Origin: a virus | DNA length: 64,000 nucleotides | Reading direction: 5' to 3' (one strand) | IMG/VR virus record: IMGVR_UViG_3300033121_000981 | Span: 1 to 64,000 of that record | Shown: positions 1 to 64,000 of the stretch, one piece after another | How the letters are laid out: each line of letters begins with the position of its first letter | Position numbering within the stretch: the stretch's first letter is position 1 | Made by a program: the position numbers and the translations under genes | The notes under the pieces: generated by a model | The model's database searches: none | What the model saw: the letters and a program-made list of their open reading frames with translations, nothing else | What the model was told of the DNA's origin: nothing

Positions 1-65
1 TATAATTTAGAAGAATTCCTTGATGAAATATTTGTCATGTGCGATGGAGATTGGAGTAAAGTTAA

Positions 66-356
66 GTGTGTATTGAAGTTGATAAATTAATTTCTGATAA
101 ACACATTGATGTATTGTTTCGCCCTGATGTCTTTAAAAGATTCATCGCAAACTATAAGCGTGAATTAAAAAGACGTTGGAGAGAACAAAGACATTTATAC
201 CAGAGCGGTACAACAAAGTATGATTGGATGGTAGCTATTGGTGTTAATGTTGATATATTAAATACTAAGATTACTAATAACAATTATATTAAAAACACAT
301 ACGACAAGAAATATTTTAATGTATATTCTCAAAACAATTGCCCCATATTTCCATAA
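66..356 (+). CDS. hypothetical protein; GTG start, overlaps the 3' end of an upstream partial ORF (1..90)
   Basis: ORF track; no recognisable motif. Confidence 0.3.
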   Translation: MCIEVDKLISDKHIDVLFRPDVFKRFIANYKRELKRRWREQRHLYQSGTTKYDWMVAIGVNVDILNTKITNNNYIKNTYDKKYFNVYSQNNCPIFP

Positions 357-448
357 AGGTTGTTTTTTTTTTGTGTCTCACCTTACCAGTAATATTCATT
401 AGGTGTTACTATTGTTGCTGGACATTTATTTGATAGGAGGATGCATTA

Positions 449-703
449 ATGTGGCCCTTTGTGCTTAAAAGTTATATTGAAACTTGCCCACATTTGCTTT
501 GGTATATTTATTCTGCAACTGTGATTATTTGTTGGTTCCTAATATTGCCAGCTATAATAAATAAGGAATATTCAAATATTTGTAGATTAAACACACCTGT
601 AATTATTATAATAGCGTTGTTCTCATCTTTCTTTCCTGTTATTAATTTCGGAGTTATGCTATCCATTTATTCTATAATTATAGCGACTTTGATGGATAGA
701 TGA
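449..703 (+). CDS. small hydrophobic membrane protein
   Basis: several predicted TM stretches; RBS GGAGG upstream. Confidence 0.4.
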   Translation: MWPFVLKSYIETCPHLLWYIYSATVIICWFLILPAIINKEYSNICRLNTPVIIIIALFSSFFPVINFGVMLSIYSIIIATLMDR

Positions 704-723
704 CAAAGATATTTTCATAAAGG

Positions 724-933
724 TTGTTTTGTATGATTTTGATAATTTTATTTTTTATAATATACTCTATTTCTGTCATAACATGCTATAATGTAATAGA
801 TATATTATACGGCAGTAGTGATGATTTTTGTCTTAAAAAGATAGTAGCTATATTTATTATTCATATTCCAATTTTAAACACAATGATTGCTCTAAGTTAT
901 TGGGCTTGGGAGGATGAAGACAAGTATGACTAA
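724..933 (+). CDS. small membrane protein
   Basis: hydrophobic N-terminus; preceded by motif CATAAAGGTTGTTTT that also occurs at 350. Confidence 0.35.
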   Translation: MFCMILIILFFIIYSISVITCYNVIDILYGSSDDFCLKKIVAIFIIHIPILNTMIALSYWAWEDEDKYD

Positions 934-1150
934 AGAAGAAATTAAACAAGTGTTGTTAGATATGGGAGTATTAAAAACACCATATTGTACATACTATTTT
1001 TATGAAATAAAACAGCAATATTGCTCTATTTGTGAAGATATGTATTCTGATGATAAATACTATGATTATGAGAAAGATTTAAATGAATTTGTAGAGAACA
1101 TTGATAGTGATTGTGGTGGTGATTTAGATATGGTGTGGATTTATGACTAA
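914..1150 (+). CDS. hypothetical acidic protein
   Basis: ORF track. Confidence 0.4.
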   Translation: MKTSMTKEEIKQVLLDMGVLKTPYCTYYFYEIKQQYCSICEDMYSDDKYYDYEKDLNEFVENIDSDCGGDLDMVWIYD

Positions 1151-1667
1151 TATATTCTTGATAGCTGACACGCATTTTGGGCACAGAGGAATTGTTGAAT
1201 TCTTACGAGCTGATGGTGTTACAAAAGAACGTCCTTGGTACAATGTAGAAGAAATGGATGAAGAGCTTATATCTAATTGGAACAGAGTTGTACGGCCTAA
1301 AGATAAAGTGTATCATCTAGGTGATGTTGTGATTAATAGAAGAGCTCTTCCTACTGTTGGTAGACTTAATGGGGAGAAAATACTAATCAAAGGAAATCAT
1401 GATTTATTCAAACCAGAAGAATATCTAAAATATTTCAAGGATGTTCGTGGAAGTCATAAACTAGATAATTACATCCTAACACATATACCAATTCATCCTG
1501 ACAGTTTAGCTCGGTGGACTAATGGAAACATTCATGGTCATCTACATTTTAATAATGTAAGGCTCCCAGATGGCAGCATCGATAAAAGATATTTTTGCAT
1601 TAGTGTGGAACAAATAAATTATACACCAATAGCTTTTGAAGAACTTAAAACAATTCTTAAATATTAA
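1143..1667 (+). CDS. calcineurin-like metallophosphoesterase
   Basis: motifs DTHFG, GDVV..R and GNHD typical of the metallophosphatase fold. Confidence 0.8.
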   Translation: MTNIFLIADTHFGHRGIVEFLRADGVTKERPWYNVEEMDEELISNWNRVVRPKDKVYHLGDVVINRRALPTVGRLNGEKILIKGNHDLFKPEEYLKYFKDVRGSHKLDNYILTHIPIHPDSLARWTNGNIHGHLHFNNVRLPDGSIDKRYFCISVEQINYTPIAFEELKTILKY

Positions 1668-1787
1668 AACTATTACACATTTTAAAGACATGAAAGTGGC
1701 AGTAGCAACACATCTTGGATAATATTTACAAGAATGGAAAAATGCGTAATAAAAAAAAACATTAACTAGAAAAATATTAAAATTATT

Positions 1788-2123
1788 ATGAATAATTTAA
1801 AGATATTAGAAGAAGTATTAGCAAAAGATATAGATTTATACCCTGAAACTTGGAAACCTTCCTATATCAACGAAGAACCTGATTTTCGTAAGAATGGTAT
1901 TGCAATTCGCCCATATAAAATAGGGGTATGTTTTGGAGTGAAAGGGTATACTAATAATGTTAATTTTGATTTCTCTTCAAGCTCAATATATAAAGCTTGT
2001 GTTAAATTAATAGATTTCCATAAAAATATCCAAAAACAAAAAGAAGAACAAGCTAGGAATGAAGAAGCGTTAAACATATTGAAATTATTTACAAAAATAG
2101 AAATAAATGTTTATAAACAATAA
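1788..2123 (+). CDS. hypothetical protein
   Basis: ORF track. Confidence 0.5.
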   Translation: MNNLKILEEVLAKDIDLYPETWKPSYINEEPDFRKNGIAIRPYKIGVCFGVKGYTNNVNFDFSSSSIYKACVKLIDFHKNIQKQKEEQARNEEALNILKLFTKIEINVYKQ

Positions 2124-2421
2124 AGAACAAGAATTAATAGACGACGTAATGGATAGTTTAGATTTTCAAAAAATAGCTTCTGTTATGGAATATTTAAATT
2201 GGAAATGGGCTGGAAAAGAATTTCCTATTTCTTTAAAGACATTAAAGACAAGTGTTAGAACACGTTTAAAAGCTTTAGTTATTGAAAGTGCAAATAATAA
2301 AGAATTTTATATGGCTTCTGGAGGATTCTTTTACACAGCTTTTAGGAATAAAGAAAATGAATTAGAAGAAATTCATGTTAAATTTTGTATAGAAGACTAT
2401 GAAGCTATTTCTTGTAATTGA
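2107..2421 (+). CDS. hypothetical protein
   Basis: ORF track. Confidence 0.5.
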   Translation: MFINNKEQELIDDVMDSLDFQKIASVMEYLNWKWAGKEFPISLKTLKTSVRTRLKALVIESANNKEFYMASGGFFYTAFRNKENELEEIHVKFCIEDYEAISCN

Positions 2422-2482
2422 ATGCATGGCCTATAATCAATTTAAATTAACTATGTAATACCAACACATCACTTATGTTAAA

Positions 2483-2503
2483 AGAGGGCCGTATGAGCCC
2501 TCT
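2483..2503. terminator. hairpin AGAGGGC-N7-GCCCTCT between convergent genes; probable bidirectional terminator
   Basis: 7-bp GC-rich stem, T-run on the minus-strand side. Confidence 0.4.
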
Positions 2504-2512
2504 AATACGTTT

Positions 2513-3151
2513 CTATAGGCATTTATATTGTTCTTGCTTTGTATTATATTCTAATTCGTATTTATCTAAACTATCTTTCCATTGTTTAATATTCCTAACT
2601 ACTGATGTCATAGGAAGAGAATATTTATCTGCAATAGCTTCGTATCCAAAACCGTTTACCCTATCCTCACACATAGCTCTCATTATTTCTGGTGTTATTT
2701 TAGGAGGACGACCAAACAGCTTCCCTTCAGCCTTAGCTCTAGCTAATCCAGAGTTAGTACGCTCAATAATAATATTACGTTCTAGCTCCGCAGCAGCAGC
2801 CATTACAGTAATAATCATTTTACCCATCGAACTAGTAAGGTCAATACCATCAAATTGTAATACTCTAAGTTTAATCTTGAGACGTTTAAACTCATCGATA
2901 GTGTGCAAAATATCTGAAGCTGTACGTCCAAGCCTGTCTACCATTGTACATATGCAAGTGTCTCCAGCCTTAGCTTTCTCCATCATGGATGAGAAAGCAG
3001 GGCGTTCTAAAGCTTTAATGGAACCTGAAACACCCTCTTCAGCATACCATTCATCTACAGCATACCCTGCATTCGTAATTTCTAATTTTTGATTTTCTGT
3101 AGTTTGACCTTTTTTAGTTGTGCTGACGCGCAGGTATGCAAATATTGTCAT
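2513..3151 (-). CDS. small serine recombinase (resolvase/invertase family) with C-terminal HTH
   Basis: N-terminal YLRVSTxxQ catalytic-serine motif, DRLGR, 212 aa. Confidence 0.9.
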   Translation of the reverse strand: MTIFAYLRVSTTKKGQTTENQKLEITNAGYAVDEWYAEEGVSGSIKALERPAFSSMMEKAKAGDTCICTMVDRLGRTASDILHTIDEFKRLKIKLRVLQFDGIDLTSSMGKMIITVMAAAAELERNIIIERTNSGLARAKAEGKLFGRPPKITPEIMRAMCEDRVNGFGYEAIADKYSLPMTSVVRNIKQWKDSLDKYELEYNTKQEQYKCL

Positions 3152-3182
3152 GGAGTATTCCTATACATGTTTTATTCTGAAG

Positions 3183-3217
3183 ACATAATTGTACGAATAA
3201 TAGAATATTTCGTCAAT
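3183..3217 (-). promoter_or_regulatory. sigma70-like promoter for the recombinase gene, TTGACG-17-TACAAT
   Basis: read on minus strand; a 14-bp palindrome TTTTTTATAAAAAA lies just upstream at 3229-3242. Confidence 0.4.
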
Positions 3218-3336
3218 ATTTTTTATAAAAAATTTATTTTTAATTTCACATTTTTATTATTTTGCAGAAATTGCCATATAGAAAATATCGATAAGCTCAT
3301 AAATTTTCTTGTGGATAATTATAAATAGCTAATTTT

Positions 3337-3352
3337 GCTTAATTTTTGTGCA
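3337..3352. repeat. direct repeat GCTTAATTTTTGTGCA, copy 1
   Basis: exact 16-mer repeated at 3718-3733. Confidence 0.6.
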
Positions 3353-3717
3353 GGATATACTTTTGTGTTGTTTTTTGGAAATAACGCTGCAAAGTCGTCT
3401 GCGGGGCTTAATAGGGTTTTCGGGGTTGATTTTAGACTTTTATATACAGCAAAATATCTAGGTTGTCAAGTGTTTTCTTTCACTTTTAACGATTATTTTG
3501 CTTGTAAGTGGTTGATTTACAACACTTTACCGAAAACAACCGTTTGTGGTAATGATTTAAAGTAACTTTTGATTGAATTTGTAAGGTATACCTATGTCAG
3601 AATGCTTCATAGGCTTTATTAGAGCGCTTACAGTGAATTATTTTGTGTTGGTAATAGGAGGGTACGCTTAAATGTAAAAACGCTGCTATGAGGCTGTAAT
3701 TGATTTCTATTAGAAGT

Positions 3718-3774
3718 GCTTAATTTTTGTGCAACTTGTAAAATTACAAGTAATTATTGTATCCTGTAGGATAC
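3718..3774. repeat. direct repeat copy 2 followed by two palindromes (CTTGTAAAATTACAAG and GTATCCTGTAGGATAC)
   Basis: seen directly; possible recombinase or regulator binding sites. Confidence 0.5.
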
Positions 3775-4060
3775 AGAAGAGAAGCACGCATGAAAACGTC
3801 GCCACTATTAGTTATCATATATGCTCTTATACACTACATATAGTAACGCATACACAAAATACTACTAGATATAGTGATATCACATATAATATGCAGTAAC
3901 ATTCATTAGCACTATACAAGCATTGGACACAACATCGGACACATGCACATATAACACACATCTTAACATACATATTCTTACGCATTATCATATAAACGAT
4001 ACCCTTACCTATAATTATTAGTATGTTATAAATGACGCGCAGATCGTATATGAATAGCAA

Positions 4061-4100
4061 TAAAAAAAAATACCCGCACAAGGCGGGCTATTCTTCTTTT
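4061..4100. terminator. intrinsic terminator, A9-CCCGC-acaag-GCGGG-T-rich; strongest on the minus strand
   Basis: GC hairpin flanked by A9 and TTCTTCTTTT. Confidence 0.6.
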
Positions 4101-4237
4101 ATTCTTTCTACAATATACCTATACGCGCCATATTCAGCATCTAATTTATCAGCTTGCAATGATGCTTTAAGCCTTGTTTTATATATTGTCTTTAGATAGT
4201 GTTTTATCTTAGTGTCATAAATTCTATACATATAGGA

Positions 4238-4531
4238 TTATTCTTCCCAGTATCGAATAGTCATAACATTGCCTAATTCTTCATAATCCGTCACAAGCTT
4301 ACAATAATATTCTTGACAATATTCTTTTAATTGTCCTCTATTAACTTTTACTGAATTATTATAAACATGCGCTTGCAGCATCTTAAACGCTTCTTTAGTA
4401 GTAAGATTTTGATCGAAGTAAAAGTTACTATTAAGCAACTCTAACCTGTCTTTATCATAGCATATAAAATAACGCTCTATATTGTTTTTCATAATTACCC
4501 CATAAATAACACATAAACAAATCCAGCGCAA
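4238..4531 (-). CDS. hypothetical early protein
   Basis: ORF track; start probably at internal Met MKNNIERY. Confidence 0.5.
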   Translation of the reverse strand: MRWICLCVIYGVIMKNNIERYFICYDKDRLELLNSNFYFDQNLTTKEAFKMLQAHVYNNSVKVNRGQLKEYCQEYYCKLVTDYEELGNVMTIRYWEE

Positions 4532-4605
4532 CTAACACATAATAATGCTATTGTCAAATAACACGCCATAAAAAATTTATCGTATGATTCTAATATTGCC
4601 ATGTA

Positions 4606-4941
4606 TCAATGTCCCAGCATTTTATTAATTTCAACCTCAAGAATAGCTGCCTTATTCCAACGATTCTCTATGATAGTATACTCTTGTATATATGTATTAT
4701 ACACTGCATTAATATATAAATACAATTCTTCTTCACTTAAATGCAAGCAGTTTAATGTATCTTTTTTAAAGGATGGAAATGTTTTAAACGTTTCACCCAG
4801 AATTGTTTTTACTCTCTCAATTGCGCCATTTTGCTTTTCTGCGATATGTATTTCTTCGCTAACACATTTATTAAATATCAATGTAAATGTATCATCAATT
4901 GATGGATATATGTTAAAATAGAATGGGGCTTTAATTTGCAT
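4606..4941 (-). CDS. hypothetical early protein
   Basis: ORF track. Confidence 0.5.
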   Translation of the reverse strand: MQIKAPFYFNIYPSIDDTFTLIFNKCVSEEIHIAEKQNGAIERVKTILGETFKTFPSFKKDTLNCLHLSEEELYLYINAVYNTYIQEYTIIENRWNKAAILEVEINKMLGH

Positions 4942-4944
4942 AAT

Positions 4945-5151
4945 TTAATTGTCACAGTAGATATCTTCAAAATAAGATTTTGCTTTTTCTACAATATCTT
5001 TCATATCTTTAGTTCTGTTCTCATACTGCATTAAAGCAAAATTTACAGAAATGACTTCAGGCTTTTGTTGAAAATCATGCCAAGATTTTGGGTGCAACTT
5101 TTGAGAATTTGATTTTATTGTCTCTCTGACTAATTTTTGAGTGATTTTCAT
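4945..5151 (-). CDS. hypothetical early protein
   Basis: ORF track; promoter cassette copy just upstream. Confidence 0.5.
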   Translation of the reverse strand: MKITQKLVRETIKSNSQKLHPKSWHDFQQKPEVISVNFALMQYENRTKDMKDIVEKAKSYFEDIYCDN

Positions 5152-5176
5152 TTTAAATTTACCTTTCTGATTAATT

Positions 5177-5257
5177 TAAACAATATAGATAGTATATACA
5201 CGTTTATTTATTAAATCAAGAATTATTTTCACTTTTTAAAATTGCTTCTAAATCAAT
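5177..5257. repeat. about 80-bp direct repeat, left copy flanking the GC-rich island; includes a duplicated 3' end of gene 5793-6230 (..LEAILKSENNS)
   Basis: about 93 percent identical to 5753-5834. Confidence 0.7.
5191..5219 (-). promoter_or_regulatory. early promoter cassette copy 1, TTGATT-17-TATACT
   Basis: one of five near-identical cassettes ATATACACGTTTATTTAATAAATCAAG. Confidence 0.6.
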
Positions 5258-5406
5258 AATTTTCATTTTATAATCCTTTTATAAGTTAATTAATAAAACA
5301 ATATCAAACAAATTTACGCCAACCATTTTTACAACGTTTGTCTCGTTTAAATCCAAGTTTTGCAGCTGCTATGATGACCAGTGCATCAAATTCAGGGAGT
5401 GGCGGT

Positions 5407-5619
5407 TCATGCTTGCACCACCTTCGCAAAGTTCGGCACGGTGCCTGGAACAAACCCAGCGACACGGAAAGAATGAAAACCGGCGGCACTTGCGGCGGCT
5501 TTCACCTTTTCGATGTTTTTGGCGGCTTTGTCAGTCACGGGGAAGCAAGCGAGTAAATCTTCCATATAGTCGCGGGTTTCGCCGCGCTTCAGTCCATAAA
5601 TGAGAATTTCGGGTTTCAT
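5407..5619 (-). CDS. moron ORF in GC-rich island, 70 aa; the open frame continues in a second frame (5304-5489), so possibly a frameshifted or longer gene
   Basis: GC-rich third codon positions unlike the rest of the phage; RBS AAGGA; own consensus promoter upstream. Confidence 0.5.
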   Translation of the reverse strand: MKPEILIYGLKRGETRDYMEDLLACFPVTDKAAKNIEKVKAAASAAGFHSFRVAGFVPGTVPNFAKVVQA

Positions 5620-5658
5620 GTGTCAGTCCTTTACGTTTACGGGTTATTGATAGGTTCT

Positions 5659-5686
5659 ATTATAACACAGTGGGTTTAATTGTCAA
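5659..5686 (-). promoter_or_regulatory. consensus sigma70 promoter TTGACA-16-TGtTATAAT inside the GC-rich island
   Basis: perfect -35 and extended -10, read on minus strand, about 40 nt upstream of the island ORF. Confidence 0.6.
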
Positions 5687-5752
5687 GCACTTTTTGACAC
5701 ACTGGGTAAAATTCCCAACTTGTACGCAAAAATCGCGGCGTCCCGTTCTTCT

Positions 5753-5834
5753 TTAAACAATATAACTATTATATACACGTTTATTTAATAAATCAAGAAT
5801 TATTTTCACTTTTTAAAATTGCTTCTAAATCGAT
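5753..5834. repeat. about 80-bp direct repeat, right copy flanking the GC-rich island; contains early promoter copy 2 (TTGATT-17-TATAAT at 5768-5796)
   Basis: matches 5177-5257. Confidence 0.7.
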
Positions 5835-6182
5835 ATCTGTTGTTATCATCTCAACATGCATTATGTATAATGTACACCACAAATCAATCTCACCTTTTTC
5901 GAATTTGTTGTAATTTTCCGCGGAAATTTTATGACACTCAAATGCTTTTAATTGTAGCACCTGAACATCGATTCTACCTAAATCATCGCACGAGTTTAAC
6001 AATATATCATCACGCGTACAATTAAATTCTTCTTGCAATTTTTGTAATAATTTTGTTATTGTGCTTGCCTTTATGTCAATCTTTCCCCATTCATGTAATG
6101 TTTCACCGTAGCAACCTTCCAAATATTTATCTTTTTCTGAGATAGCATGGTAATCATTTATTACATAATATTTAATAGCCAT
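5793..6182 (-). CDS. hypothetical early protein, about 130 aa from Met MAIKYY
   Basis: ORF track; stop codon overlaps the -35 of promoter copy 2. Confidence 0.55.
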   Translation of the reverse strand: MAIKYYVINDYHAISEKDKYLEGCYGETLHEWGKIDIKASTITKLLQKLQEEFNCTRDDILLNSCDDLGRIDVQVLQLKAFECHKISAENYNKFEKGEIDLWCTLYIMHVEMITTDIDLEAILKSENNS

Positions 6183-6268
6183 GTTATAGCCCCCCTGTTT
6201 TAATAATATAAACCACCACAACAGGCACAAAAATTATAGCACCAGCAATCATCCCTTCAAAGAATGTT

Positions 6269-6469
6269 TTAATGTTTTTCATTTTTAAATCCATATTTCG
6301 TAGCAATGAATAATTCTTTACCAGTCAATTCTCGATTAGCACTTATTTGATTTGCTTTTTCTCGAATATATTTGCCAGCAATAGCCTCACAACACAATTT
6401 TTCTACGCTTGTGTGACACGCTCGCAGTTCTAATTGTAAATCATTATATAAATTAATAATGATACTCAT
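6269..6469 (-). CDS. hypothetical early protein
   Basis: ORF track; degenerate promoter cassette upstream. Confidence 0.45.
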   Translation of the reverse strand: MSIIINLYNDLQLELRACHTSVEKLCCEAIAGKYIREKANQISANRELTGKELFIATKYGFKNEKH

Positions 6470-6570
6470 GTCGACACCCCTTAAAGTTAATCATTCAATA
6501 CAGAGTATTATATATAAAATAAACACTAATGTAAACAATATAAGAATTATATCACAAATTTAGCGTTGTT

Positions 6571-6810
6571 TTACATACGTACTTCTATTGTAAACTTCAT
6601 ACATCCGTTTGTATATTCTATATAATAACCAGTATCGTACAAAGAGCTTCCGCAAGATTCATCAATTTTTCTTAATTTTGTTTTTTGACAAAATCCAAAT
6701 TCGTATCTAAAATCTTTGAAATTTGTTGAAGTTATTTTTCTGCCGCAAATATTTCTCATAAAGAGAAAACAATCATAATTTTTAAGATAAAAATTAATAT
6801 TATTTTTCAT
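6571..6810 (-). CDS. hypothetical early protein
   Basis: ORF track; promoter copy 3 upstream. Confidence 0.55.
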   Translation of the reverse strand: MKNNINFYLKNYDCFLFMRNICGRKITSTNFKDFRYEFGFCQKTKLRKIDESCGSSLYDTGYYIEYTNGCMKFTIEVRM

Positions 6811-6846
6811 TTCATTACCTTTCTAATTAATATAAACAATATAGAT

Positions 6847-6875
6847 AGTATATACACGTTTATTTAATAAATCAA
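6847..6875 (-). promoter_or_regulatory. early promoter cassette copy 3, TTGATT-17-TATACT
   Basis: sequence match to the other copies. Confidence 0.6.
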
Positions 6876-7109
6876 GTATTTTCTTTATAAATTCCTTTAT
6901 CATTCTCATTTTTCCATTCCTTGCAAAAAAGCCTTGACAAACTTTTAAATTGCACTATTCCAGAATGTTTTGTGATGACAACATAATAAGCACCTTGTTT
7001 TTTAATTTCGTAGAATTCTTTATTGTCAAGCATTTTCTTTTCCTAAATTTACATTATTTAATACTAAAATTCGATAATTTTTCGCAGTAATTCTGCGCGT
7101 GTTTTTGTT

Positions 7110-7406
7110 TTATTCGCCATTCTCTTCCTCTTTTTTATCAAAATCTTTTAATTCCATGTCAAGCAAATAATGTTTTATAAACATTGGTTCTATTGTATAA
7201 AGCAATTCTGTGAGATTTTTAAGAAAATTAAAATAGTCCTTTTTTTCAACTAAACCACCTTTATTAATCTCAAACAATTGCATTAAATACTCACGTATTA
7301 AATGCAATTGTTTTTGTTGGTTATCAATAATGCAACGCTTCGCTTGTTCTTCAGTTGAAAATAAATCATTACAATTATTAATTTTATATATAATAAATTT
7401 TTTCAT
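7110..7406 (-). CDS. hypothetical early protein
   Basis: ORF track. Confidence 0.55.
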   Translation of the reverse strand: MKKFIIYKINNCNDLFSTEEQAKRCIIDNQQKQLHLIREYLMQLFEINKGGLVEKKDYFNFLKNLTELLYTIEPMFIKHYLLDMELKDFDKKEEENGE

Positions 7407-7729
7407 TTTAATAATTCCTCAATTCGTTCTAAAAATATAATATCCTTGATTGTCTCTTCCATTCCTTCTCGATAAATTGTTTCTATTGAATCGTATGAAA
7501 TTATACGATATTTATTTCCATCGAAATCAAACGTAAAATCGTCAAAATTATTGGCACCTTCTAAGTCGATCAGCGCAATATATAAATCATCAATATCAAA
7601 ATCTCCTATATAGTGATGCTCTTTAATAATCGATGATAAAATTGTTATTGTATCGTCATCTATATTATCGTTTGAGTAATAATTTGATAAACCTGCTCTA
7701 ATATACTCTGTTATTTCTGTTACATTCAT
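7403..7729 (-). CDS. hypothetical acidic early protein
   Basis: ORF track; Asp/Glu-rich. Confidence 0.55.
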   Translation of the reverse strand: MNVTEITEYIRAGLSNYYSNDNIDDDTITILSSIIKEHHYIGDFDIDDLYIALIDLEGANNFDDFTFDFDGNKYRIISYDSIETIYREGMEETIKDIIFLERIEELLK

Positions 7730-7753
7730 TTTTTAATTTTCTCTCTCTATTTA

Positions 7754-8182
7754 TTAATAATCTTGCAATAATTCCCTAATATTATCAATTTCTTTTTGTG
7801 TAAACACTTTTAGTAACTGTTTACCAATGTTGCAGCATTGTTTATATATGTTGAACGCGTGTATCGAATCGCTATCATATCCAAAATTACTACACCAATT
7901 TTCAAAACTCTCATCAAGCGATGTAGCATCCCAAACCAAACTATGTAAAACATCTGAATTTTTAGGTCTAACAGGCCTAGAAACCCCATATTTAAATTGT
8001 TTGCGAAGCCCGACTCCGGTGAAATAATTAAACATTTCCATCGCGTAGCCATTATTTGTTCTAATTATCACGTTCCATTGGTCGACAAAACTTTTCTTAT
8101 CACCCCAAGGTGAAGGCACTTCACCAACAAAATATATCTTTATTAAATCTGTGTTATCTATATCTTCAATCGAATTAAACAT
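7754..8182 (-). CDS. hypothetical early protein
   Basis: ORF track; promoter copy 4 upstream. Confidence 0.6.
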   Translation of the reverse strand: MFNSIEDIDNTDLIKIYFVGEVPSPWGDKKSFVDQWNVIIRTNNGYAMEMFNYFTGVGLRKQFKYGVSRPVRPKNSDVLHSLVWDATSLDESFENWCSNFGYDSDSIHAFNIYKQCCNIGKQLLKVFTQKEIDNIRELLQDY

Positions 8183-8215
8183 TCTTATATCCTCTTAAAA
8201 TTAAACAATACAAAC

Positions 8216-8244
8216 ATTATATACACTTTTATTTATTTTGTAAA
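8216..8244 (-). promoter_or_regulatory. early promoter cassette copy 4, TTTACA-17-TATAAT
   Basis: sequence match. Confidence 0.55.
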
Positions 8245-8786
8245 GAATTATTAACATAATATAAAGCATCCCCATTTTGTTTTACAGCTTCTAAACATAT
8301 TTCTTCTGTTTGTTCCTTAACATACCATAAAGCATAACCATTTTGTTTAACAGCTGCTAAACATATTTCTTCTGTTTGTTCCTTAACATACCATAAAGCA
8401 TAACCATTTTGTTTAACAGCTGCTAAACATATTTCTTCTGTTTGTTCCTTAACATCCTTTAAAGCATAACCGTTTTGTTTTACAGCTTCTAAACATATTT
8501 CTTCTGTTTGTTCCTTAACATGCTCTAAAGCATAACCGTTTTGTTTTACAGCTTCTAAACATATTTCTTCTGTTTGTTCCTTGACATCCTTTAAAGCATA
8601 ACCATTTCGTTTAACAGCTTCTAAACATATTTCTTCTGTTTGTTCCTTAACACACTCTAAAGCATATCCGTTTTGTCTAACAGCTGCTAAACATATTTCT
8701 TCTGTTTGATTCTCAACATACTTTAAAGCAAACCCCTCTTGTTTAACAGCTGCTAAAGCCTCTTGTTCATTAGTGAAATATTTCAT
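8229..8786 (-). CDS. DUF4116-type tandem-repeat protein, about 8 x 20-aa repeats (EQTEEICLEAVKQNGYALKDVK)
   Basis: obvious 20-aa periodicity; 60-bp DNA repeats. Confidence 0.8.
   Translation of the reverse strand: MKYFTNEQEALAAVKQEGFALKYVENQTEEICLAAVRQNGYALECVKEQTEEICLEAVKRNGYALKDVKEQTEEICLEAVKQNGYALEHVKEQTEEICLEAVKQNGYALKDVKEQTEEICLAAVKQNGYALWYVKEQTEEICLAAVKQNGYALWYVKEQTEEICLEAVKQNGDALYYVNNSLQNK
8270..8770. repeat. about 8 tandem copies of a 60-bp unit, coding and in frame, inside CDS 8229-8786
   Basis: near-identical copies, e.g. TTGTTCCTTAACATACCATAAAGCATAACCATTTTGTTTAACAGCTGCTAAACATATTTCTTCTG. Confidence 0.8.
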
Positions 8787-8822
8787 TTTTTAACATTCCC
8801 GTTTAAATTAAACAACACAAGT

Positions 8823-8851
8823 ATTATATACACGTTTATTTAATAAATCAA
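8823..8851 (-). promoter_or_regulatory. early promoter cassette copy 5, TTGATT-17-TATAAT
   Basis: sequence match. Confidence 0.6.
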
Positions 8852-9267
8852 GCATTATTCAATTTATTTCTATGTTTATGAGAAGCACCAATTTTAGCCG
8901 CGCACATTGTCACAGCTGCTACAGTGCGCCCCAATTGTCTAGCACACTCAACCCTGCCAAGAATTTTATAATTTCCTTTCAAGAAAATTATCTCATCATC
9001 TTTCCATTTTGTGCTATTTGTTAAATTAACAAAATTTTGACATTTTCCTGCTTTTCGCATCGCATTGCGCTGGTTTGTTAATTTTTCAATCGCGCCAATT
9101 TGCATTAAATAATGTGGCAAATTATAACTAGAAAGCCAATTTTCTAGCATACTGATATCGGTGCGTAATAATTTAGCAGCGTGCTCATTGCTGTATTCAA
9201 TTTCAGAAATTAATTTTTGAAGCTTTTTACTAAAATCTATCATTTCATTTTCCTTTGTTTTGTCCAA
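8848..9267 (-). CDS. hypothetical protein, possible C-terminal HTH
   Basis: ORF track. Confidence 0.5.
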   Translation of the reverse strand: MDKTKENEMIDFSKKLQKLISEIEYSNEHAAKLLRTDISMLENWLSSYNLPHYLMQIGAIEKLTNQRNAMRKAGKCQNFVNLTNSTKWKDDEIIFLKGNYKILGRVECARQLGRTVAAVTMCAAKIGASHKHRNKLNNA

Positions 9268-9455
9268 AAAGGATCAAAAGCGAATGGGCATTCGTACATC
9301 ATGCGCCCGTCAATATTGCTTATAAAAGTACTTCGTGCTTGGTTTTTGTGCCGCTTCAAAATCTCGCGGGTTTTTTGTGTTGCTGGAAAGTAAAGATCTG
9401 ACTGCCAATTACTGCACTCAATACCCGCTGCAATCAAGTCTTCATAAATTGTCAT
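9240..9455 (-). CDS. hypothetical protein
   Basis: ORF track. Confidence 0.45.
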   Translation of the reverse strand: MTIYEDLIAAGIECSNWQSDLYFPATQKTREILKRHKNQARSTFISNIDGRMMYECPFAFDPFWTKQRKMK

Positions 9456-9780
9456 TTTTAGTTCCTTTCAAAATTAATTAATAGAGTAGATATTATTACA
9501 TACAGAATAAATATGTACAACATATTTTTAAGAATTTATGAAAATAATTTATAAAATGTTATCAATAAATACATAAAACGATTTAAACGGCCCATATTCA
9601 ATTTAAATATTTACCCTAACCCTACTATTAAATTTATTTTTAAATCGATTATAGAGCGTTTTGACAAGCCTATTTTAAGTATGTATTGTATAAATTACAT
9701 TTAATAATTTTCTTGACAAAATGCGAAATATATGATGCATGCAAACTATAAGCGTGTGTCCCGCCAGGGACCATGCAAAC

Positions 9781-9810
9781 TATAAAAATAGTTTACACAA
9801 ATTTAAAATT
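9781..9810 (+). promoter_or_regulatory. sigma70-like promoter TTTACA-18-TATAAT in a non-coding region
   Basis: no plus-strand ORF downstream; followed by hairpins. Confidence 0.5.
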
Positions 9811-9884
9811 GTGTGTATAATAGCTGCATTGATACAACAAACTATCAATATGACAATTTAAGCAGCGACGAGAGGCGCAACCCT

Positions 9885-9914
9885 GCTGGGTGCGCTTGAC
9901 TACAATCTTTAGCG
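9885..9914 (+). promoter_or_regulatory. second tandem promoter, TTGACT-18-TATAAA
   Basis: seen directly. Confidence 0.5.
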
Positions 9915-10149
9915 TTAAGTATAAATTTAATGTTATTTTTTGAATGTAAGTAGCCCTTGCGCGTAATATTTATACGTTGATTTTTACGTAGCTACTGTTA
10001 CGCCTAAAATTATTTTATTGCTTTATTAGCAAGATATTGTAATATCGATAATATTAATAAATTATTAATGTTTCATTTTTGGAAACGTTTTTGCTTATTT
10101 TGATATTACTAAATTTGGATACCAAAAATCCTATAAGAAGGTTTAAAAA

Positions 10150-10330
10150 ATTCGGGTGAAATCTAGGAAATTCCAAATTCCTAGAAATGCTGAATTCCAA
10201 AATTCAAAATGGTAAATTTTCTTAAAATTTAAATTTATGAAAAGCCACATAATGTAAAATTCCGTGGCCAAATTTGGAATTATTTTCAAATCCTTGTTTG
10301 GATTTCATTTTTAAATTATTTAAAATTCCA
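10150..10330. repeat. iteron-like repeats of AAATTCCAAA (four or more copies) plus palindromes CCAAATTTGG and TCAAATCCTTGTTTGGATTTCA
   Basis: seen directly; AT-rich region. Confidence 0.5.
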
Positions 10331-10349
10331 AAATTAATATTTAGCAAAT

Positions 10350-11483
10350 TTACTTAATATCAAAACGTTTATCTAGTGCTTTAGTATAATCTTGTAATAG
10401 ATATATTTTATATTTTTCTTTACAATCATTCCAAGATGCTTTGACATTAATGTTCTTCTTTTTAGCATTAAACAAAACAGCAGAATAACGGAGTTTACAG
10501 AACTCGTCGGCTAGCTCTTTTTGTGTTGAACAGGTGTTGTTGAGATAATTATATGTACTAGCCATAGATTCCATAAGATAATTGAATCCTCTTATATATG
10601 GCTCAAACAAAAACCTATCGTCTGGAAAATAATTTAAATACTCTTCATGTTCTCCTGAAATAACTAATTGGCATATCCTTTTCGGTGAAATACCTTCACC
10701 CTTCATATGATGTACAGCTACATAAGTTGGACTTTTTATTTTACAGATAGGAACACCATTTTGATATAACACATACCCTTCATCAAGGTTTTTTAATGTT
10801 TTAACATGATTTAAACATTCGTCTATTGATTTAAATATGTATTGTTTTGGGATAATAGCGCCTAAATCTTCCCAGATAAAATCTAAATTCCAATATTCCC
10901 CAGTTTTTATATCTCTGGATGTCAAATAGTATAAACTACACCCATCGTACCGTTTAATCACTCTATTTTCTGGACTAACTACTTCCAATATGTGAGTATC
11001 TTTCTTTGAAAAATGCTTTTCACAGCTTTCTTGGAACTGTTTCTCAGACCAATTTAAAGATTTCAATACAAGCTCTTTATAAGTAATATCAAATCCATTT
11101 ACCGTTGTCTCTGCAAAAGCTGTACCTCTTGTGGATATTCTCCACTCATTGCCCCAATGGTAGATTTTAATTAAACTTCCGTCAATTTTCTCAAAACACT
11201 TTGTATTAGAAAAATATAACCCATTTAATGTCTCTGATTGTTCCCCATAATTAAAGAACCTATCAAACCCTCTTGATACAACATTATAATTTTTACTGTC
11301 AAGAATAAGCCCCCTACATTCCATAACAATTGGATGTGTTTTTGGGCTGTGAATTTGATCATAATTTAAAACAAGCAAACCCTCATCATATTGTTTCACT
11401 TTAATATGAAAGTTATCCTCTAAGGTTTTTATTCCATGTTCTTTTAAATATTCAATTGTTTTCATGTATTTTGAGCTTTCCAT
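10350..11483 (-). CDS. rnlA: RNA ligase 1 (T4 Rnl1-like)
   Basis: motifs ECRG, FFNYGE, KIDGSL (nucleotidyl-transferase motif I) and EGYV...CKIKS match T4 Rnl1 in order; 377 aa against 374 aa. Confidence 0.88.
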   Translation of the reverse strand: MESSKYMKTIEYLKEHGIKTLEDNFHIKVKQYDEGLLVLNYDQIHSPKTHPIVMECRGLILDSKNYNVVSRGFDRFFNYGEQSETLNGLYFSNTKCFEKIDGSLIKIYHWGNEWRISTRGTAFAETTVNGFDITYKELVLKSLNWSEKQFQESCEKHFSKKDTHILEVVSPENRVIKRYDGCSLYYLTSRDIKTGEYWNLDFIWEDLGAIIPKQYIFKSIDECLNHVKTLKNLDEGYVLYQNGVPICKIKSPTYVAVHHMKGEGISPKRICQLVISGEHEEYLNYFPDDRFLFEPYIRGFNYLMESMASTYNYLNNTCSTQKELADEFCKLRYSAVLFNAKKKNINVKASWNDCKEKYKIYLLQDYTKALDKRFDIK

Positions 11484-11758
11484 TGTTGTGCGTATAATTT
11501 ATACCTCTTGCCATACCCTCTTACCCACTTCCGTACTTTATTCCTTTTTCTGTTCTTATGATTACAATAATATTCTGCAAATCCATTAGGCATACAGAAC
11601 GCTATTGTACCTCCAGACCAGCTTTTTATTTTGTTCCTAGATTGATAAATAGAACATTCTACATGATTAGAATTAGCATAATTTACACCGTATTTAATAG
11701 CTTGCTGAAGTGTGGTAAAAACTTTTAAAGTTCCATTATTCGTTCCTGACACAAACAC
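11462..11758 (-). CDS. hypothetical basic protein
   Basis: ORF track. Confidence 0.45.
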   Translation of the reverse strand: MFVSGTNNGTLKVFTTLQQAIKYGVNYANSNHVECSIYQSRNKIKSWSGGTIAFCMPNGFAEYYCNHKNRKRNKVRKWVRGYGKRYKLYAQQWKAQNT

Positions 11759-11772
11759 CTCATATTTACACC

Positions 11773-12021
11773 TTACTGGGAAGATAGAATTATTTGCCCT
11801 ACCTTTATATTTTTCTTATCCACACCTCCAAGAATAGATAGTTCTCTTCTTGAAAGAAATTTTGTCATCTCAATATTCTTATAAACCAAACCCGCTCTAA
11901 TTTCATCTTCTGCTCCGTCTTCCCTAATAATTTTTACATTTTTATTATTGTCATACGAAATAATGGAAATTTTTTCTGGTGTTTCTGAATATAGATTTGT
12001 GTAATAAGTTTTCTTATTCAT
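11773..12021 (-). CDS. hypothetical protein
   Basis: ORF track. Confidence 0.45.
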   Translation of the reverse strand: MNKKTYYTNLYSETPEKISIISYDNNKNVKIIREDGAEDEIRAGLVYKNIEMTKFLSRRELSILGGVDKKNIKVGQIILSSQ

Positions 12022-13103
12022 ATTTTGCTTGCCCTATTTAGTTTATTAACAATTTCTATTACAAACATTTTTGCATACGGATTCTCAACCACTTTATTAT
12101 ATCTCATAAAATGTTGGTTAAAATCACATTTAGCATCACTTACGGAAATTCCAAGAGTACTGTGACGTTGTCCATTCTGTGTGATAGAGTAAACAAGGTA
12201 TCTTCCATTTTCTACCTGTGGAATGTAGCTGGCAACACAATGATGCATAGTCATACCTTCTTCTACAATAGCTAAAGGTGACTTCAATAGATGAGCTTCA
12301 AAACCATTCTCATCTTGAAAATATGTAGATGTTAAACTCTTAAGACAATTTATTTCTTCATTAGAAAATCTTCTTTTATTGTACTCTTTAGAACATATGT
12401 CATGCTCTTCTTTTATTCTTCTATAGCTTAGTTTATACAACCTTTCTGTATCTCTCCCAAGTAATCTGAAAAGGTTTAAAGTATCAGTAAATATTTGTTT
12501 TTCTTCGTAAAATAACTTACCCCACTTACCTTTACAATGTAGACTAATCCATTTTAAAACTACAATATCAACATCATAATTATTTTTCAAAACAGTGGTA
12601 GGTAAGTAGCAGTATTCGTTTAGGAATTTAAAACTACTGCCACACCTTGTATTACTTAAATACGCTGACATTAGCACCTTGTTTTTATTTAAAGAGTTTT
12701 TAGCAATAATTTTCCAGTTTGGGATACTTTCTTTTAACTCTTTAGGGCTTTTGCCAGTAATTGCAATAATAGGTAGTACGTTGAAGAGACCGTCGCTGTA
12801 CGCTTCTTTAAGTGTTGAATAATTTTTATGGACACTTTCCAGTAATAAATTATCCATTTTATACTTGTTCCAACTAATCTTTCTAATTATATCAATGTGA
12901 GGAACTACAAAAACTTTATATTGAAGTTTTTTAAAAGCTGCAAAAGCTCGATAATGTTCCCTTGAGATAGGTAAACTTAGGCCCATACCATAAACCCATG
13001 TTATGCAACTCTTAGTATTTTGATAGTTCGTGAATTCATGAATAGTTTTTCCATCTTGTAAAACTACAATACTTCTTCCTCTTACATCAAATGTTATTTT
13101 CAT
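12018..13103 (-). CDS. hypothetical protein with conserved C-terminal MHHCVASY motif (possibly PcfJ-like)
   Basis: ORF track; motif recalled from memory only. Confidence 0.55.
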   Translation of the reverse strand: MKITFDVRGRSIVVLQDGKTIHEFTNYQNTKSCITWVYGMGLSLPISREHYRAFAAFKKLQYKVFVVPHIDIIRKISWNKYKMDNLLLESVHKNYSTLKEAYSDGLFNVLPIIAITGKSPKELKESIPNWKIIAKNSLNKNKVLMSAYLSNTRCGSSFKFLNEYCYLPTTVLKNNYDVDIVVLKWISLHCKGKWGKLFYEEKQIFTDTLNLFRLLGRDTERLYKLSYRRIKEEHDICSKEYNKRRFSNEEINCLKSLTSTYFQDENGFEAHLLKSPLAIVEEGMTMHHCVASYIPQVENGRYLVYSITQNGQRHSTLGISVSDAKCDFNQHFMRYNKVVENPYAKMFVIEIVNKLNRASKI

Positions 13104-13374
13104 ATTTTGCTTTCAATTCTTTAAGTAACCGTCGTTCACGTACCTCTTCAATACTTTTCTTATTTTTCTCAACTCTTAATCTATGTATGTATTCCTCATC
13201 AGTCTCTAATACATCCCAATGCACGGGAAAATAGAAAGAATGGTTATCACTATCTCCACCAATTATGGCAGAGTCTGGAATATTATAAGTAGCTAACATC
13301 CTTTTAAATTCCCCAACGCTCATATTGCTACACTCTATACTCTCATATTTATTTATATATTTCTTTAGCATCAT
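13087..13374 (-). CDS. hypothetical protein
   Basis: ORF track. Confidence 0.5.
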   Translation of the reverse strand: MMLKKYINKYESIECSNMSVGEFKRMLATYNIPDSAIIGGDSDNHSFYFPVHWDVLETDEEYIHRLRVEKNKKSIEEVRERRLLKELKAKYENNI

Positions 13375-13398
13375 ACTCTCCTTTTGTAAGAAAATAGT

Positions 13399-13737
13399 TT
13401 ATATATTAACAAACAAACTATCCACTGTCCATTTTTTCTTCCTTAATATTTCAGCTATTTTTACACTACATTTTCTATATAATTTTAGAATGGCTACACA
13501 TTCAGAATATTCTATATCATAAATACACGCCAATTCTTTAACGGTAAGGGTAGAAAATGTTGTCAATAATAAATATATTCCACTTTCTGAAATACGTGTT
13601 CCACTTTCTACCTCCTGTGCTATAATTTTACTCACCCATTTAGGCTTTAAACGTTGCCTGCATAAATATGTGTAAGAATATTTGTTGTCATATGTTTTAT
13701 GATGTGGGTTTGTTATTTTTGATTTTTTCATAAACAC
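13399..13737 (-). CDS. hypothetical protein, possible HTH regulator
   Basis: ORF track; first gene of the leftward unit at the divergent region. Confidence 0.5.
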   Translation of the reverse strand: MFMKKSKITNPHHKTYDNKYSYTYLCRQRLKPKWVSKIIAQEVESGTRISESGIYLLLTTFSTLTVKELACIYDIEYSECVAILKLYRKCSVKIAEILRKKKWTVDSLFVNI

Positions 13738-13960
13738 TTCTCCAAAAATACTTCCTAAAAGGGATAATTATAGCATGTTACCTACATTATATGAACAAGC
13801 ATTTGCAAAAATAACCAGAAACAAAGAGTTGGTAAGACTCTCTAAAGTTGCTTGTTTAAATTAAAACAAGCAAAAAGCTGTAAGGTATGCTATAGTGAAA
13901 GCTGCTGCATATATAAGGTATTTGATTGAAAACAATTAATAATATTTAAAGGATAAAATT

Positions 13961-14209
13961 ATGAATATATTTAAAATTTGTGGTTATTCAACGCACGCAG
14001 TAGTTGTACCTTCACAATCTCACTTAGGTAAAGCTAATATAAAATCTGTTAATCCAGAACAAGCACATTTGTTTCGCATGATAGATAGTCACGGTAAGTG
14101 TCAAGAAGTTGATATTAGAATGATGAATAGAATTGCTATGCAAAGAATTGAACAGCAGCGCAGAGATCGGATTCTTAGTACGTTTTTGCAGGGAATGAAT
14201 GATGAGTGA
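13961..14209 (+). CDS. hypothetical protein
   Basis: ORF track; first gene of the rightward unit. Confidence 0.45.
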   Translation: MNIFKICGYSTHAVVVPSQSHLGKANIKSVNPEQAHLFRMIDSHGKCQEVDIRMMNRIAMQRIEQQRRDRILSTFLQGMNDE

Positions 14210-14855
14210 CATTTGCACAGAAGAATTGTTTCTTAAAGATGTAAAAGAACACGTTATTGAAATAATCAGAGATGACGGCGTGCATCGACACATTAGATTC
14301 AAAAAGACTGGAACTGGTTGCATGCATTTCGATTTGATCACATGGCCAGGCTACTTATGTTACACTGGCGACATGGGAACATACGTATTCACGCGACTAA
14401 TGGACATGTTTGAGTTTTTCAGAACGGATAGAAGAGACGAAAACAAATTAGGCATAAACCTCGGTTATTGGTCTGAAAAACTGATCGCAGTAAACAGCAA
14501 CGGAAGATTCGGCGGTTCTGCTGAAGAGTTTTGCGAAGATAGTTTTAGGCGCGCAATTAATGAGTACCGAATCGAGTGGATGCGGGAAGGTTTTGAAAAT
14601 GGAACGCTTCGTAAAAAGGAACGCAGAGAATTATGGGAAGCAGTTGATTGGCAAGTTTTAGATGAGATTGATAACGGGGAACTTTCTGCATTACACGCTG
14701 CACAAGATTTTCGTTACTTTATTGGAAAAAATGAAAAACCTTATGAATTTACTGATTTTTTCGAACACAATTTTAAAAAATATACGTTTCATTTTATTTG
14801 GTGTTGCTACGCAATAGCTTGGGGAATATTGAAATATGATGAGTTTAAGAAATAA
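14199..14855 (+). CDS. hypothetical protein
   Basis: ORF track. Confidence 0.6.
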   Translation: MMSDICTEELFLKDVKEHVIEIIRDDGVHRHIRFKKTGTGCMHFDLITWPGYLCYTGDMGTYVFTRLMDMFEFFRTDRRDENKLGINLGYWSEKLIAVNSNGRFGGSAEEFCEDSFRRAINEYRIEWMREGFENGTLRKKERRELWEAVDWQVLDEIDNGELSALHAAQDFRYFIGKNEKPYEFTDFFEHNFKKYTFHFIWCCYAIAWGILKYDEFKK

Positions 14856-15160
14856 ATGATGAAACTGATTACTTACAACAAAGGTAAGGGATTATTTTGG
14901 ATTCGATTTACCTTTTTAGGAAATAGAGGCTTTTATATTAAAGATACTGGAAAGTTACGGTTAACTTTCTCAGAACGTAATGCAAACAAGTTTGGTTTTT
15001 CTATACGTAATTTTTATTTTAGTTTTTTAAGTGGTTATTAAATAGAGGTGGAAAATGGAAGTATTGATTTATAAAGATAATACAAACGTTTTTGCAGGGT
15101 ATGAGTAATGCAAATATTTAAATACTTTACAGTTTTTATAATTTCATTCTTTTTATTCGC

Positions 15161-15478
15161 ATGTGGAGATACCTAATGAAACATAAACATTACGAACTAA
15201 TAATAGCTTTTGCTAACGGTGAAGAAATTGAACTCAAGAGTGGTGACAAATGGTTCGCTATACGGAACCCATCTTGGTTTGATAATATTGAATATAGAAT
15301 CAAACCAAAAGAGCCTAAAAAAGTTTCTATGTGGCAATTTGTTTGTAAGGACTCGTGTGGGTACTGGTTATCACAAAGATTCTATACTTCAAAAGAGGAA
15401 GCTCAAAAATCTAGGTTATCCCATTGCGAGGTGTTATTTAAATTAGAATCCTCCCATATTTTAGTAGAAGAGGAATAA
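15161..15478 (+). CDS. hypothetical protein
   Basis: ORF track. Confidence 0.5.
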   Translation: MWRYLMKHKHYELIIAFANGEEIELKSGDKWFAIRNPSWFDNIEYRIKPKEPKKVSMWQFVCKDSCGYWLSQRFYTSKEEAQKSRLSHCEVLFKLESSHILVEEE

Positions 15479-16831
15479 ATGACACTATACCAACTTATCA
15501 CTTTAATCAGGGAAACACAAGGACACACAAATAAACTCACACTTATGCGTCAGCATAAAGATAATGAACTGTTTAAAAATTACATGCAAGCTGTGTATGA
15601 TCCCACTTTAAATTACTATCTTACTAAGCTTCCTAAGTATGATAAAACTCTAATAGAAAAAGAAGTTGCACTTGAGTTCACTCAAGATACTTTGAGTTCA
15701 TTAATGAAGCTTGCTACAAGACAAATTACAGGTAATAAGGCTAAACAATTTTTGTCCAAGTTACTATGTTATTTGAATGATGAAGGTAGGGAGCTAGTTG
15801 GGTATATTATCCGCAGGAATATAAATGGAAATGTCGGTGATGGTATGGTGCTTAAAGTATGGCCTGAGCTGTTCTTTATTCCTCCATATATGCGTTGTTC
15901 TTTATTGAATGAGAATACAAAGAAACATTTCTCTTCTTTGCCTAGATTTTATGTACAAGAAAAAGTGGATGGTTCTTTTATATACTTAATTGTGCCTGAA
16001 AACAGTCCATCAGAGGCTCTTACAAGAGCAGGAAATGTATATCCTCATTGGTTCTCTTCTATGTTAATTAAGGGTGAAAAAGTAAATCATTGGGGTAAAG
16101 TTCTAATTGGGGAATGTTTAGTTTACAACCAATTCAATATTTTGCTACCAAGACAAGAGGGTAATGGGGTTTTAAATAGTATTCTACATGGGGGATTAAA
16201 AGAGGAGTTTGAAAATTATAGATTTTTAATGGTAGTTTGGGATAAGGTTACTATAGATCAATTTTATAATGGTTACTCAAGTATAGCTTATAAGTTTAGG
16301 TTTGATGGGATTAGGCTTGGGGATAATCCTAATTTAATTAAAGTTAGTTCATATCAAACAGATAGTCTTGAAAAGGCTTTTAACATTTATTCTACATATA
16401 CTTCTTTAGGTAAAGAGGGTGTAGTTATTAAAGACCCTGACAGTGTTTGGAAAGACTACACATCACCTTATAATGTTAAATTAAAACTAACGTTTGAAAT
16501 AGATTTAGAGGTTATTTGCACATATGAAGGTCAAGGTAAAGCTGCTGGTATGTTAGGTGGATTAGTTGTACAATCAAAAGATGGTAGAGTAAACTGTTGT
16601 GTTGGGACAGGGTTTACTGATAAAATACGTAAAGAATTATGGAGCAGCAAAGAGGACATTATTGGTAAAATTGTCACAGTTAAAGCGAATGATGTTATAA
16701 CTGATAAAAACCAATGGAAAACTAAAAGCTTATTTCTACCAGTATTTGTAGAGTTACGTAATGATAAAACTGAGGCGGATAGCTTTGAGCATATTATGAA
16801 TCAATTAGAAGCTGCTAAACAAGGAAAATAA
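15479..16831 (+). CDS. ATP-dependent DNA ligase
   Basis: motif I KVDGSF, C-terminal OB-domain GTGFTD as in T7-type ligases, 450 aa. Confidence 0.8.
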   Translation: MTLYQLITLIRETQGHTNKLTLMRQHKDNELFKNYMQAVYDPTLNYYLTKLPKYDKTLIEKEVALEFTQDTLSSLMKLATRQITGNKAKQFLSKLLCYLNDEGRELVGYIIRRNINGNVGDGMVLKVWPELFFIPPYMRCSLLNENTKKHFSSLPRFYVQEKVDGSFIYLIVPENSPSEALTRAGNVYPHWFSSMLIKGEKVNHWGKVLIGECLVYNQFNILLPRQEGNGVLNSILHGGLKEEFENYRFLMVVWDKVTIDQFYNGYSSIAYKFRFDGIRLGDNPNLIKVSSYQTDSLEKAFNIYSTYTSLGKEGVVIKDPDSVWKDYTSPYNVKLKLTFEIDLEVICTYEGQGKAAGMLGGLVVQSKDGRVNCCVGTGFTDKIRKELWSSKEDIIGKIVTVKANDVITDKNQWKTKSLFLPVFVELRNDKTEADSFEHIMNQLEAAKQGK

Positions 16832-17046
16832 TGGGAATATAATCGCATACTTAATTAGATATCATCATTTAAATACTTAAATGATGGCAGAAAAATTAAA
16901 TGTAAAATTCCACACTATGATTGATCTTAAAATACAAGAATCAGAAATATCTTATGATATACTTAATAGGTGCGCTAAAGCGTTTAACATGAATATTACA
17001 ACAGTTATTGCATTAGAGCGTATCTTAAGAGAATATAAGTTTTGTA

Positions 17047-18039
17047 ATGAAGGGTACTATTAGAACTATGACAACATTTAAACCATATCCAAGTATTTCA
17101 CAATTCAGAAATGTTATTAAAAGGGTTGTAGATCAGGCTCAGTTTGTAGCAATAGCACCGCCAACACTTACATACAAAGGTACCGTAAAGCTACACGGAA
17201 CTAATGCCTGCATTCATAAAAGTAAACAAGGAGAATATTCTTTTCAATCAAGGAATAGACTTATTACTAAAGAATATGATAATTGTGGATTTGTTCATGA
17301 AATGTCTCAGAAACCTTTAAAGGAATTGTTTAAAGGTTTTGATGGAAAAGATGTTTACATATATGGAGAGTGGTGCGGAACAGGTATCCAAAAGAACGTA
17401 GCTATTTCACAGCTACCTAAAATGTTTGTAGTTTTTGAAGTAATTGTGGACGGTGTTAAACTTGTACAAATTGAAAATATTAAACTTCCAGAACATAGAA
17501 TTTTTAATGTAAATCAATTCCAAACATTTACCCTTGATATTGATTTTAACAATCCACAAAAGGTTCAAAATAAGTTGATTGAAATAACTACTCAAGTGGA
17601 ATCTAAATGCCCTGTAGCAGCTTTCTTTGGTGTAGAAGGGATTGGTGAAGGTGTTGTGTGGAGTCTTGCTGAAAGTTGCAGTAATTTTAAAATAGGTGAC
17701 AGCGAATTAACTTTCAAAGTGAAGGGAGAGGAACATTCAACAACTAAAGTAAAAACATTAGCTGCGGTTGATGTAGAACTTTTAAATTCTATTGCAGATT
17801 TTATTGATACTGCAGTTACAGAGCAAAGATTACAACAAGCTATCTCTTATATGAAAGAAATGCAGATTAGTATTGACAGTAAAAATACTGGAGAGTTTGT
17901 AAGGTGGGTTTATAGAGATATTATGAAGGAAGAGTCAGATGTGATTGATAGCTCAAACTTAGATACTAAAACGTTAGGATTTCATATTAGTAAACATGCT
18001 AAGTTTTGGTTCTTTAAATATTTGGAGCAAAGTAAATGA
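17047..18039 (+). CDS. RNA ligase 2 (T4 Rnl2-like)
   Basis: motif I KLHGTN, GEWCGTGIQKNV matches T4 Rnl2 GEFAGPGIQKNV; 330 aa against 334 aa. Confidence 0.85.
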   Translation: MKGTIRTMTTFKPYPSISQFRNVIKRVVDQAQFVAIAPPTLTYKGTVKLHGTNACIHKSKQGEYSFQSRNRLITKEYDNCGFVHEMSQKPLKELFKGFDGKDVYIYGEWCGTGIQKNVAISQLPKMFVVFEVIVDGVKLVQIENIKLPEHRIFNVNQFQTFTLDIDFNNPQKVQNKLIEITTQVESKCPVAAFFGVEGIGEGVVWSLAESCSNFKIGDSELTFKVKGEEHSTTKVKTLAAVDVELLNSIADFIDTAVTEQRLQQAISYMKEMQISIDSKNTGEFVRWVYRDIMKEESDVIDSSNLDTKTLGFHISKHAKFWFFKYLEQSK

Positions 18040-18437
18040 CAACACTATACAAAAAAGAAATACGTGGCAAAAGTGTACGCTATATTCCTTTTAAGGAATA
18101 CGATGAAGCTCTGGTAAGTTCTTTGCCCGAAGGGTATCATTTAGTTTGCGTGACTCCTGGCTTTAGAAGTACCCTCCATAATGTAAATCCCGATTATGCT
18201 TCTTTATTGGCTGTTGGACGCTCTAAAGCGCTTGATGTACTGGTAGAGGCACTTCTATCTGCTTCTGAACTACACCCTAGAAAACCTTTGACAGATGTAC
18301 AAATGGAAGCTTATAATAGATTTGTAGATACAATGCCAGAAGATAAGTATTATTTGGAATATAATAGTTATTACAATATTGCAGAAGCTGGACTAAACGC
18401 TCTTATTGATGAGGCTAGGAAACTGAAAGAAAAATAA
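18036..18437 (+). CDS. hypothetical protein
   Basis: ORF track. Confidence 0.55.
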   Translation: MTTLYKKEIRGKSVRYIPFKEYDEALVSSLPEGYHLVCVTPGFRSTLHNVNPDYASLLAVGRSKALDVLVEALLSASELHPRKPLTDVQMEAYNRFVDTMPEDKYYLEYNSYYNIAEAGLNALIDEARKLKEK

Positions 18438-18457
18438 TAGTTTTTGAAGGATAATTT

Positions 18458-18829
18458 ATGGAAAAATCTAAATATGAATTCCACTACCCAAATGGTGAAT
18501 TAGCTGGACGAATTAATGCTGGATTAATTGAAAGTAAAAGAATTGGTGACTACACTCTAAAAGAGATTATCAGAATTCATGAACATAAACTAATTATTCA
18601 TGAAGATATTGAAAAAGAAACTGACTTAGCAATGTTACCTCATTATGCTAAGATGCTTACACATTATGAAAGAAAGCTACAAGTATTGTGGGGTTTTCCT
18701 GTAGATAATAGATTTCATCGTTTCTGGAACACACCAAGATGTGCATGCCCTAAACTAGATAATGAAGATAGGTACCCTCATGGGTATTACATCCGTAATT
18801 CAGAATGCCCTTTACATAAAGATGAATAA
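18458..18829 (+). CDS. hypothetical protein with C-terminal Cys/His cluster
   Basis: CxCP...CPLH. Confidence 0.55.
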   Translation: MEKSKYEFHYPNGELAGRINAGLIESKRIGDYTLKEIIRIHEHKLIIHEDIEKETDLAMLPHYAKMLTHYERKLQVLWGFPVDNRFHRFWNTPRCACPKLDNEDRYPHGYYIRNSECPLHKDE

Positions 18830-19259
18830 AAAATTTACCCTCTTTTTAATCTTAATATTAGTATCTTCAAATACACTTTCTAAGTCGCATAAAAAGAAGA
18901 TGTATTCTGAAGAACAATGTTTGGTTTCTGCCATTATTTATGAAGCAGGAGGGGAGGGTATTAAAGGTATGAAAAGTGTTCTGCAAGTTATTCGTAATCG
19001 TGCTAGAATACGTAAGCTATCTGTATGCCAAGTAGTTTTTGAGCCTAAACAATTTAGTTGGGTTGGTAAGAAAAAGATAGTTAAAAAACTTACAGAAGAA
19101 AACTTAGAGTTGTTGAGTATAGTAGAAGAAATGCCAGATTTGTTTGGTAAAAATTCAGATAAAATAGAATACTTTCACTCAACTAAAATAAACCCAAAAT
19201 GGACCAAAACTCTTAGCTATGTAGGAAAGATTGGTAAACATAGATTTTACAAAAGATAG
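18822..19259 (+). CDS. secreted cell-wall hydrolase domain protein (SleB / Hydrolase_2-like)
   Basis: signal peptide MNKKFTLFLILILV; IIYEAGGEGIKGMKSVLQVIRNR resembles the SleB-family core motif. Confidence 0.6.
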   Translation: MNKKFTLFLILILVSSNTLSKSHKKKMYSEEQCLVSAIIYEAGGEGIKGMKSVLQVIRNRARIRKLSVCQVVFEPKQFSWVGKKKIVKKLTEENLELLSIVEEMPDLFGKNSDKIEYFHSTKINPKWTKTLSYVGKIGKHRFYKR

Positions 19260-19348
19260 ATGAATTAGAGAAACAAATTAAACACTTTGAAAGGTAATAA
19301 AATGACTAAAACAACCGTTGAAATTATCACTTACGAATACTAAAGTTT

Positions 19349-19603
19349 ATGGATTATTGGAAAGATAAGTATTGTGAAGTTTGTGGAGCTGGTGCTGTAA
19401 TTCGTTCTGCTATTGGGCATGCATGTCCTAGATTATGGTGCTGGGAAATATTAGAACGCGCTTATGATAAGAAAAGAGCAGATGCTGAAAAAGAAGCCAC
19501 TTTATTTGGTTTTAGAAAAACTGGTGGTGCATGGGATGATGCAGTAAACAGGGCGATGATAGGGTATAAGTATAATAATAATAATTTACAGAAAAGAGTT
19601 TGA
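19349..19603 (+). CDS. small CxxC protein (paralog of 19713)
   Basis: shared N-terminal CEVCG motif. Confidence 0.45.
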   Translation: MDYWKDKYCEVCGAGAVIRSAIGHACPRLWCWEILERAYDKKRADAEKEATLFGFRKTGGAWDDAVNRAMIGYKYNNNNLQKRV

Positions 19604-19712
19604 TTCTTATTTATGTGCTTTAATACATCTTCGTAACGTTATGGTACTTGGAAAATATTAGTTATATAAATGCTGTTTAAAACAGACTCCTATAATTTAA
19701 TTTAAACATATT

Positions 19713-19946
19713 ATGAATCCATCTCTATCATTAAAAGTTTGTGAAGTTTGCGGTGATAATGTTGAACGTTATTATGTTTCAGGTTTTCAATGTCATAAAA
19801 GTGAGTGCGCAAACATATTACAATTTAAATATAGCAAAGAATATTTAAAAGGTTACTTAGAAGCAAATAATATAGGTTATAAGTTATTTTCAATACAGGA
19901 TAAACTTAGAGAAGATTGCAAGTTATGTGAGATAAATAATGTATAA
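19713..19946 (+). CDS. small CxxC zinc-ribbon-like protein
   Basis: CEVCG...C...C...CKLC. Confidence 0.45.
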   Translation: MNPSLSLKVCEVCGDNVERYYVSGFQCHKSECANILQFKYSKEYLKGYLEANNIGYKLFSIQDKLREDCKLCEINNV

Positions 19947-20125
19947 TAAAGAACAAACACAAGAGAAAAAGCTGTTAGCTTTTAAATTAGAACTAACAGA
20001 AGTAGCTTCTCTAAGTCAACCAGCAATTTATCATACAATTGAGATGACTTATTGTAATCAAGATGATATTAGGTTATTGGTTGATAAACTATTATGTAGT
20101 TTGAATTAAATTTTAAGGAAAATAA

Positions 20126-20440
20126 ATGAGCATTGAATACAGTAATTGTATTATGTACGGAAAAGAATTCCCATCTTTTGATGCAGCTTGTGATTATCTT
20201 TATAAAGAGGGCCTGCTTACTGATAGTGAATACACTAAAGCAATATATTATAGAGGAATTGATAATATTGATTGTATTTGTAAGAATAGTTATACAGATG
20301 ATGGGGTGGTTATAGGGCAAATATTTACAGCATCAGAGTTGTTTGACTTTTCAAAAAATCTTTTGAGTAAATTTACAAATTATACTGATACAAAATTAGG
20401 GGCTGGTTGCAGAATTCACGAATTTGTAAGAGTTTGGTAG
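20126..20440 (+). CDS. hypothetical protein
   Basis: ORF track. Confidence 0.5.
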   Translation: MSIEYSNCIMYGKEFPSFDAACDYLYKEGLLTDSEYTKAIYYRGIDNIDCICKNSYTDDGVVIGQIFTASELFDFSKNLLSKFTNYTDTKLGAGCRIHEFVRVW

Positions 20441-20450
20441 AAAGAATAGC

Positions 20451-20909
20451 ATGAAAACTAAAGAAATTAAAACAGCAAAGTATTTAGGATATTCTTATAA
20501 TTGTTTGACAAAAAATAGAGTGTACAAAGTTTTGAATGAGACTATAGATGGAAAATACGTTATTTTTAATGATGCAAATCATATAGTATTATCAGATATA
20601 GCTAATTTTATAACACAAATAGAAAAAGTACCTATCTTAGAGGTAGAACTGAAAACAGGTAACATGGGTTTTAGATTTGGAATAGCGTACAACGTTATTT
20701 ATGAAGAAGATAAATTTTATGCAGTGTCTGACGATTATGGGTGTTATAGAAGGGTTTCAAAAGATTATTTTGTAAAGAAGAAAACATATTCTGCACAAAT
20801 TTCTATTTTTGATAGTAAACGCCCTGGTTCGTTCTGTTTAGAAAACTTATCAAAGAGTGATTTAATAGAGGCAGCAACAGAATATCTTAATTCAGAATTG
20901 GAAGATTAA
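20451..20909 (+). CDS. hypothetical protein
   Basis: ORF track. Confidence 0.55.
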   Translation: MKTKEIKTAKYLGYSYNCLTKNRVYKVLNETIDGKYVIFNDANHIVLSDIANFITQIEKVPILEVELKTGNMGFRFGIAYNVIYEEDKFYAVSDDYGCYRRVSKDYFVKKKTYSAQISIFDSKRPGSFCLENLSKSDLIEAATEYLNSELED

Positions 20910-21862
20910 TGTCAAAAATTATTGTAGAAGGTAAAGGTGGAATTTACGCTAAAGTATTAGCGGATAGTGTTTCATCTGTCGGAGTTCGTCTTATGACATT
21001 TGAAGTTGAATTTCCAAGGTATATTCTTAGTGAATATAACACACACAGGATGTTTTCACGTAATGCCGCGTCAACTAGAGCCATTCCTATTCTCAAGATG
21101 CTAGAACAAATAGCAGAAAGTCCAGCTATGCCGATATATTATGGCAAGAATCAAACGGGAATGTCTGCAAAGGAAGAATTGTCAATAGAAGATGCTGAGA
21201 AATGTAAAACTATCATTGATGAGATGCGTCTTTATTGCACAGAAAAAGTTAAAGAGTTACATAGTATTGGATTACATAAACAACATGCTGGAAGATATAT
21301 TGAACCTTGGCAAATGGTAAAAGGTGTTGTGTCCTCTACAGAATGGGACAATTTCTTCTGGTTGCGTAACGATGAAGCAGCCCAACCAGAAATAAAAGAA
21401 CTAGCCCGTTGCATGCAAGAAGCTAAGAATCAGAGCATACCTGAAAAGTTATATCCTGGAGAATGGCACCTACCTTATATTGAAATTGATAAGGGCTGGT
21501 GTGGTAATTCTCGTACATATATGATTAAAGAGGATGCAGATGGAGACTACAAGCAACTTACACTAGAAGAAGCTATTATTGTAAGTTGTGCTAGATGCGC
21601 TGCGGTGAGTTTTCGTTCCACAAACTATAACTTAGAAAAATCAACCAATATTTATCAAAGATTGGTTGGGGATGAAAAAAAACATAGCAGTGCACTGGAG
21701 CATTGTGCCACTCCTGTATCAGGAAATGCCAGTTTGGATACAAACGGTGTGACAGCATTTCACAATATACTAGGTTTTATGTCTGGTAACTTATCCGGAT
21801 GGATACAGTACAGACAATTGATAGAGGGTCATACTTATTATGGTAACTTTAGCAGAAATTAA
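20909..21862 (+). CDS. thyX: flavin-dependent thymidylate synthase ThyX
   Basis: ThyX signature (T/R)HR-x7-S-xR: YNTHRMFSRNAASTRA. Confidence 0.8.
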   Translation: MSKIIVEGKGGIYAKVLADSVSSVGVRLMTFEVEFPRYILSEYNTHRMFSRNAASTRAIPILKMLEQIAESPAMPIYYGKNQTGMSAKEELSIEDAEKCKTIIDEMRLYCTEKVKELHSIGLHKQHAGRYIEPWQMVKGVVSSTEWDNFFWLRNDEAAQPEIKELARCMQEAKNQSIPEKLYPGEWHLPYIEIDKGWCGNSRTYMIKEDADGDYKQLTLEEAIIVSCARCAAVSFRSTNYNLEKSTNIYQRLVGDEKKHSSALEHCATPVSGNASLDTNGVTAFHNILGFMSGNLSGWIQYRQLIEGHTYYGNFSRN

Positions 21863-22415
21863 TAAAACTTTTTACTATTCTGAGGATAGTCCTAGCAAAC
21901 TTAAGTGGAAACTAGACAAATTTACTGGAGGTCATAGAAAAACACACTCCGTTGTTGCGGGAAGCAATGCTGGCGGTTTAAATCTACAAGGTTATTACGA
22001 GGTCAAACATAATGGGAAATCTTACAAATGTCATAGGTTAGTTTATATGTTAGTAAATAATACTATTTTAGATAAAGACGATCAAATAGATCATAAAGAT
22101 GGGGATAGATCAAACAATAGTAAAAACAATCTTTTAAAATCAAATGCAATCTTAAATTCTCGTAATAAGAGCTTAAGAAAATCTTCAAAAACTGGTGAAA
22201 CAGGGGTTTCTATTTCAACAAACGGGCGTGGGTATCTGTATGCAAAAGCCACTTGGCAGGAATTAAATGGTGAAGGTTGTTGGAAAACATTTTCTTTTTT
22301 GAAATATGGAAAAGATTTAGCTATAAAATTAGCAATAGAATGCAGGAAAGAAAATATGAATCGATTGCAAGAAACTGGAGCGGGTTATTCAGATCGTCAT
22401 CTAGGTTTGCAATGA
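21840..22415 (+). CDS. HNH homing endonuclease with AP2 domain
   Basis: HRLVYMLV...IDHKDGDRSNN (HNH) plus C-terminal AP2-like GVSISTNGRGYLYAKATW. Confidence 0.8.
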   Translation: MVTLAEINKTFYYSEDSPSKLKWKLDKFTGGHRKTHSVVAGSNAGGLNLQGYYEVKHNGKSYKCHRLVYMLVNNTILDKDDQIDHKDGDRSNNSKNNLLKSNAILNSRNKSLRKSSKTGETGVSISTNGRGYLYAKATWQELNGEGCWKTFSFLKYGKDLAIKLAIECRKENMNRLQETGAGYSDRHLGLQ

Positions 22416-22468
22416 CGTTATTTGGAGTGGAAATTTCAAAGGTTGGATTCAATATAGAAAGACATTGA

Positions 22469-22777
22469 ATGGAGAGAATTATAATGACAAGTAAAATAAC
22501 TAAAGTGACATTAACACAACTTAAAAATCTTTTGAAAGAAGCTGAAGAAAAAATTATAAATCTTGAACTTGCTTTGAAGAGTCAAAAAGAGTACAAAGAG
22601 ATGTATCAAAGAAACAATATTGAATTGGACAAACAAATTGAGAGTATCCATAGTGTACTTGATGTCTTACCTAGAGTAATAGCTAGGAAAACTGTACCTG
22701 ATGCAGATAGACCATATCATATTGTAGAGCATTCGGTAGTAACTCGTTTATGCTCTTTCCTAGCGGCTAAACAATAG
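22469..22777 (+). CDS. hypothetical coiled-coil protein
   Basis: ORF track. Confidence 0.5.
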   Translation: MERIIMTSKITKVTLTQLKNLLKEAEEKIINLELALKSQKEYKEMYQRNNIELDKQIESIHSVLDVLPRVIARKTVPDADRPYHIVEHSVVTRLCSFLAAKQ

Positions 22778-22779
22778 CC

Positions 22780-23214
22780 ATGAATGACAGAATAAAAGAA
22801 GTGAAAGCCGCTAGGAAAAGGGCTTTTTCGATGGGTGTATTACGAAACTATAAAAAAGAGTATGGTAATCATCCATTAGCGCCGATCATACATAATAATT
22901 TATTCTCTATAGACTGGAATTTTTATATTGAGGAAAAGATTGTTTATAGACAAAGTAAAACATTAAACTTAAAAGAGTTTTGCATTGCACGATATAAATA
23001 TAAAAGTACATGGGTTTGTTTTCGTAAAAGAAAAGAACGCTACAACGTACCTGACAATGATTTTTTATTAGCTGCCTACTGTATTCACATAATATCAAAA
23101 GTAATTAACGAATACTGCGATGAAAATATAATTAAAGGTGATGAGGGTGCTGAATATTGGCTTTGGAAATTTTCTCAACATGTAGATGCGCCCTGGGATT
23201 GGAGTAAATTATGA
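22780..23214 (+). CDS. hypothetical protein
   Basis: ORF track. Confidence 0.5.
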   Translation: MNDRIKEVKAARKRAFSMGVLRNYKKEYGNHPLAPIIHNNLFSIDWNFYIEEKIVYRQSKTLNLKEFCIARYKYKSTWVCFRKRKERYNVPDNDFLLAAYCIHIISKVINEYCDENIIKGDEGAEYWLWKFSQHVDAPWDWSKL

Positions 23215-23609
23215 AATTTATAACTAAAACACCAGAAGAATTAGTACAAATGGCTTTAGATATTACTGATGGTGACAAGTACGCAAGAGTTCTTGTATTT
23301 GCAGATAATCAATATGATTATTCAATAGAAACATTTAGACATCGGCCTGGTGTTTACACTAAAATATTAAGACGCTATACTTCTCAATCTGGTGGAACAG
23401 TATCTTTTGGGCGACATTGTAAATCAGATGAGGATGTACTCATGTATTCTGGAATCCAATTGACTCATCTGTTTCTTATTGATAATATTACTGGTTTTGA
23501 CTATTTAGTGGCTAAAAGTAGGATGAGATCAACACACAAACTTGTAGTCCCATTAGGTATTTATAATGAATACGGAATTGAAACTTGGAACATTAAATAC
23601 TATGAATAA
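23211..23609 (+). CDS. hypothetical protein
   Basis: ORF track. Confidence 0.5.
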   Translation: MKFITKTPEELVQMALDITDGDKYARVLVFADNQYDYSIETFRHRPGVYTKILRRYTSQSGGTVSFGRHCKSDEDVLMYSGIQLTHLFLIDNITGFDYLVAKSRMRSTHKLVVPLGIYNEYGIETWNIKYYE

Positions 23610-23798
23610 TTGGACACTAAAAGAGCGTAGATTATTACATTTTCTAGCTTGTAGATTAAGATGTGCTAGACAATATCGCAGTAATGTAATAAAACAGCAA
23701 GATTTTATGTTAATAGGTGAAGCTGGCGGCACATAGTTTGAAGCGTGGAATAGCTTCCAACAAGCTAAACGGATTGTGTATTTTAATAAGGACATTTA

Positions 23799-25454
23799 AT
23801 GGGTTATGAAAAAGGGCATTACAAAATGGCTAATAAAGAAGAATTTGTGCCGAAAGAAACTGTAAAAGATATTTTAACATATCCTTTCAAAGACATCCCT
23901 TTCAGAGGTTTGCGAAAAGAAACCTGCGAGAAGTTTGGTGTTCGTGTAGCTGTTAGTGAATCTGATGGTAAAACAATTGAGTCGGTATATTTCCCTTCAT
24001 TTAATCAAAAAGGTAAGATTGTTGGTTTTAAGAAACAAGATTGTACTAAAGATAAAAGTGAGAAATATCATTGGTCTACTATTGGTAGTGTTTCTATTTC
24101 CAATAAATTGTTTGGACAGGAAGTTGCTGAAAATGTGAAGCGTAAAAGAAACTCCCTTGTATATGTGGAAGGTGAGTATGATGCAATGTCTTGCTATCAA
24201 GCTATGGTTGACCAAGTGCAGAATACGAAGTACGCTAACCTTGAACCATTTGTTGTCAGTATTCCTTTAGGTACAGCTAATGCTGTAGAAGCTACGCTGC
24301 ACAATAACGAGTTTGTGCAAAGCTTTGATTCTCTATGTATATTCTTTGATGACGATTATTGTACCCCTGCTGAGAAGCAAAAAGGTATAATGAAGGGGCA
24401 TGAAGCTCGTGAAGCTGTAGCTTCTGCTATGCTTGGTACAAACATGTCTTTGTTTGTTCTCACGACAGAGGGAAGTTATAAAGATGCTTCTGATATGTTA
24501 CAAGATGGAAAATCTGAAGAGTTAGCTAAATTAGTGCAATTTGGTAAGAGAGCTTTCTCAGCAGAAAAGATTGTTAAAGCTAGTGATATTAGTTTAGAGG
24601 AAGTAATAGCTCCTAGGCCAGAAGGTATCTATGTTAAAGAATTTCCTAAGCTGATGGAAAAGATACATGGCTTCAGAAAGCGTGAGTTAGTATTATTGAC
24701 AAGCCCATCCGGTGTAGGTAAATCTACTGTTGTTTCTAAGTTTTCTTCAGCTATTATGCAAGCTGGGGAGCGTGTTGGGATGATTTATTTAGAAGAAACA
24801 AACATTGAGACAATGCAACGTATGATTGCAGGAGAGCTGAAAGTTAATTTTAATAAATTCCGTAATAATCCATTATCTGTAGCTTCTCATGAAGCAATTG
24901 CAGCAGCTAAGAAGAAGATTGATGATAATGACCAATTAATTATGCTAGGACATTTTGGTAGCTTGCCTATTTCAGAATTAATGGCTAAAATTAAACATAT
25001 GCACTTAGTGGAGAAATGCGGATATATCTTTATCGATCATTTGTCTGTAGTAATTAGCGGCTCTCAAATTGATAATGAACGTAAAGAGCTTGATATTGTG
25101 ATGACAGAATTGGCTGCCTTCTGTGCCTCTAATGATGTAGGGATTATTGCCATTTCACATATTAAGCGTTTAGAAGCTTCTGATTTAAAACCTGCTAAGG
25201 GTAAAGAAGATCAACCATTTTGGGTAAAAGTTACTAAAGAAATGATGCGCGGTAGCGCTGCATTAGAACAGCTTAGTTGGATTGTAATTGGACTTGAACC
25301 TGAGATATTACCAGATAGGAAACGTGGCAGGGTGAGGCTTACAAGCCTTAAGAATCGACCTTGGAGCTATCTAGGAGAAGCTGATACATTTAAGATGGAT
25401 GAAGAGACGTGGGAAGTTATTTTATCTGTTTCTGATAATGATGGGAGTTTTTGA
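23799..25454 (+). CDS. primase-helicase (T7 gp4-like: Toprim plus DnaB-family helicase)
   Basis: Toprim EGEYDAMS; Walker A SPSGVGKST; Walker B IFIDHLS; 551 aa. Confidence 0.85.
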   Translation: MGYEKGHYKMANKEEFVPKETVKDILTYPFKDIPFRGLRKETCEKFGVRVAVSESDGKTIESVYFPSFNQKGKIVGFKKQDCTKDKSEKYHWSTIGSVSISNKLFGQEVAENVKRKRNSLVYVEGEYDAMSCYQAMVDQVQNTKYANLEPFVVSIPLGTANAVEATLHNNEFVQSFDSLCIFFDDDYCTPAEKQKGIMKGHEAREAVASAMLGTNMSLFVLTTEGSYKDASDMLQDGKSEELAKLVQFGKRAFSAEKIVKASDISLEEVIAPRPEGIYVKEFPKLMEKIHGFRKRELVLLTSPSGVGKSTVVSKFSSAIMQAGERVGMIYLEETNIETMQRMIAGELKVNFNKFRNNPLSVASHEAIAAAKKKIDDNDQLIMLGHFGSLPISELMAKIKHMHLVEKCGYIFIDHLSVVISGSQIDNERKELDIVMTELAAFCASNDVGIIAISHIKRLEASDLKPAKGKEDQPFWVKVTKEMMRGSAALEQLSWIVIGLEPEILPDRKRGRVRLTSLKNRPWSYLGEADTFKMDEETWEVILSVSDNDGSF

Positions 25455-25951
25455 TTATGCTTGAATTGTTTGGAAGAAAAATAAAACCAACTAAATTAAC
25501 AGTGATTACAGGTGTTACTAGTCAAGAGTTCTTCAGAGAACTTCATAATAGCAATTCAAGCCCGCCACTTTTTAAATATTTTGGTACAGATATACATAGA
25601 ACTCCTTCGGAACAGAGGAAACTCGCAAAAGATATAGTTCAATGTATTAAAGAGGGTGTAGATAATAGTATAATGTTAATCACAAATAGTGATCACTGTA
25701 TAAAAGAGTTAAACACATATATTATGATACAATCTCTGAACCAGGATATTTCCGAGAAGTATCCAGAATACCCAACAGGATGTGGGCTGGATTACAAACT
25801 TGTTTCTGCCTATGAAATGTTTAATGGTGAATTAGTCGCTTGTGAAATTAATGAAAATATGGGTATAGAGGTAAAAAGTTTTAACAAGGAAATTGATTAT
25901 CAAAACGAGGTTAGTAGCCATATTTATTACGGAAGGGAAGGGTGGTATTGA
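25451..25951 (+). CDS. hypothetical protein
   Basis: ORF track; ATGA overlap with the helicase. Confidence 0.55.
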   Translation: MIMLELFGRKIKPTKLTVITGVTSQEFFRELHNSNSSPPLFKYFGTDIHRTPSEQRKLAKDIVQCIKEGVDNSIMLITNSDHCIKELNTYIMIQSLNQDISEKYPEYPTGCGLDYKLVSAYEMFNGELVACEINENMGIEVKSFNKEIDYQNEVSSHIYYGREGWY

Positions 25952-26295
25952 TGAGTAAAGTATTTGAAAGATTAAACTTTAATTTGTTGGCTGACTTAGG
26001 GAATAAATCTAAGCAAGAAATTATTACATATCTGGATAATATACCAGGTGACTATTTCTTACGAGTAGATGACTATGGTGAAATTTACATTGAATCTGTA
26101 AGGGAAGAAAAACCTTTTGAGAGAGAACGCCGCGTTAAGCTAGAAAAGCTGGAAGCTGAAGCCAAAGATGCTAGAGACAAGCAAGATAAACTTGACACTA
26201 TTAAAAATTTGAAAGATACTCTTAATAAATTAGAATCAGATTTTAATAGAAATCGTACTAATCTTCTTAGTAAATTAGCGAGGTTAGAAACGTGA
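25942..26295 (+). CDS. hypothetical coiled-coil protein
   Basis: ORF track. Confidence 0.5.
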   Translation: MVLMSKVFERLNFNLLADLGNKSKQEIITYLDNIPGDYFLRVDDYGEIYIESVREEKPFERERRVKLEKLEAEAKDARDKQDKLDTIKNLKDTLNKLESDFNRNRTNLLSKLARLET

Positions 26296-26483
26296 AACAT
26301 TTCTTTATACTAACTATGTTTTTGTTTTCGTGCTATTATATTTGGTATTATTGTGAGCACCATAATAAAGTATTGTTTTTAATGAAAGTAATAAATCAAA
26401 TATGTAAATTTGGTGCTATACTATGTGTAGTAGTTTTTATCTTGTTGTTATCTGTTAATTTAAAATCATTATCAATTGTTTAA
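26292..26483 (+). CDS. small two-TM membrane protein (possible NfeD-like partner of the SPFH protein)
   Basis: two hydrophobic segments; sits immediately upstream of the SPFH gene. Confidence 0.45.
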   Translation: MKHFFILTMFLFSCYYIWYYCEHHNKVLFLMKVINQICKFGAILCVVVFILLLSVNLKSLSIV

Positions 26484-26492
26484 AGGAAATTT

Positions 26493-27299
26493 ATGAAACG
26501 TTTATTTTTAGCTTTAGTTTTACCTATTATTTTATGTGCTTGCACACAAATCGATACAGGTAATGTTGGTGTAGAATCTACTCTTGGGCAAGTAGGTAAA
26601 GAAACTATGTCACCTGGGGTTTATTTCACATTGTTTAAGCGTGTGACAGAAGTGTCTACCAAAGAACTTCGTCTATCATTAGATGATTTAAAGCCACAGA
26701 CAAAAGATAAAATTACTTTGTCAGATTTAGATGTTGATATTTTCTATCAATTAAATCCATCTAAAGTAGTTGAAGTAATGACACGTTGGCCAGGTGACGC
26801 AATCCACTTAGATGGGGAAGATGGTGTACGTTTAGGTAATAATTTTGTCACACGACAAGCAAGAGAATCTATTTACAACGCTATTTCAAAATATGGCTCG
26901 GATGTGGTTCATACAGAGCGTGCTAACATCTCTGCAAATGTGGTAGAATCTTTACAAAAAGATTTAGATGAATCCGTAGGGAAGGGTGTATTCTTTATTC
27001 GTAGTGCTAATGTTCGTAATTTAGTTACAGACCCAGCTTTGGAACAATCTATTAAAGAATCTGCAAATCGTAATTTCCAGATTGCAGCTAAACAAAAGGA
27101 TATTGAATTGGCTCGTGCAGAAGCTGAACGTAAACGTGTAGAAGCACAAGGAGAAGCTGATGCAATTAAATTACGCTCTTCTGCAATTTCAGCGCAAGGA
27201 GGTTCTGAATATGTGCAATTGAAAGCTATTGAAAAATGGGATGGTAAACTTCCTACAACACAAGGTGGTACAATAACACCTTTTATTCAGGTTAAATAA
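26493..27299 (+). CDS. SPFH/band-7 (prohibitin/HflKC-like) domain protein with N-terminal signal or lipoprotein-like sequence
   Basis: N-terminal LALVLPIILCAC; C-terminal Ala/Glu-rich coiled region typical of band-7 proteins. Confidence 0.75.
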   Translation: MKRLFLALVLPIILCACTQIDTGNVGVESTLGQVGKETMSPGVYFTLFKRVTEVSTKELRLSLDDLKPQTKDKITLSDLDVDIFYQLNPSKVVEVMTRWPGDAIHLDGEDGVRLGNNFVTRQARESIYNAISKYGSDVVHTERANISANVVESLQKDLDESVGKGVFFIRSANVRNLVTDPALEQSIKESANRNFQIAAKQKDIELARAEAERKRVEAQGEADAIKLRSSAISAQGGSEYVQLKAIEKWDGKLPTTQGGTITPFIQVK

Positions 27300-27323
27300 T
27301 TAACATACAGAAGGGATGCTAAA

Positions 27324-27581
27324 ATGAAAAAAGATACATACGAAATTATTTACAATCCAGCTAACCTATTATTTAAATATGAGGTATGGATTAATGGTGA
27401 TGTTCATAGCGTTGTATATGATGATTTAAATATTCCTTCTGTTGTTTTTAAAAATGTAACGAAATGTGTTGGAGCTTACTTAACAGTTAATCAAGCTCAA
27501 GCACGTATTGATTATCAAGAGTCTCTTAATCAATTTAAAGAGAAGTCTGGTCAATGGAAACTTGGACACAATAATGGATAA
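27324..27581 (+). CDS. hypothetical protein
   Basis: ORF track. Confidence 0.45.
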   Translation: MKKDTYEIIYNPANLLFKYEVWINGDVHSVVYDDLNIPSVVFKNVTKCVGAYLTVNQAQARIDYQESLNQFKEKSGQWKLGHNNG

Positions 27582-27789
27582 TATTTTAACTAATATTGTT
27601 TCAGAATTAATTGATGTTAACGATAAACAACCAGAAAGCGGAAGTAGTGTTTTAGCTTTAACAGTAGGAGGTAAACTTTGTGAAGTTGTTTGGACAAGTA
27701 ATTCTCACAAATATTACGATGCTTGGTGTGTTTATCCTAAGATTCCTAAAAGTGTTAAGGAAAGACAAGTTGAAAGATTTAAAAATTAA
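27574..27789 (+). CDS. hypothetical protein (start moved to internal Met MDNILT)
   Basis: avoids a 74-nt overlap; ATG overlaps the upstream stop. Confidence 0.4.
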   Translation: MDNILTNIVSELIDVNDKQPESGSSVLALTVGGKLCEVVWTSNSHKYYDAWCVYPKIPKSVKERQVERFKN

Positions 27790-27807
27790 AACTAAGGAGA
27801 AAAATTT

Positions 27808-28242
27808 ATGCAACTAATTAGAAAATCTGTATTTGAAACAAATTCAAGCTCATGCCACAGTTTATCAATTTCCTCTGGCGATGTTCTTGATAGCATTACT
27901 CCAGACTATGAAGATAGTATTAAAATCCCTGCCATGGATTTTGGTTGGGAAATTAAAAGATATAATGCACCTATAGAAAAATTAACATACGTTTACATTT
28001 ATATTAGAGATTGGTGTCGTGGCCCAATACAAGAATTATTTATGGATATTTTATGGGAAGTTGTTTGCAAGCACACGGGTGCAACTAGCCTAGTGTACAT
28101 GGGTGATGAAAATGAGGGATTCATTGACCACCAATCTGTAGAGGACAATAATTTAGATTATTTGTTTGAAGACAAAGAGCTATTAAAACAATTCATTTTT
28201 AATCCAGATTCCATCCTATACACAGATAATGATAATCACTAA
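27808..28242 (+). CDS. hypothetical acidic protein
   Basis: ORF track. Confidence 0.55.
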   Translation: MQLIRKSVFETNSSSCHSLSISSGDVLDSITPDYEDSIKIPAMDFGWEIKRYNAPIEKLTYVYIYIRDWCRGPIQELFMDILWEVVCKHTGATSLVYMGDENEGFIDHQSVEDNNLDYLFEDKELLKQFIFNPDSILYTDNDNH

Positions 28243-28254
28243 TTAAGGAATTAT

Positions 28255-29142
28255 ATGCAGCTTTTATCTGAATGCAATAATGGTAATGCTAATATTAAAA
28301 TTTATGAAGACGGTACAAGAGTTATTACCTGTGATGAGGAAATACTTAATCTTAAATACCCTTTAAATATAGATATTCGGATTAGCGAAAAGTGCGCTTT
28401 TGGTCTTAATCCAAAAACAGGTAAAGCTGTTTGTAATTTCTGTCACGAGTCTGCAACGACAGATGGTGAAGATGCAGACTTGAATATCCTGTTTAATACT
28501 TTAAGCGAACTTCCTTCTGGGGTAGAATTAGCAATCGGTGTTAATCAAGTTCCAGAAGGTTTCATAAAATTCTTAGAAAAATGTAAACAGAAAGGTTGGA
28601 TTGTTAATATTACAATTAACCAAGGACATGTGAGGCGTGACAAAGAAAAGCTTCTCTGGTTGATTAAAAATAACTTAATTAATGGTTTAGGTATTAGTTA
28701 TAGAAGCGGTATGCTTGATATTCCAGACGAGTTACTTGCGTATAAAAACACTGTTGTACATGTTATTTCTGGAATTGATACTATAGATGAAATAATAGCT
28801 TTAGCATCTAAAGGGTTTAAAAAGGTATTAGTGTTAGGTGAAAAAGATTTTGGATTCAATCTAGGCAAGGTGAAAATAACTACAGAAACCCATAGGCAAT
28901 GGTATAGAAGGGTTTGGGAACTATTCGCATTGTTTGATATTGTATCTTTTGACAACCTTGCTTTAGAACAATTAAATGTTAAGAGATTTGTTAAAAATTG
29001 GGATGAGGTATATCAGCATGAGTATAGTTTTTATATAAATGCGGTTCAGAAATACTTTTCACCAAGTAGTAGATCAAATGAAAAAACTTACTACAAAACA
29101 AAGAATACAAATATTGCGCAATATTTTGAAAGTATTATTTAG
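28255..29142 (+). CDS. hypothetical protein with Cys-x12-Cys-x2-Cys cluster and alternating beta/alpha pattern (radical-SAM-like?)
   Basis: CAFGLNPKTGKAVCNFCHE; a speculative resemblance to CX14CX2C radical-SAM enzymes. Confidence 0.5.
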   Translation: MQLLSECNNGNANIKIYEDGTRVITCDEEILNLKYPLNIDIRISEKCAFGLNPKTGKAVCNFCHESATTDGEDADLNILFNTLSELPSGVELAIGVNQVPEGFIKFLEKCKQKGWIVNITINQGHVRRDKEKLLWLIKNNLINGLGISYRSGMLDIPDELLAYKNTVVHVISGIDTIDEIIALASKGFKKVLVLGEKDFGFNLGKVKITTETHRQWYRRVWELFALFDIVSFDNLALEQLNVKRFVKNWDEVYQHEYSFYINAVQKYFSPSSRSNEKTYYKTKNTNIAQYFESII

Positions 29143-29156
29143 TTTAAAGGAAAATA

Positions 29157-29384
29157 ATGGCACGAGTAGAGATTAGTAAATGGGATATTGCTTCGATGTT
29201 TGGCCTTGTCTATAAGGGAGAGGATGCTAGAGATGACAACGGGGGTTATTCGTATTATTTCATGTTCAAAGGTAAAGAACACATCATTACACAAGATTAT
29301 TACAACTGTCCTGACGAAGAAGAGGCAAAAGAACAGATGGCAGAAAGAGTTATCCAAGCTATCGTTGCAGGTGTTATGATTTAA
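29157..29384 (+). CDS. hypothetical protein
   Basis: ORF track. Confidence 0.5.
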   Translation: MARVEISKWDIASMFGLVYKGEDARDDNGGYSYYFMFKGKEHIITQDYYNCPDEEEAKEQMAERVIQAIVAGVMI

Positions 29385-29399
29385 TAGAAGGGACAGTTT

Positions 29400-31538
29400 A
29401 TGACTGCTGGAAATTTGAATGGGTGGTGTGTAGACTGTGAGAGTGATAATCTCTATCTTCAAGCTAATAAAATCTGGTATATAAAGTTTAAATCTATTGA
29501 TGGCACTAGGGAAATGAGTGTATACCCATTCAGAGAAGGTATTCAAAAGAGCTATGATAGAATTGTAGAATGGATATATTCATTTCCAGATGGTGCACAT
29601 GTTATAGGATTTAATCATCTAGGCTTTGATTTGTGGTTAATGTGGCGTATGCTGGATATCATTCCACGTGTAGGTAAAAAAGGGAAAGATTGGCTAGAAG
29701 GTAAGCATGTTCAATTTATAGATGGATATATCTTAAGTCAGTATTTGAACCCTGATTCACCTAAGCACTCACTAGACTACTTATCGAATGGTTCAGAGAA
29801 CAATGAAGATGGTAAAATTCACTATCGACAAAGCTTAATAGATGCTGGTGCAATGGATAAGGATGCACCTAAAGGGCATGAATTTACATTCTTTCATGAA
29901 CTGCTAGTACCATATTGTGATAAAGACGTAGATGCCACGATTGAAGTAGTAAAGAGATTATGGTCTAAAGCAAAAGATATGTATGGAGAAGATAAATGGT
30001 TGCACAGTAGCTTTAAACAATTACAAAAAGATTATTGGTTGTACAGTGCTCAAGCATACAGTGGAAGCCCATTTCATAAAGAACGTGCATTAGCTTTAAG
30101 TGAAAAAATTGAAGATGAAATGGCAAAACTGAAAGCTGAAGTTGATCCAGAACTGCCCCCAAGACCTCTTAAAACGGCTGAGAAGGCTTTATATAAATTC
30201 CCTAGCAAACCATTCTCTAAGACAGGTGAGAGGTCGTCAGCGCTCTTAAAATGGCTAGAAAAGCATAATGCTATATTAGATGATGAAGGTTATGTACTGG
30301 CATATGGAATTAAACAAAAATTGGTGCCAAATGAAATATTAGATATTAAAATCCCAATGGAAATATCTGACAATTTAGAAATAAAACAATATTTCTTAGA
30401 CTCTGGATGGGAACCTACATTATGGAATGTACAAAAAGGAGCTGATGGGAAGCCTATAAAAGATGAGTCTGGTAAAATAATAAAAACTTCACCTAAAATT
30501 CAAGAAGCTGGACAACTTTGCCCAAATCTGGAAAAATTGAATGGTGAAATTCCTCGTAAAGTTGTTAAATTCCTATCATATAGAAATAGACTAGGTGTAG
30601 TCACTGGTTGGCTAAATAATTGGCGCATTAATTTCGATGGCAGATTAAGTTCTGAAATTAGTGGCTACACCCCAACTTTTCGTGTGAAACACAAAACAGT
30701 AGTTAATTGCCCTAAAGCTGATCCTAAAGTGTTGCTTGGGTATGAAATGCGTGATTTGTTTAATGTTCCTGATGGTTATTGGTATATTGGTACAGATGCA
30801 GCAGGGCTTGAAAATAGAACAGTAGCAGCTTATACATATAAATACGATGGTGGGCAGTTTGCTCGGTTAGTGCTAGAAGGTGATTGTCATACATTTAATT
30901 CTTTTGCATTTTTTCCTGAAATTGAAAAGATGTTTGATATTAATGAGGAAGGGTTAAAGGATAAGGCAGAATTTAAGCCTTATAGAAATAAAGCTAAAAC
31001 AGGAGCTTATCTATTAGCCTATGGTGGTGGAATACCAAAGTTAGCAAGTAGCTTAGGGTTATCCAATGCAGCCGCAACTTTAGCATACAACAATTATTGG
31101 GAAAAGAATCCTGGATTAGGAAAACTAAAATTAGCTGCTGAGAAATACTATAACGGAGCAGGTAAAAAGAAATATCTTCCAGCTTGGGATGGACGTATTC
31201 TTTCGATTAGGAGTAAGAATAAGATTATTAATTGTCTAGGGCAAAGCTTAGGAGCTATTGCTATGTCTATAGCGGCTTGTTTAATGGATAGTAAATTAGG
31301 TGAGTTGCATTTAGATGATCTAGGTAGACCATATTATCTATACAAAGGTAAAAAGGTTTGGAGAAGTAACTTAACACATGATGAATATTCTTGGCCTTGT
31401 GAAGATGGTATTCACGAAGAAATTAGAGAAATGTCTGTAAAATGCATTATTGAGGCAGGGGAGTATCTTAAATTACCTGTAAAATTAGATGGTGAAGGTA
31501 AGATGAGTTTTGAAGGGTCATGGAAAGATGTTCATTAA
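29400..31538 (+). CDS. family A DNA polymerase (T7 gp5-like) with 3'-5' exonuclease domain
   Basis: Exo motif GFNHLGFDLW; motif A DAAGLENR; motif B RNKAKTGAYLLAYGGG; motif C HDE; 712 aa. Confidence 0.9.
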   Translation: MTAGNLNGWCVDCESDNLYLQANKIWYIKFKSIDGTREMSVYPFREGIQKSYDRIVEWIYSFPDGAHVIGFNHLGFDLWLMWRMLDIIPRVGKKGKDWLEGKHVQFIDGYILSQYLNPDSPKHSLDYLSNGSENNEDGKIHYRQSLIDAGAMDKDAPKGHEFTFFHELLVPYCDKDVDATIEVVKRLWSKAKDMYGEDKWLHSSFKQLQKDYWLYSAQAYSGSPFHKERALALSEKIEDEMAKLKAEVDPELPPRPLKTAEKALYKFPSKPFSKTGERSSALLKWLEKHNAILDDEGYVLAYGIKQKLVPNEILDIKIPMEISDNLEIKQYFLDSGWEPTLWNVQKGADGKPIKDESGKIIKTSPKIQEAGQLCPNLEKLNGEIPRKVVKFLSYRNRLGVVTGWLNNWRINFDGRLSSEISGYTPTFRVKHKTVVNCPKADPKVLLGYEMRDLFNVPDGYWYIGTDAAGLENRTVAAYTYKYDGGQFARLVLEGDCHTFNSFAFFPEIEKMFDINEEGLKDKAEFKPYRNKAKTGAYLLAYGGGIPKLASSLGLSNAAATLAYNNYWEKNPGLGKLKLAAEKYYNGAGKKKYLPAWDGRILSIRSKNKIINCLGQSLGAIAMSIAACLMDSKLGELHLDDLGRPYYLYKGKKVWRSNLTHDEYSWPCEDGIHEEIREMSVKCIIEAGEYLKLPVKLDGEGKMSFEGSWKDVH

Positions 31539-31547
31539 GGAGGAAAA

Positions 31548-32111
31548 ATGATTATAGGATTAGCTGGTAAGGCTGGGTCAGGGAAAGATACCGTTGCTGA
31601 TTATTTAGTGGCAAATTATGGATTTGAAAAAATTAGTTTTGCTAAACCTCTAAAAGATATGTTATCAGCAGCAGGGTTCCCAGAACCTACTAATCGTGAC
31701 GATAAAGAAAAACCTATTAATGGTTTTAATTTTTCTTGGAGGTATATGGCTCAAACCCTAGGCACAGAGTGGGGACGGAATTGTCTAGGTCAAGATATTT
31801 GGGTGCAGATAGCTATGCGTAATTTAGACACAAATAAAAATTATGTATTCTCAGATGTTCGTTTTGAAAATGAAGCAGATGCTATTCGTAAAGCTGGCGG
31901 TATTGTTATTCACTTACTTGGAAGAAAATCTGACTTAGGCTCTAATGGTGAACATATATCTGAAAAACCATTAGTACAGATTGGTAAAGATATTATGTTA
32001 CTTAACCAAAACAGTAAGCAACATTTATTTACTACTATTGATTGTTTTATGGAATCTATAAATATATCAAAATCTGAAAGTGATAACTCTAAACATTTTA
32101 GTTTATTTTGA
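31548..32111 (+). CDS. deoxynucleoside monophosphate kinase (T4 gp1-like)
   Basis: P-loop GKAGSGKDT and DVRFENEADAIRKAGGIVIHL parallel T4 gp1. Confidence 0.75.
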   Translation: MIIGLAGKAGSGKDTVADYLVANYGFEKISFAKPLKDMLSAAGFPEPTNRDDKEKPINGFNFSWRYMAQTLGTEWGRNCLGQDIWVQIAMRNLDTNKNYVFSDVRFENEADAIRKAGGIVIHLLGRKSDLGSNGEHISEKPLVQIGKDIMLLNQNSKQHLFTTIDCFMESINISKSESDNSKHFSLF

Positions 32112-32521
32112 AAGTAATATTCACAGGGCCTTGGTATATAACAGATACAGAGTATATAGATGAAGCTTTCTTATTCTCTTGTTTTGAAGAGTATGGCCCA
32201 ACTCTTGAAGTTGTAACAAATATGGAGAATATGTTAGATAAATATGCTAAACAATTCGCCAGAAAAAATAGGTTTTGGTACCACGAAATTCCTCCAAAAT
32301 GGTCTGAGCATGGGCCAGAAGCTTTTAAGATAAATAGAGATGATCTTATACAATTCTCTAGTGGATTAATTGCTGTATGGGATGGTGAATGCAGGGATAC
32401 ATATAAACTAATTGAGATGGCACAATCAAATGATTTATTAACTTATGTATATATGGTAGGAAAGAATGGAAATCATTTAAAACCATTAAATAAACTTGAC
32501 AAAAACTACGATTTGTATTAA
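32108..32521 (+). CDS. DUF2493 / SLOG-family protein
   Basis: pattern VIFTG...LIAVWDGECRDT resembles the DUF2493 G...DG.SRGT core. Confidence 0.45.
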   Translation: MKVIFTGPWYITDTEYIDEAFLFSCFEEYGPTLEVVTNMENMLDKYAKQFARKNRFWYHEIPPKWSEHGPEAFKINRDDLIQFSSGLIAVWDGECRDTYKLIEMAQSNDLLTYVYMVGKNGNHLKPLNKLDKNYDLY

Positions 32522-32545
32522 AATAGCAATACAAAAGGAACTATT

Positions 32546-32830
32546 ATGTACAATACTGAATCTGAGTATTTTGATGCAATATCTAAAGGTGATTATAAAA
32601 AGCCAATTGTGAAGTGTTGGCGTATTCAATTTGCGGATGTTGGTAAACGAGCACGTGTAAACGCATTCAATCATCCAGCACAGTATTTAAATAAAGCACC
32701 TTGGATTGATACATCACCTGTTATACGAATAATTGAAGACGGAAAAGCTATTGAAACATGTAATACTATTTATGTTTTAGATAGTTATTATGGTGAGAAT
32801 TTTAACAACAAGGTTGACACAGCAACCTAG
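32546..32830 (+). CDS. hypothetical protein
   Basis: ORF track. Confidence 0.5.
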   Translation: MYNTESEYFDAISKGDYKKPIVKCWRIQFADVGKRARVNAFNHPAQYLNKAPWIDTSPVIRIIEDGKAIETCNTIYVLDSYYGENFNNKVDTAT

Positions 32831-32881
32831 AAAATAATCTAAAGCAAGTGGCACTGTGTTATATAAAATATAAAGGAAAAT

Positions 32882-33526
32882 ATGTCTAAATTAGAAAACT
32901 CTTATGGCGTTATCGAAGGTACTTTAGTATATGCAAAAATTGCACAAAGTGATAAAAAATATCAATCAGAAGAACGTGAGTATAGTATTGCAGTAATTGT
33001 AGATGAAGATGCTGCTGATGAGTGGGACAGTAAATTTAAAAAGCAACCAGCTAAAAAGATTCGTGTAGGTGATTTTGAAAATAAATACAAAATTCCTTGC
33101 CCTATCGAAGGTGTCAAAAATGTATTTGAAATTAAATTAAAAAGAGATGCTACACAAGATGGTGTAGAACTTGATGCTAAATTCAGACCAAAAGTTTTTT
33201 TGGATACACGAGATGGGCGCGTAGATATCACACAGTCGCGCCTAATTTCAAATGGTTCTTACGGTAAAGTAAGTTATTATATTTATTCAAATGATTTTGG
33301 AACGTTTGCTCGCCTAAACAACATCTTAATAGAAGAAGATAACTTTAAAGAATATATTCCAACTGTAGGAGCAGGGCCAGGAAGTGAATTTGGAGAACCA
33401 AAACAAATTACTAAGGTTGAACCTGCAAGGGATGAAGTGACAAAAGCTCGTAAAGATAAGCCTATTAAAAAAGAACCACTAGTGATAGAAGAAGATGATG
33501 TATCTGATGATGATGCTCCATTCTAA
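32882..33526 (+). CDS. single-stranded DNA-binding protein (T7 gp2.5-like) with acidic C-terminal tail ending DDDAPF
   Basis: N-terminal similarity to the gp2.5 pattern; C-terminal tail resembles E. coli SSB DDDIPF. Confidence 0.65.
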   Translation: MSKLENSYGVIEGTLVYAKIAQSDKKYQSEEREYSIAVIVDEDAADEWDSKFKKQPAKKIRVGDFENKYKIPCPIEGVKNVFEIKLKRDATQDGVELDAKFRPKVFLDTRDGRVDITQSRLISNGSYGKVSYYIYSNDFGTFARLNNILIEEDNFKEYIPTVGAGPGSEFGEPKQITKVEPARDEVTKARKDKPIKKEPLVIEEDDVSDDDAPF

Positions 33527-33563
33527 TTAATACAACAGAAAGCCTCTAAGAGGCTTTCTTTCA

Positions 33564-34535
33564 TTGGAGACAATATTGAAAACAATTGCTGTAATAGATG
33601 GTGACATTGTGGCTTACAGATGTGCTGCTGCAAATGAAACCAGAAGTATTAAAGCTACACATAAAGTAACAGGGCAAGAAATTGTATGCCCGCACAGGAC
33701 AGCCTTTAAAGAACAAATTAAAGGTGTATTTGAAGCAGAAGAATTTACCATAGAAGATGTTCAAGAGTCTGGTAACATTATTTTAGCAAAGAAAGCTATT
33801 GATGCTGTTATTAACTCCTTGAAGCGGACTTGTAACGCAGACGAAGTAGAAGTATATTTAAGTGGGGTAGATAATTTTAGAGATAGCTTACCTTTACCTA
33901 GTAAATATAAGGGGACACGTTCTACAATTAAACCTTTACAATTAAAGCAATGCCGTTCGTACCTAGAAAGAGAGATAGGGGCTACAGTTATTAATGGTAG
34001 AGAAGTAGATGACATACTAGCTCAACGTTGCTATGAAGGATTGCAACAGAAAATAAAGACAATAGCATGTACTTTAGATGGGGATCAAAATGGTGTCTCT
34101 GGATGGATGTATAATTGGAATAAGCATAAAGAACCTGCCCTTGTAAAAGGATTAGGGAATATTTATCTTGTAAATGGAAATAAGGATTTTGATGGACAAG
34201 GTAGAAAGTTCTTTTACGCCCAATGGGTATTAGGTGATGTTGTAGATGCATTCAAGCCTTGTGAAATATCTGGGAAGAAATTTGGCGTAATGGGGATGTA
34301 TAACCTGCTATCTAAGTGTACAACAGATAAAGAATGTGTTGAAGCTATATATAAACAATATAAATCTTGGTATCCTCAAGAGTTTATTGAATACACAGAT
34401 TTCAATGGTGTACAACAAAAGAAAACACTGATAGAATTAATGGATATGTACGCTGCTTGTGCACATATGAGGCGATTTGAAGACGATGTATTTGATACAG
34501 CTAAATTATTAACAACTCTAGGAATAGAAAAATAA
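33564..34535 (+). CDS. 5'-3' exonuclease (T7 gp6-like, FEN/PIN fold)
   Basis: IAVIDGDIVAYRCAAA against T7 gp6 ILVMDGDWLVFQAMSAA; YKGTRS; GDVVDAF. Confidence 0.7.
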   Translation: METILKTIAVIDGDIVAYRCAAANETRSIKATHKVTGQEIVCPHRTAFKEQIKGVFEAEEFTIEDVQESGNIILAKKAIDAVINSLKRTCNADEVEVYLSGVDNFRDSLPLPSKYKGTRSTIKPLQLKQCRSYLEREIGATVINGREVDDILAQRCYEGLQQKIKTIACTLDGDQNGVSGWMYNWNKHKEPALVKGLGNIYLVNGNKDFDGQGRKFFYAQWVLGDVVDAFKPCEISGKKFGVMGMYNLLSKCTTDKECVEAIYKQYKSWYPQEFIEYTDFNGVQQKKTLIELMDMYAACAHMRRFEDDVFDTAKLLTTLGIEK

Positions 34536-35194
34536 TGGAAGATACTTTCAAATTTTATGTTAAAGGTAGCAACACTTTATATACGTATAAAAAAATAAAT
34601 CATTTTGAGTGTGTAATAACATGTAAAATAAATGGCAGAGTTTATACCGACTCTACGTATATTGAGGATATGAAACAGGCAATAATATCTGGTAATATTA
34701 TTTTAGCTGAAACTAAAACTATTATTCTTAAATATTATTTCAAAGATAATCCAACACAAGAATTTACTTATACAAGTGACGGCGATGAGTGGGCAACATT
34801 GAGCTATAAAACGCACAATATAGGTTGGAATGCTAAAATTAAGATTGATGATTTTAAAGAGTTAGTAGAAAGCGGAGATGTAATAATTTTATACTCTTGT
34901 GGTTTTGTAGAACATCATGCAAAAGCAGATGATTGTGTTATGCCGGAGCACTTAAGTCAAAAAGATGTGTTATTTGGTTTACCAAGCATTTACGAACTAA
35001 TCCAAGACGCTGTGAAGGTGACAAACAATGCACTAAATATCTTAATTACAAAAGATTTCTTTTCTGTAAGTCATAGAAAGATTTTTAATAGTGGTAATTT
35101 TAAAGTGTTTGGAGAAGATAATTTAAGAAAAATATTGCCACTACTAATTGAGATTGATAAGGTACTAAATACAAATGCCTCCAAAACCTCTTAA
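34535..35194 (+). CDS. hypothetical protein
   Basis: ORF track. Confidence 0.5.
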   Translation: MEDTFKFYVKGSNTLYTYKKINHFECVITCKINGRVYTDSTYIEDMKQAIISGNIILAETKTIILKYYFKDNPTQEFTYTSDGDEWATLSYKTHNIGWNAKIKIDDFKELVESGDVIILYSCGFVEHHAKADDCVMPEHLSQKDVLFGLPSIYELIQDAVKVTNNALNILITKDFFSVSHRKIFNSGNFKVFGEDNLRKILPLLIEIDKVLNTNASKTS

Positions 35195-35720
35195 AACGCG
35201 CTGTAGCGGCACAATGACAGAGTCAGCATACTTTGGATGGATACGTTCTGCTTTACGTGCTAAGAGCCTTAGGTGGCTTCCTAGAGCTAAAGCATTAGAA
35301 TTAGCTAGGCGTCCATACAAAGGTGCTAATAAGTTGCAAAAATGGGAATACCAATGTGCTATTTGTAAACAATGGGGAAGAATGAAAGATATGGTTGTCG
35401 ATCATTTTCCTAAGTCATGCGGGTCTATAACATGTGTAGAAGATATAGGAAAGTTTGCTACAACATTGTTTTGTGAGGTAGATAATTTAAGGGTATTAGA
35501 TAAAGAATGTCATGACATACATACATTAGCTGAAAGTATGAAAATATCTTTTGAAGATGCTAAAATTGAAAAACAAATTATTGCTATAACAAAACAGTCT
35601 TCTGCGAAAGTTGTTGCTTATTTGAAAAAACACGGGTATAATGGCGAAGCAGTAAGTAACCCAGAAAAACGTAGAAAGTTGGTCAGTAAAATTGTGAGAC
35701 AGGGAGAATATATTGACTAA
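35175..35720 (+). CDS. HNH endonuclease
   Basis: CAICKQWG...VVDHFP...NLRVLDKECH. Confidence 0.7.
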   Translation: MPPKPLKTRCSGTMTESAYFGWIRSALRAKSLRWLPRAKALELARRPYKGANKLQKWEYQCAICKQWGRMKDMVVDHFPKSCGSITCVEDIGKFATTLFCEVDNLRVLDKECHDIHTLAESMKISFEDAKIEKQIIAITKQSSAKVVAYLKKHGYNGEAVSNPEKRRKLVSKIVRQGEYID

Positions 35721-36555
35721 AGAATGGCAGCATAATGCTATAGCATTAGCAAATACAAAAGTGATGAGCTGGAGAAGTATTGCTAAAGAATTAGGGGTAA
35801 GTAAAAGCACTTGCTCCGATTTTCTTCGTTCATACTTTAAATTTAGAAATAATATAGGTGATATTGTAACTAAATGTGCAAAATATGATAATTCAAGAGT
35901 ATTATTCATCAGTGATTTACATATTCCATATCATAACAAAGAAGCTTTGAGTTTCTTAAAAATGTTAAAGAAACGTTATAATCCAACCCGTGTTATTTCT
36001 CTTGGAGATGAATTAGATAAACATGCATTATCATTTCATACAAGTGATCCAGATTTAAGAAGTGCTGGGGATGAACTTAGAGCAGCTTTGCCAGTGATTA
36101 AGGAATTACATGATATGTTTCCTGTTATGGATTTATTAGATTCTAATCATGGAAGTTTAGTGTGGAGGAAAGCTAAAGAGCATGGGATTCCAAGACATTA
36201 TATTAAAAGCTATAATGATGTGTTGCAAGTAAGTGATGGTTGGAAATGGTATGATGATTTAGTATTAGATTTACCAGACGGACAAAAAGTTTATGTGCAT
36301 CATGGTAAAAGTCAAGATGCTATTAAAACAAGTCAAGCTATGGGAATGAGTCATGTATGTGGACATTATCATAATTCATTCGGGGTTAAATATTGGGCTA
36401 ACCCTCAAGGACTGTATTGGGCAATGAATAGTGGATGTCTAATTGATGATGATAGTTTAGCTTTTGCATATAACAATGTTAATCTACATAGGCCAATCAT
36501 AGGGACAAGTTTAATTATTGATGGTGTACCTATTTTAGAGGCTATGCCATTATGA
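35713..36555 (+). CDS. metallophosphoesterase with N-terminal HTH-like region
   Basis: ISDLHIP, GDELD, SNHG, GHYH. Confidence 0.75.
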   Translation: MTKEWQHNAIALANTKVMSWRSIAKELGVSKSTCSDFLRSYFKFRNNIGDIVTKCAKYDNSRVLFISDLHIPYHNKEALSFLKMLKKRYNPTRVISLGDELDKHALSFHTSDPDLRSAGDELRAALPVIKELHDMFPVMDLLDSNHGSLVWRKAKEHGIPRHYIKSYNDVLQVSDGWKWYDDLVLDLPDGQKVYVHHGKSQDAIKTSQAMGMSHVCGHYHNSFGVKYWANPQGLYWAMNSGCLIDDDSLAFAYNNVNLHRPIIGTSLIIDGVPILEAMPL

Positions 36556-36815
36556 ATGGAATACAAATTAGTTTAGGTAATTTACCATTAACTTTGCAGC
36601 TATTTGATAATGGGTTATTGAGTTTTGTAAGAACAGCTAATTTTAATACTATTGTAGATCAACCAGAGATAGATGGAGTAAATGCTATTTTTGATAATAA
36701 TGGTTTTAAGATTGGAGATGAAAATTATGAATATGGGCATCTGATTGAATATAAACATATTCCAGATGTTTTAAATTGGTTACAACAACAAAATATACGA
36801 AACCCTTTTATGTGA
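36552..36815 (+). CDS. hypothetical protein
   Basis: ORF track. Confidence 0.45.
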   Translation: MNGIQISLGNLPLTLQLFDNGLLSFVRTANFNTIVDQPEIDGVNAIFDNNGFKIGDENYEYGHLIEYKHIPDVLNWLQQQNIRNPFM

Positions 36816-36825
36816 GGATGCAGTA

Positions 36826-37290
36826 ATGAAGAAATTTAGAATAAGTAAAGCGTATTCCTCAGTAGAGAAATTTAATGAGATTGCAGGTAATTTAACTAAT
36901 GTAGATGCTGAAAGTATTAATTTACAATTATCATTTATTTTTGAAGAACTTTCTGAAACTATTGAAGCATTTGAGAATAAAAACTCTCGTGAATTAATAG
37001 ATGGTGCTGCTGATATTTTTGTTACAACAGCAGGATTATTGCAAAAACTATCTATATTAGGCTTTGATGTAGACAAAGCAATAGAAAAAGTGTGTGAAAA
37101 TAATTTAAGTAAATTCCCTGATGTAGGGACAGCTGTAAGATTTGACGGAGAATTCACATCTACATTAAATGAAAAACATCAAGTGTACGTCATTAAAGAT
37201 AAGACTGGTAAAATTAGAAAACCTGCTGATTTTATTCCTGTAGATTTAAGTGATTGCGTGTCACACAATTTTAAATGGGAAAATATGTAA
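36826..37290 (+). CDS. MazG-like nucleotide pyrophosphohydrolase
   Basis: FIFEELSETIEAF...ELIDGAADIFV resembles the MazG EExxE...D core. Confidence 0.45.
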   Translation: MKKFRISKAYSSVEKFNEIAGNLTNVDAESINLQLSFIFEELSETIEAFENKNSRELIDGAADIFVTTAGLLQKLSILGFDVDKAIEKVCENNLSKFPDVGTAVRFDGEFTSTLNEKHQVYVIKDKTGKIRKPADFIPVDLSDCVSHNFKWENM

Positions 37291-37844
37291 TGAAAACAAT
37301 TTCCTTTCAAGATTTATTAAAAGTATCGTGGTTACAGGGATATAGCGAAATCGATTTATTATCTATTGAAATGGATGAGCAAGTTGATAAAGTATTGGAT
37401 GAGATTGGTATTGATACTGAATACCCTATTTTATATTTCCCTTGTAAGCATCGTACATTAGATAATAAAGTAGTAGTAGGGTATATGGCGTGTGGTGAAG
37501 TTAGTTGCAATCATAAGCACTACAATAGTCCATATTTTGATGTTACAGACAGAATTGTTGCTAGTATGTATCGAGATGTGGATTATGCTAAGGAATTAGC
37601 TGAAATGGCTGGAAGAACAACAGATTGGGTTGGTACATTAGAAGAAGAATTTGATGCAGAAGAAAATGATGATGAAATAGAAGTAGAGGAAGATTATGAA
37701 ATGGTATCTGAACATATTATGTTATTAGAAGATATTAGAGATCATATTCGAGGCCCCCTATATAATAGTGCAGGAGCTATTAAAACAAGAGCTGAATATA
37801 GAGAATGGTTTGAAGAGCAGAAGGAATCAAATGAAATCACCTAA
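37275..37844 (+). CDS. hypothetical acidic protein
   Basis: ORF track. Confidence 0.5.
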   Translation: MGKYVMKTISFQDLLKVSWLQGYSEIDLLSIEMDEQVDKVLDEIGIDTEYPILYFPCKHRTLDNKVVVGYMACGEVSCNHKHYNSPYFDVTDRIVASMYRDVDYAKELAEMAGRTTDWVGTLEEEFDAEENDDEIEVEEDYEMVSEHIMLLEDIRDHIRGPLYNSAGAIKTRAEYREWFEEQKESNEIT

Positions 37845-38832
37845 GATTAAGACAGCTACAGAAAGTTACGTAGTTAATTACCCTGAGTTTATCCAATTTG
37901 CTGATACACAGTTAGAGAAATGTTTTTGGACAGCTAATGAGATTGCTATTGAAAAAGATAAACAAGATATTCTAATTAATCTAACAGAGGCAGAAAAACA
38001 TGCTGTTACAACAGCTCTGAAATTGTTTGTTAAATACGAGTTATTTGTTGGAAATGAGTATTGGCTTACTAGGGTATTAAACACTTACCCTAGACCAGAG
38101 ATACAAAGGATGGCTTCTGTATTTGGAATGGTAGAATTAGCTGTTCATGCTCCTTTCTATAATAAACTGAATGAGGTTCTTGGGTTAAATACAGATGAGT
38201 TTTACACAAGCTACATTGATGATCCTGTTCTAAAAGATAGGGTAGATTTTTTGAACGGTATTGTAGGTAGCGAAGATGAGTTATTAAGTTTAGCTGTTTT
38301 TAGTATTATTGAAGGAGCTATCCTATTTAGCAGTTTTGCAATGTTTAAGAATTTTCAATCAAACGGGAATAACTACATTAGTAACATTGTAAGAGGGATA
38401 AACCAAAGCTTGATTGACGAAGGTTTGCATCAACAAGCAGGGGCAGCATTATTTAAGCAAGTTTTGAAAGAAACAAAATTAGATAAAGAGTCTAAAAAAC
38501 TATTATTTAAAAATATTCAAGATGCTGCTAAAAATGTCGTAACTCATGAAGAGCGTATTGTTGATATGCTGTTTGAGAAAGGCCATCTGCGAGGAATAAC
38601 AAATACGCAGCTAAAAAACTTTGTTGCAAGTAGAGTTAATATTTGTCTAAGTGATTTAGGGATTGAACCTGTATTTTATGTGGAAGAAAATCCTGTAGCA
38701 GATTGGTTTTATAAAAGCGCACAATCATTTCAACAAATTGATTTTTTTACAGGAATAGGTAGAGAATACCAAAGGGGTTGGAATGAAAAAGGATTTATTT
38801 GGAAAACAGAAAAGGATATCGCTGCAACATGA
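37768..38832 (+). CDS. nrdB: ribonucleotide reductase small subunit (class I, NrdB/NrdF-like)
   Basis: helical di-iron fold motifs; FSIIEGAILFSSFAMF. Confidence 0.85.
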   Translation: MQELLKQELNIENGLKSRRNQMKSPKIKTATESYVVNYPEFIQFADTQLEKCFWTANEIAIEKDKQDILINLTEAEKHAVTTALKLFVKYELFVGNEYWLTRVLNTYPRPEIQRMASVFGMVELAVHAPFYNKLNEVLGLNTDEFYTSYIDDPVLKDRVDFLNGIVGSEDELLSLAVFSIIEGAILFSSFAMFKNFQSNGNNYISNIVRGINQSLIDEGLHQQAGAALFKQVLKETKLDKESKKLLFKNIQDAAKNVVTHEERIVDMLFEKGHLRGITNTQLKNFVASRVNICLSDLGIEPVFYVEENPVADWFYKSAQSFQQIDFFTGIGREYQRGWNEKGFIWKTEKDIAAT

Positions 38833-40556
38833 CAACCAATATTTATGAAGTGCTTAGTGAAGAAAGAAAACAGGGACAACGTGCTGGTACAATTCCAAGC
38901 TGGATGTCAACTGCTGGATACCAGATGTTTAAGCAGAAATACCTATGGGGTGCAGATACACCTAAAGAACAGTTTGAACGTATTGCAGCAACAGCAGCAA
39001 AGCATGTTAAAAATCTTTATCCAGAAAATATTAATAAAAATATTAACCCTGAACAATACTGGAATAATAAATTTTTTGAAGTATTATGGAATGGGTGGGT
39101 TTGTTGCTCAACACCTATTCTCGCTAATATGGGTACTACTAGAGGCTGTCCTGTAAGTTGTGCTGGCAGTGTTTGTGAAGATAGTATAGAAGGTTTCTAC
39201 AATGCTTATCGTGAAGTAGCTATATTAACAAAGCAAGGGTTTGGTACAGCTACAGACCTTTCTAATATACGTCCTAGAGGTAGTACAATTAGCACAGGTG
39301 GAAAAGCCTCTGGTGTTCTACCCGTAATGAAACACTTTGTTAATGATATGCGGGATGTGGCACAGGGAAATGTACGTAGGGGAGCTTTTGCATCTTATTT
39401 AGATATTCAGCATGGTGATTTCTGGGAGGTAGTACAATATCTGGAAGAGCAACCTGATGATTTAAATATTGGTTGGATTATCACAGATGATTTTATCAAT
39501 AAATTGAAGAAGGGAAATAAAGAGGCTACGAAACGATATCAACGAGCTTTAAAAGCTAAGATGACTTTTGGTAAAGGCTATTTCTTTTTTGTTGATAAAG
39601 TTAATCGTCAACGCCCTGAAATGTATAAAGATTTAGGGTTAATGGTAAAAGCTTCGCAATTGTGTAGCGAAATCATGCTACACTCAGATATAGATAAAAT
39701 TTATACCTGCGTGTTATCTTGGATGAATCTTTCTAAAGCAGACGAATGGAGAAATACTGATGCAGTTTTTACAGCTACTGTCTTTTTAGATTGTGTTATC
39801 TCTGAATTTTTAGAAGTAGCTAAAGATATTAGAGGTATGGAAAAAGCTATTCTAACTACTGAAAAAGGTAGAGCAATTGGTTTAGGGGCTGGAGGATTTC
39901 ATACTTACTTGCAAGAACATAATATGGAATGGGGAGGGATAGATGCTCACTTATTTAACGGAAGTATTTTTAAACATATTCAAGAGCAGTCTTTATCAGC
40001 ATCTAAATGGTTAGCTAAAGAGCTTGGTGAACCAGAATGGTGTAAAGGATACGGATTAAGATTTACGCATACGATGGCTGTTGCTCCAACAAAATCAACA
40101 GCATTAATTTATGGTGGAATTAGTGAAGGTATTAATCCTGATATGGCAATGAGTTTTACTCAATTAACCTCAGCAGGTGAAGTATCTAGGGTAAATCCTA
40201 CATTGCTAAATGTAATTAAAAAGAAAGGGTTAGATATTGAAAAATGTATCTCAGAAGTAGCTATTGCACAAGGAAGTGTTCAAGGTGTAGAATGGTTATC
40301 TGATGATGAAAAAAGAGTGTTTAAGACAGCTTTTGAAATAAATCAAAAAGATATTATTAGGTTGGCTGCAACAAGGCAGCAATATATCGACCAAGGACAG
40401 TCTCTTAATTTATTTTTTGCAGGGAATTCAGATGAAAAATTAATTTCTGAAATTCATCAAGAAGCTTTTGAAAATGAACGCATATTAAGCTTGTACTACG
40501 TATATTCATCAAGAGGTGTAGTAAGCAGCAGTGGAGAATGTGCAAGCTGTATGTAA
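38799..40556 (+). CDS. nrdA: ribonucleotide reductase large subunit (class I, no ATP-cone)
   Basis: GSTISTGGKASGVLPVMKHF...GNVRRGA parallels E. coli NrdA; SQLCSEI; C-terminal CASC pair. Confidence 0.88.
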   Translation: MENRKGYRCNMTTNIYEVLSEERKQGQRAGTIPSWMSTAGYQMFKQKYLWGADTPKEQFERIAATAAKHVKNLYPENINKNINPEQYWNNKFFEVLWNGWVCCSTPILANMGTTRGCPVSCAGSVCEDSIEGFYNAYREVAILTKQGFGTATDLSNIRPRGSTISTGGKASGVLPVMKHFVNDMRDVAQGNVRRGAFASYLDIQHGDFWEVVQYLEEQPDDLNIGWIITDDFINKLKKGNKEATKRYQRALKAKMTFGKGYFFFVDKVNRQRPEMYKDLGLMVKASQLCSEIMLHSDIDKIYTCVLSWMNLSKADEWRNTDAVFTATVFLDCVISEFLEVAKDIRGMEKAILTTEKGRAIGLGAGGFHTYLQEHNMEWGGIDAHLFNGSIFKHIQEQSLSASKWLAKELGEPEWCKGYGLRFTHTMAVAPTKSTALIYGGISEGINPDMAMSFTQLTSAGEVSRVNPTLLNVIKKKGLDIEKCISEVAIAQGSVQGVEWLSDDEKRVFKTAFEINQKDIIRLAATRQQYIDQGQSLNLFFAGNSDEKLISEIHQEAFENERILSLYYVYSSRGVVSSSGECASCM

Positions 40557-40561
40557 TATTA

Positions 40562-40590
40562 AAGCCCTCAGAAATGAGGGCTAAGGAATT
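40562..40590 (+). terminator. hairpin GCCCTCA-gaaa-TGAGGGC after nrdA
   Basis: 7-bp GC stem; weak T-run. Confidence 0.4.
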
Positions 40591-40592
40591 AA

Positions 40593-40745
40593 ATGAAATT
40601 TATAATTCAAATTTTTGTAGCTATATGGGCATTACTAATAGCATTATTAATTAGTTATACAACTATTATAGCAAGCATGGCAGCTCTATTGATTGCCACA
40701 ACAATGGAGCTTGTTTGTACTACTGTGGATCATTTTAAGGATTAA
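40593..40745 (+). CDS. small hydrophobic membrane peptide, 50 aa (not in the ORF track, which lists only ORFs of 60 aa or more)
   Basis: MKFIIQIFVAIWALLIALLISYTTIIASMAALLIATTMELVCTTVDHFKD. Confidence 0.35.
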   Translation: MKFIIQIFVAIWALLIALLISYTTIIASMAALLIATTMELVCTTVDHFKD

Positions 40746-40747
40746 TA

Positions 40748-40921
40748 ATGGGTAAGAATCTTTTAGGAGTTGTATTTATTCTAGGTGTATTGGCACTGTG
40801 TTATGGCTGGGTTATGAATATTGTTGCTATCTGGAATACTCAAGCATTAACAGGCACTTTAATTGCCCGCGTAATTGGTACATTTATCGCACCTTTGGGT
40901 GGTGTATTGGGGTATCTATAA
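40748..40921 (+). CDS. small membrane peptide, 57 aa, stop/start TAATG coupled to the next gene
   Basis: MGKNLLGVVFILGVLALCYGW... Confidence 0.35.
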   Translation: MGKNLLGVVFILGVLALCYGWVMNIVAIWNTQALTGTLIARVIGTFIAPLGGVLGYL

Positions 40922-41133
40922 TGCTTGGATATATAACACCAGAAAAAGCTAAAAAATTTGGGTTTACTCACTATGGAACACGATTAGGTATTCCCGTATA
41001 TATGACAGATAGTGATGAGCCAACAGTTTGTGTTAAGTGGACACCAATGAATATTGTACTAGATTTAGGGGAAGCTATTGTGCAACTATCTAAGCCAGAT
41101 AGTTTTGAGTTTATTGTTAAAGGTGAATTGTAA
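40921..41133 (+). CDS. hypothetical protein (start at Met MLGYITPEK)
   Basis: ORF track, trimmed. Confidence 0.4.
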   Translation: MLGYITPEKAKKFGFTHYGTRLGIPVYMTDSDEPTVCVKWTPMNIVLDLGEAIVQLSKPDSFEFIVKGEL

Positions 41134-41343
41134 ATGAAAGTATCAAAACAAGAATTTTCATTAACATTAAAACTAGAATCACAAGAAGAGATTGATATAA
41201 TAACATCTCTATTAGGTATGCTAGATGCTTATGACAAAACAGGGTATCCAGAAGCTGATACACTTGAAATGCATAAACAATTATTACCATATTCTAGTAA
41301 AATTTATAAAACAGAAAACCCTATTAATTTTGTAAAGGAATAA
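41134..41343 (+). CDS. hypothetical protein
   Basis: ORF track. Confidence 0.45.
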   Translation: MKVSKQEFSLTLKLESQEEIDIITSLLGMLDAYDKTGYPEADTLEMHKQLLPYSSKIYKTENPINFVKE

Positions 41344-41344
41344 A

Positions 41345-41713
41345 ATGAACGCACTATTAGAATACAATAAAGAAATCGTCCCGATGTTTCGTCAACTAAA
41401 TGAACTGAAACAGCAATTAAAGGAATTTAAATTAAGCGATGAAAAATCACTAGAATTTGCAGATGAAGTGAAGGGTGTACATGATGCATGGGTACAATAC
41501 TTAGAATCTACTGAGGAAGGTGGGAAATTATTATCAGAAATTCATGCGCTACAAGAAGATATTAAACAAGCTGTAGCTTCTGCTAAAGGAAAAACACCAT
41601 TTAAGAAAGCTGAATTGAAAACATTCTTTGCTGCTCGTTCTAAAGAAAATGGTGTAGAAAAAGTTATTACAAAAGGTGAGTTGTTTGGATTAATTGACCA
41701 TCAATTGAAATAA
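41345..41713 (+). CDS. hypothetical coiled-coil protein
   Basis: ORF track. Confidence 0.5.
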   Translation: MNALLEYNKEIVPMFRQLNELKQQLKEFKLSDEKSLEFADEVKGVHDAWVQYLESTEEGGKLLSEIHALQEDIKQAVASAKGKTPFKKAELKTFFAARSKENGVEKVITKGELFGLIDHQLK

Positions 41714-41720
41714 CAAACAA

Positions 41721-41775
41721 AAAGCCCCTAAAGCAAAAAGCTAAAGGGGCATAAAAGAGGCATAAAGCCTCACCT
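41721..41775. terminator. two hairpins (GCCCCT...AGGGGC and GAGGC-ataaa-GCCTC) between convergent transcription units; T-run on the minus-strand side
   Basis: seen directly. Confidence 0.5.
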
Positions 41776-41788
41776 ACGTGGAAAACTC

Positions 41789-42031
41789 TTATTGTTTATA
41801 ATTACTACTGTTAGACACAGCTCTTATTAAAGCATTCTTACTATCAGAGCATTCATAATAAATAGCTGCGTTATTAGTAATATTCTTTATTAAATCAGCT
41901 CCTGTTGTTCCCTCAAGGCTTTCTAATGATGGGCAAGTCTGAAGCAGGGAAGGTGGGAGTTGAATTTCCTGAGAGCGCTTTATTGATGAGCAACAAGCCG
42001 TCAGAGTCAATACAAGAGTTATGATAAACAT
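41789..42031 (-). CDS. o-spanin (Rz1-like outer-membrane lipoprotein), overlapping the i-spanin gene
   Basis: signal peptide plus lipobox LTAC; Pro-rich mature part. Confidence 0.6.
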   Translation of the reverse strand: MFIITLVLTLTACCSSIKRSQEIQLPPSLLQTCPSLESLEGTTGADLIKNITNNAAIYYECSDSKNALIRAVSNSSNYKQ

Positions 42032-42275
42032 CCCTTGTAACAATCTTTTCCACTGTTTTTGTGATTGTCTTTGCATTATCTACCCTCTTTAATTTCAATT
42101 CTTCCAGTTCTTGAGCTATTGTATTATATTTAATAGCTGTAGCTCTATCTGAAATAGCTTGTTCAGCTAACATCTTATTATGTTCGCTATCAACACCGTA
42201 AGAATAGGAATAAAAACAGACAACTAATACAAATAAAATAAATGATAATATTTTAATATAAAATGTTTTATCCAT
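41913..42275 (-). CDS. i-spanin (Rz-like): N-terminal TM plus periplasmic coiled coil
   Basis: MDKTFYIKILSFILFVLVV followed by coiled coil; overlaps the Rz1 frame. Confidence 0.6.
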   Translation of the reverse strand: MDKTFYIKILSFILFVLVVCFYSYSYGVDSEHNKMLAEQAISDRATAIKYNTIAQELEELKLKRVDNAKTITKTVEKIVTRDVYHNSCIDSDGLLLINKALSGNSTPTFPASDLPIIRKP

Positions 42276-42495
42276 CCCTATCCTCATTTTTACCAGATAC
42301 ATTAGGTTGATGTAATAGACGTGCAAACAATATAGCTAAACCAACCCATTTTACCCACCCATCAGGTACAGCTTCTTTAATATCAGGAAGGTAATCATAA
42401 GCAGTAGATGCTATAACAAGTAACGCACTAAGTTGCACAGTTAGGTATTTATACGCCTTTTTCCAATTAGGAATTAACATATTACCCTCTAACAC
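42268..42495 (-). CDS. holin (two TM segments, charged C-terminus)
   Basis: 75 aa, two hydrophobic segments, adjacent to the lysozyme. Confidence 0.55.
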   Translation of the reverse strand: MLEGNMLIPNWKKAYKYLTVQLSALLVIASTAYDYLPDIKEAVPDGWVKWVGLAILFARLLHQPNVSGKNEDRDG

Positions 42496-43045
42496 TTAAG
42501 AATAAATTCCTGCGCACATTACACCTATTCACTAATCCTTGTATAATTTTACCTCCAACCTTATTCCACATAAGAAAAGCATCAGCAGCAGCTAAAATAT
42601 CACCCTCAGCAATCTTCTTAGCCACTGTGGAATTTGTATAAGCTGATACACCAACGTTGTATGCCATATCAATACAAGCAGCTAAACGCTCTGGGGCTTG
42701 ATTAGAGAGCTTTGGGGAGGTTTTTAAAACAGCGTCCATAACAACCTTCACCTTAGCTGCTAAATCGCTGTCAGCCCGTTCCTGAGTCCATTCTACGCCT
42801 TCTTTAATTTCAGCCCCTGTACAACCCCATCCAATTGTCCAAGGATTCCCTTTTAGATGACTCCATTCTTTTGGAATTTTAAATTCACCATCTTTGTATG
42901 CTTTTAATTTACCATGTGAAGCTAGTGCTTCTGATAAATCACTACAAGGATCGGGGTAGGCTTTTAAACAACACCCTTCATTGTTTTTAATTAATTTTAA
43001 TGCAATTTTAAATGCTTCATTATTACTATTACTCATACCTATCAC
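42482..43045 (-). CDS. endolysin, T4-type lysozyme (GH24)
   Basis: NEG..LKAYPD...TIGWG catalytic Glu/Asp/Thr region. Confidence 0.85.
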   Translation of the reverse strand: MIGMSNSNNEAFKIALKLIKNNEGCCLKAYPDPCSDLSEALASHGKLKAYKDGEFKIPKEWSHLKGNPWTIGWGCTGAEIKEGVEWTQERADSDLAAKVKVVMDAVLKTSPKLSNQAPERLAACIDMAYNVGVSAYTNSTVAKKIAEGDILAAADAFLMWNKVGGKIIQGLVNRCNVRRNLFLSVRG

Positions 43046-43317
43046 CTTTTGCTTTTTAGAATTATAATTTCCAATTGTTGTGACATTTGTTTTTGTAGTT
43101 CAATAAGTTCAATGCGTTTAACGTAACTTTCTTTTATATTTGCAACTTCAGCTTTAACACTAATTAATTCCGACCGCATGATTTCATGAGAATCAACAAG
43201 CCTAACTATCTGAACATATGTAGCAAACACACCAACGCACAATGCTATAATAAGGGATGGCATAACTTTGTCTCGTATCCATACCCAGAAATCAAACTTA
43301 CGTTGCGCTACTGTCAT
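43042..43317 (-). CDS. membrane-anchored coiled-coil protein in the lysis cassette (antiholin or spanin-like?)
   Basis: one N-terminal TM plus coiled coil. Confidence 0.4.
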   Translation of the reverse strand: MTVAQRKFDFWVWIRDKVMPSLIIALCVGVFATYVQIVRLVDSHEIMRSELISVKAEVANIKESYVKRIELIELQKQMSQQLEIIILKSKR

Positions 43318-43324
43318 TACAACC

Positions 43325-43795
43325 CTATTTAGTTAAATTGAAAATTTCAGATTTTTTATAATTACAATCGTATAAATCTTGTGGTGTTACTCTTTTTTGC
43401 ACAGATTTATCTAGTAAATCAATACCACCAGCAGATATCTGCATGAAACAGAACTCAGAACACCACCATTTAGACCAGTCAGCCCAATCCTCAGACATTA
43501 GGAAGGGTATACCTAATACACCCATAAAATCATACCCCTTACCTTTTTGATCTATTCCCCAACATTTAGCTTTATCAATATCAGGGATAGGGATATACAT
43601 GTCTTGGTAATATTTAACGCCTTGCATAGCTACATCTATAGGGACAATTCTGCAACCATCTGACATAGTTGCTTCGTATGCTTTATCATCTATAATAATT
43701 AAACAATGACTCCACATTTTTGATCCGCCTAGACGAGCCACTAACCATGAGCCTATATGATAGGGCCACCTACTACAAAATCGTAGAGTAATCAT
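43325..43795 (-). CDS. hypothetical protein with Cys/His motifs (possible papain-like peptidase fold)
   Basis: WSHC, WWCSEFC; weak. Confidence 0.4.
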   Translation of the reverse strand: MITLRFCSRWPYHIGSWLVARLGGSKMWSHCLIIIDDKAYEATMSDGCRIVPIDVAMQGVKYYQDMYIPIPDIDKAKCWGIDQKGKGYDFMGVLGIPFLMSEDWADWSKWWCSEFCFMQISAGGIDLLDKSVQKRVTPQDLYDCNYKKSEIFNLTK

Positions 43796-44202
43796 AATGT
43801 TGCTGCCAGAATGAATAGATCATCAAGCTGAGTTTCTGATAACCCTAATTTAGTGGATATAGATTTTACAAATGATTTATGCCTGTCTACAGTGTTACTA
43901 AATTCCCATTCAATCCTGGCAGCATCGCCTTCTACCCCACTCATAGTAGATATAGCATTATTAACCGTAGTAAGAAGACCTGCTGATAATAAAGCAAGGC
44001 GTGCTTGTCTCATAGTGACAGATTCTGGTACTATTTTAATAATCTCTGGTTCAGGTTTTTTTGTGATAGAACCATTAGGATTAACAGTATCACCTATACT
44101 CCCACCTATACTAGCATCTACTAGGTTTGGAATTACGTCTAGGGAATCTACTTCAATAGTGTTTAGAATTTCCCCTAATTCATTTAATTGATGAGCTTTC
44201 AT
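43792..44202 (-). CDS. hypothetical protein (tail fiber assembly?)
   Basis: position downstream of the fiber gene. Confidence 0.4.
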   Translation of the reverse strand: MKAHQLNELGEILNTIEVDSLDVIPNLVDASIGGSIGDTVNPNGSITKKPEPEIIKIVPESVTMRQARLALLSAGLLTTVNNAISTMSGVEGDAARIEWEFSNTVDRHKSFVKSISTKLGLSETQLDDLFILAATL

Positions 44203-44204
44203 AT

Positions 44205-45839
44205 TTATGCGATTCCTTTAATAATTGCTACACCATTAGCGCCTGCGCCACCAGCACCAGAGTTGTTGCCATTAACAGAGCTACCACCACCTCCACCAGC
44301 ACCACCAGGGAATCCTCCATTACCGCCTGCTGTAGCAGCTACAGTAGCTGAACTACCTCCACCGGCTCCAGAAGTTCCACACAAATTATCTGATGAAGCT
44401 GCTGTTCCATTTCCACCTGCTGTTGGGCTTGTACCACATGTTCCTCCTGTAGAGCCAGCTACACCGCAGCTACTACCAGAATTTCCCCCTCTTGTAGGAA
44501 ATGTATTAGATGCAGTTAGATGTCCTCCTACACCACCACCGCCAACGCCTCGTAATGAATCTCCTGCTGTAACAGCAGACGTGGTGGATAAATCCATAGT
44601 GCCACTTCCAGCCCCACCCCATTCAGAATTACCACCACTTGTACCTCCGCCACTACTGCCATAGCTACTAGCAGCACCGCCCTCTCCTATATTGTCAACT
44701 GTGGTAGTGCTGTTACCAGCGCCAAAACTATTATACCTAGGTGCACCACCATAAGCACTGTTGGTATTGCTTAAACTTGAACCTTGTCCTAACAACCCAG
44801 AGCCAGAGGTTTTAGTTTGTACACCTCCACCACCAACACCTGCACAACCACCATAGGCCGTTACTAAACTGCCGAATGTTGTATTACCACCAGCAGTACC
44901 TGTGTTCCCATTAGTAGAGTCTACTGTAACAGCAGCACCACCACTACCTCCACTACCAATTGTTACTGTTGTAGAGCTACCTGCTGTGATGTTTCTTAAG
45001 TTCCTTTTAATTCTAGCTGGAGCACCACCAGGAGCACCACCTGCATTAGCGCTACCACTAGCTAATCTAGCACCACTCCCACCGCCGCCACCTGCACCAA
45101 CTAAATCCACTTCAATTTCTGTGTATCCTGGTGGGTGAATATAAGTTGCTGTTGATGTAACTTTATAGTAGAATGGACTGACAACAATTGATGTGAAAGC
45201 TGTTCCATTACACTGGATTAGACGTGCTTCACCTGGATAAATATTATAGCTAGTTAAACCATCAATTAACTCAGACGAGTCAGGATCAACCGTGATAATC
45301 CCTGTCCCTGAGTTTCTGTACCAGCACCACCACCCATTTAATAGTGTTGTAGCAGCTGTAAATGTTTGTGTAAATGTACCAGAAGTGACATCAATAAATG
45401 TACCGTTGTCTGTTAACCCCAGAATAGTATTACTTGTTCGTGTAGAACGTAGTAAACTTACGTTAAACACAGGCGACCAGTTTGTACTATCTGCTGATGG
45501 GTCTGTAGTACCAGCACCAGATGTTTTACGTTTGTATGTTTGGTAGTTGCTAGGGCTATATACGTTAGCTCCAGCAGAGTATGTTGTACCACTAACCCAT
45601 AGTGTAACATTAGCTGTCGCTAATGCGGCAGCAGCAGAGGCAGCAGCAGCATTCTGTGAATCAGTAGCAGATGTAGCTGCTGACGATGCTGTAGTTTGTT
45701 TTGTAGACACATCTGTAGCTAATGCATTAGCTTCTGTAACAAAAGTAGGGAGAGCTGCAACAAAATTATCTGCGTTAGTAATAAATGTTGCTGCTGATTG
45801 ACTCCTACTAGGGGCTGTTGGTAATGGAGTTATTGCCAT
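44205..45839 (-). CDS. glycine-rich tail fiber protein
   Basis: C-terminal GGxGG-type Gly-rich repeats; N-terminal Ala/Thr-rich region. Confidence 0.7.
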   Translation of the reverse strand: MAITPLPTAPSRSQSAATFITNADNFVAALPTFVTEANALATDVSTKQTTASSAATSATDSQNAAAASAAAALATANVTLWVSGTTYSAGANVYSPSNYQTYKRKTSGAGTTDPSADSTNWSPVFNVSLLRSTRTSNTILGLTDNGTFIDVTSGTFTQTFTAATTLLNGWWCWYRNSGTGIITVDPDSSELIDGLTSYNIYPGEARLIQCNGTAFTSIVVSPFYYKVTSTATYIHPPGYTEIEVDLVGAGGGGGSGARLASGSANAGGAPGGAPARIKRNLRNITAGSSTTVTIGSGGSGGAAVTVDSTNGNTGTAGGNTTFGSLVTAYGGCAGVGGGGVQTKTSGSGLLGQGSSLSNTNSAYGGAPRYNSFGAGNSTTTVDNIGEGGAASSYGSSGGGTSGGNSEWGGAGSGTMDLSTTSAVTAGDSLRGVGGGGVGGHLTASNTFPTRGGNSGSSCGVAGSTGGTCGTSPTAGGNGTAASSDNLCGTSGAGGGSSATVAATAGGNGGFPGGAGGGGGSSVNGNNSGAGGAGANGVAIIKGIA

Positions 45840-45894
45840 TGTTATTTTTCCTAGGATATGTTATTATTGTTTTTATAATTTAAAAAGAGAGCTT

Positions 45895-46377
45895 ATGACA
45901 CAAGACGAATTAAAAGAGAAGATGCACTACGACCCTGAAACAGGAGTTTTCACTAGAATCAATCATTACTATAAAGGCCCGACAGGAACTAAGACACATC
46001 GTGGGTATATTGACATTAGTATTAAATACAAGAAATGGGCTGCTCATAGACTAGCTTGGTTGTACGTCTATGGTTATTTACCAGAACATCAAGTTGACCA
46101 TATCAATGGAATCAGAGATGACAATCGTATTTGTAATCTTAGGGAAGCTAAAGCTATAGACAACTTGAGAAATTCTGGAATACGTTCTGATAATACTTCT
46201 GGAATTAAGGGTGTTTCTTGGCATAAAGGTTATAATAAGTGGCAAGCTGTCGCCAGTTTAAACGGTAAACTACACCATTTAGGTATTTTTGAAGATAAAA
46301 TGCTGGCGGCAGAAGCTTATCAAAAATTTGCTAAGACACACCACGGAGAATTTTACAAAGAACCTAAGCCACTTTGA
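45895..46377 (+). CDS. HNH-AP2 homing endonuclease (opposite strand, between fiber genes)
   Basis: HRLAWLYVYGYLPE...VDHINGIRDDNRICNLR; AP2-like GIKGVSWHKGYNKWQA. Confidence 0.85.
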   Translation: MTQDELKEKMHYDPETGVFTRINHYYKGPTGTKTHRGYIDISIKYKKWAAHRLAWLYVYGYLPEHQVDHINGIRDDNRICNLREAKAIDNLRNSGIRSDNTSGIKGVSWHKGYNKWQAVASLNGKLHHLGIFEDKMLAAEAYQKFAKTHHGEFYKEPKPL

Positions 46378-46389
46378 TGAAATGTTGCC

Positions 46390-48810
46390 TCACGTCAACC
46401 CTTCCAAAGTGATTGTACATATGGATTTCAAATGGTAATTAACATCAATACTGAAATCCTTGTAGAATCCATATATAATAGAAGAACCATAACTAGCACT
46501 CCCAACATACACTGTAGGAGTAGCCCTATAGCCAGCTAATATATTAGAAACAGTATCAACATCAGATGCATCTATAAATATTGTCATTGTAGCGTTCTTT
46601 CTGAATGCCCTTTGCAATATTGTGTAATTCCCAAATGTATCTTGTGTTTTAACAGAATAATCTTGAATACCGAGCTTCATACCTAGCTCAATTCCAACAG
46701 GGACGTTAGAATCATTTAAATATGAAATATCCTTAGATAACCCCAATACTAATCCACCCAATAAAACAGTGTTACCTGTATCAGTAATTGTTACTACAAT
46801 TGTAGAGTTAGCATATGGAAGTAAATCTGTTACAACAAAATCCACTGTACGTACAATAGGTTCAAAGAAATATGCATACCAATCTGTAACACCACTTGTA
46901 GAGATTAATGAGTAAGTTTCATCATAAACTAATCCATCTGTAGCATCTATTTGTTTAATATTAACACTAGCTCCACTTATATTTAATAAAGCAACACTGT
47001 CAATACGTCCTGTTGTTTTAAATATATTTTGAATAGTATTTGTATTACTAGATTGACTGGTAATACTTTGATCAAAAGCTTTCCACTTGTTTGTATTACC
47101 TACAGATAACCAATATGTTGTATTTGTAACAGGTTGGTTATAATTCATAGAAGCTGTATATGTATGTACCCCACTTTGTGTTCCTGTTGTATTAATAGCA
47201 CTACCACCAGATGTTGCTGATACGTTAAATGTATCTGTTGTTGGTGATTTAACATAATATACTGTACCTGCAACTAATCCAGTAGGTAATGCTCCAGTAG
47301 TTGTAAAACTAATAGGTGTATTATCTGCTAACCCGTGAGCAGTAGCTGTGAATACTGCTGGAGAAGCAATTGTTACTGTAAATGTAGCTGTGCTTCCTGA
47401 TAAACTCTGATAAATCTTGTGAGTATCCCCTGAAACATATTTGACATAAGTTCCAGTTGTATATACAGTGGAAGCAGAATAATCTGGGTAATCATTTTCT
47501 GTAATATTGCTAGAAACAAATGTTCCAGAAGAATTACCTACAACATCTGCTGCGCGTGTTACTGTGGAAGATGTTGTAGGGATGTAGCTGGTAGCGGTTG
47601 TGCCTAGTTCTATCTGTGCGCCCCAAATGTATATAGATTCATCCCCGTTTGCTATCCAAGTAGTCGCTTGATTATCCGCAGTATGCACCTCTATTAGTGG
47701 AGAAGAAGCAATAGCAGGCATAGTCCTAGTTATTGAACACCTATACCACCCATTACCTAAATTCTTCATAGTTGCTGTAGTACCGCTTTTAACAGTACCT
47801 ACAACCCCCGCAGACAAATCAAAAAAAGCACCCTGAACTACTGCACTATTCCCATCTAAACATAACCCTAACCAGTTTACAGTACCTGTTTTAGCAAAAA
47901 CGGACATAGTGTAGGCAGCAGCAGTGGGGGTGTATGAACCATAAATATACTTCTGTAAGGACGTAGCTCCTGCTGTAAGGGTGTCAGCGGTAATGTTTCC
48001 GTCAGGTGCAGAAACACTGTTAGCTATGATAGAAGTATTTAACTTACTCCAAGCCGCACTATTAAACTGTTCTGAATACGTCAGAAGGTTTGTTGAAGCT
48101 GTCTCATACAATAGTGCAGCGTAATCAGTAGAAGCTGTATATGTTGCTGGAATTGTCCCATTGTAGCCAACACTTTTTATATATGTGGAGGCTGTTGAGC
48201 CTAATTCTACCTGCGCGCCCCACAAATACAAATCCCCTGTAGTCAATCCCTCAAATAAAACGACAAGAGCTGTTTGGCCTACAGAATATGTCACAGTGAG
48301 TGAACAACGAAACCAGCCATTTCCGACAGAAGAAATTGACCCTACGCCTGGGTTACTTTCCTGAAACACTGTCCCAGAAGAGATGTCAAAAGTGGCGCTT
48401 GTCCCAATGTAAAAAGCCTCTCTTATTCGGAACTGGTTGCCACTTATCGTACCGGCTTTTACGAAAACGCTGATTGTATAAGTACCAGAAGAAATGGTTA
48501 TTTGTTGATTAGTGTACCCAGGAAGTGCTGACACTGTGAGCGTATCAGCAGTCATAGTACCGTCCGGTGCAAACGTAGTATTAGAACTAAAGCTTGCGTT
48601 CATGCAACCCCACAGTACATTTTCAAACTGTTCTGAATACGTCAGTAGATTTGTAACAGCAGCAGTAGCCTGAGTGTACGTAATATTAGAATTCACCCGT
48701 GCATTGTCTACTGCTGCTGTTTGTAATACATTAGATGTGTCATAATATGTAGCTGTAGATGCTCTACTAAATTGAGCATCCGTCACAGACATAGGACGGA
48801 TGATTTTCAT
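46390..48810 (-). CDS. tail fiber / host-specificity protein with internally duplicated jelly-roll-like domain
   Basis: LLTYSEQF...APDG..TADTLT occurs twice (around aa 60 and 235); 806 aa. Confidence 0.65.
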   Translation of the reverse strand: MKIIRPMSVTDAQFSRASTATYYDTSNVLQTAAVDNARVNSNITYTQATAAVTNLLTYSEQFENVLWGCMNASFSSNTTFAPDGTMTADTLTVSALPGYTNQQITISSGTYTISVFVKAGTISGNQFRIREAFYIGTSATFDISSGTVFQESNPGVGSISSVGNGWFRCSLTVTYSVGQTALVVLFEGLTTGDLYLWGAQVELGSTASTYIKSVGYNGTIPATYTASTDYAALLYETASTNLLTYSEQFNSAAWSKLNTSIIANSVSAPDGNITADTLTAGATSLQKYIYGSYTPTAAAYTMSVFAKTGTVNWLGLCLDGNSAVVQGAFFDLSAGVVGTVKSGTTATMKNLGNGWYRCSITRTMPAIASSPLIEVHTADNQATTWIANGDESIYIWGAQIELGTTATSYIPTTSSTVTRAADVVGNSSGTFVSSNITENDYPDYSASTVYTTGTYVKYVSGDTHKIYQSLSGSTATFTVTIASPAVFTATAHGLADNTPISFTTTGALPTGLVAGTVYYVKSPTTDTFNVSATSGGSAINTTGTQSGVHTYTASMNYNQPVTNTTYWLSVGNTNKWKAFDQSITSQSSNTNTIQNIFKTTGRIDSVALLNISGASVNIKQIDATDGLVYDETYSLISTSGVTDWYAYFFEPIVRTVDFVVTDLLPYANSTIVVTITDTGNTVLLGGLVLGLSKDISYLNDSNVPVGIELGMKLGIQDYSVKTQDTFGNYTILQRAFRKNATMTIFIDASDVDTVSNILAGYRATPTVYVGSASYGSSIIYGFYKDFSIDVNYHLKSICTITLEGLT

Positions 48811-48834
48811 TAAATATAACCCTTTAAATTAATA

Positions 48835-51800
48835 TTACGTTCCAATACGCTCAGGAGGAATACCATCACCATCCCACTGACGCATTAACTTGCTTGATAC
48901 ACCAGTGTTTTGAGCAACAGATAGCAATGCAGCATTAATTTCCATACGCATTGCTCTAATTTCCTCTGCTGTACTATCTGCATCTCTTGCAGCTTTAGCT
49001 GTCAATACACGCTCTCCGGCATGGAGATTGGCCCTGTAATTATCAAAAGGAACCATATCCAAACCATCAGCATGACTACCATGTATAGATTGATATTCAG
49101 CACTCTTATAAAAATCCCCCATAACATCAGTTATAGTGAAATTGTTTTTGGATGCGTTATCAACCCACCAATCTAACCCTGCTTGATCTGGCGCTCTTCC
49201 AAGTACAGTTTGGTATAATCCAGCAATCTCATCCCTAGTAGCTGGCTTTGTAGCAGATAATGCTGGATTAGATGCAATAGCAGATGGGGAAGCTTGAATA
49301 GAATTAATTGCAGCCCTGCTACTCTCTGCAAATGCTACCATAGCACTAGATAAGTCTTTTATAGCAACATATGTACCATTCATTAAATCAATCTGTTGCT
49401 GTGCCATCTGCAACATAGAATCATATTTAGCAATCTCACCATCATATTTAGCTTGAGCTGCTGCTTGCTCTGCATCAAACTGTGCTACTTGCAAATCATA
49501 ATTACTTTGCAATAATGTTAAGCTATCCTCTAAAGCAGATACTTGCCTGTCTGAATTACTTTTAGCTACTGTAGTAAGATCATTAAGATCAGACACAGAA
49601 TTTTTCGTCATCTGAAAGTCTCTAGCGTAATCTTCATATGTTGCAAACAAGTCTTGAGATGCTTGTGTTAAAACACTTAAAGGTTTAGATAGTTCCTCAG
49701 ATGTTGGTAAAACTCCTGTGCTTCTTGCTACAGCTAAAGCTGTTGTGATAGTATTCTGAGCAGCAGTTCTTACAGATGCTTCAGTACCTGCTAATGTCAT
49801 ACTCTCAAGAGTTTTTGTAAGACTACTAGATAAACTTGAGAGAGCTGTATTAGCTGTTTTAGCAGTGTCTAAAGTTGCTTGAATAGCTGTCTTAGTATCA
49901 TTAAATACTTTCTCAGCACTATTTTTCTGAGCTGTAATTGCAGCAGTTTGTGCATCAAACGTAGCTTTACTTATATCCTTGCTAGATTCAATACTCTTTT
50001 GTAATACCTCATAATCTTTATTGGCAGCAGCTTTTAAAGTGCTTGTAGATGTTGTAAGCGATACAATAGAAGCATCTAGTTCAGAGAAAGCTGATGACAG
50101 ATTTACTAATTTAACCCATGTTTTCTGACCGCTTAATGTAGTTAAATCAAGAGATTCAATCATCTTTCTTAATTCATCTTTAGTGGAAGGCATGGTAAGT
50201 CCCAGATCACTAAAATTTTTAGAAAGAACTTTTGTAGCTTCATTAACTCGTTCTTGCTCTGTATAGTAATTTTTGAAATATGCAGAAGTTGTTGATTGCA
50301 TATTACTTAAACTACCAAACATATCTACAAGATTTGAAGCTAACTGAGCACCAAATAACGATGATTCATATACCCTATAATTCAAACTATCAAACATTGA
50401 ATTAACAGCTACTAAGCTTCCTGACAACCTAGTAATAGTTTCATTTGAAGTTTCACCAGTTTTTGCAAATGTAGCTATATTAGGTATAATCTGTTCAGCT
50501 AAACTATTAGCCATATCAGAAAACGCTTTATTAATTGCTTCAGTATTCGCTTTTGAGTCTGCTGTTAAAATTATATTTACATCTTGACTATAGCCTTTTA
50601 TCTTATCAGCAGATATCCCCAAATTCTTAGCAGAGGTTAAAGCAGCGTCAGTAACAGCGTAGAAACCTTTAGCTAGCTCTTGTTGCGTGCTAGATGGTAA
50701 GTTAGACCTTATAGTACCTGTTCTGTCTCCAGTGAACCACCCTCCAGCTTCTTTCCACTTTTGAAAGGAATTACCTGAGAATCCTTCGGATGTACTAAAG
50801 TTACCTTCTATTCCTGCGCTTTGAATCTCTCTCTCACCATGACCAAAACCTTTCTTCAATATAGTTGCTACAGCTAAAGCAGCAGCTACCCAAGGAATAG
50901 CAGCACCTATAGTAGAACCTATAGTGGCAGCAGCTTCTGCTGCTGTAGTAGCAGCTCCTAGAGCTTGTGAAGAGGCCGCTATAGCTGCCTCGCCAGATGT
51001 CACAGCGGCTGCTGCTGATCCAGCTCCTGATATACCTGCCCCAAAAGAACTGAGAGCACTTGAACCAAAAAGATTACCAGCAGTTGTAATTGCCCCACCA
51101 ATATTAGAAGTTAATCCACCTGAGAAACCATCCCATAAGGCTTTACCAGCAGAGTACATACTGTACATACCACTTAATCTACCACTTAATCCACCACTGG
51201 AATTTCCGCTTGCATAACTTGCAAAAGTAGCCTGAGCTTGAGCTGTACCTGTTGCCAAGGCTCCACTAATAGGCGCTAGAATTGGTTGAAGCAATGTTTT
51301 AGCAAAACCAAGCTTCATATCGTTGAGTATCTTCTTCCAGCCTTTGCCACCACCCTCTATAACAGCATTAGCTAAATCGTCAGAATATTGCTTATTAGAA
51401 CGTTTCCAAGCTTCGTTATATTCCGCTATAGCTTTTTGTTGTGCTTGCTGCATCTCTTTACTAAATTGCAAATCACGATACTCTATTTGTTTTGCAATCA
51501 TTGTATTAATGTGCTCTAATGCTCTCTGGTCGTAAGCATCAGTTATATCACCATTAGCAACTATAGCTTCACGTTCTTTGTATAAATTATCAATCTTAAC
51601 TTGTGTAATATTATCTTGGAGTTGCTTTTCAGTAACACCAGCTCGTTTCATAGCCTCTGGAAGAGAATCATATGCTTTTACTTGAGCAGAAATTGCATCA
51701 ATATTTTTGTTAATATCGTTTAGCTCTTTTTCTCTAGCCTTTTCTAGTTCTCTGAAAGGTTCTTGACTAGCATATATACTCTCAATACGGGCTTTTTCTA

Positions 51801-54570
51801 TTGCTGTATTTGCATCAGCAATCAAGCCAGTGTATTTTCTTGTTATGGATAATTTCTTTGTTTTTGCTGCTATTGTTAAATTTTCATCTTTAACATTATA
51901 TAACTCTGCTGCCTTTAAGTCTTTATCCATGGCATCTTGCATAAACTGAATACGCTTCAATTCTGCATCTTTTATGCTAAGATAGATATCTTGAGCACTC
52001 TCCATCTTATATTTTTTACGGAGCTTATCTAATGTAATTTCGCGTTCTAATGCTTGGACATTTTCTTGATAAACTAGAGCATTTTCCGCTATTGCTTCAT
52101 TAACGTTTAGGAGACCTTGAGATTTACCTTTTTTATTATCCTGAAGAACTCCAGTTCCAGTTTTATGTTTTTTTAAAGCTTTTTTAGCTTCTTCATCAGC
52201 AAGCTTTGCTAGTACCCTAGCTGCATCTACAACAAGCTTCAGAGATGCTTCTGTTTCAGCGTATTTTTTATTAGTTGTATCCCTAGCATTTTGTAAAGCT
52301 TTTTCTGCGGACAATAGTTGTAATATTTCTTTCTCATTAGCTGAGTGATATGGTAATACACCTGTTGAACGGTACTTATCCATTGCTCTTACTTGATCTG
52401 GATTTAAAGCTCCTCTAGCTTTCCTTACTTTTTCTTCAGCCTCATTAACAACTTTAGTTCCTTGCAATTTAACCAATTCAAGTTGCTGGTCTCGTATAGC
52501 TTGTGTTTCAGCATCCCTAGCAGTTTTGCCTTGTATCATTAACTCGATTTGCTTATTTAACCTTTTAGCTTCTTCATCAAGCTTACCTTTAAAGTCATCC
52601 ATGTAATTCAAAGCAGCTTTACTAGAACTTGAATTAGTGGCTTCGTCTCTTTTAGTAGTCCACCACACAAAGGCTGCTGCGCCAGCAGCTAAAGCAATAC
52701 CTAACACACCTAATGATGCTTGGAAAGCCATAGAAGACCATTTTGCTAAATCCATAGCTGTTTTTAATGCAATAAAGCTTTCAGCTATACCAACCAGTAA
52801 CCCAACTACAAAAGAAGCTGCTTTAAAAGCTAAAATAGCTCTAACAATTTCATATAATGCTGAAGAGTTTTCAACTAAAAACACTGCTAAATTTGCAGAA
52901 GCTGTTGCTAAAGATTGTATCCCACTGATAAACTCTGGCGAGTTAAAAGCAGCTTTCATACGTGTAGCTACTAATGATAATTCTGGCTGAATATCTTGAA
53001 AAGCTTTAACTAATGTTGTTTCAAGAGAATTCTTTACAGATTTGAATTGAGCATCTACAGTGAGGGCCATAGCTGCTGCACCAATAGCTGCAAAGCCATA
53101 ACTTTCATCAATTGATTTATTTAATGCCTCTAATTTGTTTTTAAAACCTTCAGCACCGTCTCCAGCTTCTGCTATCTTAGTTCTGTAAAGCCCAAGAACT
53201 TCAACAACATTCTTCATACCACGTTCATTAGCGAGTTCTGCTAATACTTTTTTCTGTGCAGGAGCTTTAAGAGTATCTAACCCATCAGATAGTTTTTTAA
53301 CAACATCAATTAGATTTAAGAAATTACCCTGATCATCTTTAAATGAATCTGGGGTTAATTTTATTTGTTTGAGTGCATTCTTAACTTTATCAGACTCAGA
53401 TGCTAACTCTTTGTACATATTTTTAAGAGATGTACCTGCTGCACTACCTTGAATACCTAAATTACTTAAAGCTGCTAACGATGTTCCCACATCTACCAAG
53501 GATATACCGTACAATTTACCTACTGACGAACCAGATTTAAACGCTTCTGATAAAGATTCAACACTAGACATAGAAACAGCAGCAGTCTTTGAAATAACAT
53601 CTGCAATACGACTATAACCTTCAGCACCATAATTCAAAGCTGTACCAACTTGAACTAATGTATATGCTGATTTCTCAATTGTTGTTCCACCAACAGTTGC
53701 AAGATTTAAGGCGTCCTTAATACCGCCTAAAGCTTGCTTGGCATTCAAACCAGCTAAAATAAGAGTTTCAAATGCTTTAGCAACCTCTTGTGGCCCATAT
53801 ACCCCCGTTCCAATTTGCAAAACAGCTTCTCTAATAGCATTAACTGATGCAACAGTTTCTAGTCCCTTTACACGTATGCTTTCCAGCGTTTGTTCGACAT
53901 CTTTACCAATTGTGACAATACCTTTTAATGATGCCCCAATTGCCAACCCTACAGCCATCCCTGCTAGATTGCCGTATGTCACCCACAAAGCACCTAAGCT
54001 ACCAGATAATCCTCTAGCTAGAGCATGACCTTCCTTCATGCTTTCATTATGAATTCTTTGGCTTCGTGCTGTACTGATGATACTATTATTAGCATCTCTT
54101 AATGCTTGTATCATAGGAGCTGCGGAAGAAGAAACGCCTAAGTTAGCAGCTTTTGCTTCTAATTGAGCAATATTATAATCTTTAATCTGCTTAGTAGTCA
54201 TTCCAAGCGTAGCCGTTTTTTGCTTTAGAGTTTCAATAAACTTATCACTGGATACCCTAGCATCATCAATATTCTTTTTTGTCGGCCCCATTGCAGACGC
54301 TAACGCATTAGTGCCACCAGCAGCAGAACGAGCATTTGCATTTAAACTATTCAAAGCATTAGCTTGTTCCATCATCTTACCCATGAAGCTGTCAGCTCCT
54401 TGAGCAGATGCTCTGCTAATAGCGTTAAGCTTCTCCATGGCGGCTATAAAAGATGTTACCCTACGCTCAGAATTCGCAGCAGACGTAGATAACCCACTAA
54501 GGCTATTACTAGCCTCTTTGATTCCATCACTTACAACTTTAATTTGTAGGCTAGTAATATCTACGCTCAT
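48835..54570 (-). CDS. tail tape measure protein, 1911 aa, with C-terminal DUF4214-like module
   Basis: size, coiled coils, Gly/Ala-rich hydrophobic blocks, position after the chaperones; LYQTVLGRAPDQAGLDWW motif. Confidence 0.85.
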   Translation of the reverse strand: MSVDITSLQIKVVSDGIKEASNSLSGLSTSAANSERRVTSFIAAMEKLNAISRASAQGADSFMGKMMEQANALNSLNANARSAAGGTNALASAMGPTKKNIDDARVSSDKFIETLKQKTATLGMTTKQIKDYNIAQLEAKAANLGVSSSAAPMIQALRDANNSIISTARSQRIHNESMKEGHALARGLSGSLGALWVTYGNLAGMAVGLAIGASLKGIVTIGKDVEQTLESIRVKGLETVASVNAIREAVLQIGTGVYGPQEVAKAFETLILAGLNAKQALGGIKDALNLATVGGTTIEKSAYTLVQVGTALNYGAEGYSRIADVISKTAAVSMSSVESLSEAFKSGSSVGKLYGISLVDVGTSLAALSNLGIQGSAAGTSLKNMYKELASESDKVKNALKQIKLTPDSFKDDQGNFLNLIDVVKKLSDGLDTLKAPAQKKVLAELANERGMKNVVEVLGLYRTKIAEAGDGAEGFKNKLEALNKSIDESYGFAAIGAAAMALTVDAQFKSVKNSLETTLVKAFQDIQPELSLVATRMKAAFNSPEFISGIQSLATASANLAVFLVENSSALYEIVRAILAFKAASFVVGLLVGIAESFIALKTAMDLAKWSSMAFQASLGVLGIALAAGAAAFVWWTTKRDEATNSSSSKAALNYMDDFKGKLDEEAKRLNKQIELMIQGKTARDAETQAIRDQQLELVKLQGTKVVNEAEEKVRKARGALNPDQVRAMDKYRSTGVLPYHSANEKEILQLLSAEKALQNARDTTNKKYAETEASLKLVVDAARVLAKLADEEAKKALKKHKTGTGVLQDNKKGKSQGLLNVNEAIAENALVYQENVQALEREITLDKLRKKYKMESAQDIYLSIKDAELKRIQFMQDAMDKDLKAAELYNVKDENLTIAAKTKKLSITRKYTGLIADANTAIEKARIESIYASQEPFRELEKAREKELNDINKNIDAISAQVKAYDSLPEAMKRAGVTEKQLQDNITQVKIDNLYKEREAIVANGDITDAYDQRALEHINTMIAKQIEYRDLQFSKEMQQAQQKAIAEYNEAWKRSNKQYSDDLANAVIEGGGKGWKKILNDMKLGFAKTLLQPILAPISGALATGTAQAQATFASYASGNSSGGLSGRLSGMYSMYSAGKALWDGFSGGLTSNIGGAITTAGNLFGSSALSSFGAGISGAGSAAAAVTSGEAAIAASSQALGAATTAAEAAATIGSTIGAAIPWVAAALAVATILKKGFGHGEREIQSAGIEGNFSTSEGFSGNSFQKWKEAGGWFTGDRTGTIRSNLPSSTQQELAKGFYAVTDAALTSAKNLGISADKIKGYSQDVNIILTADSKANTEAINKAFSDMANSLAEQIIPNIATFAKTGETSNETITRLSGSLVAVNSMFDSLNYRVYESSLFGAQLASNLVDMFGSLSNMQSTTSAYFKNYYTEQERVNEATKVLSKNFSDLGLTMPSTKDELRKMIESLDLTTLSGQKTWVKLVNLSSAFSELDASIVSLTTSTSTLKAAANKDYEVLQKSIESSKDISKATFDAQTAAITAQKNSAEKVFNDTKTAIQATLDTAKTANTALSSLSSSLTKTLESMTLAGTEASVRTAAQNTITTALAVARSTGVLPTSEELSKPLSVLTQASQDLFATYEDYARDFQMTKNSVSDLNDLTTVAKSNSDRQVSALEDSLTLLQSNYDLQVAQFDAEQAAAQAKYDGEIAKYDSMLQMAQQQIDLMNGTYVAIKDLSSAMVAFAESSRAAINSIQASPSAIASNPALSATKPATRDEIAGLYQTVLGRAPDQAGLDWWVDNASKNNFTITDVMGDFYKSAEYQSIHGSHADGLDMVPFDNYRANLHAGERVLTAKAARDADSTAEEIRAMRMEINAALLSVAQNTGVSSKLMRQWDGDGIPPERIGT

Positions 54571-54606
54571 GGGTACTCTCTATTTGATTATTTTAAACTT
54601 AATGTA

Positions 54607-55045
54607 TTAATTCTTTTTAAAACCACCTAATACATTCTTAATTTTATTACTTATTGCATCCCTATCTATTTGATCGTCTACAACATCGTATGGAGCTGGT
54701 CTATCTTTGTCAGAAGATGCATAGTATTCCTCACAATACTCCTTACTCAGAATTCTAACCAAACTCATCTCAAACGGTGTTACAGAAATATCAATAGCAT
54801 CTTTCCAAGCTATTATTTCTTGCCATGATAAAGGAACTATACCCATTCCACTCTGACCAACTGTTCCAGCTTCATGCCAGAATTCTGCGATATACTTAGC
54901 CTCTTCTAAATCTGGTAAAATGAGGAAGGGGCTACCTTCCCCACCAATCGAGAAATACTCCCTACGGGATTTTTCATCACCTTCAGGAGTTGCTGCTAAC
55001 CAAGCTAGATGTCTAGCATATACGCATAAATCATCTCTTATTTGG
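54607..55045 (-). CDS. T-like extension read in the -1 frame of the tail chaperone (lambda G-T arrangement)
   Basis: -1 frame open for 70 codons from the slippery site into ORF 54607-54846. Confidence 0.6.
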
Positions 55046-55439
55046 CCAAAAAATTAGCATCGCTCTCTAAAGCGGATTGAACTTGATCTTTAATCCAGTA
55101 CAAGTTATTATTACGATACAATTTACGGAAAGCTTCTGGTGTATTGATTTGAGCGTCATCATCAGTGAAATTGTGAGCTTCAATAGAGATAGCAACTAGA
55201 ATATCAATATTATCTTCGACATTAGTTTCAAATGATTGAGTTTTGTTTTTACGAGCAAGAGCTTTACGGCTCAAGTCAGAAAGGGCTTGACGATATTGTT
55301 TAGAAGCCTTACCATAAATGCTGATTTCCAATGGCTGAGTCTTTGCATCATCAGCGTACATTTTTAAACCTGTTTCAGGGTCTTCCAAATGCAAACGGGT
55401 GGATTCAGAGATGGATTTTTTATTAATATTGAATGACAT
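55038..55439 (-). CDS. tail assembly chaperone (G-like)
   Basis: position before the tape measure, size, slippery site at the 3' end. Confidence 0.6.
   Translation of the reverse strand: MSFNINKKSISESTRLHLEDPETGLKMYADDAKTQPLEISIYGKASKQYRQALSDLSRKALARKNKTQSFETNVEDNIDILVAISIEAHNFTDDDAQINTPEAFRKLYRNNNLYWIKDQVQSALESDANFLAK
55047..55053 (-). promoter_or_regulatory. -1 slippery heptamer T_TTT_TTG, 6 nt before the chaperone stop codon
   Basis: AAT TTT TTG GCC AAA TAA on the minus strand. Confidence 0.6.
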
Positions 55440-55640
55440 AATTTTGTTTCCTTTAATTGTAGGTTTGTGTTAAAATTGTTTTCTCTTTTATGAGAATATT
55501 GTTATAATTAGGTTTAGACAAATAAAAGCTACTAACAATGGTAACTTAGTTCTTTTCATGCGCCATAGTAGCATTCATGAATGCTTAGATGGAGGTTAGG
55601 TAATATGCCCAACCTCCGTAGGCTGTTTTATTACTATTGA

Positions 55641-56099
55641 TTAGGTAGCGTTCTCTGTGATGTCTGAGTCCAATTCCAGCTTGATTTCTGCACCAAGAAT
55701 AGAGTTGATACTACCAACGTTAGTCATGAAACTCATTGTCTTAGCTGTAAAATAAGCTTTGCTACCATCCTGATTAGTAACTCGGAAACTGTACGATGAA
55801 TCACTGTTAGATGCTGCCAAAGCAATAACTTGACCCGCATCAGTAGAGACTAAAGTTGCTTTAGCAAGCTTCACTGACAAGCTACCGTTATTATACGAAC
55901 CCCTAAATTTATACGTCTTCCGATCATTCAATGGATTGTGTGTAACCAATGTATAATCTTTACCAAACGTACCAATATCTGTCACTTCACCTAAGGTAGT
56001 GTACGTAAGGGCAGAAAAACCTGAATTATCATAAGTAGCTGGTAGGGATGCGCTGATAGCAATGGACGTACCGGCGACTGTTTGGGCCTTTGTTGTCAT
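55641..56099 (-). CDS. major tail tube protein (putative)
   Basis: position between terminator and chaperones; Ser/Thr-rich beta-type sequence. Confidence 0.5.
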   Translation of the reverse strand: MTTKAQTVAGTSIAISASLPATYDNSGFSALTYTTLGEVTDIGTFGKDYTLVTHNPLNDRKTYKFRGSYNNGSLSVKLAKATLVSTDAGQVIALAASNSDSSYSFRVTNQDGSKAYFTAKTMSFMTNVGSINSILGAEIKLELDSDITENAT

Positions 56100-56120
56100 A
56101 TTTATTTATTTCCTTTTAAA

Positions 56121-56477
56121 TTAAACGATGATTGCTGCTTTAACTACTGCACCTGTTGCTGCTGTAATTGCTACGACACCTTGTAGATACGCTGGAATAG
56201 TATCTAGTCGAATTACATTAAACGTACCTGCCGTTACAGTGACATCTAAACCTGATGCAACACTAACTGTCAATGCACCAGCGCCTGTAACAGGAACTGT
56301 AGTACCAGATGCACCATCAATTGTTACCACTACATCTGATGCTGATGTGTTGTACAACAAAAGTTCTTGACCAGTGTTTGCTGAATATGTTAGAGTATCG
56401 CCAGAAGTGGCTAATGCAATAGATGTGGCTGTAAAACCACCTAATACATTTTTAGATGTACTTGGGACTGCTGCCAT
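56121..56477 (-). CDS. hypothetical structural protein (Ala/Thr/Val-rich)
   Basis: ORF track. Confidence 0.4.
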   Translation of the reverse strand: MAAVPSTSKNVLGGFTATSIALATSGDTLTYSANTGQELLLYNTSASDVVVTIDGASGTTVPVTGAGALTVSVASGLDVTVTAGTFNVIRLDTIPAYLQGVVAITAATGAVVKAAIIV

Positions 56478-56490
56478 TTATTTTTCCTTT

Positions 56491-56889
56491 TTAAGTTTCT
56501 AATTCAAGTCTATATGGAATTATGATCGGAATAACTCGATATCCACCTTCATCAATGATGGCTTGTCGAATGCTTGGTGTTGCTTCAATACTTGTTGCTG
56601 TTGTTTTTGGAACAATAGGGAATGCCGCTTGTACAGCCCTAGCGATATCCTCACCCTGTTTTGTTCCAACATCTTGTTGTGTATATACATTTATTTGCAT
56701 ATACCCCATATCTCTTTGTCGTGTTCCATCTGTTGTAACGTCTAATAAAACAGATGGTATGATTAACATCTCAAGAAATGGGGCATTGTTTGGAGGTTTT
56801 TTAAATCCGTTGTTTTCATAAGCAACAGGAATATTTAAGCTAGCTGCTAAAGCTGCAACCCTAGGGGTTAGATCACTTCTTACTGTCAC
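56491..56889 (-). CDS. tail terminator protein (gpU/DUF4128-like, putative)
   Basis: pattern AYEN..F..P....P...LI......G.R..GYMQINVY...G. Confidence 0.5.
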   Translation of the reverse strand: MTVRSDLTPRVAALAASLNIPVAYENNGFKKPPNNAPFLEMLIIPSVLLDVTTDGTRQRDMGYMQINVYTQQDVGTKQGEDIARAVQAAFPIVPKTTATSIEATPSIRQAIIDEGGYRVIPIIIPYRLELET

Positions 56890-57320
56890 ATATACTCTCC
56901 TTTTAGTTTTATCAGAGATTTACTAACCATACCATAAGGTAATGCACCTCTCCATTTTGTACCTGGCGTTCCACTTGGCCAACCTAATGTTTCAACTCGG
57001 TATGCATAAGGTAGATTATTAGTAAAATAAATTACATTATCCTTCCCATAAAAAGGTTTTTGTGATAATGTAGAATTAACTCTATTAGTGCTATCTAATC
57101 CAGATGGGTTAGTTGCATTTGTATAAATTGTTGATGAATTACCTATATCAGAATACCACTGATTTATAAGATGATTATTAGAATATTTCCCTGTTGCTTT
57201 TGTAGGGGATAATGAAATTACGCTAGATGTAAATATCTTATAAGCATTACAAACACTGTTATTTATATCGTCTAAAGCTTTTTGTTCAAATTTTTTAATA
57301 TCTTCTAAAAAATTAGTCAT
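56886..57320 (-). CDS. head-tail joining / tail completion protein (putative)
   Basis: position only. Confidence 0.35.
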   Translation of the reverse strand: MTNFLEDIKKFEQKALDDINNSVCNAYKIFTSSVISLSPTKATGKYSNNHLINQWYSDIGNSSTIYTNATNPSGLDSTNRVNSTLSQKPFYGKDNVIYFTNNLPYAYRVETLGWPSGTPGTKWRGALPYGMVSKSLIKLKGEYM

Positions 57321-57537
57321 ATATTATCGTATTGTCAGATATTACAGTTTCTTGTACTGTATAATCAATAGCTTCAAACCCTAATTCATTTAATCTATTT
57401 TTGTACGAATCAAAATCATCAAAGGTTTCTTCCATACCTAAAGGTAAAATACCTGAAACTGATTCACTAGAACAGTTAGGAGTATATCCATATCCAATTA
57501 CTTGTAAATTTTCGTTGTATGCAATGTAATATATCAT
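57313..57537 (-). CDS. hypothetical protein
   Basis: ORF track. Confidence 0.4.
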   Translation of the reverse strand: MIYYIAYNENLQVIGYGYTPNCSSESVSGILPLGMEETFDDFDSYKNRLNELGFEAIDYTVQETVISDNTIIYD

Positions 57538-57755
57538 TCAATATCCTTGATTTCAGTTAAATATATTCCATCATGGGGATATTCAAATTTACCATTGTCA
57601 GTTTTACGTATATCATATATTGATGTAGTAATTTTATAATAGCTATCTAAATATGATTTTTCGCTATCAGATGAATTTAAATAACAGGAAGATTTAACAC
57701 TGTCGTAATGTAATTTTTGTGCGTTTATAGCTTCTTCTAAAGTGTCATAAATCAT
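57534..57755 (-). CDS. hypothetical protein
   Basis: ORF track. Confidence 0.4.
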   Translation of the reverse strand: MIYDTLEEAINAQKLHYDSVKSSCYLNSSDSEKSYLDSYYKITTSIYDIRKTDNGKFEYPHDGIYLTEIKDIE

Positions 57756-58690
57756 GATATTGTTACTCCATATTTCTTACCTAGATTGTTTAACACCATA
57801 GAAATTTCAGTTGCTGATAAAACCCTTTTCCAAGCCATAAACTCTGATATAAAACCATCTAAACCACGATTTCCTAAAACAGTATTCCCTAAATACATAA
57901 TTGTTCCAGCATCACTAACCGCAGCACCCGATCCGACAAGAAAAGTTGTAACTGATGCTGGGGTAGTTGAGTTTAGATAGTAAACTGGTGCTGTATTTAT
58001 AGTTTGTTGATTATATGTAATAACAACAACATATTTTGTATTTAATGAAAATGTTGCGTACCATTGAGAGTTTGTAGTAGCTCTGCCTTGTGTAAAATAT
58101 AATCCATTACCATTGCCTGTAATAATACTATTAGCATTTTTTGCAAATACTCTGCCCGCACTAGCTCCACCAAGCGACCTTAGATAAAAAACAAAAGCAA
58201 ATGTTCCACCATTTAATGTAATATCATCAATACTAGATGAGGATTGAGCTTGTATTACAGATGTATTACTATTGAATCCTAAAGATGGTTTAGAATTAAG
58301 TGGGCTACTCTCTACATAAGTAGGTTGCGTACTAGCAACAGCGTTTGAAATATTATTCAAATTACCAGAACTATCTGATGTTTGAGCATTTTTTAGATAA
58401 TATAACTGCTGTGACAAATAACTTGAAGTCAGTGTTTCAACCGTTGTAATTGTTGTTCCTGATAGATTGGATACTGTATAAACATCAGTCAATCCTATTC
58501 TAAACTTCTGGCCTATAAACATATACTCAGTTATTGTAGTTGCAGCAGTTATAGAATTAGTTCCTATTGTACCAGTACCAGTTGTTCCAGCTTGATAGGC
58601 CAGAAAATTTGATAAAGAGCTATAGTTTGATGAGTTTATCCAAATAGCAGGATTTGTTTGCTTAATTAATGAATTATATGTTTTTAGCAT
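57752..58690 (-). CDS. LamG / concanavalin-A-like lectin domain structural protein
   Basis: C-terminal DGFISEFMAWKRVLSATEI matches the LamG_3 signature. Confidence 0.6.
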   Translation of the reverse strand: MLKTYNSLIKQTNPAIWINSSNYSSLSNFLAYQAGTTGTGTIGTNSITAATTITEYMFIGQKFRIGLTDVYTVSNLSGTTITTVETLTSSYLSQQLYYLKNAQTSDSSGNLNNISNAVASTQPTYVESSPLNSKPSLGFNSNTSVIQAQSSSSIDDITLNGGTFAFVFYLRSLGGASAGRVFAKNANSIITGNGNGLYFTQGRATTNSQWYATFSLNTKYVVVITYNQQTINTAPVYYLNSTTPASVTTFLVGSGAAVSDAGTIMYLGNTVLGNRGLDGFISEFMAWKRVLSATEISMVLNNLGKKYGVTIS

Positions 58691-58696
58691 TTTATA

Positions 58697-59047
58697 TTAA
58701 AATATTTGCCATGCTGAACCATCATAATAAAACCCGATAGCAATCCCGTTTGCAATAGCTCCACCAGTGATTGTTATGTTGCTAGAGTCTTTTACAGTCA
58801 ATACATAGCCGCTAGTTCCTATGTTTTTAATAATAAAGAACATATCAACTACTGCTAAAGGTAAGGTTACATTACGAGAAGCCCCATTTGGGTCTAGGAA
58901 TTGATACTGCGGGTCTTTTGAGGCTATAACCTTATCTCCAGATAATATTTGCTTATTTGATGTAGCCTGCAATTGAGTGAATTTACCGCTATTTGGAGTA
59001 ACATCACCTATCGCAGGAGGTGATGACATACTGAATTGATACCTCAT
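58697..59047 (-). CDS. hypothetical structural protein (start at MRYQF)
   Basis: trimmed to avoid overlap; TGATG junction. Confidence 0.4.
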   Translation of the reverse strand: MRYQFSMSSPPAIGDVTPNSGKFTQLQATSNKQILSGDKVIASKDPQYQFLDPNGASRNVTLPLAVVDMFFIIKNIGTSGYVLTVKDSSNITITGGAIANGIAIGFYYDGSAWQIF

Positions 59048-59424
59048 TATACGAACTCCGTCACTCTTGCTGCACCTGTTGCTGATGCCCATATTCCGCG
59101 TATTTCACCCGTATATTCACCATTTCTTAATTCTACATAACCGTAAGGATCAACTTTTAGTGTGAAACTGGTTGTACTAGCTGTACTTGTCCCACATGAT
59201 AGATATAGCACTGATGTGCTATCATTGAGTATCACTCCACCTTTTCTATTAGTATTTGAACTAAGTAACAGAACATCTGTTATAGATGCTGAAATATTTG
59301 TCTTATTGGCTGTGGAGGAAGAGCTATTTACAGTAGAGTAAGGATTACCGCTAACAGGATCAATCAGAACAACACCTTGTGACCACTGACCTGTAGTTAG
59401 ATCAACTAATTTTTCTTGAGACAT
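59047..59424 (-). CDS. hypothetical structural protein
   Basis: ORF track. Confidence 0.45.
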   Translation of the reverse strand: MSQEKLVDLTTGQWSQGVVLIDPVSGNPYSTVNSSSSTANKTNISASITDVLLLSSNTNRKGGVILNDSTSVLYLSCGTSTASTTSFTLKVDPYGYVELRNGEYTGEIRGIWASATGAARVTEFV

Positions 59425-59437
59425 TTATATCCTTTGT

Positions 59438-59854
59438 TTAACGTCTTACGTAGACTTCATGTAAAATTAAATTATCAGAAGATGGATTAATATCTTTAAC
59501 TGTTACAATATTGTATGTGATATTTCCAAAAACAATCTTATCTTGACTTGGGTCAATATTTAATGGTGTTGCTGTTGAATCAACTTTTTCTGGTGGTCTG
59601 ATATAGATAATTTTATCGCCTTCCTGAATAAGGGTATTACTTTTATTACCAATTCCACCTAAGTTAGCATAAACATCCATAATTATGGCTTCTACAGTTA
59701 TCTCTGTTTTTAAAATTGAATTTAATCCAGTAACAGGGTCAAAACTGTAAGAATCTTGTTTAATATAGGTTGCAGTTCCACCAAAATCAACCATCATATC
59801 AAGTACAACTTGGTCAAAATCATCTAAAGTGGGCATTGATACTCCAACTAACAA
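59438..59854 (-). CDS. head-tail connector/neck protein (putative)
   Basis: position. Confidence 0.4.
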   Translation of the reverse strand: MLVGVSMPTLDDFDQVVLDMMVDFGGTATYIKQDSYSFDPVTGLNSILKTEITVEAIIMDVYANLGGIGNKSNTLIQEGDKIIYIRPPEKVDSTATPLNIDPSQDKIVFGNITYNIVTVKDINPSSDNLILHEVYVRR

Positions 59855-60273
59855 GAAGTTGTGACAAGAGGAATTGCACTCATACTCATTTGCTGAGATT
59901 GAGTAAATCCTACATAATTATTATTCCAATCTTGTTGAAATTGAATAAGAGGGTGTGCACAATCTCCAAATACATTTACTGGTACTGGACTAATATCCAT
60001 AAAAGATGGGTTTGTTACAGTAAGTAGTAGAAATTGCTTATATTGTGAAAATGCCTCACTACCCCATACTTCTAGTTGATTTAATTTTCTATGAGTTTTA
60101 TGTGATAAAATACCTAAAATATATGTTGCAATTATTTTAGCAGCACGTGGTAGATTCCCATCTTCTTCTGCTAATACTTGTGTATAGACAGAATCAGGAA
60201 GATAAGGAAGATCAGAGATGTCTGCTGTTCTAAGTCTTAATTTACCAACATCTGTTGAAAAATCTATTGCCAT
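59848..60273 (-). CDS. head-tail connector/neck protein (putative)
   Basis: position immediately after the capsid gene. Confidence 0.4.
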   Translation of the reverse strand: MAIDFSTDVGKLRLRTADISDLPYLPDSVYTQVLAEEDGNLPRAAKIIATYILGILSHKTHRKLNQLEVWGSEAFSQYKQFLLLTVTNPSFMDISPVPVNVFGDCAHPLIQFQQDWNNNYVGFTQSQQMSMSAIPLVTTSC

Positions 60274-60351
60274 ATTTTCCTTTATAATCTATACTGAAAA
60301 CTGATTTACTAAAACACCCCCATTTCAGAGGTGTTTCGATAAAGCAGCTAA

Positions 60352-61380
60352 TTAAGACTTGGTAAGTTTAATAACTACTTCTGGACGCATCAATGCATTT
60401 ACAAAGTTTGTTTCAGCATCAATACGGTGCTCAGTACCATCTTGTGAAGGATTCTCAAAGAAATACTGACGCTCACCTAATGTATTTGCAGTGAAGAAAC
60501 GATTAGCAGGGCCAAAATACGTTTTGAAGAAGTCAGTACCAGTTGGGACAGCTACAGCAGTATTTGTTGGAATTAGTTGCGAGCCATTATAAGTATCACG
60601 CATCTCAATAAAACGAGCACCACCATAGAAAAACTCACGGTGATAAGGGACAGCACTGCCATCAGCAGATAAACGTGCACGTAACGGGTCTTGCTGACTA
60701 GCAAAATATTGGAAAGCTGTTCTAGTTGTAGCATGGCCAACTAAGGCTGCAAACCATGTAGGTGAACATAACACAACAACACCAGACATAGAGATAGCAC
60801 CACCGTTATCTTGAATAGCAGCAATAACAGTTTCAATTTTACCAATGACATCTGTAGTTGATGTACTAAATGCAAAATCTACTTCAGTTTGAGTGATACC
60901 AAACTCAGTGAACCAGTTTTGAGAGACTGTACCTGTTGGAGCATATACAGTACCTAGTGTCAATGCTTGAGCACGTGCTGCTTCAAGAGTCCAGTTCAAA
61001 CTCTTAGCAATACGCTCCATTTTCCGCATACGGACAGCATCCAATGTCTCGGCAGCATCTGCACTACCGTATGCACGTCTACCCTGAACGTCTGATGGAC
61101 TAATATAATCAGTTAATGGGAAATGAGGGATATTGAATGAATGTACTTCACGTGCATAATCTTTACTTACATTGTTGCGCTCACCACGAATACGATCAAC
61201 AACCAAACCAACACTTTGATCTACTTTGTCAAACTGAACAACATGCTCGGCGACTGATTGTTCTTGAAACAAACCTAAACTACCAATTGTTCCCCAAGAG
61301 TTAGGGATAATATTCAGTTCTTCTGTATAATCAACAACAGAGAATTGACCAGTTGAACCAAAACTTCTTGTAATTGCCAT
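60352..61380 (-). CDS. major capsid protein (lambda gpE-like position, 342 aa)
   Basis: gene order portal-protease-scaffold-decoration-capsid; size. Confidence 0.7.
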   Translation of the reverse strand: MAITRSFGSTGQFSVVDYTEELNIIPNSWGTIGSLGLFQEQSVAEHVVQFDKVDQSVGLVVDRIRGERNNVSKDYAREVHSFNIPHFPLTDYISPSDVQGRRAYGSADAAETLDAVRMRKMERIAKSLNWTLEAARAQALTLGTVYAPTGTVSQNWFTEFGITQTEVDFAFSTSTTDVIGKIETVIAAIQDNGGAISMSGVVVLCSPTWFAALVGHATTRTAFQYFASQQDPLRARLSADGSAVPYHREFFYGGARFIEMRDTYNGSQLIPTNTAVAVPTGTDFFKTYFGPANRFFTANTLGERQYFFENPSQDGTEHRIDAETNFVNALMRPEVVIKLTKS

Positions 61381-61415
61381 AATTTATTTCCTAATATTTT
61401 TATTCTATGTTAATA

Positions 61416-62111
61416 TTACGCCTGAGTTGCAACACGAATACCAAGTGCGTCTAATTGGGCATAAGCAGCTGTTAGAGCAGTACCTGTTACAGAAGCACCA
61501 AAAGTAAGTTGTGATTTATTTACAATTGCTGGGCCTTTAGTGATTGCTAGAACAACTAAATCTGTATTAAGTGTTGTTGCAGATGATTGTGACAATCCAA
61601 GAGCATCAGCGATATAAATAGCAGCAGCAACTTGAGAACCATCTGTTGCGGATGCTTCTACAATTTTGTATTTTTTAGTACCTGTTACAGTGATTGGGAT
61701 ATAATCACCTACAACAAAATCTGTAGAGCCGTCTGCTAAGGTAAAAGCAAAGCCTGCTTGAGAGAATGCTGTACCAACTTGACCAATACCGATTGCTTGT
61801 CCTTGAGGGTCAAGCAAAACAAAATCACCAGCATTGCTTACAGTTTTAGTAATTTTTAAAGTATATGTACCAATTTGTAGGCCCAAAGAGGCTGACATTG
61901 TAATAGAACCCATAGTTCCATTACCTGTACCTACAGTTGTTCCTGCGGTTGCTGTAGGGCTTGCTAGATATGAACCAAGAACAGTACCAACTTGCAGAGT
62001 AGTAGCAGTACCGTTAAAAGTGATATTATCGCGGCAAAAGCCGGAAGCTGGATCGTATTCAGATTTTACAACGTTACCAAAACGGGTACTTTCAGTTGCA
62101 ATTGTGGTCAT
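61416..62111 (-). CDS. head decoration protein (putative; Thr/Gly/Ala-rich)
   Basis: position between scaffold and capsid. Confidence 0.45.
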   Translation of the reverse strand: MTTIATESTRFGNVVKSEYDPASGFCRDNITFNGTATTLQVGTVLGSYLASPTATAGTTVGTGNGTMGSITMSASLGLQIGTYTLKITKTVSNAGDFVLLDPQGQAIGIGQVGTAFSQAGFAFTLADGSTDFVVGDYIPITVTGTKKYKIVEASATDGSQVAAAIYIADALGLSQSSATTLNTDLVVLAITKGPAIVNKSQLTFGASVTGTALTAAYAQLDALGIRVATQA

Positions 62112-62134
62112 TTAAATTCCTTTTAAATTAAAAA

Positions 62135-62656
62135 TTATTTCTTATATTTTGCTTGCAACAACTTAGCAGTGTTGCTATTTGCAGCTTCTAAAATTGCTTC
62201 TTTATCTGGTTTTGACGATACGCCGATCTCTTTAAAACTAGACAAATTTTTCTCGTTATCTAAAGATACTGACATAACAGACAAAATAGATTCAAATGAT
62301 GCATCATCTAGGGATTTTGTAGCATCCATTACACTATCAACATGTGCATCCCCTAGTACAGATACTATTTTTTCTTTTCTTAATGTAGAACGTTTTAATT
62401 CTGCATCTGCTAACATCAAAGCTTTTTCTTCCTCAAAAGCATTTAATGCTGCTTTTACTTGAGCATACGAAGAAGATAGTTCTTCATATTTACTATTTAA
62501 TTCTTTGAGGGCTTCAGATTTTGTAGACAATGCTTCAAGAGCACTTGCCAACTCTGTAGCTGCCATTGTTGGCTGCGGTTCATCTTTCTTCATTTCTACT
62601 TCTTCCTCCTTGGCTTTTTCTGCCTTGTTAAAAAACTTTTTTAATGATTCACGCAT
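62135..62656 (-). CDS. scaffolding protein
   Basis: fully helical, coiled-coil, Glu/Lys/Ala-rich; position. Confidence 0.7.
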   Translation of the reverse strand: MRESLKKFFNKAEKAKEEEVEMKKDEPQPTMAATELASALEALSTKSEALKELNSKYEELSSSYAQVKAALNAFEEEKALMLADAELKRSTLRKEKIVSVLGDAHVDSVMDATKSLDDASFESILSVMSVSLDNEKNLSSFKEIGVSSKPDKEAILEAANSNTAKLLQAKYKK

Positions 62657-63518
62657 ATTGAATTCCTGTATTTGATGATATATAATTCATAAAATCGCTT
62701 CTGGTCATTATTTTATTAATGAATCCTACTTTCAATGCTTCTTTAGCAGAATAAGTTGAAGCTTCTGTAGATTTAATAGAATCTGTAGATAATCCTGTAT
62801 AATTTGAGACGTGCATACAAAAATCGTCATATAGAATATCTACTTTTGTTTGCAAATCTTTGATAAAAGTTGGCTTGAAACTGCCATCATCTTCGTATGG
62901 AATTTTGTTTTTTCCAGCAGAGATATAGATAGGTTTAATTCCATCTTGCTTCATCTGTTCAGAATAATCACAAAAAGAAACTAATACTCCAATTGATCCT
63001 ATATCTGAATCTGGATTAGATATGACTTCATCAGCAACACAAGCAATAGCATAAGCTGCGCTACAGCAACATCCGTCTACATAAGCTATAAGTTGAACTT
63101 TTGCATCATCACACAAAGCCCTAATATCATTAGCAGTTTCAAATGCGCCATATGACTCACCACCACCACTATCGATCCATAATACAATTGAAGAAACTCC
63201 TTCTTCAATCATATCTTCTGCTTTATCTAGTATTTCCTGATAAGAGCAACCACCGCATTCAGCTTCCCATCCAGTTGCTTTATACGTAAGTGGGCCACTT
63301 ATTTCAATAATTCCACAACTACCCGAAGGATCATCATCCCCCATCTCAGACTCACTATCATTTCCTCCATAAACTTTTCTATTAGGAAGATTCATTAAAC
63401 CAATATTCCTATCGTTTAGGTATGATAAAATATTGGAAAATAGGGGTTGAGAAATTAAGTGTGGTGTACCGTGGAGTTTTTGTGTTAATCTGAATAAACT
63501 ATGAGGCATTGTCAGCAT
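62649..63518 (-). CDS. prohead protease (ClpP/S49 family)
   Basis: SIVLWIDSGGGES and catalytic-serine region GCCCSAAY. Confidence 0.8.
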   Translation of the reverse strand: MLTMPHSLFRLTQKLHGTPHLISQPLFSNILSYLNDRNIGLMNLPNRKVYGGNDSESEMGDDDPSGSCGIIEISGPLTYKATGWEAECGGCSYQEILDKAEDMIEEGVSSIVLWIDSGGGESYGAFETANDIRALCDDAKVQLIAYVDGCCCSAAYAIACVADEVISNPDSDIGSIGVLVSFCDYSEQMKQDGIKPIYISAGKNKIPYEDDGSFKPTFIKDLQTKVDILYDDFCMHVSNYTGLSTDSIKSTEASTYSAKEALKVGFINKIMTRSDFMNYISSNTGIQYA

Positions 63519-64000
63519 TCTGTGTTGAAGAGTCTTTGTTACCAAATGGATTAGTCCTAGTTCCATCACCTGTTGGTGAGGCCATACCTTTACCAGAACT
63601 AGATTGATAACCAGCCATCTCTTCTTTATTAATCGGCATGTCAGATGGTTCTACAGCAAACCCGCCAACTTCTAATACTCTGTTTACTACTGACCTATTA
63701 ACAGGTAATAATCCTACAGAGGCAGTTCTTTGAACTAATTTACCAAACTCATCCATAGATACACCAGAGATGTTTTTATGTACAAATTTGGGGAGTTCTG
63801 TATCTGTCCACCCATTTAATCTAAATAAATGTGGTATTAAGTCATGATTGAGAACACTTGAAATTTCTTGTAAACGCCTATCAACAGCCAATGTTAAAAT
63901 ATTAGTATCACCATCCTGTAAACTAAAAGAGCCTGCAGAATCCATGCCCATTTTAAGTACACCACAAGATAGAGCATCTAAAATATTACCTTCTAGCCGC
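63499..64000 (-). CDS. portal protein, C-terminal part (gene continues beyond the window)
   Basis: position upstream of the protease; truncated by the window end. Confidence 0.55.
   Translation of the reverse strand, partial: RLEGNILDALSCGVLKMGMDSAGSFSLQDGDTNILTLAVDRRLQEISSVLNHDLIPHLFRLNGWTDTELPKFVHKNISGVSMDEFGKLVQRTASVGLLPVNRSVVNRVLEVGGFAVEPSDMPINKEEMAGYQSSSGKGMASPTGDGTRTNPFGNKDSSTQNADNAS

Follow-up and report, generated by a model that had tools for sequence, protein, structure and literature searches.

A small serine recombinase and a single candidate crossover site in the origin-like DNA of a virulent-type phage

Why should a phage with the gene content of a virulent virus carry a small serine recombinase? 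Phage genes of this kind routinely receive the annotation 'DNA invertase' and are either presumed to flip tail fibers or dismissed as prophage or transposon debris, and a literature search for serine recombinases in Felix-O1-like or virulent phages gave no relevant match. The locus considered here lies in the first 64,000 nucleotides (hereafter, the window) of the IMG/VR record IMGVR_UViG_3300033121_000981 and is compared with loci of related contigs, designated by L numbers. Neither tail-fiber switching nor phage integration is the likely role of this recombinase; it most likely serves the upkeep of the phage's own genome copies.

An intact recombinase gene at a conserved position

The gene (2513-3151, minus strand) encodes a 212-aa small serine recombinase of the resolvase/invertase family, as the initial annotation had recognized. 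Its residues 4-144 match Pfam PF00239 Resolvase (E 6.6e-38), the protein matches PHROG 125 'DNA invertase' (E 6e-52), and the closest solved structures by sequence are gamma-delta resolvase (E 5e-23) and Gin (E 2e-22), to both of which its YLRVS, DRLGR, and GRPP motifs align. S10, within the Y-x-R-V-S motif of the serine nucleophile, aligns with S10 of gamma-delta resolvase, and the Arg/Asp cluster (R8, D72, R73, R76) matches R8, D67, R68, and R71 of that enzyme; Y6, R8, S10, D72, R73, R76, and E124 show no variation among 31 homologs. The AlphaFold model (pLDDT 88) comprises a catalytic domain, a long E-helix (residues 108-141), and a three-helix HTH (154-165, 170-176, and 181-191, thus 154-191 overall). 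Its best Foldseek matches are gamma-delta/Tn3 resolvase (E 7e-13), Sin, and Gin, with full-length matches to the gamma-delta and Tn3 resolvase-DNA complexes. Beyond the GRPP arm and the HTH, the protein ends in an extra helix (195-211) that is specific to its family, with which the conserved residues W191, Y198, E201, and Q208 are listed. The C-terminal recombinase and zinc-ribbon domains of large serine integrases (>300 aa) are absent, and only the catalytic domain matches integrase models. Judged from its sequence, the gene is real and intact, with all catalytic residues present.

Compared with the sister contig L001, the gene carries five synonymous and no amino-acid changes, and the neighboring non-coding DNA differs by 6.5%; the differences from L001 and L002 are synonymous only. 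This pattern indicates that the gene is under purifying selection. A sigma-70-like promoter, TTGACG-17-TACAAT (10 of 12 consensus matches), is present just upstream at 3188-3216 on the minus strand, in agreement with the initial annotation, and is kept in L001, and sigma-70-like promoters were also seen by eye directly upstream of the recombinase in L006 and L127. Such matches are not enriched in the window, where 18 were found against 18.8 expected from shuffles. At the other end of the gene, direct reading of the minus strand gives a hairpin, AGAGGGC-N7-GCCCTCT followed by TTTT (2483-2503), which is probably the terminator of the recombinase gene, common to the convergent plus-strand genes; the terminator scan does not list it because its T-run is too short.

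The recombinase gene is surrounded by a phosphoesterase gene, small early genes, and non-coding DNA, and the structural genes of the window lie at 42-64 kb. Homologs of 50-70% identity occupy the same module boundary, between an early-gene array and a Metallophos/ClpP/PhoH block, and do so in many phage contigs from metagenomes (about 75-94 kb). Because the position is conserved across this large phage clade and the gene is under purifying selection, its earlier descriptions as an orphan and as a possible mobile-element remnant both fail. No transposase-like ORF was found within 10 kb of the recombinase, and no long inverted repeats flank it. A fixed downstream partner gene was considered and rejected, as the small ORFs after the recombinase vary between genomes.

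The gene content is of virulent type, with the phage's own PolA, helicase, ThyX, dNMP kinase, and RNA/DNA ligases. A 'T7-replicon' had been proposed, a label that is right only in part: the replication genes in the window do include a polymerase of family A and a helicase resembling DnaB. Among cultured phages the nearest relative is Pseudomonas phage vB_PsaM_M1 (classified in Ounavirinae), with 42% polymerase identity; a 213-aa ORF beside an 870-bp gap in its genome was rejected as a recombinase homolog, being unrelated. For Felixounavirus coliphages, genome ends with direct terminal repeats are reported (PMC11737134). Among the 41 window proteins scanned there is no integrase, repressor, or partition gene, consistent with the lack of an integrase or repressor module noted initially. 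A search of 185,579 bacterial and archaeal species genomes gave no recombinase homolog of at least 50% identity, the best relative being 45% identical and located on an 8.5-kb MAG contig, and the hosts may be unsampled. Taken together, the species-genome search and the 41 scanned proteins give no sign of lysogeny.

The upstream non-coding module and its candidate crossover site

Upstream of the recombinase is a gene-free stretch of 936 bp (3152-4087), which by comparison among relatives is a conserved module. It had been described as 1.1 kb of repeat-rich non-coding DNA; a gene-free stretch is indeed present, but it does not extend to 4240, and 'repeat-rich' was an overstatement, the repeats being a single direct repeat of 17 nt, three short palindromes, and a 12-nt motif present twice. 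An ORF at 4088-4231 is called as a gene on L001, and after it comes an intrinsic terminator from the terminator scan (4072-4088, minus strand) that closes the leftward early-gene array and forms the far edge of the module.

DnaA boxes and iterons make the region origin-like and suggest that it is a probable replication origin. A perfect DnaA box, TTATCCACA, lies at 3310-3318 (minus strand), with one in the equivalent place in L003; L127 has six perfect boxes in its module, L010 two, and L006 (beside the site) and L003 one each, and the count ranges from 0 to 6 among relatives. Two copies of an iteron-like motif, ACTAnATATAGT, lie 31 bp apart in G-poor DNA (3833-3875), and the motif also occurs in the equivalent region of L001 (twice), L127 (twice), L006, and L020; the iterons of the module differ from genome to genome. 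The 17-nt direct repeat TGCTTAATTTTTGTGCA (TGC-N11-GCA) has plus-strand copies at 3336-3352 and 3717-3733, both kept in L001. Two adjoining short palindromes, AACTTGTAA-AA-TTACAAGTA and TTGTATCCT-GT-AGGATACAG, span 3733-3776, where the GC skew changes sign within the non-coding DNA with the polarity of a terminus, not of an origin. A search of the non-coding DNA for structured RNA gave no Rfam family at gathering score and chance-level matches at relaxed thresholds.

Another palindrome of the module is imperfect, TTACCGAAAACA AC CGTTTGTGGTAA, 26 bp long in a 12-2-12 layout (3527-3552), and unique in the window. Its resemblance to Din-family sites (tabulated in PMC3241671) and its covariation with the protein make it a candidate dimer-binding and crossover site of the recombinase. 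The half-sites share 8-9 of 12 positions with hix/pix, with which the layout is also common. Equivalent single sites are found in L003, L006, L009, L010, L011, L013, L014, L015, and L200, making one site per locus in ten genomes. A half-site weight matrix built from six loci and tested on four loci outside the training set gave a single outlier site in each of the latter (L006, 23.0; L009, 24.8; L200, 25.5; L010, 15.3). The best scores in 20 window shuffles ranged from 6 to 18, and therefore the L010 site alone is not above chance. Over the 64-kb window, the palindrome scored 30.0 and the next match 9.2, which is below the shuffle maxima; in the contig IMGVR_UViG_3300045391_001467, of which 75,546 of 81,754 bp (92%) were scanned, one site scored 31.3 and the next match 7.1. 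No second site was found in L003, which spans most of the arc beyond the window, and no site of this type in vB_PsaM_M1, which has no such recombinase (best score 10.1). Searches by exact protein for the remainder of this phage's genome gave short contigs only. The matrix has no match in six family loci, L012 and L020 among them, the upstream DNA of L012 being too short; loci with very different recognition helices are without a match.

The central dinucleotide (3539-3540 in the window) is non-palindromic in all ten sites and varies among close relatives (AC, TC, AG, or CT). In addition, the outer half-site covaries with the recognition helix, with PRNT/SI(A/H)RN accompanied by (A/G)T(C/A)CC, P(M/L)T(S/T)VVRN by TTACC, and PRNTLSAN by TGTCC; the helix of the window is PMTSVVRN. 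From site to gene the distance is 330-380 bp in the window, L003, and L015, and as much as 2.1-8.3 kb in other genomes, the module of L006 being 8.3 kb from the recombinase gene. The modules of L006 and L016 either lie apart from the recombinase gene or differ from it in orientation, an arrangement that action in trans would allow but that makes the argument from linkage weaker.

A two-box element of 56 bp, GATATTTTrC-N38-(G)TTAAGCMCC (3403-3458, on the minus strand, that of the recombinase), lies 68 bp from the palindrome. Regex and profile searches matched it in 10 loci (E 1e-6 to 2e-12), with two further weak matches. The site is 57-204 bp upstream of the element in nine of ten loci, and the L006 element comes after the site at a similar spacing. 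A TTGACA-17-TATATA motif downstream of the palindrome overlaps the element in the window and in L003. RNAalifold predicted no pairs in a consensus RNA fold of the element, which also matched no Rfam family. The element may have an accessory or enhancer-like role or may belong to the origin; for reference, the Fis-bound enhancer of hix, with two Fis sites, is about 60 bp long and about 100 bp from the site (PMC3798978). Read by eye, neither box matches the consensus for Fis.

No dimer junction, excised circle, or alternative arrangement was seen, and several apparent junctions and alternative sites were rejected. L002 ends at window position 3542, inside the palindrome, at a strain-SNP bubble, since L001 differs at 3543. 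The start shared by L003-L005 and several P0024 contigs lies in variable iteron DNA, and the gap in L001 just past the iteron-like motifs (window positions 3946-4065) consists of scaffold Ns. Long inverted pairs in L006 (9878-9905 / 17954-17981) and L015 (11235 / 18266) were rejected as crossover sites because they represent promoters of consensus type or upstream elements belonging to convergent units, without dyad symmetry.

Possible roles of the recombinase and its site

We tentatively propose that the recombinase and its single site constitute a monomerizing system beside the probable origin, resolving multimers or circularizing redundant ends. On this explanation, which we consider the best and hold somewhat short of even confidence, the gene product would be an active small serine recombinase paired with the adjacent non-coding module. 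A recombinase dimer would bind the palindrome; where two copies of the site stood as direct repeats on one molecule, two dimers would come together in a synapse, cleave the DNA at the non-palindromic dinucleotide in the center, and swap strands through subunit rotation, and unit-length circles would be set free. Such direct repeats could arise in circular dimers or multimers from early theta-type replication at the adjacent origin-like region, in head-to-tail concatemers, or through terminal redundancy. One simple site per replicon with a recombinase acting in trans is the mark of a single-site system, and one such site is what the window and 92% of the relative contig contain. It counts against the proposal that phages with their own polymerase and helicase usually package concatemers, and we know of no need for multimer resolution in them. 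The varying number of DnaA boxes and the terminus-like polarity of the skew change likewise count against an origin in the module. Among the roles listed in the initial annotation, concatemer (multimer) resolution would be the only one to survive. It is also conceivable, though somewhat less likely than not, that this is a serine-recombinase counterpart of Cre/lox and belongs to the conserved core of large virulent-looking phages that make up a widespread, uncultured clade. Such a module would combine one hix-like site by the origin with an accessory two-box element and a recombinase carrying the additional C-terminal helix, and would control genome topology by circularizing incoming DNA or resolving replication multimers.

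The same site could instead belong to a Din-type invertase, a two-site switch that flips a promoter or a large segment, with the second site diverged or in the unsequenced part. The enzyme shares 42% identity with phage invertases of the Pin type and carries an arm, GRPPK, like that of Gin; the palindrome is laid out 12-2-12 as in hix/gix/pix; and the conserved two-box element (about 56 bp), separated from the palindrome by 57-204 bp, recalls the hix enhancer (60 bp, about 100 bp away), although its boxes do not match Fis by eye. We nevertheless consider an invertase unlikely. A two-site inversion switch is unsupported because the palindrome is single in each locus, in the window, and in the scanned part of the relative contig, and none of the relative loci, each examined over +/-10 kb, contains a second full site. 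A strong isolated half-site at 62074-62087, with the same central GT in inverted orientation, was rejected as the missing partner: it falls within the coding region of a head gene, the half that should pair with it is random, and its 10-mer core is expected about 0.3 times by chance, by our estimate. There are inversions near the gene in lineages L006 and L016, but these were not made at the site, since their breakpoints fall outside the intact site-element unit. Moreover, a single arrangement is seen in two related species, in 24 contigs of P0024 and 20 of P0091. The local inversion or deletion switch suggested in the initial annotation is thus contradicted by a single site in the window and in 75.5 of 81.7 kb of a relative, and by one arrangement in two species. 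Its doubt about fiber inversion of the Gin/Cin type was well founded, such a switch being unlikely because the tail-fiber genes are not next to the recombinase.

It is improbable, in our view, that the enzyme is a small serine integrase of the phiRSM kind, using the palindrome as attP and integrating or persisting in a host absent from genome databases. The Ralstonia phage phiRSM provides a precedent, the database matches include proteins of this small serine recombinase class from Ralstonia phages, and an attP would be expected to look like one simple site per genome. By contrast, the species genomes contain no relative of at least 50% identity (the best being the 45% match on the 8.5-kb MAG contig), the 41 window proteins include no repressor or lysogeny gene within a gene content of virulent type, and the central dinucleotide differs among close relatives (AC, TC, AG, or CT), each of which would need its own attB. 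We give equally little credence to a protein that mainly binds DNA as a regulator of the origin or of neighboring promoters, in the manner of Tn3 resolvase on tnpA/tnpR, with recombination incidental or lost. A single dimer site within a promoter-rich, origin-like region would suit such a regulator, as would the TTGACA-17-TATATA motif on the two-box element in the window and L003. However, the invariance of the catalytic residues, including the Ser10 nucleophile, across 31 diverged homologs would not be expected if selection acted on DNA binding only, and the distance from site to gene, 330-380 bp in the window, L003, and L015, reaches 2.1-8.3 kb elsewhere. Lastly, a leftover TnpR-like resolvase of a transposon or other mobile element, without present function in the phage, is highly improbable and already largely refuted: the 46% identity to plasmid 'recombinase family' proteins beside IS26 and IS1 is set against a position conserved over a clade of 47-70% protein identity, between-strain changes that are synonymous only, no transposase nearby, and no res-like array of three subsites.

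What these virulent-type phages conserve is a recombinase together with one hix-like site in a control region that resembles an origin. Should the single-site reading be true, site-specific recombination would manage the phages' own genome topology, a role documented so far mainly for P1 Cre/lox and plasmids, and phages thought to need no site-specific recombination would use one such system. The recombinase and site would also be a compact new pair (212 aa, 26 bp), whose natural variants with covarying helix and site could aid engineering. If the reading is wrong, the module, with its palindrome, 56-bp element, DnaA boxes, and iterons, would still mark the probable replication/control center of an unstudied clade.

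Comparison with known recombination systems

Like Hin/hix, Gin/gix, Cin/cix, and Pin/pix, the system described here pairs a roughly 200-aa enzyme, bearing a C-terminal HTH and a GRPP arm for the minor groove, with a 26-bp site of 12-2-12 layout and inner AAAC-nn-GTTT (compare the right half-site of the window, CGTTTGTGGTAA, with pixR, CGTTTATGAAAA, and hix, GGTTTTTGATAA), and an accessory-sized conserved element lies 57-204 bp from that site. It differs from the Din family in having a single site and no inverted pair, with no invertible segment or tail-fiber genes nearby, and in its core dinucleotide (AC, TC, AG, or CT here versus AA or GA). The conserved C-terminal helix (W191, Y198, E201, Q208) is an addition relative to these enzymes, and the two-box element stands outside the recombinase gene and, by eye, lacks the Fis consensus.

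The Tn3 and gamma-delta resolvases are the best matches in both sequence and fold, and share a site upstream of the gene; the L015 half-site, TGTCCGATA, fits the resolvase half-site consensus TGTCYNNTA. Their res, however, consists of three dimer-binding subsites within about 114 bp, whereas the present locus has one dimer site and neither a transposase nor transposon ends. A half-site scan for a three-subsite res in the non-coding regions of six loci gave only one inverted pair per locus. The phiRSM integrase is likewise a resolvase-sized serine recombinase with a single phage site, but phiRSM is filamentous and temperate and integrates at a tRNA gene, in contrast to the large virulent-type tailed phage here, of which the 185,579 species genomes contain no integrated copies.

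A functional analogy can be drawn with P1 Cre/loxP, F ResD/rfsF, and RK2 ParA-res, in which one replication-adjacent site serves to convert multimers or redundant molecules to monomer circles. Cre and ResD are tyrosine recombinases, unlike the serine recombinase here, and P1 and the plasmids are stable replicons that carry partition genes, whereas the 41 proteins scanned here include none for maintenance or lysogeny. In common with these systems, the phage has one simple site per replicon and a trans-acting recombinase encoded on the same replicon, placed next to a probable replication region, and the proposed role is the same, namely to turn multimers or molecules with redundant ends into monomer circles.

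The recombinase and its genomic setting

The recombinase gene (2513-3151, minus strand) encodes a 212-aa product that matches Pfam PF00239 Resolvase (E 6.6e-38) and PHROG 125 'DNA invertase' (E 6e-52), with no NCBIfam equivalog above cut-off. Among solved structures, it lies about equally near gamma-delta resolvase (E 5e-23) and Gin invertase (E 2e-22), aligning with them residue for residue at YLRVS(10), DRLGR, and FGRPPK. Across 31 aligned homologues, there is no variation at Y6, R8, S10, D72, R73, R76, or E124. The AlphaFold model (pLDDT 88), which Foldseek matched to gamma-delta/Tn3 resolvase, Sin, and Gin, comprises a catalytic domain, an E-helix (108-141), a three-helix HTH (154-191), and a predicted additional C-terminal helix (195-211), to which the family-specific invariant residues W191, Y198, E201, and Q208 were assigned. 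The protein is identical in the window and two independent metagenome contigs (the sister contigs L001 and L002); the gene differs from theirs at five nucleotides, all at third codon positions, and the adjoining non-coding DNA shares only 93.5% identity with the sister contig. This combination indicates a functional gene under purifying selection. Its previously proposed promoter is a plausible match, although statistically not distinctive.

The initial annotation regarded the recombinase as an orphan, which is contradicted by its distribution. Searching the database at E<=1e-10 gave 4,785 homologues. Full-length identity is 47-70% among the best 120, apart from one 97% near-duplicate, and many of these 120 lie on contigs of ~75-94 kb. 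In most of the twenty-odd phage loci fetched for comparison, the gene occupies the same module boundary, and the usual order is a small early-gene array, a non-coding gap, the recombinase, and sometimes a few variable small ORFs. In this arrangement, the recombinase is convergent with a Metallophos phosphoesterase/ClpP/PhoH block, and the terminase and portal genes come after that block. No homologue of at least 50% identity was found in 185,579 bacterial and archaeal species (one genome each), where the best match (45%) is on an 8.5-kb MAG contig, and the gene is absent from Pseudomonas phage vB_PsaM_M1, the closest cultured relative. One to five small same-strand ORFs, mostly unrelated between genomes, follow the recombinase in L200, L010, L011, L012, L013, L014, L006, and L127, with none in the window or L003; this spot looks like a hotspot for small-gene gain and loss.

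The window has a G+C content of ~32% and no tRNA gene, whereas relatives carry tRNA clusters, and no near-identical relative was present among 50,697 GenBank phage records. Its family-A DNA polymerase shares 42% identity with that of vB_PsaM_M1 (89 kb, classified in Ounavirinae), and the order PhoH-ClpP-...-TerL-portal-S49 protease-decoration-capsid is common to both phages. Other proteins include a DnaB-like helicase, ThyX, a dNMP kinase, a MazG-like protein, an HNH endonuclease, a cell-wall hydrolase, and, in the tail module, a tape measure of 1911 aa. Integrase, repressor, Rep, and Par proteins were absent from the 41 proteins scanned. "Apparently lytic" is a fair description. The label "T7-replicon" is only loosely right: the polymerase is of family A and accompanied by a DnaB-like helicase. 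The scanned proteins also include Rnl1-type and Rnl2-type RNA ligases, an ATP-dependent DNA ligase, and a PcfJ-like protein (at 10350-11483, 17047-18039, 15479-16831, and 12018-13103), a set suggestive of RNA repair that would counter tRNA cleavage by host defences. Near the terminase region, relatives carry group I introns (L010 19723-19945 and L014 15858-16068; Rfam 86 and 61 bits).

In the early region, an 84-nt element occurs five times (5175-5258, 5752-5835, 6831-6914, 8200-8283, and 8807-8890; 64-94% identical) upstream of successive small minus-strand genes. On the minus strand, these elements contain TTGATT-N17-TATACT and so resemble repeated copies of a strong early promoter plus a common leader. 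ORF 8229-8786, whose protein is almost entirely DUF4116 repeats (Pfam E 1e-56), contains an in-frame 66-nt tandem repeat (8251-8757; 7.7 copies, 91% matches). A strain indel separates ~800 bp at 4945-5753 from ~310 bp in L001 (746-1056); within the extra DNA is an unusually G+C-rich stretch at ~5300-5620 (ORF 5407-5619), in a region otherwise of 30% G+C, that may have been inserted recently.

The 26-bp palindrome

Comparison of the non-coding DNA with the 70%-identical relative L003 revealed conserved islands within the module (3152-4087), amid otherwise diverged sequence. One of these is an imperfect 26-bp palindrome (3527-3552), TTACCGAAAACA AC CGTTTGTGGTAA, with the half-site consensus nT(A/C)CC(R)nWA(A)C(R). 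Its layout and inner bases match those of the Din-family sites hixL (TTCTTGAAAACC AA GGTTTTTGATAA) and pixR (TTCTCCCAAACC AA CGTTTATGAAAA) (tabulated in PMC3241671). Equivalent palindromes in six loci were used to build a weight matrix, which then singled out exactly one outlier in each of four further loci (L006 23.0, L009 24.8, L200 25.5, and L010 15.3); as 20 shuffles of the window gave top scores of 6 to 18, L010 is marginal. In all ten sites the central dinucleotide (AC, TC, AG, or CT) is non-palindromic, as a serine-recombinase crossover core requires, although chance would produce this with a probability of ~6%. The outer, major-groove half-site bases vary together with the recognition helix of the recombinase: PRNT/SI(A/H)RN accompanies (A/G)T(C/A)CC, P(M/L)T(S/T)VVRN (window and L003) accompanies TTACC, and PRNTLSAN (L015) accompanies TGTCC. 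There is no matrix match in L016, L017, L127, and L208, whose recognition helices diverge most (candidate diverged palindromes in L016 and L208 were seen by eye only), or in the recombinase-less vB_PsaM_M1.

The palindrome scores 30.0 in the window, with a runner-up at 9.2. L003 starts at the module, takes in terminase and portal, and reaches the protease gene, which corresponds to the far end of the window (62775-63999), so that the two together cover almost the whole genome map; L003 contains no second site by matrix scan. We also rebuilt 75,546 of the 81,754 bp of IMGVR_UViG_3300045391_001467 from six overlapping loci without conflict, and found one site (31.3; next candidate 7.1; best scores of 5.6 to 16.4 in 20 shuffles). 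Judged by its sequence, the palindrome is a cognate-looking Din-type site and a candidate target of the recombinase, present once per genome. L014 has two isolated half-sites with high matrix scores in its early region (5210-5221 and 1386-1397, minus strand; 14.5 and 14.0), with unmatched partner halves and adjacent dinucleotides AA and AT vs. AC at the main site; these could be chance or monomer-binding sites.

Other elements of the non-coding module

Two conserved boxes, GATATTTTrC and (G)TTAAGCMCC, characterise a 56-bp element that lies on a constant side of the palindrome in all placed loci, at a distance of 57-204 bp in the nine loci where both were placed, and similarly in L006. A profile of the element finds it in ten loci, with E-values from 1e-6 to 2e-12, and weakly in two more. 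It has neither a consensus RNA fold nor an Rfam match. Given the geometry of the Hin system, with 26-bp sites and a 60-bp enhancer ~100 bp away (PMC3798978), the element could act as an accessory site of the enhancer type, or it could belong to the origin.

In L127, six perfect TTATCCACA = TGTGGATAA DnaA boxes lie within 145 bp (4210-4354), ~0.8 kb upstream of the recombinase; no other feature hints as strongly that the module serves as a DnaA-dependent origin or as a DnaA sink. There are two such boxes in L010 and single ones in the window (3310-3318), L003, and L006. Iterons differ from genome to genome: ACTAnATATAGT and TGCTTAATTTTTGTGCA occur twice each in the window, a GGATATGGGATTCTA-like motif is repeated in L200 (two exact copies), and tandem repeats of 52 nt and 50 nt occur in L006 and L009, respectively. 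In its sequence features, the module is conserved and origin-like, with the palindrome embedded in it. GC skew flips from ~+0.3 to ~-0.4 at ~3790 (3700-4000), in non-coding DNA, with the polarity of a terminus, not an origin; two short palindromes (3733-3776) adjoin this flip. In L001, Ns fill the stretch equivalent to 3946-4065. Apparent assembly breaks around the module were considered as recombination junctions and rejected, as they are accounted for by a SNP bubble (position 3543), Ns introduced in scaffolding, and iteron variability.

Another long gene-poor gap (13104-14198), where leftward early and rightward replication genes diverge, contains a 26-nt palindrome (13848-13873), and 86 nt of it (14055-14140) are 83% identical to L003 3201-3286, in a different genomic context.

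Possible roles of the recombinase

The initial annotation listed a local inversion or deletion switch among several possibilities. No second site was found in the window, L003, or the rebuilt 75,546 bp of the relative, and the 24 contigs of phage species P0024 and 20 of P0091 show one arrangement around the recombinase; a single site and a single arrangement do not support Gin/Hin-type two-site inversion, and an inversion system whose second site escaped detection is unlikely. L006 has the recombinase-to-PhoH block in inverted orientation compared with the usual order, and its module is 8.3 kb away from the gene; in L016, the module is downstream of the gene in the opposite orientation. The iteron-palindrome-element unit is unbroken in both, which places the breakpoints outside the palindrome, and these changes are ordinary evolutionary rearrangements. 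With the module so displaced, the enzyme would have to act on it in trans.

A half-site scan of the non-coding DNA of six loci found no res-type three-subsite array. It is quite improbable that the enzyme is a small serine integrase with the palindrome as its attP. A role solely as a regulator is similarly doubtful. The recombinase is active-looking and conserved at the sequence level, and a mobile-element remnant is very improbable.

Our preferred, though tentative, reading is that the recombinase turns direct-repeat copies of the site into monomer circles. The enzyme would act on two copies in direct repeat on one molecule, as could arise from replication dimers or multimers, concatemers, or terminal redundancy, and recombination between them would yield monomer circles. 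The small serine recombinase family itself is well known. Its clade-wide partnership, in virulent-type phages, with just one hix-like site located inside an origin-like module appears to be undescribed, as does the combination with the family-specific C-terminal helix and the conserved two-box element; no account of it was found in the searchable literature. The logic proposed here follows P1 Cre/lox and the resolution sites that plasmids carry next to their origins.

What the first reader, a model, noticed from the sequence alone, without database searches (positions are those of the whole stretch)
3337..3774. Direct 16-bp repeat pair plus two perfect palindromes beside the recombinase
GCTTAATTTTTGTGCA occurs at 3337-3352 and 3718-3733. 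The second copy is followed by CTTGTAAAATTACAAG (3735-3750) and GTATCCTGTAGGATAC (3759-3774), whereas the first is followed directly by AGGATATAC. This reads as if one site carries an insertion between its half-sites. These are candidate crossover or accessory sites for the adjacent serine recombinase, or operators for an unknown repressor. They would bracket about 380 bp that could be deleted or inverted.
Basis: seen in the sequence. Interest (0 to 1): 0.5.

Follow-up and report, generated by a model that had tools for sequence, protein, structure and literature searches.

The report
Paired 17-bp sites in phage control region
Two identical 17-bp sequences and two short inverted repeats lie in a conserved untranslated control region upstream of a phage serine recombinase; they look like lineage-specific protein-binding or promoter-operator elements rather than the recombinase's crossover sites, so the finding is fairly ordinary.

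Summary
The repeat is real. TGCTTAATTTTTGTGCA (17 bp, not 16) occurs exactly twice in 64 kb, at 3336-3352 and 3717-3733, which is unlikely by chance (p about 5e-4 within the intergenic region). The two "perfect palindromes" are really 18-bp dyads: 8-bp arms around non-complementary AA and GT centres.

The window is an uncultured tailed phage. The sites lie in a 0.9-kb untranslated region upstream of a small serine recombinase, which defines a clade found on 82-94 kb viral contigs.

Strain variants (96-98% identical) keep both 17-mers and both dyads, and none shows a deletion or inversion. The bases after copy 1 that suggested a split half-site are not conserved.

A relative with a 70% identical recombinase and a near-identical DNA-recognition helix lacks the 17-mer and both dyads. 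It does keep a consensus DnaA box and a conserved core between the two copies.

The motif is not scattered, is not part of a promoter class, resembles no hix/gix/res site and forms no conserved RNA structure.

Best reading (confidence 0.35): lineage-specific operator-type sites, with copy 2 plus dyad 1 forming a sigma-70-like promoter/operator. Recombinase crossover sites: about 0.15.

The parts
2513..3151 (-). Small serine recombinase, 212 aa
   Evidence: PF00239 at E=6.6e-38 and phrog_125 'DNA invertase'. It scores equally against gamma-delta resolvase and Gin invertase structures. No NCBIfam cutoff is reached. About 1000 homologues exist at 50-70% identity, many on 82-94 kb contigs.
3188..3216 (-). 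Likely promoter of the recombinase gene (TTGACG-17-TACAAT)
   Evidence: Consensus scan. A TTGACA/TTGCAC-type hexamer sits at a similar distance from the ATG in relatives, seen by reading the sequences. Inferred, not shown.
3218..3233 (.). Perfect 16-bp A/T palindrome ATTTTTTATAAAAAAT
   Evidence: It is low-complexity, and its significance is unknown.
3310..3318 (-). Consensus DnaA box TTATCCACA
   Evidence: It is conserved between the window and L032, with substitutions at 3308, 3309 and 3319 directly flanking it. A perfect box sits at a similar distance and in the same orientation in L034, and three lie in a cluster in L036.
3336..3352 (+). 17-mer copy 1, TGCTTAATTTTTGTGCA
   Evidence: There are no substitutions against L032/L033, while the flanks change at 3332 and 3353/3354. 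The aligned sequence in the 70% relative L034 matches at only 10 of 17 positions.
3363..3542 (.). Conserved noncoding core. Boxes: TGGAAATA 3376-3383, GGGGCTTAA 3403-3411, AAAATATCTAG 3451-3461, TTGTCAA 3463-3469.
   Evidence: 0 substitutions in 180 nt against L032/L033, where the flanks differ by 5-40%. The boxes and their 48-49 nt spacing are kept in relatives with 47-70% identical recombinases. It is not coding, because L034 has an in-frame stop. RNAalifold finds no shared RNA structure (0 pairs).
3717..3733 (+). 17-mer copy 2
   Evidence: It is conserved in L032 and absent from L034.
3716..3744 (+). Putative sigma-70-like promoter P2: GTGCTT, 17 nt, TAAAAT
   Evidence: Read from the sequence. 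The -35 is weak, so the scan does not list it. L034 has TTGAGT-16-AATAAT at the homologous place, overlapping its own dyad. Inferred.
3734..3751 (.). Dyad 1: ACTTGTAA-AA-TTACAAGT, overlapping the -10 hexamer of P2
   Evidence: It is conserved in L032. In L034 a different dyad, CTAATAA-TT-TTATTAG, occupies the same place.
3758..3775 (.). Dyad 2: TGTATCCT-GT-AGGATACA. It is either a second operator or a 5' stem-loop of a P2 transcript.
   Evidence: It is conserved in L032, although the spacer to dyad 1 differs by 1 nt. It has no counterpart in L034.
3812..4065 (+). G-poor, untranslated, hypervariable distal segment
   Evidence: Composition. Positions 3812-3860 differ from L032 at 15 substitutions and 5 indel columns in 49 nt. 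The L032 scaffold gap covers 3946-4065. L165, an identical strain, ends at 4066, and three contigs of the 70% relative start at about the equivalent of 3830.
4072..4088 (.). Bidirectional intrinsic terminator closing the region
   Evidence: It is conserved in L032.

Best explanation
The two 17-mers are a genuine, lineage-specific pair of identical recognition sites for a sequence-specific DNA-binding protein. That protein is most likely a dimeric regulator rather than the recombinase.

The sites sit inside a roughly 0.9-kb untranslated control region that an uncultured family of tailed phages keeps upstream of a conserved small serine recombinase.

Copy 2 directly abuts a compact 59-bp module: 17-mer, 18-bp dyad, 6 bp, 18-bp dyad. 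GTGCTT in the 17-mer lies 17 nt upstream of a TAAAAT hexamer inside dyad 1. I therefore read the module as a sigma-70-type promoter with an overlapping operator. It would fire rightwards through dyad 2 (a second operator or a 5' hairpin) into a G-poor untranslated stretch that ends at the terminator at 4072-4088.

Copy 1 lies 17 nt from a consensus DnaA box and 10 nt before the family-conserved core. One protein occupying both copies could bridge the 381 bp and loop out the core, as paired operators do in the lac, gal and deo systems.

Shown here:
- the repeat is exact and non-random;
- its edges are sharp;
- it is conserved in strain variants;
- it is absent from a relative with the same recombinase recognition helix;
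- promoter-like hexamers are present;
- there is no conserved RNA structure;
- no rearranged variants were found.

Inferred: protein binding, the identity of the binder, promoter activity and looping.
For: - Exact 17-mer pair, p about 5e-4 in the region and 1.3% per window.
- Identity stops abruptly at both ends of the 17-mer, and the flanks are unrelated.
- The 17-mer has a partial dyad skeleton, TGC-N2-AA-N3-TT-N2-GCA, about a central base pair. This is the layout of 17-bp lambda-type operators (sequence).
- Both copies have 0 substitutions against the 96% variant, while the flanks of copy 1 change at 3332 and 3353/3354.
- Copy 2, both dyads and the next 36 nt form a block free of substitutions.
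- TAAAAT sits inside dyad 1, 17 nt from GTGCTT. The 70% relative has a different dyad and a TTGAGT-16-AATAAT promoter-like pair at the same place, as expected for an operator co-evolving with its binder.
- The motif is unique to this region, so it is not a generic promoter class.
- There is no Rfam family and no conserved fold.
Against: - No candidate regulator has been identified. The neighbouring small ORFs have no family matches.
- The -35 of P2 is weak, at 2 of 6 matches.
- At copy 1 the -10-like TATACT has a 15-nt spacer and is lost in the variants, so the two copies do not form equivalent promoters.
- With about 8-11% local divergence, two unchanged 17-mers are only mildly surprising (p about 0.06).
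- 381 bp is not an integral number of helical turns.
- There are no expression or binding data.
Confidence: 0.35

Rival explanations
1. Recombination sites of the adjacent serine recombinase. The directly repeated 17-mers, with the dyads as crossover or accessory subsites, would allow resolution or deletion of the 381-bp segment, or resolution of genome multimers.
For: - The sites lie near a catalytically intact small serine recombinase; the family invariants include R8, S10, D72, R73 and R76.
- Both dyads have a 2-bp non-palindromic centre, the geometry of serine recombinase crossover sites.
- The region lies where two transcription blocks converge, a place where a dimer-resolution site would be plausible.
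- Assemblies repeatedly break nearby.
Against: - No deletion or inversion appears in L032 or L033, and relatives show no inverted blocks.
- The 17-mer, dyad 1 and dyad 2 share no half-site, unlike the three subsites of a res site.
- The 8-bp arms and the 17-bp length are shorter than any known dimer site (25-34 bp).
- There is no hix/gix-like core above chance and no 26-bp inverted pair in the window.
- The recognition helix is almost identical in the 70% relative (PMTSVVRNI against PLTTVVRNI), yet none of the three sequences is conserved there.
- Deletion would remove the family's most conserved noncoding element.
- The assembly breaks map to the G-poor distal segment, not to the 17-mers.
Confidence: 0.15
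2. Iteron-like or other cis-acting repeats within a multifunctional untranslated 'repeat region'. The region would serve replication initiation, DNA entry or packaging, comparable in anatomy to the T5 terminal-repeat untranslated regions or to iteron-type origins.
For: - A consensus DnaA box lies 17 nt from copy 1, with substitutions on both of its edges.
- Perfect DnaA boxes occur in L034, and a cluster of three in L036.
- An A/T palindrome and phased T-tracts lie next to it.
- Relatives carry their own repeat arrays: a 16-mer x3 and a 19-mer x2 in L146, and a CTGTAGGGC family in L036.
- HNH endonuclease genes are inserted beside the recombinase in several relatives, as in T5.
- T5 repeat regions combine direct repeats, inverted repeats, palindromes and DnaA boxes (bioRxiv 10.1101/866236).
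- Contig ends recur in the distal segment.
Against: - There are only two copies, 381 bp apart, not a tandem array.
- No Rep-type initiator gene is adjacent.
- There is one consensus DnaA box here, not a structured set.
- The DnaA-box cluster of L036 is an indel relative to its 92% relative L146, so it is dispensable.
- More distant family members have short upstream regions without these features.
- The region is a transcriptional convergence point, and the local GC-skew sign is that of a terminus rather than an origin.
Confidence: 0.2
3. A non-functional remnant. The 17-bp identity would be left over from a local duplication, slippage or gene-conversion event in T-rich DNA, and the dyads would be fortuitous.
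For: - The motif is T-rich, and copy 1 lies in a zone of phased TTTTGC-like tracts seen in all relatives.
- It is not conserved beyond the closest variants.
- Other exact pairs of 17-21 nt exist in the window.
- Short repeats at chance level are common in the relatives' regions.
Against: - The probability of the pair is about 5e-4 in the region.
- The edges are sharp and the flanks are unrelated.
- No substitutions occur in either copy, while adjacent bases changed.
- Two 8+2+8 dyads immediately abut copy 2 inside a conserved block.
Confidence: 0.15
4. RNA-level elements. The bracketed region or the stretch after copy 2 would encode noncoding RNA, with the dyads acting as RNA hairpins and the 17-mers as parts of two RNA genes.
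For: - Folding of 3360-3545 gives z about -2.5.
- Dyad 2 would form a 5' hairpin on a P2 transcript.
- A terminator closes the region.
- 3363-3542 is 100% conserved among the variants.
Against: - There is no Rfam match even at E up to 10.
- The z-scores are equal on both strands.
- The whole region does not fold better than shuffles (z -0.8 and -1.2).
- RNAalifold finds no shared pairs across five diverged copies.
- Conservation is in short boxes with fixed spacing, not in helices.
Confidence: 0.1

Closest known systems
Paired or auxiliary operators with DNA looping (lac O1-O2, gal OE-OI, deo) and 17-bp lambda-type operators
   Same: The site is 17 bp with partial two-fold symmetry about a central base pair. 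Two identical copies lie a few hundred bp apart. One copy adjoins a promoter-like -10 hexamer that a dyad overlaps. The sequence is lineage-specific, as expected for an operator co-evolving with its repressor.
   Different: No repressor gene has been identified. There is no tandem operator set. Promoter activity is unproven. The spacing is not an integral number of helical turns.
Tn3/gamma-delta res sites (resolvase subsites I-III)
   Same: The sites lie upstream of a small serine recombinase gene. They are short dyads with a 2-bp centre. Autoregulation by binding in the promoter region is a known theme.
   Different: A res site is about 115-120 bp, sits next to the gene, and consists of three dyads of one shared 12-bp half-site. 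Here the three elements share no half-site. They lie 184-624 nt from the start codon, have 8-bp arms, and are absent from a relative with the same recognition helix.
Hin/Gin/Cin/Pin inversion systems (hix/gix sites plus a Fis-bound enhancer)
   Same: The recombinase is about 42% identical to phage Pin/Gin-type invertases. It is phage-encoded.
   Different: The repeats are direct, not inverted. There is no 26-bp inverted pair and no AAACC-NN-GGTTT-like core above chance. No tail-fibre gene is adjacent. The protein is equally similar to resolvases.
Untranslated repeat regions of the phage T5 terminal repeat (injection stop signal region; Davison, bioRxiv 10.1101/866236)
   Same: This is a large, conserved, untranslated block in a virulent-looking phage next to early genes. 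It holds direct repeats, inverted repeats, a palindrome and a consensus DnaA box. Relatives have HNH endonuclease insertions in the same neighbourhood.
   Different: There is no sequence similarity. T5 has eight DnaA boxes in fixed pairs and 131-bp inverted repeats, whereas here there is one box and a pair of 17-mers. It is not known whether this region lies in a terminal repeat. T5 has no associated recombinase.
Iteron-type origins (RK2 17-bp iterons; pSC101 iterons with inverted repeats)
   Same: A 17-bp direct repeat lies near a DnaA box and an A/T-rich tract, with inverted repeats close by.
   Different: There are only two copies and they are not tandem. No Rep gene is adjacent. The dyad arms are unrelated to the repeat.

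Membership tests
res site of a Tn3/gamma-delta-type resolvase | Three dimer-binding subsites built from one shared imperfect 12-bp half-site | tested here: not met
   The 17-mer halves (TGCTTAAT / TGCACAAA), the dyad 1 arm (ACTTGTAA) and the dyad 2 arm (TGTATCCT) share no consensus.
res site of a Tn3/gamma-delta-type resolvase | A compact site of about 115-120 bp immediately upstream of the recombinase gene, overlapping its promoter | tested here: not met
   The elements lie 184-624 nt from the start codon, beyond the promoter-like site at 3188-3216.
res site of a Tn3/gamma-delta-type resolvase | Sites co-vary with the recombinase's DNA-binding domain, so they are conserved where the recognition helix is conserved | tested here: not met
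   The recognition helix is PMTSVVRNI here and PLTTVVRNI in P0002. The 17-mer and both dyads are absent from L034.
hix/gix-type invertase crossover sites | Two 26-bp sites in inverted orientation flanking an invertible segment | tested here: not met
   The 17-mers are direct repeats. No convincing inverted pair of 20 nt or more exists in the window. Relatives show no inverted blocks.
hix/gix-type invertase crossover sites | A core resembling AAACC-NN-GGTTT | tested here: not met
   35 matches at 2 or fewer mismatches against 36.5 expected, and none in a plausible site.
hix/gix-type invertase crossover sites | Population heterogeneity, with both orientations or the deletion product present | tested here: inconclusive
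   Five variant contigs were examined and none is rearranged at the 17-mers. Raw reads could not be inspected.
Operator pair of a phage or host repressor | Repeated identical or near-identical sites with dyad symmetry | tested here: met
   Two exact copies. The skeleton TGC-N2-AA-N3-TT-N2-GCA has 5 of 8 symmetric pairs.
Operator pair of a phage or host repressor | Overlap with, or adjacency to, a promoter | tested here: inconclusive
   GTGCTT-17-TAAAAT occurs at copy 2 and dyad 1. The -35 is weak and the hexamer pair is not listed by the scan. No transcript data are available.
Operator pair of a phage or host repressor | A cognate DNA-binding protein that binds the sites | not testable with these tools
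   The neighbouring ORFs have no family matches. Binding needs an experiment.
Iteron-type replication origin | A tandem array of at least 3 iterons next to a DnaA box and an A/T-rich unwinding element, with an adjacent rep gene | tested here: not met
   A DnaA box (3310-3318) and an A/T tract are present. However, there are only two copies 381 bp apart, and no rep gene is adjacent.
T5-type untranslated repeat region (iss) | A conserved set of paired DnaA boxes within long inverted repeats, located in the terminal repeat | tested here: not met
   There is one consensus box and no long inverted repeats. Terminal-repeat status cannot be tested. The resemblance is anatomical only.
Structured noncoding RNA | A conserved secondary structure with covariation, or a match to a curated family | tested here: not met
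   No Rfam match. RNAalifold finds 0 pairs across 5 relatives. Whole-region folds are not better than shuffles.

The most novel reading that the evidence does not exclude
The conserved boxes, the clade-specific serine recombinase and the adjoining G-poor hypervariable segment together form a site-specific recombination locus in a family of virulent-looking phages. It would act either as a dimer- or concatemer-resolution site at the point where two early transcription blocks converge, or as a device that exchanges or varies a noncoding cassette. That would explain the abrupt loss of homology between 92-96% relatives and the recurrent assembly breaks. In this reading the 17-mers and dyads are lineage-specific accessory sites.
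Probability: 0.1. Interest if true: 0.65.

Novelty: new member of a known kind. Interest (0 to 1): 0.3.

Why it matters
On the preferred reading, this is one more example of repeated operator-type sites in a phage control region, with modest general consequence.

The context is more interesting than the finding itself. A small serine recombinase clade, with about 1000 homologues, occurs on 82-94 kb viral contigs. It is absent from cultured phages and from 185,579 bacterial genomes. In a subset of members it is linked to a conserved noncoding element, DnaA boxes and a hypervariable segment.

What a conserved serine recombinase does in phages that show no sign of lysogeny or tail-fibre inversion is an open question. 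This locus could make that question testable.

Tried and rejected
- Common promoter element: rejected. The 17-mer, the dyads and the conserved boxes occur only here, and TGCTT-box/-10 pairs are at chance (10 found, 8.2 expected).
- Exact 17-mer in IMG/VR: 31 loci with one copy each, none related, so these are chance matches.
- Known RNA family, tRNA or structured RNA: none.
- Coding potential of 3335-3565: rejected, because L034 has an in-frame stop. The short ORF after ATG 3791 is frame-scrambled in L032.
- hix/gix-like cores and long inverted pairs: at chance.
- Second noncoding region 9456-10349 as a partner site: no similarity.
- Additional operator-like copies at 9162 and 9337: both lie inside ORFs.
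- Prophage or attP reading: no clade member occurs in representative bacterial genomes or in deposited phages.
- Inverted segments between close relatives: none.
- Pattern GGGGYYTA-N-AAAATATCTAG in IMG/VR: only the family contig plus three unrelated chance loci.
- JGI metagenome scan: mostly generic invertases, so uninformative.
- YTGTAR motif as a shared half-site: only about 2-fold enriched, with similar density in the coding flanks.
- 'Bracketing direct repeats' as a family feature: the L049 and L143 pairs are 11-mers at chance level.
- Minus-strand promoter TTGACA-17-TATATA at 3469-3441: present in the window and L034 but not in L047, L036 or L049, so it does not explain the conserved box.

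Full report
OBSERVATION. The sequences are at the stated coordinates. The exact repeat is 17 bp, one base longer than reported: TGCTTAATTTTTGTGCA at 3336-3352 and 3717-3733, same strand, 381 bp apart. No further copy with 2 or fewer mismatches exists in the 64 kb. An exact 17-mer pair within 500 nt arose in 1.3% of order-2 Markov simulations of the window, and in 0.045% of simulations of the intergenic region alone. So it is more than chance.

The two 'perfect palindromes' are not perfect. Both are 18-bp inverted repeats with 8-bp arms around a non-self-complementary dinucleotide: ACTTGTAA-AA-TTACAAGT (3734-3751) and TGTATCCT-GT-AGGATACA (3758-3775). Dyad 1 starts one base after 17-mer copy 2. 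The layout is 17-mer, 18-bp dyad, 6 bp, 18-bp dyad, which makes a compact 59-bp module.

CONTEXT. The window is a tailed phage of 34% G+C. It encodes a tape measure protein, DNA polymerase, primase/helicase, ribonucleotide reductase and ligases. Its nearest deposited relatives, judged by primase/helicase, are Pseudaeromonas, Pseudomonas and Acinetobacter phages of about 90-117 kb.

The recombinase (2513-3151, minus strand, 212 aa) has a Resolvase catalytic domain. It is about 42% identical to phage Pin/Gin-type invertases. It scores equally against gamma-delta resolvase and Gin structures and reaches no NCBIfam cutoff. It cannot therefore be called an invertase or a resolvase from sequence.

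It defines a clade of about 1000 homologues at 50-70% identity, of the same length and with a conserved C-terminal tail. Many sit on 82-94 kb contigs. No member occurs in deposited phages or in 185,579 representative bacterial genomes, so there is no sign of lysogeny.

The finding lies in a 936-nt stretch (3152-4087) without credible ORFs. This stretch runs from the recombinase promoter-like site (3188-3216) to a bidirectional terminator (4072-4088) that ends a minus-strand block of small early genes. Two transcription blocks converge on it.

COMPARATIVE EVIDENCE, CLOSE VARIANTS. Two contigs from other samples encode the identical recombinase. L032 is about 96% identical and spans the region. 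L033 is about 98% identical and ends at 3542. Neither shows a deletion or inversion.

Divergence between the window and L032 is mosaic:
- 3152-3335: 20 substitutions in 184 nt.
- 17-mer copy 1: 0 in 17 nt.
- 3353-3362: 4 in 10 nt.
- 3363-3542: 0 in 180 nt.
- 3543-3575: 5 substitutions plus an indel in 33 nt.
- 3576-3645: 1 in 70 nt.
- 3646-3716: 5 substitutions plus an indel in 71 nt.
- 17-mer copy 2: 0 in 17 nt.
- 3734-3811: 0 substitutions and two 1-nt indels.
- 3812-3860: 15 substitutions and 5 indel columns in 49 nt.
- 3861-3945: 0 in 85 nt.

Copy 1 is thus an island of identity with changes at 3332 and 3353/3354. Copy 2 belongs to a conserved block that also holds both dyads. The bases after copy 1 that suggested a half-site (GGATATAC) read TAATACAC in the variants. 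The 'site with an insertion' idea is not supported.

COMPARATIVE EVIDENCE, DIVERGED RELATIVES. The relative with a 70% identical recombinase (L034/L035/L149/L150) keeps homology to about 3373-3689. It lacks the 17-mer: 10 of 17 positions match at copy 1, and nothing aligns at copy 2. It also lacks both dyads. At the place of dyad 1 it has a different dyad, CTAATAA-TT-TTATTAG, overlapping a promoter-like TTGAGT-16-AATAAT.

The DNA-recognition helix of the two recombinases is almost the same: PMTSVVRNI against PLTTVVRNI. Proteins with the same recognition helix should bind similar half-sites. The turnover of the 17-mer and dyads therefore argues that they are not the recombinase's sites.

What is conserved is different. 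There is a consensus DnaA box: 3310-3318 here, flanked by substitutions on both edges in L032; at a similar position in L034; and three in a cluster in L036.

There is also an ordered set of boxes: TGGAAA, GGCGC, GG(G/T)GYTTAA, about 40 nt, then AAATATCT(AG). Their spacing of 48-49 nt is conserved in six relatives whose recombinases are 47-70% identical. In all six the boxes have the same orientation and lie 141-416 nt from the ATG. This core lies between the two 17-mers.

The core is not coding, since L034 has an in-frame stop. It shows no shared RNA structure: RNAalifold finds 0 pairs, and there is no Rfam match. It is best read as a DNA-level element. More distant clade members have short upstream regions without it.

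TESTS OF THE RECOMBINATION READING.
- The repeats are direct, whereas the closest characterised relatives are invertases that need inverted sites.
- No convincing long inverted pair exists in the window.
- hix/gix-like cores are at chance.
- The 17-mer halves and the arms of the two dyads share no half-site, unlike res subsites.
- The elements lie 184-624 nt from the start codon.
- No relative pair shows an inverted block.
- The second large noncoding region (9456-10349) is unrelated.

The 2-bp non-palindromic centres of both dyads are the one feature reminiscent of serine recombinase crossover sites.

TESTS OF OTHER READINGS. The motif is not a scattered promoter element. TGCTT-box plus -10 pairs are not enriched. 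Whole-region folds are not better than shuffles.

The anatomy is a large, conserved, untranslated block next to early genes, holding direct repeats, dyads, an A/T palindrome (3218-3233) and a DnaA box, with HNH endonuclease insertions in relatives. This resembles the untranslated repeat regions of the T5 terminal repeat (bioRxiv 10.1101/866236). The defining T5 features, eight paired DnaA boxes and 131-bp inverted repeats, are absent.

Relatives carry their own repeat arrays in this region: a 16-mer x3 and a 19-mer x2 in L146, and a CTGTAGGGC family in L036. The pairs that happen to bracket the core in L049 and L143 are at chance level.

MECHANISM PREFERRED. The 17-mers are identical, sharp-edged and partly dyad-symmetric about a central base pair (TGC-N2-AA-N3-TT-N2-GCA). 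These are properties of operator-type sites for a dimeric DNA-binding protein.

Copy 2 supplies GTGCTT 17 nt upstream of TAAAAT, and that hexamer lies inside dyad 1. A transcript from here would start near 3751, carry dyad 2 as a 5' hairpin or pass a second operator, and cross a G-poor untranslated stretch. It would then stop at the terminator.

Copy 1 sits between the DnaA box and the conserved core. A protein bound at both copies could loop out the core.

Binding, promoter activity and looping are all inferred. The binder is unknown, since the neighbouring ORFs have no family matches. I put this reading at 0.35. The alternatives are: a cis-acting repeat region for replication, entry or packaging, 0.2; recombinase sites, 0.15; a non-functional remnant, 0.15; and RNA elements, 0.1.

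UNEXPLAINED. The G-poor distal segment (about 3812-4065) repeatedly breaks assemblies:
- The L032 scaffold gap covers 3946-4065.
- L165, from another sample and 100% identical to the window, ends at 4066, the same base.
- L166 ends at 4092.
- Three contigs of the 70% relative, from three sequencing runs, all start at one base equivalent to about 3830.

Between 92-96% relatives this distal part is non-homologous or hypervariable, while the proximal blocks are identical. In-population heterogeneity, coverage dropout and physical DNA ends cannot be told apart without reads. This leaves room for the more novel reading that the recombinase acts in this region.

VERDICT. The crossover-site interpretation is disfavoured, and the operator alternative is viable. 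The finding itself is ordinary. The surrounding locus and the recombinase clade are moderately interesting.

Noticed in passing
window 5177-5258, 5767-5800, 6833-6880, 8822-8855: A repeat family of 28-43 nt recurs here. On the minus strand it reads CTTGATTTATTAAATAAACGTGTATATAATA, that is TTGATT-17-TATAAT. These are probably strong early promoters placed before successive small minus-strand genes.
   Followed up: partly
window 5259-5752: This is a G+C-rich island, about 0.5 against a 0.3 background. It is absent from the 96% variant L032, which has about 310 nt where the window has about 808 nt. Its ORFs have no Pfam match. It is possibly a recently acquired insertion.
   Followed up: partly
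window 3812-4065; L032 1939-2038; L165 end; L149/L150/L035 start: The G-poor untranslated segment is hypervariable between close relatives. It coincides with a scaffold gap and with contig ends in five assemblies. Two of them break at the same base (4066), and three contigs of the 70% relative start at one identical base.
   Followed up: partly
window 3310-3318; L034 497-505; L036 3176-3225: Consensus DnaA boxes (TTATCCACA) lie upstream of the recombinase in the closest relatives. The window's box is flanked by substitutions on both edges in L032. The triple cluster in L036 is an indel relative to its 92% relative L146.
   Followed up: partly
window 9456-10349: A second large ORF-free region contains TTGACA-type promoter-like sites and G+C-rich hairpin-like stretches (for example GTGTCCCGCCAGGGACCATGC). 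These may be small RNA genes. There is no Rfam match at gathering threshold.
   Followed up: no
window 8229-8786 (minus strand): A 185-aa ORF is built of tandem 66-bp (22-aa) repeats, EQTEEICLEAVKQNGYAL.
   Followed up: no
window 2513-3151 and proteins P0001-P0120: The recombinase belongs to a distinct clade of about 1000 homologues. They share a conserved C-terminal extension (W191, Y198, E201, Q208) beyond the helix-turn-helix region. They occur on 82-94 kb viral contigs spanning 30-53% G+C, but not in cultured phages or bacterial genomes. In some members the gene sits next to terminase/portal genes or to an HTH_23+HNH gene pair.
   Followed up: partly
window 52182 and 52563: Another exact 17-mer pair (TTTTAGCTTCTTCATCA) has the same 381-bp spacing. 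It lies inside the tape measure gene, so it is presumably an internal protein repeat, and the equal spacing is a coincidence.
   Followed up: no
window 2475-3092 (+): A 205-aa ORF lies antisense to the recombinase gene. It gives tblastn hits in relatives only because it mirrors the conserved recombinase coding sequence, so it is a shadow ORF.
   Followed up: partly
window 3663-3675: AGGAGG is followed 10 nt later by ATG-TAA, a start-stop minimal ORF, in the stretch between the conserved core and 17-mer copy 2. The Shine-Dalgarno-like sequence is altered in L032 (GGGAGGA).
   Followed up: no

What the first reader, a model, noticed from the sequence alone, without database searches (positions are those of the whole stretch)
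5177..5834. GC-rich moron island with consensus promoter, inserted between 80-bp direct repeats
Roughly 5258-5752 has visibly higher GC and GC-rich third codon positions (ctg aag cgc ggc gaa acc cgc...), unlike the rest of this AT-rich phage. It carries its own perfect TTGACA-16-TGtTATAAT promoter (5659-5686, minus strand), an AAGGA RBS, and a 70-aa ORF whose reading frame continues in a second frame (5304-5489), so it may be frameshifted. The island is bracketed by two ~80-bp direct repeats (5177-5257 and 5753-5834, about 93 percent identical). Each repeat consists of the 3' end of gene 5793-6230 plus an early promoter cassette. The left copy keeps a duplicated gene tail (MKIIDLEAILKSENNS). 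This looks like recent acquisition of a host-type expression module, with the repeated promoter cassettes as the recombination substrate or the resulting target duplication.
Basis: seen in the sequence. Interest (0 to 1): 0.75.

Follow-up and report, generated by a model that had tools for sequence, protein, structure and literature searches.

The report
Foreign phage gene cassette inserted between promoter repeats
An AT-rich phage has picked up a small, self-promoted early gene from an unrelated GC-rich phage lineage; this is an ordinary "moron"-type gene transfer, but the patchwork structure is unusually easy to read and the gene's protein family is not in Pfam or PHROGs.

Summary
Window 5259-5751 is a 493-bp insert. 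Its 5331-5751 part has 41-55% GC against about 28-30% around it. It sits between two 84-nt direct repeats (5175-5258 and 5752-5835, 94% identical) and carries a perfect TTGACA-16-TGtTATAAT promoter, an AAGGA ribosome-binding site and a 70-aa ORF.

- Four related contigs (three lineages) have one copy of the repeat and no insert, so this is a gain in the window's lineage.
- The source is not the host. Promoter, RBS, ORF and the first six codons of the next gene (5393-5691) match the early operon of uncultured ~36-kb, ~54% GC podophages.
- The ORF is not frameshifted. Nearly all close homologues are 68-70 aa, dN/dS is 0.05-0.1, and there is no drift towards AT.
- The "second frame" is the last 29 codons of a 72-aa gene that sibling phages carry about 4 kb away.
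- The insert is therefore a patchwork with at least four joins that lack extended homology, placed in a variable early region full of repeated promoter cassettes (PeSL-like, but without terminators).

The protein has no Pfam or PHROG family and a confident beta-beta-alpha-beta model. The domain also occurs inside a DarA-like protein of a Dar (anti-restriction) operon. An early counter-defence role is inferred, not shown.

The parts
5793..6182 (-). Native 129-aa early gene upstream of the insert. The longest ORF would start at a TTG at 6230; the ATG at 6182 matches the homologues.
   Evidence: homologues P0121-P0123 are 80-88% identical and 128-132 aa long. No Pfam or PHROG family.
5752..5835 (-). 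Upstream copy of the 84-nt direct repeat. It holds the last 14 codons (including the stop) of the 129-aa gene plus promoter cassette 5754-5796 (-35 TTGATT 5791-5796, -10 TATAAT 5768-5773). Its allele resembles L006/L007.
5692..5751 (-). Segment a: 60 nt, GC about 0.48, immediate source unknown. It contains an ACCCAGTGTGT motif, where many donor phages have an ACCCAATGGGT palindrome upstream of the -35.
   Evidence: no match in the fetched donor loci, in the relatives or in IMG/VR.
5659..5686 (-). Imported sigma-70 consensus promoter, TTGACA-16-TGtTATAAT. It starts 67 nt upstream of the ATG, as in the donor phages.
   Evidence: In one search, 43 of 64 distinct donor upstream regions have TTGAC[AT]-N15-19-[TG]ANNNT starting 59-87 nt before the ORF.
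5627..5631 (-). AAGGA ribosome-binding site, conserved in donor phages as GTAAAGG.
5407..5619 (-). Intact 70-aa ORF from a family absent from Pfam and PHROGs. The model is beta-beta-alpha-beta. It keeps all 23 invariant residues of the close family.
5393..5410 (-). First six codons (MNRHSL) of the next donor gene, a 48-aa gene that overlaps the 70-aa ORF's stop by ATGA. Donor homology ends at 5393.
5291..5392 (-). Segment c1: the last 29 codons, the stop (5304-5306) and a few more bases of the native 72-aa gene P0273. Sibling phages L060 and L061 carry that gene at the locus equivalent to window 9264-9475. Identity is 89-92% in DNA and 100% in protein from FDAL onward.
5259..5290 (-). Segment c2: AT-rich, resembling the transcribed leader of a promoter cassette, with a Shine-Dalgarno sequence and ATG AAA ATT. 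Joined to the repeat it creates the 16-aa mini-ORF 5216-5266.
5175..5258 (-). Downstream copy of the 84-nt repeat: duplicated gene tail plus promoter cassette 5177-5219 (-35 TTGATT 5214-5219, -10 TATACT 5191-5196). Across the stretch aligned with L009 (from ATTGATTTAG to TTGTTTAAA) it is identical to L009's single copy. It keeps a promoter in front of the 68-aa gene.
4945..5151 (-). Native 68-aa gene. In the relatives it directly follows the single cassette.

Best explanation
Window 5259-5751 is a moron-type insertion: a complete small expression unit (strong sigma-70 promoter, RBS, 70-aa gene) that an AT-rich phage took from an unrelated lineage of ~36-kb, ~54% GC podophages. In those phages the same promoter-gene unit lies in the early operon, usually directly behind such a promoter.

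The insert is a patchwork of three kinds of DNA:
- podophage DNA at 5393-5691, probably extending to 5751;
- the 3' end of a native 72-aa gene from a sibling phage at 5291-5392;
- a cassette-leader-like stretch with a start codon at 5259-5290.

I infer that the foreign DNA first joined the AT-rich lineage at or next to that 72-aa gene. It was then moved to its present site by recombination inside the variable early region, where about 43-nt promoter cassettes recur every 0.6-1.3 kb. The final event duplicated 84 nt (the tail of the 129-aa gene plus the cassette). As a result the insert and the downstream 68-aa gene each keep a cassette promoter in front. No terminator separates them, so the 70-aa gene should be transcribed from both the cassette promoter and its own promoter, early in infection.

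Shown here: absence from relatives, donor homology and its limits, intactness of the ORF, purifying selection, no compositional drift, and the mosaic joins. Inferred: the order of events, promoter activity, and function.

For function, I take the most likely role to be an early-acting effector against the host, probably counter-defence. The gene is early in the donor phages, travels with its own strong promoter, and the same domain is built into a DarA-like protein in an Hdf / DarA / DarB-like operon.
For: Insertion:
- L006, L007, L009 and L010 have the 128-132-aa gene, then one cassette, then the 68-aa gene.
- The window aligns to L006 up to 5752 and again from 5258, with an 84-nt overlap in L006 coordinates. 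Nothing in the relatives matches 5259-5751.
- L010 is the outgroup to the window, L006/L007 and L009.

Donor:
- The family search found 296 homologues; nearly all of the best 120 are 68-70 aa.
- They lie in contigs with a P22-type portal, DNA polymerase A, DUF5906 and PAPS reductase.
- 46 IMG/VR loci and 40 metagenome loci were fetched, with mean GC 0.54.
- DNA homology is confined to 5393-5691.
- The promoter lies at the same distance from the ORF in the donors.

Intact and recent:
- dN/dS is 0.05-0.10.
- Third-position GC is 0.557 against a donor mean of 0.562, and base changes run equally in both directions.

Mosaic: P0273, L060 and L061; the cassette-like leader.

Cassettes. No terminator.

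Function hints:
- A profile search finds 161 clusters, some as domains of larger proteins.
- P0133 combines DarA_N, MutS_I and this domain, which is 51% identical to the window protein over 63 aa.
- P0133 sits between an Hdf-like gene and a DarB-like gene.
- Polyvalent-protein background comes from PMC5512222.
Against: - The immediate donor is not in any collection searched. The best DNA identity is 88% and covers the ORF only.
- The source of segment a (5692-5751) is unknown.
- The order of recombination events is reconstructed, not observed.
- The allele difference between the two repeat copies could come from gene conversion among cassettes rather than from two parental genomes. L006 itself carries the L009-type cassette at a neighbouring locus.
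- The functional hint rests on one Dar-type fusion. Contexts of the other fusions are uninformative.
- No reads are available to confirm the assembly.
Confidence: 0.75

Rival explanations
1. The island is ancestral in this phage lineage, and the relatives lost it by homologous recombination between the two 84-nt repeats.
For: Recombination between direct repeats would leave exactly the single-copy structure seen in L006, L007, L009 and L010. Deletions are common in this region, for example in L009.
Against: The outgroup L010 and both inner lineages lack the island, so at least two independent losses would be needed against one gain. The ORF shows no drift towards the phage's 30% GC. A duplicated gene tail cannot be the original state.
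Confidence: 0.08
2. The insert is an assembly or amplification chimera and is not present in any real genome.
For: The window and its proteins are not on record in the contig collection. No reads are available. Repeats can mislead assemblers.
Against: The joins share only a few bases, not k-mer-length overlaps. The insert is flanked collinearly on both sides. One piece (5291-5392) comes from the same phage lineage with only synonymous differences. The two repeat copies differ at 5 sites, so the path through them is unambiguous.
Confidence: 0.05
3. The module comes from the bacterial host chromosome.
For: The sigma-70 consensus promoter and a GC content near 50% are typical of many bacteria.
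Against: All homologues with context are on phage-like contigs. Two scans of 185,579 species genomes gave one hit, on a 2.6-kb phage-like contig of a betaproteobacterial MAG. There is no match in E. coli genomes.
Confidence: 0.04
4. The 70-aa ORF is the front half of a frameshifted gene of about 105 aa.
For: A second frame stays open from 5489 to 5304.
Against: Nearly all close homologues end at residue 68-70 with the same ATGA overlap. The tail of the second frame belongs to the unrelated 72-aa protein P0273. No homologue has this extension.
Confidence: 0.01
5. The island is a transposable element and the repeats are its target-site duplication.
For: Direct repeats flank the insert.
Against: The duplication is 84 nt long. 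There is no transposase, no terminal inverted repeats and only 493 bp of cargo. The repeat copies carry different pre-existing alleles.
Confidence: 0.02

Closest known systems
Morons (moron-accretion model of Hendrix and colleagues, as summarised in PMC3594210 and in the discussion of PMC2839356)
   Same: A single extra gene with its own promoter sits between two genes that are adjacent in relatives. It has deviating base composition and was acquired horizontally, apparently by illegitimate recombination.
   Different: There is no terminator of its own. It is co-oriented with the surrounding operon. The source is another phage's early operon, not a host gene. Whether this phage is temperate is unknown, so the classic benefit to a lysogen cannot be claimed.
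PeSL mobile regulatory cassettes of T4-type phages (Arbiol et al. 2010, PMC2839356; PMC4122927)
   Same: Repeated sigma-70-like early promoter cassettes lie in a variable region of small genes without known homologues. Gene gains and losses between close relatives occur at cassettes. The inserted unit ends up flanked by two cassette copies, as expected after integration of a cassette-bearing circle or after unequal exchange.
   Different: The cassettes here have no stem-loop terminator. The duplicated unit extends 41 nt into the upstream gene, so it is locus-specific and not only a cassette. The inner joins use only a few bases of homology. Mini-circles were not and cannot be tested here. The phage is not T4-like; its closest cultured DNA polymerase is that of Pseudomonas phage vB_PsaM_M1, at 42% identity.
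Phage P1 Dar anti-restriction proteins and phage polyvalent proteins (Iyer et al. 2017, PMC5512222; PMC12810830)
   Same: The 70-aa domain occurs at residues 464-526 of P0133, a 923-aa protein with DarA_N and MutS_I domains. P0133 is encoded between an Hdf-like DarA_N gene and a DarB-like gene of more than 2,600 aa that combines an N6-methyltransferase with an SNF2 helicase.
   Different: The window protein is a stand-alone 70-aa early gene product, not a virion-packaged multidomain protein. The domain is not among the Pfam LPD or DarA families. No activity is known.

Membership tests
Moron | Extra gene present between two genes that are adjacent in related phages | tested here: met
   L006, L007, L009 and L010 have one cassette and no insert at this site.
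Moron | Own promoter | tested here: met
   A perfect extended -10 consensus promoter, conserved in position in donor phages. This is met at sequence level only; activity was not tested.
Moron | Own transcription terminator | tested here: not met
   No terminator-like site in 5100-5900. Folds of 5262-5410 and 5687-5760 are no better than shuffled sequence.
Moron | Base composition different from the surrounding genome | tested here: met
   GC 0.49-0.55 against about 0.28-0.30; third-position GC 0.55 against 0.18-0.30.
PeSL-type mobile regulatory cassette | Repeated sigma-70-like early promoter motif in a variable region of small genes | tested here: met
   Four to six cassette copies in window 5177-8851, and the same cassettes in relatives.
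PeSL-type mobile regulatory cassette | Stem-loop terminator adjacent to the promoter | tested here: not met
   No G+C-rich hairpin in or next to the 84-nt unit.
PeSL-type mobile regulatory cassette | Insertions and deletions between close relatives bounded by cassettes | tested here: inconclusive
   This insert is flanked by two cassette copies, and the L009 deletion has one edge just after a cassette's -10. Other edges and the inner joins are not at cassettes.
PeSL-type mobile regulatory cassette | Extrachromosomal mini-circles formed between neighbouring cassettes | not testable with these tools
   This needs outward-facing PCR or reads from infected cells or virions.
Transposable element with target-site duplication | Transposase and/or terminal inverted repeats, with a short fixed-length duplication | tested here: not met
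   No such ORF or terminal inverted repeats; the duplication is 84 nt.
Polyvalent-protein-associated / Dar-linked domain | Domain found in the same polypeptide as known early-effector domains | tested here: met
   P0133 has DarA_N, MutS_I and this domain, in an Hdf / DarA / DarB-like operon. This is a single clear case.
Polyvalent-protein-associated / Dar-linked domain | Match to a curated DarA, LPD or other Pfam/PHROG family | tested here: not met
   The window protein matches no family. Of 80 family members, one gave a marginal Pfam hit and one a marginal PHROG hit.
Polyvalent-protein-associated / Dar-linked domain | Anti-restriction or other counter-defence activity | not testable with these tools
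   This needs plating assays on hosts carrying defence systems.

The most novel reading that the evidence does not exclude
The 70-aa protein would define an undescribed and widespread phage effector domain. It has 161 clusters at 50% identity, no Pfam or PHROG family, a confident beta-beta-alpha-beta model and no specific structural neighbour. It would act at the very start of infection against a host defence such as restriction. Phages would deliver it in two ways: as the product of an early gene, or as a module of virion-packaged DarA-like or polyvalent proteins. Its benefit would be general enough that a phage of 30% GC captured it, promoter included, from phages of 54% GC.
Probability: 0.3. 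Interest if true: 0.6.

Novelty: new member of a known kind. Interest (0 to 1): 0.35.

Why it matters
The mechanism is not new. Morons and cassette-mediated shuffling are established ideas. The value lies in the detail. Every piece of this 493-bp insert except about 90 nt can be traced to a source. That shows a foreign early gene entering a phage lineage by joins with almost no homology and then being moved within a promoter-cassette region. The duplication left the downstream gene with its promoter.

It also shows gene flow between phages that differ by about 24 percentage points in GC. Such phages must therefore meet in one cell.

Finally, it flags a conserved small protein family under strong purifying selection that is absent from Pfam and PHROGs. 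The family is linked once to a Dar anti-restriction operon and is a reasonable candidate for counter-defence screens.

Tried and rejected
- DNA searches of the region and of the island against GenBank phages (near and distant modes) and E. coli genomes found no match.
- A protein search of the 70-aa product against GenBank phages found no match.
- Exact look-ups of the window's 70-aa and 129-aa proteins found neither on record.
- A relative of the 129-aa gene was sought in IMG/VR and none was found.
- Segments a and c were sought in IMG/VR, by exact DNA and by back-translated peptide, with 0 hits. The b/c1 junction was sought in metagenomes, with 0 hits.
- The second-frame peptide gave nothing significant by tblastn against donor loci.
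- The first structure model, built from close homologues only, was poor (pLDDT 62). It was replaced by a model from a deeper alignment (pLDDT 93).
- Contexts of other multidomain carriers (P0129, P0182, P0268) were uninformative.
- RNA folds of the island ends showed no structure beyond shuffled sequence.
- Readings rejected: frameshifted gene, transposon with target duplication, host origin, and assembly chimera. The reasons are given under the rival explanations.

Full report
**1. The observation**

- In 200-nt windows, GC rises from 0.18-0.30 in the flanks to 0.485-0.545 at 5300-5599.
- The 300-nt window 5351-5650 (GC 0.503) is the second highest in the 64-kb window. It lies about 4.5 sd above the mean of the early region.
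- The GC-rich part is 5331-5751. The stretch 5259-5330 is AT-rich, with GC 0.18.
- Two 84-nt direct repeats, 5175-5258 and 5752-5835, are 94% identical. A third, partial copy lies at 6831-6914.
- On the minus strand there is a 12/12 TTGACA-16-TATAAT promoter with a TG extension at 5686..5659. It is one of two perfect sites in the window, where 0.15 are expected.
- AAGGA lies at 5627-5631 and a 70-aa ORF at 5407-5619.
- Third-position GC of the ORF is 0.55, against 0.18-0.30 in neighbouring genes.

**2. The genome and the repeats**

The window is a tailed phage of about 30-34% GC. It encodes a tape-measure protein, a DnaB-type helicase, DNA polymerase A, a lysozyme, an RNA ligase and a resolvase. 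No GenBank phage matches it at DNA level. The closest cultured DNA polymerase belongs to Pseudomonas phage vB_PsaM_M1, at 42% identity.

Each 84-nt repeat has two parts. The first is the last 14 codons (including the stop) of the upstream 129-aa gene. The second is a 43-nt cassette, TTGATTTAWTAAATAAACGTGTATATAMTAKYTATATTGTTTA, which is a sigma-70-like promoter followed by a conserved leader. The cassette occurs four times on the minus strand, and its core occurs six times, between 5177 and 8851. None are expected by chance.

**3. It is an insertion**

The 129-aa protein has three homologues. Their contigs (L006, L007, L009, L010) all show the same order: a 128-132-aa gene, one cassette, the 68-aa gene, then the 111-aa gene. 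In the alignment the relatives have a single repeat copy and nothing that corresponds to 5259-5751.

By BLAST the window follows L006 up to 5752 and resumes at 5258. The two matches overlap by 84 nt in L006 coordinates. L010 is the outgroup to the window, L006/L007 and L009. One gain is therefore more parsimonious than two or more losses.

**4. Where the gene came from**

- The 70-aa protein has 296 homologues. Nearly all of the best 120 are 68-70 aa long.
- Those with context lie in contigs of about 36-38 kb and about 54-56% GC. These contigs encode a P22-type portal, DNA polymerase A, a DUF5906 primase and PAPS reductase, so they are uncultured podophages. Their closest record is a Manatee Spring Caudoviricetes genome.
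- 46 IMG/VR loci and 40 metagenome loci were fetched.
- DNA similarity to the window covers only 5393-5691. That span holds the promoter, the leader with GTAAAGG, the ORF and the first six codons (MNRHSL) of the next donor gene, which overlaps by ATGA just as in the donors.
- In 43 of 64 distinct donor upstream regions, a TTGAC[AT]-N15-19-[TG]ANNNT promoter starts 59-87 nt before the ORF. In the window the distance is 67 nt. The promoter therefore came in with the gene.
- The best DNA identity is 88% (L005, L062), so the immediate donor has not been sampled.
- The family is absent from GenBank phages. In 185,579 species genomes it appears once, on a 2.6-kb phage-like contig of a betaproteobacterial MAG. 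Host origin is therefore not supported.

**5. The ORF is not frameshifted, and the transfer is recent**

The window protein keeps all 23 invariant residues of the close family. Against the nearest homologues dN/dS is 0.05-0.10. Third-position GC (0.557) equals the donor mean (0.562), and changes relative to the donor consensus run equally in both directions. The copy is intact and has not drifted towards the recipient's composition.

**6. The "second frame"**

A search with the second-frame peptide found one protein, P0273 (72 aa). Its last 28 residues, FDALVIIAAAKLGFKRDKRCKNGWRKFV, are identical to the window peptide. P0273 is encoded in L060 and L061. These are siblings of the AT-rich phage, and they carry the gene at the locus equivalent to window 9264-9475. 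At that locus the window has an unrelated 71-aa gene.

So 5291-5392 is a captured 3' end of a native gene from a sibling genome, 89-92% identical in DNA. The join to the podophage DNA, at 5392/5393, shares only about 3 bases (CCC).

The last 32 nt of the insert (5259-5290), together with the bases just before them, resemble the leader half of a promoter cassette plus a Shine-Dalgarno sequence and ATG AAA ATT.

Segment a (5692-5751) matches nothing. It has donor-like GC and an ACCCAGTGTGT motif at a position where many donors have ACCCAATGGGT.

**7. Mechanism**

The insert has at least four joins without extended homology, so several illegitimate recombination events built it. The native-gene fragment shows that the foreign DNA was already in the AT-rich lineage, at or beside the 72-aa gene, before it reached the present site.

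The last step duplicated 84 nt. The two copies differ at 5 sites. At 4 of these the upstream copy has the L006/L007 allele, and at all 5 the downstream copy has the L009 allele. This fits one of three routes:
- an unequal exchange between two co-infecting variants;
- integration of a repeat-bearing circle;
- later gene conversion among cassettes.

These routes cannot be separated here.

There is no transposase and there are no terminal inverted repeats. No terminator lies in 5100-5900. The ORF should therefore be transcribed from the cassette promoter at 5796..5768 and from its own promoter. The duplicated cassette at 5219..5191 keeps the 68-aa gene promoted. Promoter activity is inferred from sequence and conservation only.

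**8. Function**

- The protein matches no Pfam or PHROG family. Of 80 diverse family members, one gave a marginal Pfam hit and one a marginal PHROG hit.
- A profile search finds 161 clusters at 50% identity. Most are 62-70 aa stand-alone proteins, but some are domains of larger proteins.
- P0133 (923 aa) carries DarA_N, MutS_I and this domain, which is 51% identical to the window protein over 63 aa. It is encoded between an Hdf-like DarA_N gene and a DarB-like gene of more than 2,600 aa that combines an N6-methyltransferase with an SNF2 helicase. That is the layout of phage P1's Dar anti-restriction system and of phage polyvalent proteins (PMC5512222).
- Other fusions have recurrent K/R-x-N-P linkers and no known domains.

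An early effector role, probably counter-defence, is the best guess. It rests on position, mobility and one fusion.

**9. Comparison and verdict**

The insert meets three of the four moron criteria tested and lacks a terminator. It resembles PeSL-mediated shuffling of T4-type phages (PMC2839356) in its repeated promoter cassettes and its flanking copies. It differs in lacking stem-loops, and its inner joins are not cassette-mediated.

It is a new member of a known kind. It is a well-resolved example rather than a surprise. The main follow-up value is the unannotated 70-aa domain.

Noticed in passing
window 8251-8757, inside ORF 8229-8786 (-): A 66-nt tandem repeat with 7.7 copies at 91% identity. 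It encodes DUF4116 repeats (Pfam E = 1e-56) in an early-region gene.
   Followed up: partly
window 44200-45100: A second GC-rich stretch (about 0.50, the highest in the window). It lies in ORF 44205-45839 (-), which matches the Pfam glycine-rich domain Gly_rich_2. Strong G excess on the coding strand suggests that glycine codons, not foreign origin, explain it. It was not compared with relatives.
   Followed up: partly
window 45895-46377 (+): An HNH_3 plus AP2 ORF resembling a homing endonuclease. It lies on the opposite strand, between tail-module genes.
   Followed up: no
window 9240-9455 (-) versus L060 1273-1491: At one locus the window has a 71-aa gene, whereas sibling contigs L060 and L061 have an unrelated 72-aa gene (P0273). 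This is a straight gene replacement. The 3' end of that 72-aa gene is the piece found inside the island.
   Followed up: yes
L009 1218-1250 versus window 6330-6848: L009 lacks about 520 bp, which in the window holds the 79-aa and 66-aa genes. One deletion edge falls directly after the -10 of a promoter cassette and the other inside the 66-aa gene.
   Followed up: partly
donor loci such as L015, L017, L028 and L013, upstream of the 70-aa gene; window 5664-5674 and 5698-5708: Many donor phages carry the palindrome ACCCAATGGGT in the promoter spacer, and several also carry it upstream of the -35, which looks like an operator. The window has ACCCACTGTGT and ACCCAGTGTGT at the same two places, so the palindrome is broken in the same way twice.
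   Followed up: no
proteins P0129, P0130, P0137, P0182 (loci L059, L102): Multidomain proteins that contain the 70-aa domain have recurrent K/R-x-N-P motifs between domains and a shared N-terminal PAQIAAR.KFAE motif. These may be processing sites of virion-packaged proteins. They remain unexplained.
   Followed up: no
L057 6963-18772: An Hdf-like DarA_N gene, a DarA_N + MutS_I + 70-aa-domain gene, and a DarB-like gene of more than 2,600 aa (N6-methyltransferase plus SNF2 helicase) that carries a LAGLIDADG insert. Together they form a P1-like Dar operon in an uncultured 36.7-kb contig.
   Followed up: partly
window 2513-3151 (-): A serine recombinase (Pfam Resolvase), conserved in relatives L006, L009 and L010, near the early region. 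Its role (lysogeny, inversion or other) was not examined.
   Followed up: no
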